DNA of 32,000 nt from positions 108,144 to 140,143 of the forward strand of contig JBHLRO010000008.1 of the NCBI GenBank assembly GCA_048882505.1, given 5' to 3'. Both the position numbers and the translations under genes were made by a program. Position 1 is the first letter of the stretch. Every line of letters starts with the position of its first letter. The notes beneath the pieces were generated by a model. It did no database searches. It was not told the DNA's origin and saw only the letters and a list, made by a program, of their open reading frames with translations. The DNA is from Candidatus Thorarchaeota archaeon. Its GTDB lineage: Archaea > Asgardarchaeota > Heimdallarchaeia > Hodarchaeales > Hodarchaeaceae. Of the stretch, positions 1-32,000 are shown piece by piece.

Positions 1-480
1 CTGTTATCGCGCTGGTTGTGCATGTGTTTACTAAGAGAAAATCGTCGATCAATAGTTATATTCGACGGAACAAACCTGGATCTGCCTCCTCATTCCAATC
101 ATCGGAAATCTCTAGCAAAACGGTTTATAAGATATCGTCCCTTCTTTATCAATCTGATAGCAACGAGGGAACAGGCTCAGAAGAATTCATTCCTTAGAAG
201 AGCTGGTAGAGACGTAATTCTTGGTAGTGATGCTGATATGGACGTTTTCGAGCGATTTAAGGAGCGTATGGAGATGAATCCATCCTGCTTGGCAATTCCG
301 GACCAATGTAATGGAACCACTCTTAATACTCACGATCCTGGATTTCAAGATGAGTTAGAATCGGTGGTAACTAGTATTCAAGACGCAAAACACAGGATTA
401 TCATTCTGGGCGGAAACGTTTTAACAGGAAAAACCTATACCGCTCTCGCAATCAAAAAAATGCTTGAAGATGATAAGTAG
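1..480 (+). CDS. P-loop kinase-like protein (AAA_33-type), 5'-truncated by window edge
   Basis: Frame +1 is open from base 1 to TAG at 478-480. It contains IVIFDGTNL (hhhDatN-type strand), a lid-like segment INLIATREQAQKNSFLRR and SDADMDVFERF (SDA motif of AAA_33-type kinases). A Walker A-like IIILGGNVLTGKT lies at 412-435. Confidence 0.55.
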   Translation: MLSRWLCMCLLRENRRSIVIFDGTNLDLPPHSNHRKSLAKRFIRYRPFFINLIATREQAQKNSFLRRAGRDVILGSDADMDVFERFKERMEMNPSCLAIPDQCNGTTLNTHDPGFQDELESVVTSIQDAKHRIIILGGNVLTGKTYTALAIKKMLEDDK

Positions 481-514
481 TTTCGAATTATCCCTATTCC
501 TCTTGGGGGTAAAT

Positions 515-2224
515 GTGGTTAGTATTTCAAATCCCAAAAACAAGAAAGCCATGGGGCAGTACTTCACACCTGTCCCAATTGTCAAATGCCTTGTAAACAT
601 TCTCATAGATCTTATTCCTAGGGAAAAGATGCAGGGATTGAACGTTCTAGATCCTGCGGTCGGAGAAGGCATATTCTTAGAAATCCTGAAGGAAGAATTA
701 AATTCAAGATTTCTAGCAAACAAACAGAACATTCACCAGATCCTAGGTATTGATATAGATCGCAAATCAATCCTTAAAGCTTTAGAGAGGGAGAATGAAC
801 AAAAATCGGTTCGAAACCTTGAGATCAAATATCTCGTGGGAGACTTCTTCCAGTTATACGACCAACGAAAACACGAATGGGATTTTGACATAGTTCTTGG
901 CAACCCCCCACACGCAGCCCGTTATTCTCGCTCCCAATGGGAATATATTCGGTCTCTTATCCCCAGTGGTATGAACAAACGTTTTCCAAAGGAATCAGCA
1001 ATATTTTTCACCATATTGGCCTTGGATTCATTAAAAGATAGTGGAATCCTTGGCTTTGTCTTACCCAAACCTCTTTTATACTCACAAAGATGGTATACAT
1101 TAAGGAGACTGATATTAACAGAATACAAAGTCAACTACGTGATTGATTTTGGCAATCAATTCGCCTCACAAAATCAAGAACACATTGGAATAATAATAAG
1201 TAAAACAAAGCCTGACTCAAGTTATCAAACAGGTTTATACAACAAAAAAACAAATTTCTTAACGACCTTATCGGATATACCTGTTCAAGACGCCTTACTT
1301 ACTGATAATTTTCTTGTTGATGTATCAACGAAAGAAAGAGCCTTAATTCGTAAGTTACTTAGCCCCAAATATCGATCTCTGGATGTTGAAGCTTATAGAG
1401 GTATCAGCAGCAGGTTTCGTGTACAATCTTATGGATTGCCACTTATTGAAAAAAAAACCATGGGGAGGGGATTTCTTTTTCCTTCAAGCAGTTTCGTTTC
1501 AAGTGAAACCCCTCCAAAGGTATTGATAAAATATCTACACCCAAAAATAATCCTCCAACGTATAATTCCTTATAAAACTAATCCGTATAGTTTTATCATC
1601 TACCCTTGGGTTGATGTTGATGGAAACATCATACCACATGAAACAACTGTCATATTAAAGAATCCTAAGCCAAAATATCCTCTAAAAGTTCTTGCTGCAA
1701 TCCTTCAGTCATCACTAACTGAATGGTGGTTGCGCCACGTTGTATTTACCAAACAGTTTGTCACTAGTAAAGATTTTGACAGAGCTTACATTGAAAAAGT
1801 CCGAGTTCCGCTTGTTCCAAACGAAGGATATGTGTCTCATCCAGGTTCACTGGAACTAAGCCTAGATTTACTGAACTACCAGGTTTTACTAGATCTTGCC
1901 AATCAGGAAGATTCGTTACATGAAATCTCTCTGCTTGGAGAACTCTATGATCATTTCATCATTTGCGGAGTTAAAATCAAATCAATCATACAAGAAAATT
2001 TAAGAGCTCTTCCTATTCATCAGAAAAACAGTAAATATTTTCAGGAATTCCATAATATCTATCGAAGGATAACGAGAGGTCACAGCCATACGTCTGATAT
2101 GTATAAAAGGATACAAGGCCTATTGGGGAACCAGAACTTAATCCAAAGATGCATCAATGAGCTTACATTTCGTTTATATCATTTAACAAGTGAAGAATCC
2201 GCTTTAATAAAGAAGAATTTCTAA
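515..2224 (+). CDS. Gamma-class N6-adenine DNA methyltransferase (M.TaqI/Eco57I-like) with C-terminal TaqI_C-like target-recognition domain
   Basis: Motifs GQYFTP (X), VLDPAVGEGIFL (I), GIDID (II) and DIVLGNPPH (IV variant) occur in gamma order, followed by KIILQRI in the TRD region. The ORF track starts at TTG 464; in-frame GTG 515 with a GGGGGT RBS is more likely. Confidence 0.85.
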   Translation: MVSISNPKNKKAMGQYFTPVPIVKCLVNILIDLIPREKMQGLNVLDPAVGEGIFLEILKEELNSRFLANKQNIHQILGIDIDRKSILKALERENEQKSVRNLEIKYLVGDFFQLYDQRKHEWDFDIVLGNPPHAARYSRSQWEYIRSLIPSGMNKRFPKESAIFFTILALDSLKDSGILGFVLPKPLLYSQRWYTLRRLILTEYKVNYVIDFGNQFASQNQEHIGIIISKTKPDSSYQTGLYNKKTNFLTTLSDIPVQDALLTDNFLVDVSTKERALIRKLLSPKYRSLDVEAYRGISSRFRVQSYGLPLIEKKTMGRGFLFPSSSFVSSETPPKVLIKYLHPKIILQRIIPYKTNPYSFIIYPWVDVDGNIIPHETTVILKNPKPKYPLKVLAAILQSSLTEWWLRHVVFTKQFVTSKDFDRAYIEKVRVPLVPNEGYVSHPGSLELSLDLLNYQVLLDLANQEDSLHEISLLGELYDHFIICGVKIKSIIQENLRALPIHQKNSKYFQEFHNIYRRITRGHSHTSDMYKRIQGLLGNQNLIQRCINELTFRLYHLTSEESALIKKNF

Positions 2225-2251
2225 TGTAAATGATAAAACGAAAAGGAGATG

Positions 2252-2950
2252 TCACCAATCGCGTTGTGGAAGACCTGTTACCGTGAAACCAGCATCATGC
2301 GTTTTATAGCGCCGATTTAATCCAATCAGGAAGGCAGTAAAGTGCTCAATGTGGCGCGCCGATTTTGTTCCTCCGGCATCAACGGCACGAAGATTTCGGA
2401 TTAATTCGACCTTTTCCTTCACTAGATGTTTTGCATGTTTGTCTTTGCCAAAAACATAGACATCTTGATTCAATACGGGTAATCTATCTATATCCAGCAG
2501 AGTAGTGTTTGACAGTGTTTTTATTGCTCCTACTACTGGGATACCTGGATTAATTTCTCTTCTTATCAATTCGGTCGCGCTTAAAGCTCCACCTTCAAGT
2601 TCTGGGAGGAGATCTACCATTTTTCCTTTTTCAAAAGGCTTCAAAGGGACAGTTACATCGACCAAGATCTTACCAGTGGTAAAGTATTTCTCTAGAGGGC
2701 GAAGAGTACTTAGGGCAAATTCAAAAGGCACTGAGAGAAGAATTATATCTGACTCTCGCACACATGCTTCATTGATCATAGGGGTGACAAGATTTTTTCC
2801 CAACTTGGTATTCACGTCGGAAGAAACCCTATCTGCCTTTTCCTGTCTTCTCGATCCCATTATGATGGGTTCCCCAGCCAATCCCCAACGGAGACTTAAG
2901 CCCTGTCCCTGGGGGCCTGTACCCCCAATTAACCCAATTCCTTTTTCCAT
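2252..2950 (-). CDS. npdG: F420H2:NADP+ oxidoreductase (NADPH-dependent F420 reductase)
   Basis: N-terminal IGLIGGTGPQGQGLSLRW..AGEPIIMGSR Rossmann signature, ILLSVPF, ILVDVTVPL and C-terminal RAVDAGG...ARHIE..TAFLIGLN, all typical of the NpdG/Fno family. Confidence 0.9.
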   Translation of the reverse strand: MEKGIGLIGGTGPQGQGLSLRWGLAGEPIIMGSRRQEKADRVSSDVNTKLGKNLVTPMINEACVRESDIILLSVPFEFALSTLRPLEKYFTTGKILVDVTVPLKPFEKGKMVDLLPELEGGALSATELIRREINPGIPVVGAIKTLSNTTLLDIDRLPVLNQDVYVFGKDKHAKHLVKEKVELIRNLRAVDAGGTKSARHIEHFTAFLIGLNRRYKTHDAGFTVTGLPQRDW

Positions 2951-3227
2951 CTTTTTTCAATCCTTTATCATTAAGGGTGGGGGCGGATTTTCGTTCTTTT
3001 TTTTGAGTTTTTTTAACTTCATTCTTTCTTTAGTCATCCATTAATAGTTAGGATTATGCAGTTTCAAAGGACTTGAAGTGTTTTCCACTTTTCATTTGAA
3101 ATTTTTGTCCCATTTCAAGAAATGGACACCTTAATTCATTATTACCCTTCAACATATATGGACAAGATTAATCTAATTTTCCTGTTTCGTCTTGTTCTTG
3201 AGATATAGCCCCTGGGTTAAAGGCCTT

Positions 3228-4556
3228 CTATTTTCGATTTTTTATCCAGGACAGTCCGAGAAGAGTAGCAATCACAAAGAAAAAAATCAAACCGATCGCA
3301 TTAATTCCATCGAGTTTTGGATTTATAACGATTTTAACGAGCCACATGTCTCTGTTAGTATCACCAAATGAACTAGTAAGACCCGCTAGGACATAACCGT
3401 TATCTGGCGCTTGAACGAGTGCACTGGCCCAGTCAGGAGCTAATCCCCCAAAAGCCTGGCTAAATTGCTCCATGCAATTCCTATCGGTCTTCAATAACCA
3501 TAAATCCCCACTGCCGACCCCAAATGACGCAGTAAGGCCAGCCAGAGCAAAACCATCATCATCATCCTGCACGATAGAAGTCGCCCAATCGGATCCTGTT
3601 CCGCCATAAGTCTGGCTACATTGCATAATCCCATTCGCATCAGTCCTTACTAGCCACATGTCGCCGCCGCCGACCCCAAATGACCCTGAAATACCCGTTA
3701 GTGCAAAGCCTCCCTCTCTAGTCTGGATTAAGGCATGCGCTTCATCCGCACCATCTCCTCCGTAACTCTTATTCCATTGAGCAACTCCGTTTTCGTCGGT
3801 TTTCACCAACCACATATCACTCCCTCTATCAAATGAAACGTTATACCCCGCGATCGCAAAGCTGCCATCATTGGTCTGGATTATGGCTTTAGCCCAATCA
3901 TTGGAGTTAATATTATTGTATTGCTTTCCTCCGAAAGTCTGGATCCATTCTTCATTTCCGTCTTTATCGGTTTTTACCAAAAACATATCAAAATCGCCCG
4001 CGCCATATGAGGTGGTGTATCCCGCTATAGCAAACCCGCCATCCAAGGTTTGGATCAGGGAGGAAGCCCCCTCAGCACCCCATCTTCCATAGGTTTGATC
4101 CCACTGAAGTACTCCATCAGAATCAGTCTTCACTAGCCACACGTCTCCCCCACCAACCCCAAATGACCGGGTTAGGCCCGCTAGTGCAAAACCTCCGTCA
4201 TCTGTCTGGACGAGTGCACTCGCCCAATCAGAATCGAATCCGCCATAAGTCCGACTCCATTCCTCGACACCATTCGCATCGGTCTTAACCAACCACATTT
4301 CACTTCCATACGCACCTAATGACCCCGTGGAACCTGCAAGGGCAAAACCTCCATCTGTTGTCGAAACGAGGTCAGGAGCTTCATCCCCGCTGGTTCCTCC
4401 ATAGGTCCGATGCCATTGCACCATCGATTCGTTTTGGGTGCCTTCACCTACGGCAATTAGTTCATTGGGATTCTGGGATTCAAACAACAGGCCCATCATG
4501 AATGGAATGGCTATTAATAAAAAAAGAGTATATCTAGAGAGTTTCGTGATTGTCAC
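3228..4556 (-). CDS. Secreted, membrane-anchored seven-repeat beta-propeller-like protein
   Basis: N-terminal hydrophobic signal (YTLFLLIAIPFMMGLLF), seven ~52-aa repeats W.xTYGG..xD.A..L.QT.DGGFALAG.T.SFG.G..DMWLVKTD.NG, and a C-terminal TM helix with a basic tail (IGLIFFFVIATLLGLSWIKNRK). Confidence 0.8.
   Translation of the reverse strand: MTITKLSRYTLFLLIAIPFMMGLLFESQNPNELIAVGEGTQNESMVQWHRTYGGTSGDEAPDLVSTTDGGFALAGSTGSLGAYGSEMWLVKTDANGVEEWSRTYGGFDSDWASALVQTDDGGFALAGLTRSFGVGGGDVWLVKTDSDGVLQWDQTYGRWGAEGASSLIQTLDGGFAIAGYTTSYGAGDFDMFLVKTDKDGNEEWIQTFGGKQYNNINSNDWAKAIIQTNDGSFAIAGYNVSFDRGSDMWLVKTDENGVAQWNKSYGGDGADEAHALIQTREGGFALTGISGSFGVGGGDMWLVRTDANGIMQCSQTYGGTGSDWATSIVQDDDDGFALAGLTASFGVGSGDLWLLKTDRNCMEQFSQAFGGLAPDWASALVQAPDNGYVLAGLTSSFGDTNRDMWLVKIVINPKLDGINAIGLIFFFVIATLLGLSWIKNRK
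3327..4421 (-). repeat. Seven intragenic coding repeats of ~156 nt (propeller blades)
   Basis: Repeats are visible in both protein and DNA. ACCCCAAATGAC recurs near 3456, 3673 and 4156; GAGTGCACT.GCCCA.TC recurs near 3417 and 4212. Boundaries are approximate. Confidence 0.8.
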
Positions 4557-4617
4557 AGAAGTAACACCAGAAGTTTCTTAAAAACCGCGGAATCCTCGTC
4601 CTTTTTATGAATTGATA

Positions 4618-6024
4618 TCAGCCTTTTGACAACCCCGATATCTGTTCTTCCAGTTTAACCTTAAAAAACGTAACAGTTTCTTCCAATTGGGCTTCTGTCT
4701 TTCCTTCAGCAATAATTCTGATCTTAGGGCTAGTGTTGCTGGCTCTAATGAGAACCCATGAGTCTTCATCTAATGAAATCCCTATGCCATCAATGTCATT
4801 AATATCAGAGTACTCGGGCCTCAGTTTTCTTAAAAGCTTGTCAATCACTTCAAATTTCACTAAGTCGGAAACCGGAACCGCGATTTTACGAGTGAAAAGT
4901 TTCGGAAGCTGATCCACAATCGTGGATAACCGAATATTCCGAGAACTAAGTATTTCTGCGATCATTAAAGGGATTACCATTGCATCATCAAAGAGGTATA
5001 TACCTGGAAAAACCATGTGTCCACTGCTTTCTATTCCTATGAGAGTATCGGAGTGGCGTTGTGCTGCCGCAGTCAGGAATGTGTGGCCAACCTGTATTCT
5101 GTCAACAAGGGCACCTTGGCTTTCAAGCTCCTTCTCGATTGCTATCGAACATTCGACGTTTATTATTACTCTATTCGTTTTGGGAGATTGCTGGAGCATA
5201 TGTTGAGCCAAAATTAGACCAGTAAGGTCAGCTTTTATAATGCGTCCAAGATCGTCTACTATCACACCCCTATCCGCGTCTCCATCAAATGCTACTCCAA
5301 AATCGGCGGATAATTCCTTTACCTTTTGGGATAATGCCTTTAAGGACGTTTCATGGGGTTCAGAAGGTCTGTTTGGAAAAGATGGATCTATACTACAATA
5401 TAGTTTAACCACATCAAGACCAATGGCGGTAAGAACTTTCGGAGCAGAAAGGCATGAAGCCCCATTTCCACAATCTATTACAACCTTAAGAGGTTTAATA
5501 TTTCTGAAGCGTTTTGATAAGAAATTAACGTAATCCTGTTCTAGACTGCTGATTCTGATTTGGCCAACTGAATCCCAACTGGCAGATCTAGTCAGGAGGT
5601 CGTCAGAGAGAAATATGTCGCGAATTTCCATATTATCTTCCTCAGAGAAGCCTACACCTGACCCATAATAGAACTTGATACCGTTCCACTCAGGTGGCAG
5701 ATGACTAGCTGTTATATACGCCGTTGCATAGGCCTTCTGGCGCCAGGCGGAGAATAGGCAGACTCCAAACTGAGTAGGCGCTCCAGAAAATTGGATATTA
5801 ACTCCTACGGACATTAATCCAGAAATAAATGAGCAAGCAAGCGTTGAACTCGTTTGACGAACATCATAGGAAACATATACAAAATCTTGCTCCAAATCAA
5901 AGTCTCTCTTACAGATGAAAACACCAAAGGCTACTCCAATACGGAAATGGATATCTGGAGTTATTTCTTCAGAATATATGCCTCTTATGTCATATGCACG
6001 AAAAATGTGCTTGAATTTCGCCAT
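4618..6024 (-). CDS. Phosphomannomutase/phosphoglucomutase (alpha-D-phosphohexomutase family)
   Basis: IFRAYDIRG N-terminus, TASHLPPEWNGIK phosphoserine loop, FDGDADR metal loop, GIESSGH sugar-binding loop and VLIRASNTSPKIRI. The start is ATG 6024 or 6039. Confidence 0.95.
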   Translation of the reverse strand: MAKFKHIFRAYDIRGIYSEEITPDIHFRIGVAFGVFICKRDFDLEQDFVYVSYDVRQTSSTLACSFISGLMSVGVNIQFSGAPTQFGVCLFSAWRQKAYATAYITASHLPPEWNGIKFYYGSGVGFSEEDNMEIRDIFLSDDLLTRSASWDSVGQIRISSLEQDYVNFLSKRFRNIKPLKVVIDCGNGASCLSAPKVLTAIGLDVVKLYCSIDPSFPNRPSEPHETSLKALSQKVKELSADFGVAFDGDADRGVIVDDLGRIIKADLTGLILAQHMLQQSPKTNRVIINVECSIAIEKELESQGALVDRIQVGHTFLTAAAQRHSDTLIGIESSGHMVFPGIYLFDDAMVIPLMIAEILSSRNIRLSTIVDQLPKLFTRKIAVPVSDLVKFEVIDKLLRKLRPEYSDINDIDGIGISLDEDSWVLIRASNTSPKIRIIAEGKTEAQLEETVTFFKVKLEEQISGLSKG

Positions 6025-6539
6025 ATCGCTGATTATCATAATCTAAATTCCCTTTTTATTCATGGCTCCAAAGAGATCAGCCTTTTTCTTAATACTTCGC
6101 TGCGAGGCATGTGGGTCTTGATCTTTGTGTAAACAACATAGAAAATCATACCCTATGCTTCAACTAATTTGTGGAATAATTGAACAGATACCATGGGTAC
6201 CCCTCAAGGGTCCAATAACCTGGGTAGGAATCTATTACTGTTTCGCACTTCATCCTCACAGCTTTAATATCTAGAAAGAACGTCAGTTATTCCAACAATA
6301 GATGACACTGATCGCAAAAATCGCTTTTTGACTAGATAAAAGTTCCAATTTACACCAAATAGGCCTGTAAGGATTTCATGTAACACATCCGATAACCTCG
6401 CGCTATTAAAACAACGATTCCAATGTTTCGCAATAAGGAATGAAGCTCATCATATGGGGGTTTTGAAACGCCTGTTATTTAAGATTAGAATGGATTATCA
6501 TCCTTTTTATTAAAATTGAGGATATGGAAGTTGACAAAA

Positions 6540-7004
6540 ATGATGCCCCATATCCATTTAATTTTCGGAATGACATGCCTAAATGCATTCCAATCATCAG
6601 GACTTACTCAATTAAACGCTATTCTCTTTTTAATTGGCAATTTGATCCCTGATTCGGATTTCATCATCGCTCGTAAACTAAAACGAAACCATCGGGAAAT
6701 GGGATCCCATTATCCCCTATTATGGTTGATGGCCGGCATTCTTTCAATGATACTTCAGCTACCTGTGTTATGGTTTTTCTGGGGTGGTTTTTTTCACGTT
6801 ATCTTAGATACTTTGGATTGGGAAGTTATCTTGTTCGGGCCACTACTTCCATACTCTTTTTCAATTCTATCACTGCAATATACGGCGGATTTTGAAACCT
6901 ATACGATCGTCCAGATCCTAAGAGAGTATTATAGCGATAAAAGAATTTTGTTCCTCGAAGCGATATTTTTTCTCGTCTATGTTCTTTCGCTTCTAACACG
7001 ATAG
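6540..7004 (+). CDS. Membrane metal-dependent hydrolase, YdjM-like
   Basis: Pattern H.H...G / NLIPDSDF / HREMGSH / FHVILD with hydrophobic helices. ATG 6540 or 6543 is preferred over TTG 6516. Confidence 0.7.
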   Translation: MMPHIHLIFGMTCLNAFQSSGLTQLNAILFLIGNLIPDSDFIIARKLKRNHREMGSHYPLLWLMAGILSMILQLPVLWFFWGGFFHVILDTLDWEVILFGPLLPYSFSILSLQYTADFETYTIVQILREYYSDKRILFLEAIFFLVYVLSLLTR

Positions 7005-7073
7005 CAAGTTCATTTGGATTCATATCTTAGCTGGAAAATTTTGTACCCTTGATTAAAAGGATTTAGACACATC

Positions 7074-8456
7074 ATGGCAAAAGAAAAAGCCCGACTGAAG
7101 ATAACCAAGTGTTCTGCATGCGGAAAAGAGGTACCCGAAGCTAAATTTTGCATGAACTGTGGAAAAGATTTAACTCAAAGCATCTCTCAAGTGCCAACTG
7201 AAAAGAATCTGATAATTCCATGTCCTTTTTGCAATCGGAACGTCCCGCACACAGCTTTCTGTATTGCCTGTGGAAATCCCCTTCAGAAAGATATTGAACA
7301 CGACCCGGTCAAAAAGGATTCTTACCCTACGGAAGAGGACCAGGAACTTGTTGTTTGTCCTCTATGTCGAGAGAAAATACCGACGGATCATAAATATTGT
7401 CATTTGTGCGGAGCTACAATTAAGAAAGATGATTCGGGCTTTGTTTTGGAAGAACCAAATCGTTTGGTCTGTCCTCAATGTCTAAAACCAAATTCCCCGA
7501 CATCTGGACATTGCATTTATTGTGGTAGCAGACTCTCTCTTCAAAAAGAAAAAACGACGAACATCACGAAGCCCTTCAACGGCTTTCAATATGATGTCCC
7601 TTATTTCTTTGAACCCGCGTCATTACCTTTATCTTCTCTCCGTCAAGCCTCAATGCGAAGTATTTTTCCGATAAAAAGTACGATCGTCCATTCTACGTAC
7701 TTTGGTGTTAAATCCAAGGCAAGACGTATTAATTTTTTCGCTAGAAATTTCGGTGGTTATGATATCTCAAATTTAACCAATTACCTCGGCGCTTTTTTGT
7801 TGGTGGCTGCTGTATACGTCTATTGGCACTCCTTCAGGTACTCTATTATCGGTACAAACACTGCCGACCTTCCCACTGAAATTCTGTATACACTACTTAT
7901 GGTAATGTTGTTGACGGCCTTGGTCATGCTGCCCACATGGCTTTCAACGTACCTGGTTTATCGATCTTCAGGCTACCGCCTTAAATTTAGACTTGATTCC
8001 AGTAGGATCCTTATGACGATCATATTTAACATCATTTGGCTTTTTATAATTCGAGGATTCGGACCAATAATCCTACGGATGGGAGATTTCCAAAATCCTG
8101 CTAGCCGTATAGTTTTAAACAGACAGTTCAAGCGTGGCATCGTCATGGGAGTGATTATTTCCACCGGAATAACAATACTTATTGCTGGTATAACCATCCT
8201 TGTTATGGGAATCCCTGGATCATTTGCTGGGCTGTTTTTACAGGGGGATCCATTAAAAAATCATGTTTTAATCTTATTTTTTGGAGCGACATGGATCCTA
8301 TTGGTTTTATTGCTTCCAATTGGAGACTACTTTGATAAAATACTGAAAGAGTGGAACATCGTGGGTTATTTTATTCTGATTGCTATAAGTTTTCTCGTTT
8401 TGACACTTTCTTTTAATTTAATAAGCATTCTTGCCCAACCCTCCTATAACGCTTGA
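7074..8456 (+). CDS. Four zinc-ribbon (CxxC..CxxC) N-terminal region fused to a polytopic membrane domain resembling a degenerate archaeal M50 peptidase
   Basis: Eight CxxC motifs in four pairs (CSAC/CMNC, CPFC/CIAC, CPLC/CHLC, CPQC/CIYC), then about 6-7 hydrophobic helices. Confidence 0.75.
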   Translation: MAKEKARLKITKCSACGKEVPEAKFCMNCGKDLTQSISQVPTEKNLIIPCPFCNRNVPHTAFCIACGNPLQKDIEHDPVKKDSYPTEEDQELVVCPLCREKIPTDHKYCHLCGATIKKDDSGFVLEEPNRLVCPQCLKPNSPTSGHCIYCGSRLSLQKEKTTNITKPFNGFQYDVPYFFEPASLPLSSLRQASMRSIFPIKSTIVHSTYFGVKSKARRINFFARNFGGYDISNLTNYLGAFLLVAAVYVYWHSFRYSIIGTNTADLPTEILYTLLMVMLLTALVMLPTWLSTYLVYRSSGYRLKFRLDSSRILMTIIFNIIWLFIIRGFGPIILRMGDFQNPASRIVLNRQFKRGIVMGVIISTGITILIAGITILVMGIPGSFAGLFLQGDPLKNHVLILFFGATWILLVLLLPIGDYFDKILKEWNIVGYFILIAISFLVLTLSFNLISILAQPSYNA

Positions 8457-8468
8457 TTCTTCAGCGTT

Positions 8469-10886
8469 TTAATCGCTTGGATAAATATTTCCAGAGTTTT
8501 GCTCTACCTTCTCAATAAAAAAGCACCATTTTTGGATTGTTGGTTGTGAAATGTTGTATACTGGAAGGGCTTTAAACCGTAAATGCCATGGGATACCTTC
8601 ATTCGTTAGTTTTTCGGCAGAAAATTCATTAACGATATTTTCAGCTTTTTGATACAATATGTTCTGGAATTTTTCTCCCACTCCTGATTCTTTTAACTTT
8701 GGATGCTGAATGACATTAAGAGTTCGTACATCAACATTAAAATTCCCGAATAGCTCCTGTGCCTGTGAATTGTGGGATAAAACCTTACCTAGATTATCTA
8801 CATATATGATCCCTTGATTAATGTTTTCTCTTAGAATGTTCAATTCTTGTTGGACTTGACGAAAGGATTCTTCGATTATTGACACCGCAGTTATGTCGGT
8901 TACCGTGACAACCGCGCCCACTACCTCACTATCAGCGAGGAGGGGTACCGAGGTGACCTTTGATTTTACCTCTTTCCCCTTCCTCGTAAGATATGTTATG
9001 TCCATAAATGTTTCACTTCTATTTCCCCTCAACCTATCTTTAACCAATTCCTTGATATGTTCGTGATCACGCTCTGGGAAAAAGCTATAAAGACTTCGAC
9101 CTATTAATTCCCTACTAGATGTATATTCCAGGATCTTCGCCATGCGTGTGTTCGCCATTGTCACTCTCTCTCTGCGATCCCAAACATAAACCCCCTCCGG
9201 GATGCTTGTGAGAATCTCCTCCAAAAACTCTTTAGTTGTTTGCAATTCTGAGGCTCTTGCTTTTTCCTCTGTAATGTCTCTGATAAATCCAAAAGTCTCT
9301 TGAATGTCTCCGCTAACACTCTGAATCGCCGCTCCCGTTACTAGCGTATGAATTAATTTTCCAGATCTATGAAGGAAGGCTAATTCATAGGATTCTGGGA
9401 GTTCTTCTCCAGTCTCTCTACCATGGGTAGTTTCTTTTAACTTTTTGGCACTTTCTTGCGTTAAGAAATCAAGAACCGGGACTCCAATGATTTCGTGCGG
9501 AGAATATCCAAGCATCTTGGCCATACTTTCGTTTATGTAAGTAGTATTCTCATCAGGTACATCGCTCACCCAAACCCCAATGGGAGTCCTTTCGATGAGT
9601 ACACGGAATCTTTGTGCGATAGCATTTCTCTCTGCTTCCGCAAAAACCCAGGCAGAGATGTCTCGCATAACAAATGCTACTTGATATCCCGCTGAATGTT
9701 CGATTGTAAAGCCTCGTGATTCTATTATATGCTTAGAGTTATCGGCCCGGTTTGTAATCGAATACATCAGTTCAGAATGACGTTCTGAGGATGAAGGATC
9801 GAGTATGTTTAGGAAACGCTCATGAAGCCAGTTTATATCTTTTGAATGAATTTCTCCTTGGCTTGGATCAAACTTACCAGGATTTAATTTAAGCATAATT
9901 TCCGAAACTGGTTTGCCTACTGTTTCTGCTTTTGATAGGCCACTTATTTGCGTGAAGGCCGAATTAACATCTAAAATCACTTCGTCCTTTGTCATCAAGA
10001 CGATTCCTGTATCTATTAGTCCCTCAAATATTTTTCGATGTTTCTCTTCTGAATCAATTAGAGCTTGTTGAGTCTGTATTGTGTGCGTGATATCAGTTGC
10101 CAATGCTTGAATTGCTCGAACTTCACCGGTCTTTTTGCCGTAGATTGGCCGTGCCGTTAGATCGAGGTGGATGATTTTGCCCTCTTTGGTAATCCCACGG
10201 AGGATGGTTCCAATGGTCAAAGATAGTCCGTCTTTGATTTTTTTTATCAAATCTGCCCATATAGGGCGATCTTCATCCATCGATAACTCTTTAAACGATA
10301 AATTCCCCATTTCCTCTCTATCATATCCGAATTTCAAAAAGAATTCAACATTTGCCTCCTTTAAAGTTCCCTGGGTATCAAAAATCAAAATTAAACCCGT
10401 TGAATTCTCGAATAGATCCCGATATCGGGCTTCAGATTTTTTAAGCTCGTTCTGCAATCTATATCTGTCAATCGTCTGACGAATAGAAGTCGCCATAAGG
10501 GAATAATAACCTGGTTGAACCCGTTTGATGAAATACCCTGAAGCTCCCTGTAATAATGCCTGTGATGCGATTTCCTCTGATCCTTGGCCGGTTATGAATA
10601 TAACGGGGATATCAATTCTCAGTTCTTCCTGAAGTTTTCTTAGAAAATTAATTCCATCAGCTGGCAAGACCATTTCATTAATCGTCAAGGTACCAGGCAA
10701 TTTGTGATCGCATAGAATGCAGTCGAATGTCTCTACCTCAAGTTTTTCTAAGGCAGATTTTGCTGAATATACTGTGGTTATTTTAAAACTAGGGTCTACA
10801 TCACCAAATTTTTTCACCAGTAGCCCAAGGAACCACTCATCGTCATCTATGGCTAGTATTTTCCTCTCGGATATCCCTGATGACAT
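8469..10886 (-). CDS. Response regulator receiver domain followed by five PAS domains, no output domain
   Basis: REC: KILAIDDD, FDCILCDHKLPG (phospho-Asp), PVIFITGQG, GASGYFIK. Five PAS units start at RYRDLFENS, KHRKIFEG, RFRVLIERTP, FLEEILTSIPEG and ILRENINQG. The start is uncertain (10886, 10901 or 10934). Confidence 0.9.
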   Translation of the reverse strand: MSSGISERKILAIDDDEWFLGLLVKKFGDVDPSFKITTVYSAKSALEKLEVETFDCILCDHKLPGTLTINEMVLPADGINFLRKLQEELRIDIPVIFITGQGSEEIASQALLQGASGYFIKRVQPGYYSLMATSIRQTIDRYRLQNELKKSEARYRDLFENSTGLILIFDTQGTLKEANVEFFLKFGYDREEMGNLSFKELSMDEDRPIWADLIKKIKDGLSLTIGTILRGITKEGKIIHLDLTARPIYGKKTGEVRAIQALATDITHTIQTQQALIDSEEKHRKIFEGLIDTGIVLMTKDEVILDVNSAFTQISGLSKAETVGKPVSEIMLKLNPGKFDPSQGEIHSKDINWLHERFLNILDPSSSERHSELMYSITNRADNSKHIIESRGFTIEHSAGYQVAFVMRDISAWVFAEAERNAIAQRFRVLIERTPIGVWVSDVPDENTTYINESMAKMLGYSPHEIIGVPVLDFLTQESAKKLKETTHGRETGEELPESYELAFLHRSGKLIHTLVTGAAIQSVSGDIQETFGFIRDITEEKARASELQTTKEFLEEILTSIPEGVYVWDRRERVTMANTRMAKILEYTSSRELIGRSLYSFFPERDHEHIKELVKDRLRGNRSETFMDITYLTRKGKEVKSKVTSVPLLADSEVVGAVVTVTDITAVSIIEESFRQVQQELNILRENINQGIIYVDNLGKVLSHNSQAQELFGNFNVDVRTLNVIQHPKLKESGVGEKFQNILYQKAENIVNEFSAEKLTNEGIPWHLRFKALPVYNISQPTIQKWCFFIEKVEQNSGNIYPSD

Positions 10887-10989
10887 ATTAGTTCCAATCA
10901 TGCTTATCTCACAATGTCCCGAGGCTCTACCCATTCCTGGGGCTTATATGTAAGGTTTTTTGTTTGAATTCGCCATGAGAGTTTGGGTC

Positions 10990-11238
10990 TCAGACTTTGT
11001 ATACCTTATCGCCCTTTCTAACTCGTTCTGGAACCTTTAATCCAACCAAGGTTCCAGCAGAGACAGAATCCACGTCAGCACGATCTATCTGTAGACTTTC
11101 AACAACCATCTCAAAATCTGTGGTAGCTCCCCTAATAGAAAGCTTATCACCGATTTTTACCGATCCGTTTGTAACATTCAAGACAGCTACGCCAACCTTT
11201 GTGAAGTAGTTATCTATTTGTCCTATTTCTTCGTCCAT
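10990..11238 (-). CDS. Small stand-alone EF-Tu domain II-like / U32-peptidase C-terminal-like beta-barrel protein
   Basis: IGQIDNYFTKVGVAVL...VKIGDKLSIRG.TTDFEMVVESLQID...V..G..VGLKV..RVRKGDKVYKV matches this family pattern. A GGTGA RBS precedes ATG 11238. Confidence 0.75.
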   Translation of the reverse strand: MDEEIGQIDNYFTKVGVAVLNVTNGSVKIGDKLSIRGATTDFEMVVESLQIDRADVDSVSAGTLVGLKVPERVRKGDKVYKV

Positions 11239-11263
11239 ACTTATCACCTAACATTTGGGCGGG

Positions 11264-11272
11264 TTTTATAAA
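11264..11272 (-). promoter_or_regulatory. Putative archaeal TATA box for the 10990-11238 gene
   Basis: Minus strand reads TTTATAAAA about 26 nt upstream of ATG 11238. Confidence 0.4.
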
Positions 11273-11358
11273 CACATTCTTATTATCTAGTGGCCGGAAA
11301 AGTTGTTTAAGGGCAGATTATTTGATTCGATCCGCCTTCGTCTGGTATAAAGATTACT

Positions 11359-11401
11359 GGAAGTATGGATTCAAAAACCTTTTGAACCATCCAATACTTC
11401 C
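11359..11401. other. Imperfect 43-nt inverted repeat (hairpin) in intergenic region
   Basis: GGAAGT-ATGG-A-TTCAAAA-ACC-TTTTGAA-CCAT-CCAAT-ACTTCC gives 7+4+6 bp stems with bulges. It lies downstream of the longin-like pair. Confidence 0.6.
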
Positions 11402-11459
11402 ACTTGTATGTTCACTGTTTAATATATTTCCGTTAATGCACCTGTAATGGCATGGAGGC

Positions 11460-12506
11460 TTAAAGAAGTCTCTTCCACATCCTACGGATTTTTTCTTTCA
11501 AGGAGGATCCAGAAGATTTAGAAATTTCTTGAAACGTATCTAATAGATCTTCAGTAGACAATGGATCGATAAGTTGTGACACGTAATCCAAATATTCCTT
11601 GACAAGAAGCTTTCTAAGCCCTGGTTTAATATCTTCAAGCACGTGGTTAGGAAGAGACAGAAACGAATTCAGGAATTCGTGTTGATTGCAAAGCTGAGAA
11701 AACGAGGTGTCAAGAACGAGGAAGTAAACCTCACCATAAACAAATTCAAGACTGGATAATATATGGGTACCAAATACCAAGCGTTTGGGTCTTGCTCCAC
11801 CGAACAATGTCTGTACAAAATCAATTATCACCGATAGATACCCTGCTAGTATTACATCCCTTTCGACATTCCATGAAATGGGCATTTCTCCGCCTCCGAA
11901 CATAGACATAAGGGCCCATCCCTCGGGGGTAATTTGGTCGATCAGGCCCTTCTGTTTTCGCAAATTCCAGTGTAACAACAACAATTCTTCAAAAGAAAGC
12001 ATTGAAAAATTGGAAGACCCTCTACCGCAGATTTGGCTAATCATCTCCCGATGTCCAGGATTAAGGTCAATGATAATGTTTTGGAAAATTGATTCTATTA
12101 TTTTGGCTTCATTCTCTTGTTTCACGTTTGAAACTGCATGGGCGAACAAGATGGAGGCTTGACCTACAAGAACCGCCTTGATTTGTTCTGCCATTGTTTC
12201 AGGCAAGCCCTCCTTTGCAGAAATCAGCTTTAAAGTAATTGCTGCATCCGAACAAACGAAAAAGAATTTATTCTGCAATGACACAATAAAGACTTCAGAT
12301 GCCTTTAGGCCTGCATATTTTTTGACTTCAAATTCTATTGAAGCCACTGAATTTTCTCCGAAAATTTCTTGAGCGATATTGCCCAGTCCCCTTAAGAAAT
12401 TGACCACAAAAGTTTTAAATTCATAGTCAGGGCTGCCAAATGACCACTCGATCTTATTATCAAATACAAATAGTGCCCAATTTTCATCAGCGCGAATAGA
12501 CTCCAC
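11460..12506 (-). CDS. Putative tandem (two-domain) longin-like protein B
   Basis: Two repeats of a beta-beta-alpha-beta-beta-beta pattern; the second reads WALMSMFGGGEMPISWN..DVILAGYLSVIIDFVQTLFG..PKRLVFG...LEFVYGEVYFLVLD. It is clearly paralogous to the upstream gene. GTG start 7 nt after the partner's stop. Confidence 0.6.
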   Translation of the reverse strand: MESIRADENWALFVFDNKIEWSFGSPDYEFKTFVVNFLRGLGNIAQEIFGENSVASIEFEVKKYAGLKASEVFIVSLQNKFFFVCSDAAITLKLISAKEGLPETMAEQIKAVLVGQASILFAHAVSNVKQENEAKIIESIFQNIIIDLNPGHREMISQICGRGSSNFSMLSFEELLLLHWNLRKQKGLIDQITPEGWALMSMFGGGEMPISWNVERDVILAGYLSVIIDFVQTLFGGARPKRLVFGTHILSSLEFVYGEVYFLVLDTSFSQLCNQHEFLNSFLSLPNHVLEDIKPGLRKLLVKEYLDYVSQLIDPLSTEDLLDTFQEISKSSGSSLKEKIRRMWKRLL

Positions 12507-12513
12507 TTCCGGA

Positions 12514-13551
12514 TTAAAATCTTCCGAAAATACGCGAAAGTATTGTACGAACTTCTCCTTTCTTTCTTGGTTGATATCTTTTTTTGATCAGATCGTTAAT
12601 TTCCTGTGTCTCAAGTATCTCTGATTCATATCCAATGATTTCATCGATTAGACGTTTATGCAGAGAACTATAGAGGTCTTCTTGTACATGCCGGCTCATG
12701 CTAAAGTAGCGATCATGGAACTCATCGATCTGCATAAGGGAATGGACAGGAGTATCGATAGCAAGGAAATATTCGTCCTTTCCATTCACAAAAAACAACC
12801 GATTGATATTATTGGTCCCAAACGTAATCTGTCCAGGACCACCTGTTTCAAATATCGATTTTATGAAAGCAATTATGATTCCTAGATATCCCGCTAATAC
12901 TACTGGATCACGATCTCTCACATTATAATCTAAATGGATTTCACCCCCAGAAAGATGACTAACAAGGGCCCACCCCGATGATGACAATGGTTTTGTGAGC
13001 TCGGGCTGTTTTCTCAGATAGTAGTGTAAGTATAAGAGATGATCAAGTGGTAGCATGGAGAAATTACTTGAATTCTCAGAAACGATCTTGGGAATTTCCT
13101 CCTGATAGTTTGGATCGATGTCCAAGATTATGTCCTGCCATAATTTGGTGAGATAATCTCTTCTATCAGCTGTCTCGGCTTCTGTTATACATTGCCCGTA
13201 TATCATTGCAGCTTGGCCCACCAAAACTGCCGAGATAGCATCTTGGATATCTGTTGGGATTCCCCCTTTACCTTCTATCAATTTAAGTGTAATTTGAGGA
13301 TCTGATAAAATTAAAAAGAATCTATTCATTAGACTAACAATGAATATTTCTGATGACTGATGATAGGAACGTTTCTTGAGTTCAAATTCAATAGATGCGA
13401 CTCCGTGTTGCCCGAACAATTCCTGACCGATTTGGCCAAGACCTGTTAAAAAATTGACAACAAAGGTTTGAAACTCCTCATCAGGATCCCCAAAATGCCA
13501 TTTTACCTCTTTCTCGATAACGAACAAACAGAAAAATTCATCTACTTTCAT
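12514..13551 (-). CDS. Putative tandem (two-domain) longin-like protein A
   Basis: Same two-domain pattern as protein B, with shared blocks FVVNFL.GLG.I.QE.FG..VASIEFE, AVLVGQA, SSNFSML, LRKQ, GWAL and LAGYL. ATG 13551 aligns with the start of B; the ORF track extends to 13638. Confidence 0.6.
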   Translation of the reverse strand: MKVDEFFCLFVIEKEVKWHFGDPDEEFQTFVVNFLTGLGQIGQELFGQHGVASIEFELKKRSYHQSSEIFIVSLMNRFFLILSDPQITLKLIEGKGGIPTDIQDAISAVLVGQAAMIYGQCITEAETADRRDYLTKLWQDIILDIDPNYQEEIPKIVSENSSNFSMLPLDHLLYLHYYLRKQPELTKPLSSSGWALVSHLSGGEIHLDYNVRDRDPVVLAGYLGIIIAFIKSIFETGGPGQITFGTNNINRLFFVNGKDEYFLAIDTPVHSLMQIDEFHDRYFSMSRHVQEDLYSSLHKRLIDEIIGYESEILETQEINDLIKKRYQPRKKGEVRTILSRIFGRF

Positions 13552-13663
13552 AAAAAGCGGATCCACTAAGCTAGATAAGGAGTCAGACTCCAATAATAAT
13601 CTTTTTATTTTTTTTGCTAAGAGATAAAACCTCATCAAAGTCGTCGAAGTAATAACAGAAGAG

Positions 13664-14848
13664 ATGATTATGCTACCAAAACAGCTTAAAGCGTTACAAG
13701 GATCACCTACAGGTAAATTCTTCGCTATGGCAAAAGAAAGAGAGGCTGAAGGCTATCCCGTAATCCATCTGGAAATTGGCCAACCCGATTTCCAGCCACT
13801 TCCCCAGATTATTGATTCAACCATAAGAGCCATTACTGAGGGAAAAACTGCTTACACTGTAAGCAAAGGGATCCCTGAACTTCGACGAGCAATCGCAGAG
13901 ATGTATGAAGAGGATTGGAAAGTTGTACTAGATCCATTATCGGAGATTTTGTGTATAGCCAGCGGTAAACTTGCCGTCCTGGCGGCAATATACGCCGTTA
14001 TTGATCGAGGTGATCCCATTATGGTTCAAGAGCCATATTGGGTGTCGTATCCCGCAATGACCCATTTGGTAGGAGGAAAGTTCTTCCCCATTCCGATGGA
14101 TGATTCTGATTCTACAAATTTTGGTTTTAATACGGACGCTATTATGGAGTTAGTCAGTGAGAATAAGCCTAAGGCTATGATTGTAAACCATCCCAATAAC
14201 CCAACGGGTCATATTCTTACCCAAAGGGAGCTGACCTTTCTCAAAGACTTGATTGAGGACCACGATATAGCCGTTGTTAGTGATGAAATTTATAGTGAGT
14301 ATTCATATTTAGATTCAGCAGAACCAACTCTTTTGAAGGTTTTCCCAGAGTGGAGCGATAAAATTATCGTTGTTAACGGATTTTCGAAGACCTTCAGCAT
14401 GACAGGATACCGATTAGGTTATACCGTGTCTAATCCCACCTTGGCCGAGGGTATATTGAAATTCATCCAAGCGACAACAACCTGCCCTGCGAGCTTCGCT
14501 CAATGGGCTGGAGTAACCGCACTGAAACACCGTCAAGAAGCCCGAAAACTGATTAGGGAACTTTTTCCGAATAGAAGGAAAGTATTACTTGATGAGGTCA
14601 AGAATACTCCAGGGTTAAGTTTATCTGCCATTGATGGAGCCTTTTATGGATTTATTAAATACGATTACACAGAAAAGCCAGCTGAGCAAGTTACCATCGA
14701 TCTCTTGATGAATGCCAATGTTGCAGTTATCCCGGGAACGGGATTTGGTGAATCAGCTGAGGGATATTTTCGTGTAGCATTTTCACGATCGGAAAACGAG
14801 ATTAAGACAGCTTTCAGCAACATTAGGGAATTTATTAAGGACCAATGA
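13664..14848 (+). CDS. PLP-dependent aminotransferase class I/II (aspartate aminotransferase-like)
   Basis: VIHLEIGQPDF, Y...GIPELRRAIA, PYWVSY, NHPNNPTG, SDEIYSE and NGFSKTFSMTGYRLGY (PLP lysine), plus GYFRVAF. Confidence 0.95.
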   Translation: MIMLPKQLKALQGSPTGKFFAMAKEREAEGYPVIHLEIGQPDFQPLPQIIDSTIRAITEGKTAYTVSKGIPELRRAIAEMYEEDWKVVLDPLSEILCIASGKLAVLAAIYAVIDRGDPIMVQEPYWVSYPAMTHLVGGKFFPIPMDDSDSTNFGFNTDAIMELVSENKPKAMIVNHPNNPTGHILTQRELTFLKDLIEDHDIAVVSDEIYSEYSYLDSAEPTLLKVFPEWSDKIIVVNGFSKTFSMTGYRLGYTVSNPTLAEGILKFIQATTTCPASFAQWAGVTALKHRQEARKLIRELFPNRRKVLLDEVKNTPGLSLSAIDGAFYGFIKYDYTEKPAEQVTIDLLMNANVAVIPGTGFGESAEGYFRVAFSRSENEIKTAFSNIREFIKDQ

Positions 14849-14851
14849 GCC

Positions 14852-15967
14852 GTGATGAAGACCTCTCATAAGATCTATTTTGAAAACTCCAAAAATATGG
14901 ATAAAATCCCTCCTGGTTCAATAGATCTTGTCGTGACTTCTCCTCCTTATCCTATGATAGAAATGTGGGATGACCTGTTTGCGAGCCAAAATCCAAGTAT
15001 CGAATTCGCACTAGCCAATGGGAATGGATCAGAAGCATATGACTTAATGCATAAAGAATTGAATCCAGTTTGGAAAGAAATCCATAGAGTTTTGAAAAAC
15101 GGATCAATTGCATGTATTAATGTTGGTGACGCCACCAGGAAAATTGGAAAAGATTTTCAACTGTTTCCAAATCATTCTCGGATTTTAGAATTCCTTACTA
15201 AATTGGGATTTCAAGTTCTTCCAGGAGTATTATGGAGGAAACCCACAAATGCTCCAAATAAATTCATGGGTTCGGGAATGCTTCCACCAAGTGCATATGT
15301 AACGTTAGAGCACGAGCATATTATCTGTTTTAGAAAAGGCGGTAAAAGGGAATTTATTTCTGAAAAAGAAAAGGAAAGAAGACGAGAGAGCGCTTTCTTT
15401 TGGGAAGAACGAAACCGCTGGTTTTCTGATTTGTGGGCCAATTTAAGGGGAGCTAACCAGAAATTATCAAGAAACGCGAGTTCCCTTAGGAATCGGAGTG
15501 GGGCTTTTCCATTAAATCTAGCTTTGCGGCTCATTGTTATGTTTTCCATCCAGGGAGATGTTGTATTGGACCCCTTTCTTGGGACCGGTACAACGATGAT
15601 GGCAGCAATGATTGGGGGGAGAAGCAGCGTAGGTTATGAGCTTGATTCAAAATTTAAAGAGTTAATCATCTCCAAGATGGGTGAGATCCCAAAATTGTCC
15701 AGGATGTACGTCCAGTCGAGACTAGAAAATCATTTAAACTTCGTGGAGAACAAAATTGGCGAGAATTCTCCGCTGAAGTATGTAAACAAGTTTTACAATA
15801 TTCCTGTATATACAAAGCAGGAAAAAAACCTCTGGATTCCCTATGTGAAATCTATTACACAGATCGATAATTCAACTTTCAGCGCTAGGCATTCAGACAA
15901 ATCTGCTGAAAGAAAGATATCTATTGTTAAAGAAGCGAGGAAAGGTTTAGATTCATTTATGGAATAA
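14852..15967 (+). CDS. Beta-class DNA amino-methyltransferase (N4-cytosine-type SPPY motif)
   Basis: SIDLVVTSPPY (motif IV) precedes GDVVLDPFLGTGTT (motif I) and VGYELD, which is beta order. It starts 3 nt after the aminotransferase stop. Confidence 0.9.
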   Translation: MMKTSHKIYFENSKNMDKIPPGSIDLVVTSPPYPMIEMWDDLFASQNPSIEFALANGNGSEAYDLMHKELNPVWKEIHRVLKNGSIACINVGDATRKIGKDFQLFPNHSRILEFLTKLGFQVLPGVLWRKPTNAPNKFMGSGMLPPSAYVTLEHEHIICFRKGGKREFISEKEKERRRESAFFWEERNRWFSDLWANLRGANQKLSRNASSLRNRSGAFPLNLALRLIVMFSIQGDVVLDPFLGTGTTMMAAMIGGRSSVGYELDSKFKELIISKMGEIPKLSRMYVQSRLENHLNFVENKIGENSPLKYVNKFYNIPVYTKQEKNLWIPYVKSITQIDNSTFSARHSDKSAERKISIVKEARKGLDSFME

Positions 15968-16113
15968 TAATAGTATGGGTTTTATACTCCTTAAATGTTC
16001 TCGGTAGTTCCAGGTGTAGTCAAAGCCTTTCAGGATGCAGCTCCCCAAAATGTGAAAATTCCTCCGAATCTCGCTTAAAATACCGCTGGAAAATCATGAG
16101 ATTCACTTTATGC

Positions 16114-17070
16114 TTAATCTAAAGATATCACCGAGCCTGGTATTCGTAAAAGATTCAGATTAGATTCGAAATATTCCTTTATTTCGTTAGCAAATGAAGC
16201 TAGGGGAGAGATTTCTAGACCAGATTCCAATTTCTCGATCATCGACCGTACAGAGTTTAAATATCGGGTGTTTAAACTGAAACCCGAACTGACGATTGCT
16301 AAAACCTGCTTGCTGAATTCTTTCTTAATTAGATTGTCCGGAAGCCTTTCTGATAATTTAATTAAGGCTTCTACGGACGTTCGGTATGCTTTATCAGCAC
16401 CAATAAGAAATGGTATCGGAGAATTTGAGTCGAATTTGATTTTGGCTTCATGAAATGTTCTGTTGGCTTCTATTATCGTTTCTACTATACTAGGATCAAT
16501 TTTCATATGCATATCAGAAATTCCTGCAGTTTTTTCCTCTGATAATGGCCAATGATTGGCAATCACTGTCTCGATGATATCAAGGCTGCCCAGAATTGAT
16601 TCTAAATTCTTTTTGACCTGAGATTGATCTTCAAACCTCTTCTTGAGCTTATCAAGACGTTGTTTTTGGCTTTTCACTTGCATATTAACTTTTTTTGATG
16701 AGTATTGTTGCCCCTTGAGTTTGTTGACTTCCTCAATAAAATCGCCCTTTTGCTGCTGTAGAACTTCAATTGAATTCTCTAGATTCTTTTTCATGATCTC
16801 TAGTTCTGTTATGATCTCTTTTGTGTGTGAAACCTCATTTTGTAACTTATTTAGTCTCTTTAACAAGGTTTTTTTCTCTTCAGCCGATTCTAAATTGGAA
16901 TTTTCAATATTTGGTCGTATGTTTTCCAAATCAGCCTGCTGACGGATTTTTAACAACAAACTTTGCATTTTTTTTTCTTTATCACCAAGATCAGTTAGCT
17001 CTTGAGTTAATAGGGCTTTTTTTTGGAGATGATCCAAGAAATCTTCTTGGATTCTCACCTGAAGAGTCAA
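16114..17070 (-). CDS. Hypothetical protein: long N-terminal coiled coil plus helical C-terminal domain
   Basis: About 165 aa of heptad-rich E/K/Q/L sequence, then a more globular helical region. The start (TTG 17070 or GTG 17058) is uncertain. Confidence 0.7.
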   Translation of the reverse strand: MTLQVRIQEDFLDHLQKKALLTQELTDLGDKEKKMQSLLLKIRQQADLENIRPNIENSNLESAEEKKTLLKRLNKLQNEVSHTKEIITELEIMKKNLENSIEVLQQQKGDFIEEVNKLKGQQYSSKKVNMQVKSQKQRLDKLKKRFEDQSQVKKNLESILGSLDIIETVIANHWPLSEEKTAGISDMHMKIDPSIVETIIEANRTFHEAKIKFDSNSPIPFLIGADKAYRTSVEALIKLSERLPDNLIKKEFSKQVLAIVSSGFSLNTRYLNSVRSMIEKLESGLEISPLASFANEIKEYFESNLNLLRIPGSVISLD

Positions 17071-17096
17071 TATTTCCGTAATCTTGTCGTCCAGGA

Positions 17097-17654
17097 CTAG
17101 GAACTCCCGTATATCTGTTTCTTTAGCTTTTCAATATCCGCATCTAGTATTTTCATTTTCTCGTTAATTTCGTCATATTCTTGGGAAATTTGAGTTAAAT
17201 AAACGCCTTCATCGCGATCTAAATCCGAAGTTGAAAGAGACTTTATTACTCTCTTTTGAACTTCAATATCTTCTTGAAGGGCATTTTGTCTAGAATTTAG
17301 AATTTCAACGGTTTTTTTTAAACTCGTGGCTTCTCTATCTAAAATGATTTTCTTGCTTTCAAGCTCCATAACCATGTTTTTGTTGGAAGTTATTGTACCA
17401 CTTAATTCTTCCGGATTTTCATTAGCATCATGACTGTTTAGTAAATATTTCAATTCTGGAGTTTCAGAAAGTTTTTCATCGATCTTGTTTTGCAGATCAT
17501 GTAAGATTTCTTGTTTTTGTGTAATTTTACGTGTGAGCAATGCTTGAACACGTTGGTTTTTCGCACGATTTCGTTCAAAAATTTGCTTCTTCTCCTCCAA
17601 AACTTCATCAAGCTCAATTTCGGATAATTGAGACAATTGATCTCGCGATTTCAC
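17097..17654 (-). CDS. Hypothetical coiled-coil protein
   Basis: 185-aa ORF that is almost entirely heptad-like and charged, 26 nt upstream of the next coiled-coil gene. Confidence 0.7.
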   Translation of the reverse strand: MKSRDQLSQLSEIELDEVLEEKKQIFERNRAKNQRVQALLTRKITQKQEILHDLQNKIDEKLSETPELKYLLNSHDANENPEELSGTITSNKNMVMELESKKIILDREATSLKKTVEILNSRQNALQEDIEVQKRVIKSLSTSDLDRDEGVYLTQISQEYDEINEKMKILDADIEKLKKQIYGSS

Positions 17655-17930
17655 GGTTTTTTACTCCAAATCATGAGTTTGGATATAATATTGATAATTT
17701 TTCTGTTTTTGCTTACTAGTGTTCGGGCAGAAAAGAGTTTTTATTGCGCTAGGTCTGGATTCCCTGTTGAATTTCCCTCTATCCCGTTTTGGTTCAGATT
17801 CCTTCTTCTGGTATGAATTCCAATGAAAACAGGTTGAAATGAGACAAATACTCCTTTCCAAGCCTGAAATTGGAGGCCGTCTCAACCATGTCATCAAAAC
17901 CAAATAATAGGAAGGGAGAATCCCTCAAAC

Positions 17931-20270
17931 TTACTCAAGGGGTGATGTTGTTAATTTCAAAATTTCTTTTCCCTTTTCTTGCCATTTTGCGATTGTTCCA
18001 GGTTTGAATCCGTTTAGCTTATTTGCTAATTCTAAAGGATTTTTTTCAACCAAATCCCTTATGTTCCTAATTCCTTGTAATGCCAACTGGTAATACGCCC
18101 TGGGACCTAAGCCAGGTACGTCTCGCAATGTCATTGGAAGTTGAGAAATACCAAAACAAATGTCAAGTAGGATAGGATCAGAGAAATACAATCTGCTTAT
18201 TAATTGATTGAGCTCCCTGGTTCCTTTCTCTAAATCATCATTGGAACCAAATCGGATTTTCTTTACAAGATTGGATATTTCTTTTTGCTTATCCAATGCA
18301 ATGTTCCTAGGGATGGGGAGTTCCTCCAAAAAAATCTTTTGAACCCTTGCAAAAAGACGTTTATAGGAAAACATAGATTTATAATAGAAATTAATAAGAT
18401 CTGAATTCAGAATGGCAAGGATTGTATCCATGCTATACTTATTTCTAAATTCTGATTTTAACCATAGCATTTGAACAGAATCTAGAACAAGAAAATGTTC
18501 TTCATCATCGAGTGCGGCGATAATGCTCGAACTTACTCTTTTGATTACGATCTTTTCTTGTAAATACCAGCTAAGAGGCTTAAGTTTAACTTTTGAATTT
18601 CCAAGTTTATTCAATTCAATATATCGACCTGAGAAAGACCTTCTTTTCCATACAATTCTAAATTTGTCAATATTCTCCCCTGCAATCACCTTGTGGGATA
18701 TGGATCCTTTTTTTGGAGGATAAGAAACGGTTTTTTTCTTGCTAAGATTTTCTATTCCACGGCGGATCGTACAGACATCTCTTAATCGTATTAAGTCTCC
18801 TCCAGCAACCATTTCGATCATTGTCTGAAAGATTGGAATTGATTCAAGTTTCAGATTGACCGAAAAAACATTGTATGGATTATTTTCGAAGGTCTCTTGA
18901 GAAATTTCCGTAGATGGATCAACAAAAGTAGAGTAACTCCCCCTTGTGTCATTGGCTTTGACCTCCCCTGGTGAGGTGTGGATTATTTTGACGAAATTGA
19001 ATGATCGTGCATCACGACTTTTACACTTCTCCAAGAAGATAACAACGTTACTAATCCCCCCTTCCGAGAATACTTTCCCATCCAGAATGACTAGACTCCT
19101 GATTTTACATGTTTTTAACATGTACTTTCGACAGTTCCAGGCACTAAGTCCCGCTAATATGATATCAGGAACAATAAATCCGAGTATCCCGCCTTCTTTC
19201 AATACTTCGATCCCTTGCTCAATAAATAAGTAAAAGACGTTGGGGTTTCGATTATCATGCGGCCAGGACTGAAACTTTTCCTTAAAATACTCCAGATCTG
19301 ATTTTGGAATATGAGAAGTGTGATATGCCCTTCCTTTTGAAGTCCGGGCTTTTTGACCTGAGAGAAGAAAATAAGGAGGATTCCCAACAACCAAATCAAA
19401 TTCTTTACTCATTAAATCTGAACTAGGAGTTCTTAGAATCGGTTTTCCTTTTGGTGTGAAACTGTCTTTAAGAGCATTTCCATGTGCCAGATTCATTTTT
19501 GATATGGAAAAGCTTTGATCTTTCAATAATAAATTCAAAACCGTGAATTGAAGTGGGAAGGATTCGATATCAAGTCCATAAAGACATTTTAACAAATCGG
19601 GGTCTTTCTTATCACCAATTAAATCAGTTTTTTTGTTCAATCCTGAAGATAGCATGTCATATGCTTCTATTAAAAAACCCCCACTGCCGCAGGCCGGGTC
19701 CAAGATTCTGAAGGAGGACTTGACAATCAATTCCTTCCAGGGAGAAAAAATTAGACAGAAGTGTAGTATAAACCTAATTATATAGTCGGGCGTCGTATAA
19801 AGACCCAGTTCCTTCCGCTCAACGTCTGTGAGAAATTTCTCATAACACTTGTATACTTGTTCTCCTTTAACCCCAGCCATATTTGAAGATGAAACCATTT
19901 TATGGATTTTGGTTATAAGTTGCTCATCTTCCAAATCCATCCATCTAAAAAAAGATTGGATAAGATCGATCTGGGTTCCTTGCATTTCCACCAGGTGGAT
20001 CAAGATAATTCGATTAATCAGAGAAAAAGCAATTTCCTTCGATAAAATCGGTAGCCACGTTTCAAGATCTTCCTGGTTAAAACCTTTGGAGTGTAACCAT
20101 CCTTCCAGATTAATTAATCTAGATTTGCTAGCTCCCTCTATAATCTGAGAAATCTCCTCTCTTAACCTTTTTCCGAAATATTCTTCCAAAACGGGAACGG
20201 TTGATTCATAAAGTGATTCCAGGCTAGTTATGCGTTTTATGGCGTGATAATCCACTCGTTGATCCACCAA
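17931..20270 (-). CDS. Gamma-class N6-adenine DNA methyltransferase (type IIG-like MTase + TaqI_C TRD, no nuclease domain) with C-terminal helix-hairpin-helix domain
   Basis: LGLYTTPDYI (X), RILDPACGSGGFL (I), YGLDI (II), FDLVVGNPPY (IV), GGILGFIVP, TRD block QEKIVIKRVSSSIIAALD, and C-terminal LRDVPGLGPRAYYQL..GIRNIRDL..NPLELA. Confidence 0.9.
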   Translation of the reverse strand: MVDQRVDYHAIKRITSLESLYESTVPVLEEYFGKRLREEISQIIEGASKSRLINLEGWLHSKGFNQEDLETWLPILSKEIAFSLINRIILIHLVEMQGTQIDLIQSFFRWMDLEDEQLITKIHKMVSSSNMAGVKGEQVYKCYEKFLTDVERKELGLYTTPDYIIRFILHFCLIFSPWKELIVKSSFRILDPACGSGGFLIEAYDMLSSGLNKKTDLIGDKKDPDLLKCLYGLDIESFPLQFTVLNLLLKDQSFSISKMNLAHGNALKDSFTPKGKPILRTPSSDLMSKEFDLVVGNPPYFLLSGQKARTSKGRAYHTSHIPKSDLEYFKEKFQSWPHDNRNPNVFYLFIEQGIEVLKEGGILGFIVPDIILAGLSAWNCRKYMLKTCKIRSLVILDGKVFSEGGISNVVIFLEKCKSRDARSFNFVKIIHTSPGEVKANDTRGSYSTFVDPSTEISQETFENNPYNVFSVNLKLESIPIFQTMIEMVAGGDLIRLRDVCTIRRGIENLSKKKTVSYPPKKGSISHKVIAGENIDKFRIVWKRRSFSGRYIELNKLGNSKVKLKPLSWYLQEKIVIKRVSSSIIAALDDEEHFLVLDSVQMLWLKSEFRNKYSMDTILAILNSDLINFYYKSMFSYKRLFARVQKIFLEELPIPRNIALDKQKEISNLVKKIRFGSNDDLEKGTRELNQLISRLYFSDPILLDICFGISQLPMTLRDVPGLGPRAYYQLALQGIRNIRDLVEKNPLELANKLNGFKPGTIAKWQEKGKEILKLTTSPLE

Positions 20271-20370
20271 TAAATATGGATTTGAACGATTTTAACTTGA
20301 TAACCTATAAGTAAAGCTTCTTTTGGTAAATTGGATACTATAAATTGCGTTTCCGAAGCAAGCCCTCTCT

Positions 20371-20796
20371 TTAAATCAATCCATAAATTTTCAGAATAAA
20401 TGTTTCCAGGGCTTTTTCCATGTTCTTTCCAGGGGGATCGAAATGAGAGGTATATGGACAATAATCATCCAGGATAGCAACGTGATTAGAATGATCCCAG
20501 ATTACAGGATAAAACCTACATCCTATGGGTCGAACTGAGTAAATAATACATTTGCCTTCTGCATTTAGAAAGACGCAGTATTCCCCTTCGACCCCGTCGA
20601 CGCGTTTCGCCTCATTTTGTATAACCTTTTGGCCCTCATCATTAATAAATGAAAAATCCGAAGGTTTTAAATTCGTAGATTCGGAAATTCGATTAATATC
20701 CAGTTTAGAAAGAATCATTTCTGTTTCTCTGCAACAGTGATGACATTTGCGTAAAAGACAGATGTTTCCTGGGGTAATGTTCTGATATCCTACCAT
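20371..20796 (-). CDS. YkgJ-family cysteine-cluster (CxxCxxCC-like, putative Fe-S/Zn) protein
   Basis: CLLRKCHHCC...CVFL..EGKCIIYSVRPIGCRFYP...CP. Confidence 0.85.
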   Translation of the reverse strand: MVGYQNITPGNICLLRKCHHCCRETEMILSKLDINRISESTNLKPSDFSFINDEGQKVIQNEAKRVDGVEGEYCVFLNAEGKCIIYSVRPIGCRFYPVIWDHSNHVAILDDYCPYTSHFDPPGKNMEKALETFILKIYGLI

Positions 20797-20874
20797 TGAA
20801 CCCTTCCAAACAGATTTAGATAATATCCCAAGCTATAAATGTGATCAGGAAATTCATTAGGCTCTCTCCGCAAG

Positions 20875-21414
20875 TTAATCTTGATTAGATAATTCCCGTC
20901 CAAACAGATCTTTTTCTGTAGTGTCATGGTTTTCATCATGGGTGTATTCACGGTTTTCAAACCGATTAAGCGCATCCTCCAAAGCTATCAGGTTTTCTTT
21001 CAATTTTTCAAATCCTTTCATGAATCGAAGCCCCATTCCCAATACAAAGCTTGAAAATTGCAATTCGGATCCAATTTTGGTGTTTAGTTCAAAACCCAAT
21101 TGCATTTTTATGAAGGATAATGCCTGTCGACTCTCCTCAGAATCGCGATGGGAGAGATATTCATAGAGAACAGCTCCAAAATTGTAACCCCATACCTTCG
21201 CTAAATCGTCCTCAGAGCCTCCTATCAGTTGAATACTGTTTTGAGCTTTTTCAAAAGAGTCCTCAATTCGTTCCTTGACGTCTTGGGCTATCTTATCACT
21301 TATTTTGAGCTGCTTTTTCAATTGACGTACTTTAGAAGCGAGCTGTCTTATCTCAATGGTTTCCTCTTCCGCTGAGAGACGTCCCATGAGATTACGTTCT
21401 GGATGCTTTTTCAT
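20875..21414 (-). CDS. Hypothetical helical protein
   Basis: 179-aa ORF filling the gap between pyrG and the YkgJ gene; no motif recognised. The start may be ATG 21387. Confidence 0.6.
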   Translation of the reverse strand: MKKHPERNLMGRLSAEEETIEIRQLASKVRQLKKQLKISDKIAQDVKERIEDSFEKAQNSIQLIGGSEDDLAKVWGYNFGAVLYEYLSHRDSEESRQALSFIKMQLGFELNTKIGSELQFSSFVLGMGLRFMKGFEKLKENLIALEDALNRFENREYTHDENHDTTEKDLFGRELSNQD

Positions 21415-21543
21415 TTCAATCCAAGTCCTAAGGGTATGAAACGCTACTAAGTAGAATCGCCAGGTAACCTTAATAATTTTAATCCAATGGAGACTTTATT
21501 CGCAATTATTATTCGGCTATATATACCAGCAAACAGACAAAAA

Positions 21544-23202
21544 TCATTCTATTAATACAACGGGTTCTTCGTCTTTTGTTTTTCCCGTAATTCGTTGTTG
21601 TTTACAGATATTAGCTGCTTCCACCAAACTTACAAACAACGGATGTGGATTCTCAAATCTAGATAAGAATTCAGGATGGTACTGGACCCCAATAAAGAAT
21701 GGATGAGTGGAAATTTCCCCAATGTGGATTACACTTTTATCACTTGATAAGCCAGAGAATTTGAACCCTCTGGATTCGATCTGTCCTACGTAATCAGGAT
21801 TAATCTCGTATCGGTGCCGGAAACGTTCATGTACAACCTCATTATCATAAATCTTTCGTGCTAACGTATTGGGTTCAATTAAGATTGGATACGTACCCAA
21901 TCGCATGGTTCCACCTTTTTTATAGACATCTCGTTGTGAGGGTAGCAAGGTGATTACAGGATGAGGCGTGTCTGCATTAAATTCGGTTGAATTTGCCTTT
22001 TCCAATCCAACCACGTTTCTACTGAATTCAATGACGGCACATTGAAGGCCCAAGCATATTCCTAAGAAAGGAATACTCTTTTCCCTTACTTCTTGAATTA
22101 AGGCGATTTTTCCCTCGGTCCCCCGTACACCAAATCCTCCAGGGATTATGACAGCGTCACATATACTGAGAGATTTCTGAATAACTATCCGATCAATCCC
22201 AGTGGTTTCTATATAGATCGGATTCACCTTAATACCCAGTTTAGCCCCTGCATGTGTCAATGCCTTTATTATGGAAACATATGCGTCTTCGAGGGCTGTA
22301 TATTTTCCTCCTATTCCAACCACAACTTCATGAATTGGATTCTTGATGTTTTCAACGAGATTTCTCCACGTTACCAGATCGGGCATCCGACGTGGTCCCA
22401 TACGAAGGGTATTAAAAATTACAGTGAGGATTTCTTCCTCCATCAAACGAAAGGGGTATTCGTAGATAAGGGAGATATCATGTCCTGAAATGACATTGCT
22501 TACGGGAACATTACAAAATAATGCTACTTTCCTTCGTACTTCGGCCGAAATGGGCTCCTCAGAACGACATATCAAAATATCTGGTTGGACACCCATCCCC
22601 TGTAATGTTCGGACGCTTGTTTGGGTTGGCTTCGTTTTTTGTTCCCCAACCACCTTCAGTACAGGAACCAGAGTAACATGTATCCAACAAAAATTCGATA
22701 GTCCTTGTCTAAGACGATGTTGACGTAAAGCTTCGATGAAATACGCGTTTTCTATATCCCCAACAGTACCACCAACTTCAATTAATGTAATATCGGATTC
22801 AGTGTCCTTTCGTTGAATCCAGAGGATGATTTCGTTGATGACATGAGGAATAAACTGAATGTCCTGTCCCAAAAATTCCCCTCTTCTTTCCTTCTCAATA
22901 ATCTCCTTAAAGATTCGTCCACCGGTTAAACTACTCCAAGAGTCCAAAGAAATATTGAGAAATCGTTCATAAGTTCCGAGATCCATGTCACACTCGGTTC
23001 CATCCTCTAGGACGAACACCTCGCCATGTTTAAAGGGATTGATCGTTCCGGCATCTACATTAAGGTAACCATCAAACTTTATCGGGCGGACTGAGTATCC
23101 AGATTCACTTAAGAGCTTACATACCGAAGCCGCCAATAATCCTTTACCTAATCCCGATAACACTCCGCCTGTAACAACAACGTATTTTTTTTCGCCACTC
23201 AT
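21544..23202 (-). CDS. pyrG: CTP synthase
   Basis: KYVVVTGGVLSGLGKG, KFDGYLNVDAGT.NPFKHGEVFV..DG.ECDMDLG.YERF, GICLGLQ (catalytic Cys), RFRHRYE and QYHPEF. ATG 23202 is preferred over GTG 23214. Confidence 0.98.
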   Translation of the reverse strand: MSGEKKYVVVTGGVLSGLGKGLLAASVCKLLSESGYSVRPIKFDGYLNVDAGTINPFKHGEVFVLEDGTECDMDLGTYERFLNISLDSWSSLTGGRIFKEIIEKERRGEFLGQDIQFIPHVINEIILWIQRKDTESDITLIEVGGTVGDIENAYFIEALRQHRLRQGLSNFCWIHVTLVPVLKVVGEQKTKPTQTSVRTLQGMGVQPDILICRSEEPISAEVRRKVALFCNVPVSNVISGHDISLIYEYPFRLMEEEILTVIFNTLRMGPRRMPDLVTWRNLVENIKNPIHEVVVGIGGKYTALEDAYVSIIKALTHAGAKLGIKVNPIYIETTGIDRIVIQKSLSICDAVIIPGGFGVRGTEGKIALIQEVREKSIPFLGICLGLQCAVIEFSRNVVGLEKANSTEFNADTPHPVITLLPSQRDVYKKGGTMRLGTYPILIEPNTLARKIYDNEVVHERFRHRYEINPDYVGQIESRGFKFSGLSSDKSVIHIGEISTHPFFIGVQYHPEFLSRFENPHPLFVSLVEAANICKQQRITGKTKDEEPVVLIE

Positions 23203-23313
23203 CTGAAATCCCACATGTCTCTCAAATAATCATGCAATAAAAATAACCGAAAGCCAAAAAGCCTGCAAACCAGAATCTATATTATTTGAGAATCTTTTTG
23301 GATTCAAACGCCC

Positions 23314-23337
23314 GGTTACTTCAATATTGAAGAAACC
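23314..23337. promoter_or_regulatory. 24-bp near-perfect palindrome upstream of pyrG (possible operator)
   Basis: GGTT-A-CTTCAATATTGAAG-A-AACC: a perfect 14-bp core with 4-bp flanks beyond one mismatch. Confidence 0.4.
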
Positions 23338-23520
23338 CGAGACTAATAAACGCCTAAGATTATTGAGATTTTTTAAAACCTTTGGAATAATAGAATCCCC
23401 TTTCTAGGCCATATGATCAAGAATGGATTGAGCCAAATATTATCGGGGATCCATATTTTTATTATCTTACCACCCCTGCAATCAACAGGATCTCGCTATC
23501 TGCTGAAAGAATGTTCCTTT

Positions 23521-25035
23521 TTAGGATCCCCAACCATATATGGACGAGTATTTATCCTCCAGGTACTGTAAAAAGTATTTTGCGTTCATACGTTCGCCCG
23601 TGATCCTTTCAATAAATTCTGGGGGATCATAAAGGTTCCCTGGTGAGTGGATCTTCTCCTTCAACCATAGAATAATCGGGGAAAGATTTCCTTTCCTCAG
23701 TAATTCTGAGTAGTTTGGCAGATCTTTTTTAATCGAACTCAACATCTGTGCGTTATAAAGGGATCCTAAGGCATAGGTTGGAAAATATCCAAACAGACCT
23801 CCTGCCCAATGAGTATCTTGCATAACTCCCTCTGAATCATCTTGAATTTCCACGCCTAGATATTGCTTGTATTTCTGGTTCCATATTTCAGGGAGTTGAT
23901 CCACATTGATCTTCCCAGCTATTAAATCTCTTTCGATTTCAAACCGAATAATTATGTGAAGGCAGTAGGTCATTTCATCCGCTTCCACGCGGATTTTAGT
24001 TCTCTGTACGTTGTTAATGGCCCGATATATAGTCTGTAGGTCTAAATCCTTGAAGAGATCACCAGTATGTTTTAACAACCGTGGATAATAGAAATCCCAA
24101 AATTCAGGGGATCGGCCAATTACGTTCTCAATAAGGCGTGATTGCGATTCATGGAGTCCATAAGAAGCGGAGGCTCCAACTGGCTGGTACTTGAATTCTG
24201 AATCCAGATTTTGCTCGTAAATTCCGTGGCCGGCCTCATGGAGGACGGAAAAAAATGAACTAGTGAAGTTATCCTCGTAGTAATGCGTGGTTATGCGCAC
24301 ATCATCCAGGTATCCTATTGTAAATGGGTGTTCAGTTTCATCGATTCGTCCCCTAGTTAGATCGTAGTCTACTACTGACGATAAGTCCTCTGAAAGCTTC
24401 CGTTGGATCGAGATGGGACAGTTCCGACGCAATACTTTAGGATCTGGTCTATCTGTAGCTTTAACACATTTCTCGATTATGGGAAGTAGTCCTGTTTTAA
24501 GATCTTGAAAGATCTGCGTATATACTTCTTGGGTCATTCCAGGTTCGTATTCATCAAGCAAAACGTTGTATGGGTTTTTCTCTGGGCTAAGTAATGATGC
24601 CCGTTTTTTCACTAATTCAATAATTTTACTTAATTCTGGCTTAAATATTTCATAGTTCTTGTCCTTTTTGGCTTGTTTCCATGTATGAACACCAATAGTA
24701 GTTTGACGTGTATATTCTTCGATAAATTCCCTGGGGAGGCGAATCGCCCTTGTGTGATCACGTTCAAGCAAAAAAATGTTCCTTTTTTGATGAGAGTTCA
24801 TGGCGTTATACTCGGGAGAGGTTTTAACTTCATTTATAAGCTCCCCGATGCGCGTATCGGTGATTCTATCATGTACTAGAGCAGCAAGCAATGCCAGTTG
24901 TTCAGATCGCTGGTCTACACCTTTTTTTGGCATATATGTTTCAAAATCCCATTCTAAAACGGATATCGCTTGGTTTAGAATCTCATGTTCCCTGTAAAGG
25001 GCTAGTAACTCCTTGTACGCACCTTGAATAGACAT
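23521..25035 (-). CDS. Carboxypeptidase, M32 family (Taq/Pfu carboxypeptidase-like)
   Basis: HPFT, DVRITT, HEAGHGIYEQ (HEXXH), HESQS, IRVEADE.TYCLHIIIRFEIE, QDTHW..G.FGYFPTYALG. Confidence 0.97.
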   Translation of the reverse strand: MSIQGAYKELLALYREHEILNQAISVLEWDFETYMPKKGVDQRSEQLALLAALVHDRITDTRIGELINEVKTSPEYNAMNSHQKRNIFLLERDHTRAIRLPREFIEEYTRQTTIGVHTWKQAKKDKNYEIFKPELSKIIELVKKRASLLSPEKNPYNVLLDEYEPGMTQEVYTQIFQDLKTGLLPIIEKCVKATDRPDPKVLRRNCPISIQRKLSEDLSSVVDYDLTRGRIDETEHPFTIGYLDDVRITTHYYEDNFTSSFFSVLHEAGHGIYEQNLDSEFKYQPVGASASYGLHESQSRLIENVIGRSPEFWDFYYPRLLKHTGDLFKDLDLQTIYRAINNVQRTKIRVEADEMTYCLHIIIRFEIERDLIAGKINVDQLPEIWNQKYKQYLGVEIQDDSEGVMQDTHWAGGLFGYFPTYALGSLYNAQMLSSIKKDLPNYSELLRKGNLSPIILWLKEKIHSPGNLYDPPEFIERITGERMNAKYFLQYLEDKYSSIYGWGS

Positions 25036-25146
25036 ATGATGTACCTACTCTTTTCCATTTGCCTTAGGTAATGCGTCCGATTCTCCAGAGGTTCCAAAAT
25101 AAGAATTATTAAACTGGAAAACGTAAAGCCTCAGTGGTGAGATCGG

Positions 25147-26250
25147 TTGATTCCGACCTTAAACAAACCCACACTATTATTAGATGTAAGGAAAGTAAAG
25201 AAAAATATTAGAAAAATGGCGCAAAAAGCCAAAACAAAAGGAGTGAGGTTTCGGCCGCATTTCAAGACCCATCAAAGCCGCGAAGTTGGAGAATGGTTCA
25301 GGGAACTTGGTGTTTCAATGATTACGGTCTCTTCGTTGGATATGGCGTGGTACTTCCAGAGGGCCGACTGGAGAGATATAACAATAGCGATCCCCTGTAA
25401 TCCTTTGCTGTCCAAGGAGATTGACCGTTTGGCTGGTCATTGCCAACTTAATGTTCTTGTCGAGTCTCCCTCAGTTATTGATGATTTGGCCCATTCTGTT
25501 AAGAACGAAGTGGGAGTATGGATTGAAATTGATGTGGGTGATCTGAGAACCGGGGTTTCATGGGAGGATCAAAATCGACTCTCCAAGCTCCATGAAGCGA
25601 TAACTAAAAGGGAACAATTTAGATTTATGGGTATTTTAACTCATGCTGGGCAAACGTACAAAGCTTCTACTACTCAAGAAATTTTGGAGGTATATGGGAA
25701 TTCAATTCAACGAATGAATGAAGCAAAAACGTATTTAAAGGAAATTGGAGCTGAGAAAATTGAAATATCAGTCGGTGACACTCCCTCGATGAGTTTGGTT
25801 GATGATTTCGGAAATGTCGATGAAATCCGGCCAGGAAGTTTTGTTTTTTACGACCTGACTCAAGTTGCGTTGGGCGTTGCACAGGAGGAAGACATTGCAA
25901 TAGGTGTGGCCTGTCCCGTTATAGCGAAGAATTTGGACCGTGGAGAAATCGTAGTTCACGGAGGGGCTGTTCATCTATCAAAAGAAACTCTCCGACTTGC
26001 TAATGGGGATCTTGCATTCGGAAAAGTAACCACTTTCTCGGAGTCGATCTGGGGCACTTCACTGGAGGATGTATATGTTTCAAATATTTCGCAAGAACAC
26101 GGTGTAATTAGAGCCCCTAAAGAATTTGTCAAAGGAGTAAATTACGGAGATATCCTTGTGATCTTACCCGTACATTCATGCCTAACTGCTAATCTATTTA
26201 CAAAATTTAGGACTCTGGAGGGGAATTTCATTTCAAGTTTTCATATATGA
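25147..26250 (+). CDS. DSD1-family fold-type III PLP enzyme (D-serine dehydratase / D-threonine aldolase-like)
   Basis: PTLLLD...KNI, RPHFKTH (PLP Lys), EIDVGDLRTGV, SVGDTPS, EIRPGSFVFYD, SQEHG and PVHSC. A GGTGA RBS precedes TTG 25147. Confidence 0.85.
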   Translation: MIPTLNKPTLLLDVRKVKKNIRKMAQKAKTKGVRFRPHFKTHQSREVGEWFRELGVSMITVSSLDMAWYFQRADWRDITIAIPCNPLLSKEIDRLAGHCQLNVLVESPSVIDDLAHSVKNEVGVWIEIDVGDLRTGVSWEDQNRLSKLHEAITKREQFRFMGILTHAGQTYKASTTQEILEVYGNSIQRMNEAKTYLKEIGAEKIEISVGDTPSMSLVDDFGNVDEIRPGSFVFYDLTQVALGVAQEEDIAIGVACPVIAKNLDRGEIVVHGGAVHLSKETLRLANGDLAFGKVTTFSESIWGTSLEDVYVSNISQEHGVIRAPKEFVKGVNYGDILVILPVHSCLTANLFTKFRTLEGNFISSFHI

Positions 26251-26357
26251 CAATATTTCGAGAAATCGGGGTATGGCAAACCCACCAATATCACCAAACT
26301 TCTATAAGGCCAAAGCCTGATCTAAAAGCAAAATGTACAGTAAACCATATTTTGGTC

Positions 26358-26948
26358 TTAGCGACGACTTTTTGGCTTCCAGTGTTCTAGATACTCAGCC
26401 CATTCAGGGAGAGACATTACAAGGTCATAAAGTTTCTGTGCTAAAGTTCTGATTTCCCACTGAGCGCCTCTTTGAAGCCTTTGTTCCAAAAACCATATCA
26501 AGGATGACATATTAAATGTCCAAGTAAGTATCGTTTTGCATGCGTTTGATAAACAAAAACGTGCATCTTCTTTGTCAATTCCTTTATCACGATAAGCACG
26601 ATACTCAGCTGCCTCTTCCTCCCGTGCTTTTGTAAATATTTGTTTTAACTCGGGATCTTGGGCAATCTTGGGTGGCATTATATACCAATCTGGATCATTC
26701 AGAGGATCAAAATACCTTTGAGACTCCTGAGTAAAGGTTACTCCGATCCTTTGTCTTACCAATTGATGAGAACAGGCCCTACTGATTCCACGGATCTTGA
26801 CAGTCATTGAGCTATGTTCTAGGACGCTCCAATGGCCCCAGCTGAATAGTTTTTGCGGTATATCATCGATGTGGTCACGACGACGGGACGTTTTCATTGC
26901 CTCTTCGATTCCTTTTGTTGAGGTGTATTGAATCAGTTCAATTTGCAT
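26358..26948 (-). CDS. thyX: Flavin-dependent thymidylate synthase
   Basis: GHWSVLEH, ISRACSHQLVRQR...TQESQRY, EDARFCL, QRGAQWEIR. The RHR motif is present as RQR. Confidence 0.9.
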   Translation of the reverse strand: MQIELIQYTSTKGIEEAMKTSRRRDHIDDIPQKLFSWGHWSVLEHSSMTVKIRGISRACSHQLVRQRIGVTFTQESQRYFDPLNDPDWYIMPPKIAQDPELKQIFTKAREEEAAEYRAYRDKGIDKEDARFCLSNACKTILTWTFNMSSLIWFLEQRLQRGAQWEIRTLAQKLYDLVMSLPEWAEYLEHWKPKSRR

Positions 26949-27001
26949 ACAGTATCTCCAATTAAAAGTTCCTGATATAATTTTAGATCAGCTAAAGGAT
27001 T

Positions 27002-27718
27002 TTATTTTAACTTTTCTAGGGGGACACGGATATCTTGATATCTAAAGGATAAGATATGTCGAGTTGTCTTCGGAGCAAAAAGATCCCGATTTTTTGTGAT
27101 TTTGATGACATCCTCCTTTGAAAGCGCTCTTCGGAGAAGGACGAATCTTCCTTTTCCCTTTTTGACCGCCTTAACCGCATAATCTATTGTTTTGACATAG
27201 TTTATGGTATTTGGGTCGCATTGATGTAAAAAATTATTGTAAATGGCTTTTTGATCTCCAAACAGCTGAAAGAATTTGGTTTGAGTAGCTAAGATAAACC
27301 CCACTTCGGGTTCCAATAGCAGAGAAGGATCAAAGTCTGAGATCTCCTTCCATTCAATATTTTCTCCCGCAAAACCTTCCAAAAGAGCATTATTCTCAAT
27401 GTTATTTCCTTTGTACATGGGGTACCAAGTACCCAAAGCAACCTTATCGGTTTTTAGATAATTAGGAATCTGAATACACGGGATTTTTCGGTAACCTAGT
27501 TCCTGTAGAGCGGCGACCCTGTGATGTCCATCTAAGATAACGTTATAACCCTTTGCAACGACAATCGGCCTTATGAATAGCTTTGTTTTGGTTAAACTAT
27601 CCTTCAGGAAGTTGACATGGCTGTCAACTATTTGTTCATGAGGGAGGAGTTTATCAAGCCGTAACAAGACTATCCGTTGTTTGACTAGAGGTTGTTTGTG
27701 TGAGAAAGTCGATTTCAT
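27002..27718 (-). CDS. serK: Free L-serine kinase SerK homolog (ParB/Srx fold)
   Basis: LLPHEQ, RPIVVAK, ILDGHHR, TWYP.YKG and LFAPKTTRH.L match the blocks I recall from Thermococcus kodakarensis SerK (PHEQ, DGHHR, TWYP.FKG, FSPKTTRH). Confidence 0.75.
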   Translation of the reverse strand: MKSTFSHKQPLVKQRIVLLRLDKLLPHEQIVDSHVNFLKDSLTKTKLFIRPIVVAKGYNVILDGHHRVAALQELGYRKIPCIQIPNYLKTDKVALGTWYPMYKGNNIENNALLEGFAGENIEWKEISDFDPSLLLEPEVGFILATQTKFFQLFGDQKAIYNNFLHQCDPNTINYVKTIDYAVKAVKKGKGRFVLLRRALSKEDVIKITKNRDLFAPKTTRHILSFRYQDIRVPLEKLK

Positions 27719-27753
27719 AGACCCACAAACTCAAACACGACTTTGGTATTGAA

Positions 27754-27761
27754 TTTATAAA
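27754..27761 (-). promoter_or_regulatory. Putative TATA box upstream of serK
   Basis: TTTATAAA about 36 nt upstream of ATG 27718. Confidence 0.35.
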
Positions 27762-27857
27762 AAATGCTAGACCATTCCATTGAATAACTAGTTCGCGTAG
27801 GATGATTGACATAGCCTTGCTTTGAATGATTCTCCAATTAAACTGGGGGAGGATTGG

Positions 27858-28652
27858 TTACTTTTGCCGTGAGCTCATGAATGGATTACGGATGAATTTG
27901 TTCAAGGCTTGGGAGAAATTGAGGCATCCCACCAAGAAATCCGCATTTTTCATTTTCTGACTTCCCATTCTCCACTTCTTTGCTTCATAAACGGTATCTA
28001 CTCCACCATCGAAATCCATCTTGTTTCCAATAATCATTTCAAACTTTTCAGGGACTTCGGAACGTACCAAATTAAAAACTCCCTGTGCAGCAAGAGCTGA
28101 ATGTGCCATATCAAGGATTATTTCCGCAAATTCATAGGTCAGTTGATGGTCCCCGAAGACCGTTCTATGTAAAAAACCCGATTTAATGCTTTCTAATCCT
28201 TGAGCTATTGAGGTCTTGGCGCATCGGTTTAGCATCTTCTCTGAATACGATGTATCCGCAAGAACATTTTTCCCTAGGAGTACCTCACCTTGGGAGGAGC
28301 AAGAAATCGCATGTATGGGTGAAAACACCATGCCCTGGGAAACTGGGAGGTCTTGAAATTCTAATAGTGTGAGATCAAGGATGGGAGCGTATACAGGATG
28401 TACGAAAAACACAGATAACGCCTCACCAATCTTTGCAAGACGACGTGTGTGTTTTTCTGGATTTATGTCCTCAAGATCAACCACAAGTACCAGATCGAGG
28501 TCACTTGTGCCTGGTATAATCCAACCTGGGCCACTGGTCTGTTCTTTCTGATAAGAACCAAAAACAGACAATTGTCTTACGTATTGGAGAAGTTCATCTT
28601 CAACGGCGCTCACAAACTCTTGGAGAAGGTTCTGGTACTCTTCTTGCCACAT
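27858..28652 (-). CDS. Pol-beta superfamily nucleotidyltransferase fused to a helical (KNTase/HEPN-like) C-terminal domain
   Basis: LSVFGSY...SDLDLVLVV plus a third acidic strand (LDLTLL), then an all-helical C-terminus. A GGTGA RBS precedes ATG 28652. Confidence 0.75.
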   Translation of the reverse strand: MWQEEYQNLLQEFVSAVEDELLQYVRQLSVFGSYQKEQTSGPGWIIPGTSDLDLVLVVDLEDINPEKHTRRLAKIGEALSVFFVHPVYAPILDLTLLEFQDLPVSQGMVFSPIHAISCSSQGEVLLGKNVLADTSYSEKMLNRCAKTSIAQGLESIKSGFLHRTVFGDHQLTYEFAEIILDMAHSALAAQGVFNLVRSEVPEKFEMIIGNKMDFDGGVDTVYEAKKWRMGSQKMKNADFLVGCLNFSQALNKFIRNPFMSSRQK

Positions 28653-28757
28653 TATGGTCACCTTATTAAACACCAAGAGAAGATGAGTTTTGTTTTGAAA
28701 GTTTTTCGGAATTTCTTCCCACTTATAAGAGTCCCTGCCGTGGAGTGGAAGAGAAGA

Positions 28758-29264
28758 TTACCCGTACATATTTGTTTTTCCATCTTCTTTAACAAGGCGC
28801 TTGTATTTTGAATCTAATCTTTCCTGTGCCTTTGTTAGAATGGGAATCGGCGATTGGGCCGAAGTGTGCCCCCCTAAGTTAAGAAAATCGATTCCTCGAC
28901 TCTTTTCCCCTTGCAGAGCTTTTAGAAAGATCCGTTCAAATGGAATCCCTTCCATCATGGTATTTTGCAGTTCTCGAAAATTTAAGTTTATGATTCCAAG
29001 ATTCCCTCTAGTTTTTCGATCCTCCAAAAGCTGCAGAAATCTCTCGTCAACGTCTCGGGATAATTTCGTCCCTAATCCTTGAATATTCAACGGATTTTTT
29101 TCGTAAGCTCTTAATTGATAAGTTGGCCCAAGCGTGGGATGAAATATCAAGAGATCTGATCCGGATCGATCCAGAGTGGGAGCAGCGAGAGCTTTCCACT
29201 CACCAGGTGTCTTCTTGCCTTCTCTCAGTATCTCTTTTAGAATAACATTGATGTTTTTGACCAT
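28758..29264 (-). CDS. Conserved archaeal hypothetical protein
   Basis: W.A.A...DL..FHP..G..YQL..YEKNP...QG.G resembles an uncharacterised archaeal family I recall; function unknown. Confidence 0.6.
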   Translation of the reverse strand: MVKNINVILKEILREGKKTPGEWKALAAPTLDRSGSDLLIFHPTLGPTYQLRAYEKNPLNIQGLGTKLSRDVDERFLQLLEDRKTRGNLGIINLNFRELQNTMMEGIPFERIFLKALQGEKSRGIDFLNLGGHTSAQSPIPILTKAQERLDSKYKRLVKEDGKTNMYG

Positions 29265-29394
29265 CTTTTTCCAGCCTTTACTTCAATCCGCATATTCAAA
29301 TAAATTACTAAAGATAATGAGGGGTCAAATTTCGGAGATTTACTACTGGTTTGTTTTTCCTTTCATTTCTCTTGTCCAGCCAAGTGCTATTGAA

Positions 29395-29649
29395 TCAGCT
29401 TCCCCCGCCGATAGGGGGGAAAACCATAACGGTATCATCGATATGGAGCTTTCGATCTAATCTATCGATACGTTCTCCGTTTACCATCACAACCTTTGCC
29501 AAATTCCTAGGGATTTTGAGGAATTCCAGAAGATTTTCAACTGTGGCAGACTTATTCTCAAGATCCAAATCTATTATTTCGCCTTCACGAAGATTATCGG
29601 GCCCGAAGTCCCGAAGACTGGCAAAAAGTATTGCTTTTACCCTTGTCAT
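29395..29649 (-). CDS. MoaD/ThiS/SAMP-like ubiquitin-fold protein ending PPIGGGS
   Basis: VKAILFASLRD, TVENLL..LKI, VMVNGE and DTVMVFPPIGGG followed by one extra Ser before TGA. Confidence 0.9.
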   Translation of the reverse strand: MTRVKAILFASLRDFGPDNLREGEIIDLDLENKSATVENLLEFLKIPRNLAKVVMVNGERIDRLDRKLHIDDTVMVFPPIGGGS

Positions 29650-29664
29650 CTAGATAACGAGATC

Positions 29665-29904
29665 CTATAAATCGTCATCGTCCTCGAAACTTGATGTATC
29701 AAAGGCAAACGTATCTGGATCAATTTCAAAGAAATCCATTTCTAGTTTGTCGAAGAAAAGATCGATAAGGGCCTGTCTAACAATATCTGACTGCGAGGAG
29801 TAGTATCCAGCATCAGTTAATCTATCCATTACAAGAATGAAAGACCTAGGAACCTCTACCTCAATGGTCGACGTATTAGGACTTTCTTCATATTCTTCTG
29901 TCAT
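29665..29904 (-). CDS. CopG/Arc/MetJ-type ribbon-helix-helix regulator with acidic tail
   Basis: TIEVEVPRSFILVMDRLTDAGYYSSQSDIVRQALIDLF matches the archaeal RHH pattern (G.y.s.SeivR.Al). The start is ATG 29904 or GTG 29913. Confidence 0.8.
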   Translation of the reverse strand: MTEEYEESPNTSTIEVEVPRSFILVMDRLTDAGYYSSQSDIVRQALIDLFFDKLEMDFFEIDPDTFAFDTSSFEDDDDL

Positions 29905-29950
29905 TCTAATCACAATCCAATCCTTTCACTTGATATACATACCAATATCG

Positions 29951-30586
29951 CTAACCAAATAGCTTGATTAAAGTAAAGTCCTCGCTATGGGATTTGATCA
30001 GATTGCCAATGGAATTATGAAACTGATATTGTAGCAAATTTTCAAATCCTAATGGAGCCACAGAGAACTTTTCTTCAGGTTTCGCCTTGACTTCATCAAG
30101 AACGCTCAATAAAACTTTGCCAAAAGTTTCTTTTTCGCTCTTTGTTCTTTCTACAGCTAGCTGCTCCCCAGATTCTGAAATAAACCAAAATCTTGCTGTT
30201 ATTTGAGTATCATCAGAGGTTACTTCGATTTTCGGAAACTCCTCCGATAGATTTTGCAAACTGGATAAAGAAAATATGTCATCTCTGTCCCGAACGGGCT
30301 CGATGCCCGTTGGTGAACTGGTACCAGCATCTACCGAGGTTTCGGAGAGTGTTGGAGTTTCAACAAATTCTGCTTCTCCCAATAACGTGGAACAGTGCCT
30401 CAATAATGAAGTTACAGATACAGATATTTCCTCTAAAGCCTTTAAGATTCCAAGGACATTTTCATCTTGTATAACTGACTGAAGCTGCGTATACGCCTGA
30501 GTTGCTTCAGTTTCGTGCTTCTTGAGTTCTTCTATCATACTAGCGAAGTCTTGAGTCACTTCAAGCTCTTTTAATCGTTCTAGCAA
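29951..30586 (-). CDS. Hypothetical protein (N-terminal helical/coiled region, low-complexity linker, small C-terminal alpha/beta domain)
   Basis: 211-aa ORF with a GGAGGT RBS 8 nt before TTG 30586. Confidence 0.7.
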   Translation of the reverse strand: MLERLKELEVTQDFASMIEELKKHETEATQAYTQLQSVIQDENVLGILKALEEISVSVTSLLRHCSTLLGEAEFVETPTLSETSVDAGTSSPTGIEPVRDRDDIFSLSSLQNLSEEFPKIEVTSDDTQITARFWFISESGEQLAVERTKSEKETFGKVLLSVLDEVKAKPEEKFSVAPLGFENLLQYQFHNSIGNLIKSHSEDFTLIKLFG

Positions 30587-30843
30587 TATGGGATACCTCC
30601 ATAAGTAGAAATAAATTATTAAAGGAGAGATTTTCCTTTACAATCTGTCTTTCTAGATCCTTGCTCTAAAGTTATAATAACAATTCGAGAATTCGGGAAG
30701 CTATTAAAAAAATATACCGATTAATTGATCTGACAGCGTAACCTCAGAATTCCAAAGAGAAGTCTCACTTCCTTTTCTTACTACTGCGAAATCGTTTGAA
30801 AGGATCTGGATGAAGTTTCGATATGAGAAAATAGGGAAAGCTA

Positions 30844-32000
30844 ATGGAAGATACGAAGAAACCTAAAGAAGTAAGTAGGTTACCATTTGATTCAGTGTTT
30901 CTAGATAAAATACCAGCAGGGATTGTTGTTTTACATAAACGCAGACCAGTTTTTCTCAATAGGAAAGCACGAAAGGATTTCGGATCATCAGTTATTTCTC
31001 CATCTCTTGAAATATTTCTAGAGCTTCTGAATCCTTCTGAAATACAAAGATTTTTAGAACTAATAGATTCCCCAGAGCCATTGCCCGAATTATCCGAATG
31101 GAAGGCCCGATATACTGATGGAACTCCAACTTGGGTACAATTGAGGACAGCAAATCTTGACAACAATGGAACTTGGGAAATCGTGATAATAAGGGATATT
31201 GGCAAGACGAAAAGACACCTGACAGCTTTAGAAAGCGAAAAAGAACAGTTCAAGTTTCTAATAGATAATGCCCCCAACTTCCTTTTCATCGTCAAGAATG
31301 GAGTCATTGACTACTATAATCACGCGTTCTTGGATAAACTAGATTATCAGCGAGCCGAATTCGATAAGTATCTTAGCATGCCAACATTCTTCATAGCCCC
31401 TGAACATCGTCAAAAGATTGCACGATTGATCCTAGAAAGTAAAAGGATACAAATTACATTACCAGAAACTCCGAATATACCAAATTCTGAACCGATCCTG
31501 GAAAATCCAACAGAGTTTGATTTAATGAAAAAAGATGGCACTAGGCTTCCCGTCTATGCAACCTTTAAGAGGAGTCACACAGAATCGGACTCAATTATCC
31601 TCGGAGTACTGACAGATGTTTCGAATATCCGCTTACTAAATGATATGAAGTTTGATTTCCTAACGTTAACCCAACATGAATTTCGTGCTCCTCTCACCAC
31701 ATTGAAGGCCAACTTTGACTTTTACGTTAAGAAAATTGAACATGGACTTCAAGGTCCGGAGAAAGAATCATTAGAAAATCGAATGTTGGATATTTTTAAA
31801 CGAAATCTTAATAGAATGATGGATCTAATTGAGGATTTGAATTCAGGTATCGCACTAAGATATAAGGGAAAGATTCGATGTCACCTTAGGGGAGAAAATT
31901 TCATACCATTACTACAGAGAAGCATCGACGAAATCCAACATCTTTTGCGAGGGAGGATCTCAGCAACTGTCATTATACCAAGTACACCCCTTTTAGTAAA
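30844..32000 (+). CDS. PAS-PAS-HisKA sensor histidine kinase, 3'-truncated by window edge (absent from ORF track)
   Basis: Translated by hand from ATG 30844, open to the end of the window: MEDTKKPKE..FLDKIPAGIVVL (PAS1), FKFLIDNAPNFLFIV (PAS2), H-box FLTLTQHEFRAPLTTLKA, then a DHp helix RNLNRMMDLIEDL. Confidence 0.9.
   Translation, partial: MEDTKKPKEVSRLPFDSVFLDKIPAGIVVLHKRRPVFLNRKARKDFGSSVISPSLEIFLELLNPSEIQRFLELIDSPEPLPELSEWKARYTDGTPTWVQLRTANLDNNGTWEIVIIRDIGKTKRHLTALESEKEQFKFLIDNAPNFLFIVKNGVIDYYNHAFLDKLDYQRAEFDKYLSMPTFFIAPEHRQKIARLILESKRIQITLPETPNIPNSEPILENPTEFDLMKKDGTRLPVYATFKRSHTESDSIILGVLTDVSNIRLLNDMKFDFLTLTQHEFRAPLTTLKANFDFYVKKIEHGLQGPEKESLENRMLDIFKRNLNRMMDLIEDLNSGIALRYKGKIRCHLRGENFIPLLQRSIDEIQHLLRGRISATVIIPSTPLLV

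What the first reader, a model, noticed from the sequence alone, without database searches (positions are those of the whole stretch)
11460..13551. Co-transcribed paralogous pair of double-longin-like proteins: candidate archaeal forerunner of Mon1-Ccz1-type heterodimeric GTPase regulators
Seen: two adjacent ~345-aa genes 7 nt apart that align end to end (roughly 40% identity by eye). Each contains two units with the pattern strand-turn-strand, long helix (FVVNFL.GLG.I.QE.FG and LAGYL.II..F...IF), then three strands (VASIEFE/SEIFIVS/FFLILSD and GQITFG/RLFFVNG/YFLAID). Known: this is longin topology (b1-b2-a1-b3-b4-b5-a2). Unit 2 resembles the Mon1/Fuzzy first longin pattern (S..GkPI...l.Gvl.alvsF...irsi.aG..kfvFl). 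Eukaryotic Mon1-Ccz1, HPS1-HPS4 and Inturned-Fuzzy are heterodimers of paralogous multi-longin subunits acting as Rab GEFs, and Asgard archaea encode longin domains and many small GTPases. Inference: an obligate A/B heterodimer regulating a small GTPase, i.e. a proto-endomembrane GEF/GAP module. No GTPase gene is visible in this window.
Basis: partly seen in the sequence, partly recalled or inferred. Interest (0 to 1): 0.85.

Follow-up and report, generated by a model that had tools for sequence, protein, structure and literature searches.

The report
Paired two-longin-domain proteins in Hodarchaeales
Two neighbouring genes of an Asgard (Hodarchaeales) archaeon encode sister proteins, each built from two longin/roadblock-type domains, that probably form a membrane-attached docking platform for small GTPase switches; they resemble the eukaryotic Mon1-Ccz1 activators in layout, but descent from a common ancestor is not shown.

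Summary
Gene A (12514-13551, minus strand, 345 aa) and gene B (11460-12506, minus strand, 348 aa) lie 7 nt apart and are 42% identical from end to end.

No Pfam, NCBIfam or PDB sequence match exists. The proteins have two longin domains, not three.

The link to GTPases is indirect. In relatives the same two-domain unit is fused to Ras-like GTPase, pseudo-GTPase or Arf-like domains.

The family is essentially confined to one order. This genome holds six paralogs. A and B are old sister clades and are adjacent wherever B exists, but B was lost at least twice. A complex prediction gave only weak support for A-B binding.

Most A-clade tails end in a conserved basic amphipathic motif (RIFGR[L/F]), a candidate membrane anchor.

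Verdict: a new variant of the known Asgard longin/roadblock GTPase-regulator kind. The forerunner-of-Mon1-Ccz1 claim is unproven. The scan's first readers noted what looks like the same family in another genome (e1-5444848, e1-5444850).

The parts
12514..13551 (-). Gene A, 345 aa, a subfamily-A member of the two-longin-domain family
   Evidence: ORF and translation. AF2 model pLDDT 87.3, pTM 0.83. The A clade has 48 rows with 100% SH-aLRT support.
13117..13530 (-). A, first longin-type domain (residues 8-145): b8-12, b15-20, a25-46, b51-56, b68-74, b78-83, a85-94, a100-124, a128-145. There is no helix before the first strand.
12982..13116 (-). A, linker (residues 146-190) carrying the family's most conserved motif, N163-F164-S165-x-L ... 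L-L-x-L-H176-x-x-L-R180
   Evidence: Invariant and nearly invariant columns in A1 and A4. Its function is unknown.
12574..12981 (-). A, second longin/roadblock-type domain (residues 191-326): b195-199, b205-209, a216-234, b239-245, b249-256, b261-265, then helices up to 326
12517..12573 (-). A, basic amphipathic C-terminal tail (residues 327-345, ending RTILSRIFGRF): candidate membrane-targeting helix
   Evidence: The tail has pLDDT below 50. 15 of the 20 A-clade tails listed end in a close form of RR.[FL][LF].RIFGR[LF], and the best 11-mers of all 20 have hydrophobic moment 0.44-0.88 and net charge +1 to +5. Function is inferred.
12507..12513 (-). 7-nt spacer between the stop of A and the GTG start of B
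   Evidence: Sequence. It leaves no room for a promoter, so co-transcription is inferred.
11460..12506 (-). Gene B, 348 aa, a subfamily-B member with the same architecture
   Evidence: AF2 model pLDDT 81.5, pTM 0.79, with the same order of elements. The B clade has 15 rows with 100% support.
12063..12476 (-). B, first longin-type domain (residues 11-148)
   Evidence: DSSP on the model.
11517..11927 (-). B, second longin/roadblock-type domain (residues 194-330)
   Evidence: DSSP on the model.
11463..11516 (-). B, C-terminal tail ending EKIRRMWKRLL: amphipathic and basic
   Evidence: Hydrophobic moment 0.89, net charge +4. In the window's B and in about half of the B tails listed, and in all five C tails, the end reads K/R-[MIV]-W-x-K/R-[LIY]-L.
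13601..13615 (-). A/T-rich TATA-like box (AAAAAAAATAAAAAG) about 55 nt upstream of the ATG of A, in the 112-nt divergent spacer shared with the aminotransferase gene
   Evidence: Sequence reading. Inferred, not tested.
11373..11377 (-). T5 run about 85 nt after the stop of B: possible archaeal terminator ending the A-B unit
   Evidence: Sequence reading. The next gene has its own TTTATAAAA box at 11264-11272. Inferred.

Best explanation
A and B are paralogous subunits of a family restricted to Hodarchaeales. Each is made of two homologous longin/roadblock-type alpha/beta domains. A helical linker with an invariant motif (NFS.L...LL.LH..LR) joins the domains, and a basic amphipathic tail ends the protein. 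The two genes are read as one bicistronic unit.

Most likely the proteins pair through their longin/roadblock domains, as A-B here. In species that lost B, A would pair with itself or with another paralog. The tails would hold the dimer on the membrane. The dimer would act as a docking platform for one or more of the cell's roughly 60 Ras/Arf-type small GTPases, controlling nucleotide state (GEF- or GAP-like) or location.

Shown here: the genes, their paralogy, the internal domain repeat, the predicted fold class, the fusions to GTPase domains in relatives, and the phylogenetic pattern. Inferred: dimerisation, membrane binding, the partner GTPase and the catalytic direction.
For: Fold: both models are confident (pLDDT 87 and 82) and show the pattern b-b-a-b-b-b-a twice. 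The internal repeat is supported by hhalign at probability 90%.

Fused relatives: P0105, P0118, P0125 and P0131 carry the unit plus a Ras domain with an intact P-loop (NKxD in three of them); Pfam Ras scores are 1e-25 for P0105 and 1e-33 for P0118. Nine long forms carry a P-loop-less domain homologous to that Ras domain, hhalign 96%, E 1.3e-9. P0129 and P0140 carry an Arf-like domain ahead of the unit.

Pairing: A and B form separate, well-supported clades with matching branching. They are adjacent in G000, G060, G067, G069, G070 and G074.

Complex prediction: weak support. The score was 0.46 against a best control of 0.00. That mark was reached by 58 of 80 solved complexes and 2 of 110 mismatched pairs. 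At 0.60 or under it was reached by only 7 of those 80 solved complexes and by both mismatches that passed. The runs agree in at least 43% of contacts and the partner's pLDDT is at least 76.

Tail: a basic amphipathic C-terminus recurs in subfamilies A, B and C, most uniformly in A and C.
Against: No sequence-level membership in any longin or roadblock family was found. Pfam, NCBIfam and PDB profile searches are empty. Only 1 of 44 members touches Robl_LC7 (E 0.008) and 1 touches Intu_longin_1 (E 0.07).

No GTPase gene lies within 30 kb of A/B. No GTPase neighbour recurs across the six paralog loci of this genome.

B is absent from G058, G061, G063, G064 and G071, so the heterodimer cannot be obligatory for A.

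Fusions in distant subfamilies do not prove that the unfused A and B bind a GTPase.
Confidence: 0.6

Rival explanations
1. Specific homolog or forerunner of the tri-longin-domain Rab GEFs. In this reading the A-B heterodimer is the archaeal counterpart of the LD1-LD2 core of Mon1-Ccz1, Fuzzy-Inturned and HPS1-HPS4, and it exchanges nucleotide on a Rab-like GTPase.
For: The best named whole-chain fold hits for both A and B are TLD subunits, aligned over their first two longin domains. The pair consists of paralogous subunits, as in TLD GEFs. LD2 matches an Asgard cluster in which 48% of members carry Fuz_longin_1, TM 0.50 by hit. One member shows Intu_longin_1 at E 0.07.
Against: There are two domains, not three. 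TM is only about 0.2 with rmsd 16-23 A. TLD subunits filled the whole-chain hit lists, and to my knowledge they are nearly the only solved chains with consecutive longin domains, so any tandem-longin protein would hit them first. AlphaFold DB ranks four entries higher (probability 1.0, TM 0.33-0.38; one named a zinc-ribbon protein, three unnamed), and entries named roadblock proteins follow at ranks 12 and 19. At domain level MglB and roadblock tie with or beat Mon1. No eukaryotic protein appeared in an exhaustive profile search of 1.84 billion proteins. hhalign against the genome's Fuz_longin_1-like family gives only 41% probability over 40 columns. The family is limited to one order, and B is dispensable.
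Confidence: 0.15
2. Signal-transduction adaptor of the two-component system. In this reading the profilin-like domains act as PAS/GAF-like sensor or protein-interaction modules that work with the neighbouring response-regulator/PAS protein, not with GTPases.
For: The order A-(B)-85-aa gene-response regulator with PAS domains was seen in 6 of the 8 related genomes examined; one of the other two stretches ended at a contig end. Only 13 receiver domains exist in this genome, and two of them lie next to family members: C8 beside A/B, and C9 53 nt upstream of the C9 paralog. Tandem PAS proteins appear among the Foldseek hits.
Against: PAS hits have low probability (0.1-0.44). The single long helix between strands 2 and 3 is the roadblock/longin pattern, not the multi-helix PAS pattern. 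The kinase next to the C9 paralog is not conserved in four other genomes. Each neighbouring gene has its own TATA-like box. The GTPase fusions in relatives are not explained by this reading. Response regulators and roadblock GTPase regulators can also work together, as RomR and MglB do in Myxococcus (PMC9481161), so this rival partly overlaps the best explanation.
Confidence: 0.12
3. Structural adaptor unrelated to GTPases, for example a roadblock/LC7- or profilin-like cytoskeleton or membrane scaffold.
Against: Repeated, independent fusions of the unit to Ras-like, pseudo-GTPase and Arf-like domains. The nearest solved domain match is MglB, a GTPase regulator.
Confidence: 0.1

Closest known systems
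Tri-longin-domain Rab GEF subunits (Mon1-Ccz1, Fuzzy-Inturned/CPLANE, HPS1-HPS4/BLOC-3)
   Same: Consecutive longin-type domains in one chain. Two paralogous subunits encoded together. They are the best named whole-chain fold matches, aligned to LD1-LD2. A membrane-binding element is plausible in both.
   Different: Two domains instead of three. No detectable sequence homology. TM about 0.2. The subunits here are 42% identical, and one of them is dispensable in related species. No Rab partner or GEF activity is known.
MglB and other prokaryotic or Asgard roadblock (Robl/LC7) proteins, and the LAMTOR subunits of Ragulator
   Different: Those are single-domain proteins of about 120 aa, with an N-terminal helix, that form homodimers or simple heterodimers. 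Here two domains are fused, LD1 has no N-terminal helix (longin-type order), and a conserved linker motif and a basic tail are added. There is no adjacent MglA-like gene.
Asgard multidomain small GTPases fused to longin or roadblock domains (Tran et al. 2024, PMC10933270; Liu et al. 2020 preprint, 10.1101/2020.10.19.343400)
   Same: Relatives of A/B are such fusions: unit plus Ras, unit plus pseudo-GTPase, and Arf plus unit. The lineage and the inferred logic (regulator and GTPase in one chain) are the same.
   Different: A and B are the unfused, duplicated, tail-bearing form. I found this particular two-domain unit described in none of the papers searched.
Longin-domain GAP subunits (FLCN-FNIP, NPRL2-NPRL3, C9orf72-SMCR8) and their Asgard look-alikes (PMC12290439)
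   Same: Heterodimers of paralogous longin-bearing subunits that act on Rag or Arf GTPases.
   Different: There is no DENN or NPRL2-type C-terminal domain. The GP motif before strand 2 is absent: in LD1 the conserved G21-x-P23 follows strand 2, and in LD2 the loop reads GGE[IL]P in the family but GGEIH in A. No arginine finger could be placed.

Membership tests
Longin/roadblock (profilin-like) domain superfamily | Core of two strands, one long helix and three strands, with further helices packing on the sheet | tested here: met
   DSSP of the AF2 models of A and B shows this order twice per protein.
Longin/roadblock (profilin-like) domain superfamily | Significant structural match to solved roadblock or longin domains | tested here: inconclusive
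Longin/roadblock (profilin-like) domain superfamily | Sequence-profile match to Pfam Robl_LC7, Longin, Sybindin or Fuz/Intu longin models | tested here: not met
   A and B have no hit at E up to 10. Among 44 diverse members, one hits Robl_LC7 at E 0.0077 and one hits Intu_longin_1 at E 0.073.
Longin/roadblock (profilin-like) domain superfamily | Works as a homo- or heterodimer | tested here: inconclusive
   The A+B complex prediction gave weak support: 0.46 against a best control of 0.00, a range in which passes are more often wrong than right unless the guess was likely beforehand.
Tri-longin-domain Rab GEFs (Mon1-Ccz1 type) | Three consecutive longin domains per subunit | tested here: not met
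   Each protein has two alpha/beta domains followed only by helices and a tail.
Tri-longin-domain Rab GEFs (Mon1-Ccz1 type) | Sequence homology to Fuz_longin_1-3, Intu_longin_1-3 or Mon1 models | tested here: not met
   hhalign against the genome's Fuz_longin_1-like family gives probability 41% over 40 columns. No eukaryotic hit appeared in the exhaustive profile search.
Tri-longin-domain Rab GEFs (Mon1-Ccz1 type) | Whole-chain structural similarity | tested here: inconclusive
   They are the top named hits, at E 3e-4 to 1e-2 and probability up to 0.95. But TM is about 0.2, and uncharacterised entries, some named roadblock or zinc-ribbon proteins, rank higher in AlphaFold DB.
Tri-longin-domain Rab GEFs (Mon1-Ccz1 type) | Obligate heterodimer of two paralogous subunits | tested here: inconclusive
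   A and B are adjacent and diverge in step where both exist. B is lost in at least five genomes. The complex prediction is weak.
Tri-longin-domain Rab GEFs (Mon1-Ccz1 type) | Nucleotide-exchange activity on a Rab GTPase | not testable with these tools
   This needs biochemistry.
MglB-type roadblock GAP | Single roadblock domain of about 120-160 aa encoded next to its MglA-like GTPase | tested here: not met
   A and B are two-domain proteins of about 345 aa. No Ras or Arf match lies within 30 kb.
Longin GAP subunits (FLCN, NPRL2, SMCR8 type) | GP motif at the loop before strand 2 of the longin domain, plus a catalytic arginine; DENN or NPRL2 C-terminal domain | tested here: not met
   Motif position read from alignments A1 and A3 and from the models, against the definition in PMC12290439. 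No DENN-like domain appears in the model.

The most novel reading that the evidence does not exclude
A and B form a membrane-tethered di-longin heterodimer that is the closest surviving archaeal relative of the LD1-LD2 catalytic core of the eukaryotic tri-longin Rab GEFs (Mon1-Ccz1, Fuzzy-Inturned, BLOC-3). It activates a Rab-like GTPase in Hodarchaeales. The GTPase-fused relatives would be evolutionary intermediates in which regulator and switch sit in one chain.
Probability: 0.13. Interest if true: 0.85.

Novelty: new variant of a known kind. Interest (0 to 1): 0.5.

Why it matters
Small GTPases and their longin/roadblock regulators organise eukaryotic membrane traffic. Asgard genomes hold many of both, but almost no regulator has been matched to a function, and gene order rarely helps.

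This family offers a concrete set to test. It is a duplicated, co-transcribed pair with a predicted membrane anchor. Natural fusion proteins point to Ras-like and Arf-like partners. Natural 'B-less' species allow a comparison of the paired and unpaired states.

If the pair proves to be a GEF with a Mon1-Ccz1-like interface, it would push the multi-longin Rab activators back before eukaryotes. If not, it still adds a lineage-specific two-domain architecture, and a pseudo-GTPase fusion, to the Asgard GTPase toolkit.

Tried and rejected
Sequence searches found nothing usable.
- Pfam and NCBIfam scans of A and B gave only noise.
- Profile searches of the PDB with A1 and A4 gave only coiled-coil noise.
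- A member-by-member Pfam scan of 44 diverse relatives gave two isolated weak hits.

Leads that were dropped.
- AlphaFold DB hit 2 is a 'zinc ribbon domain-containing protein', so I asked whether the window's zinc-ribbon ORF 7074-8456 hides another tandem unit. Its C-terminal half is hydrophobic membrane sequence, so I dropped it without a profile comparison.
- I looked for a GTPase near A/B and found none within 30 kb.
- The C20, C5 and C19 paralog loci have unrelated metabolic neighbours.
- The 562-codon open frame on contig C11 (35312-36997) has a Ras domain that is the best own-genome match to two of the four fused Ras domains. Its N-terminal part aligns to LD2 at only 7% probability, so it is not a family member.
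- hhalign of the family against the genome's Fuz_longin_1-like, Ras-adjacent family (A5) gives probability 41% over 40 columns. No homology claim is made.
- The histidine kinase upstream of the C9 paralog is not conserved in other species.

Limits of the tools.
So I could not check helix packing (longin against roadblock for LD2) or map conserved residues.
- Only one complex job was allowed, so an A-A homodimer, A with the C paralogs, and GTPase docking were not tested.
Full report
**1. Observation**

- Gene A runs 12514-13551 (ATG, 345 aa). A longer TTG frame reaches 13638, but all orthologs begin at the MxVDxNW position.
- Gene B runs 11460-12506 (GTG, 348 aa).
- The stop of A and the start of B are 7 nt apart.
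- BLASTP gives 42% identity over the whole length, E 1e-96.
- No Ras or Arf gene lies in the window. The window is C8:108144-140143 and the nearest GTPase match on that contig ends at 86425.

**2. Fold**

AlphaFold2 with family alignments gives confident models: A has pLDDT 87.3 and pTM 0.83, and B has pLDDT 81.5 and pTM 0.79.

Both show the same order of elements.
- The first domain is strand-strand-long helix-strand-strand-strand followed by three helices (A residues 8-145). No helix precedes the first strand, which is the longin order.
- A linker follows (residues 146-190) with the family's most conserved motif: N163-F164-S165, H176 and R180.
- The second domain has the same core (residues 195-265) followed by helices up to about residue 326.
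- A low-confidence tail ends the protein.

The two domains are homologous to each other: hhalign of the N-terminal against the C-terminal half of the family alignment gives probability 90%, E 1.5e-6, over 114 columns.

**3. What the fold resembles**

Sequence searches find nothing. Pfam, NCBIfam and PDB are empty. Among 44 diverse family members, one touches Robl_LC7 (E 0.0077) and one touches Intu_longin_1 (E 0.073).

Whole-chain structure searches agree on the fold class.
- Foldseek against the PDB puts Inturned/Fuzzy (CPLANE), Mon1-Ccz1 and BLOC-3 chains on top for both A and B. The values are E 6e-4 to about 4e-2 and probability up to 0.8, but TM is about 0.2.
- In Swiss-Prot models MON1 fills the list (best E 2.6e-4, probability 0.95), together with Inturned and Fuzzy. 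Each is aligned over its first two longin domains.

Single-domain comparison does not separate the candidates.
- LAMTOR, Rag C-terminal domains and dynein LC7 are tied with these.

Other libraries add context.
- AlphaFold DB clusters rank four entries above the eukaryotic ones (probability 1.0, TM 0.33-0.38). One is named a zinc-ribbon protein and three are unnamed. Entries named roadblock/LAMTOR2 or roadblock/LC7 follow at ranks 12 and 19.
- The ESM Atlas links LD2 to an Asgard cluster in which 48% of members carry Fuz_longin_1 (TM 0.50 by hit). It links LD1 to an Asgard GTPase-fusion cluster.
- Tandem PAS proteins appear only at low probability. The single long helix between strands 2 and 3 argues for roadblock/longin rather than PAS.

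My reading is that these are two longin/roadblock-superfamily domains. The Mon1/Fuzzy resemblance is real at the level of layout. To my knowledge, TLD subunits are nearly the only solved chains with consecutive longin domains, so any tandem-longin protein would hit them first. That resemblance is therefore not evidence of specific descent.

**4. The family**

- The word-indexed search found 73 relatives. All the named ones are 'hypothetical protein' from Hodarchaeales, Hodarchaeota, Heimdallarchaeota or 'Promethearchaeota' MAGs.
- An exhaustive profile search of 1.84 billion representatives found only 68 clusters, and I recognised no eukaryotic protein among them.
- In a scan of 400 Asgard genomes the family is present in 21 of 21 species of the window's genus-level group and in 2 of 2 genomes of the sister family in the same order. 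It is absent from 376 others at E up to 1e-5, although only five candidates were scored per genome.
- The window's own genome holds six members: A, B, two C-type copies (C9:70801-71829 and C20:21523-22512) and two divergent D-type copies (C5:73592-74548 and C19:14326-15282).
- In the tree, A (48 rows), B (15 rows) and C (5 rows) are each supported at 100% and together form one clade. D is sister to a group of long forms.

**5. Link to small GTPases**

The link comes from relatives, not from gene neighbours.
- P0105, P0118, P0125 and P0131 carry the two-domain unit followed by a Ras-family domain. All four have an intact P-loop, and three of them also have NKxD. Pfam Ras scores are 1e-25 for P0105 and 1e-33 for P0118.
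- Nine further proteins of about 550 aa carry a C-terminal domain with no Pfam hit and no P-loop. That domain is homologous to the Ras domain of the first group (hhalign 96%, E 1.3e-9), so it is a pseudo-GTPase.
- P0129 (labelled Odinarchaeota) and P0140 carry an Arf-like domain ahead of the unit.

Fusions of longin or roadblock domains to GTPases are known in Asgard archaea (PMC10933270; 10.1101/2020.10.19.343400). I found this particular unit, and the pseudo-GTPase form, described in none of the papers searched.

The genome has about 56-63 Ras/Arf matches, but none lies near A/B. Only the C9 paralog has Ras genes 4-8 kb away. The downstream one keeps its place in three of the four other genomes examined, within a block that is conserved as a whole.

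**6. Is the pair conserved?**

The block aminotransferase (divergent) / A / (B) / 85-aa gene was found in all eight related genomes examined. The response-regulator/PAS gene follows it in six of them.

B lies directly after A in G000, G060, G067, G069, G070 and G074, and probably in G068 and G072 at contig ends. The database pairs sit on the same contigs with adjacent locus tags. The A and B trees branch in step.

B is missing from G058, G061, G063, G064 and G071. The A of G071 nests among close relatives that do have B. The A genes of G058 and G063 sit in a separate subclade. So B was lost at least twice.

The duplication is therefore old, and adjacency is kept wherever B exists. But A can do without B, so the heterodimer is not obligatory.

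The one complex prediction allowed gave weak support. The score was 0.46 against a best control of 0.00. That mark was reached by 58 of 80 solved complexes and 2 of 110 mismatched pairs. At 0.60 or under it was reached by only 7 of those 80 solved complexes and by both mismatches that passed. The runs agree in at least 43% of contacts and the partner's pLDDT is at least 76. Close cousins of a true partner can also pass, so this does not separate A-B from A-A.

**7. Tails and transcription**

- 15 of the 20 A-clade tails listed end in a close form of RR.[FL][LF].RIFGR[LF]; the others keep a basic amphipathic end. The window's B and about half of the B tails listed, and all five C tails, end in K/R-[MIV]-W-x-K/R-[LIY]-L.
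- The best 11-residue windows of the A tails have hydrophobic moments of 0.44-0.88 and net charge +1 to +5. The window's B and the C tails give 0.76-0.89 and +2 to +4, and the other B tails are weaker.
- From memory, this resembles the C-terminal membrane-targeting helix of MinD. An earlier first-stage note (e1-5416371) made the same point.
- The tails are unstructured or helical at low confidence in the models. Membrane binding is an inference.
- Upstream of A lies an A/T-rich TATA-like box (13601-13615). After B come a T5 run (11373-11377) and then a TTTATAAAA box (11264-11272) for the next gene. So A-B looks like a bicistronic unit of its own.

**8. Surroundings**

Only 13 receiver domains exist in this genome. 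Two of them lie beside family members. The one near A/B is conserved in related species. The one upstream of the C9 paralog is not.

A link to two-component signalling is therefore possible. There is a precedent in the Myxococcus MglA/MglB/RomR module (PMC9481161). The evidence here is weak.

**9. Verdict**

- The best-supported reading (about 0.6) is a dimeric, probably membrane-attached longin/roadblock platform for small GTPases, with the direction of regulation (GEF or GAP) unknown.
- The specific 'forerunner of Mon1-Ccz1' reading fails two membership tests: three longin domains, and sequence homology. It rests on weak layout similarity, and I give it about 0.13-0.15.
- The finding is a new variant of a known kind. 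It is interesting as a testable set (pair, fusions, natural B-less species, tail), but it is not a surprise for the field.
- First readers of this scan noted what looks like the same family in another genome (e1-5444848, e1-5444850). Earlier follow-ups described other Hodarchaeales longin-roadblock partners that do sit next to Rab-like GTPases (e1-1066876, e1-2879186, e1-5416507). I could not show those to be homologous to this family.

Noticed in passing
window 10990-11247 (-): An 85-aa stand-alone protein matches only EF-Tu domain 2 (Pfam E 2e-6, below the cut-off). It has its own TTTATAAAA box at 11264-11272. It sits directly downstream of A or of A-B in all eight related genomes examined. 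Its role is unknown.
   Followed up: partly
window 8469-10934 (-): An 821-aa protein has a receiver domain and about four PAS domains but no recognisable output domain. It is one of only 13 receiver-domain genes in the genome. It follows the A-(B)-85-aa block in 6 of the 8 related genomes examined.
   Followed up: partly
G000 C9:68842-71845 (L015 8842-11845): The C9 paralog of the family starts 53 nt after a receiver-GAF-PAS-HATPase hybrid kinase. This adjacency is not conserved in four other species. The downstream block of two SDR genes, two ORFs and a convergent Ras GTPase is conserved in three of them.
   Followed up: partly
G000 C9:62625-64516 (L015 2625-4516): A 244-aa protein with a sub-threshold Fuz_longin_1 match (E 4e-5) and conserved C-terminal cysteines lies just upstream of a 189-aa Ras-family GTPase. 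A second such pair is at C13:56201-57052. The family is Hodarchaeales-wide (23 relatives).
   Followed up: partly
proteins P0098, P0102, P0108, P0113, P0115, P0116, P0120, P0121, P0123 (sister family of the order, e.g. G079): These long forms of about 550 aa join the two-longin unit to a Ras-like domain that has lost its P-loop (hhalign 96% to the intact fused Ras domains). They look like a pseudo-GTPase fusion, which I did not find described.
   Followed up: partly
proteins P0129 (719 aa, labelled Odinarchaeota) and P0140 (785 aa): These multidomain proteins have this order: an N-terminal segment with a GP motif (HPKSGPK in P0129, HPTRGPE in P0140), an Arf-like GTPase, a second GP-motif segment, then the two-longin unit. 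The GP segments may be FLCN/SMCR8-type longins. This was read by eye only.
   Followed up: no
G000 C11:35312-36997: A Ras-family GTPase lies at the end of a 562-codon open frame. The upstream part contains one roadblock/longin-like stretch. Its GTPase domain is the best own-genome match (40-42% identity) to two of the four Ras domains fused to the unit (P0105, P0131) and among the top four for the others.
   Followed up: partly
window 16114-17654 (-): A 318-aa coiled-coil protein and a 185-aa protein, both without Pfam hits, keep their place beyond the aminotransferase gene in most related genomes examined.
   Followed up: no
G000 C6:47000-58000: Four Ras/Arf GTPase matches and three receiver-domain genes cluster within about 11 kb. 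This hints at cross-talk between two-component signalling and small GTPases in this organism.
   Followed up: no
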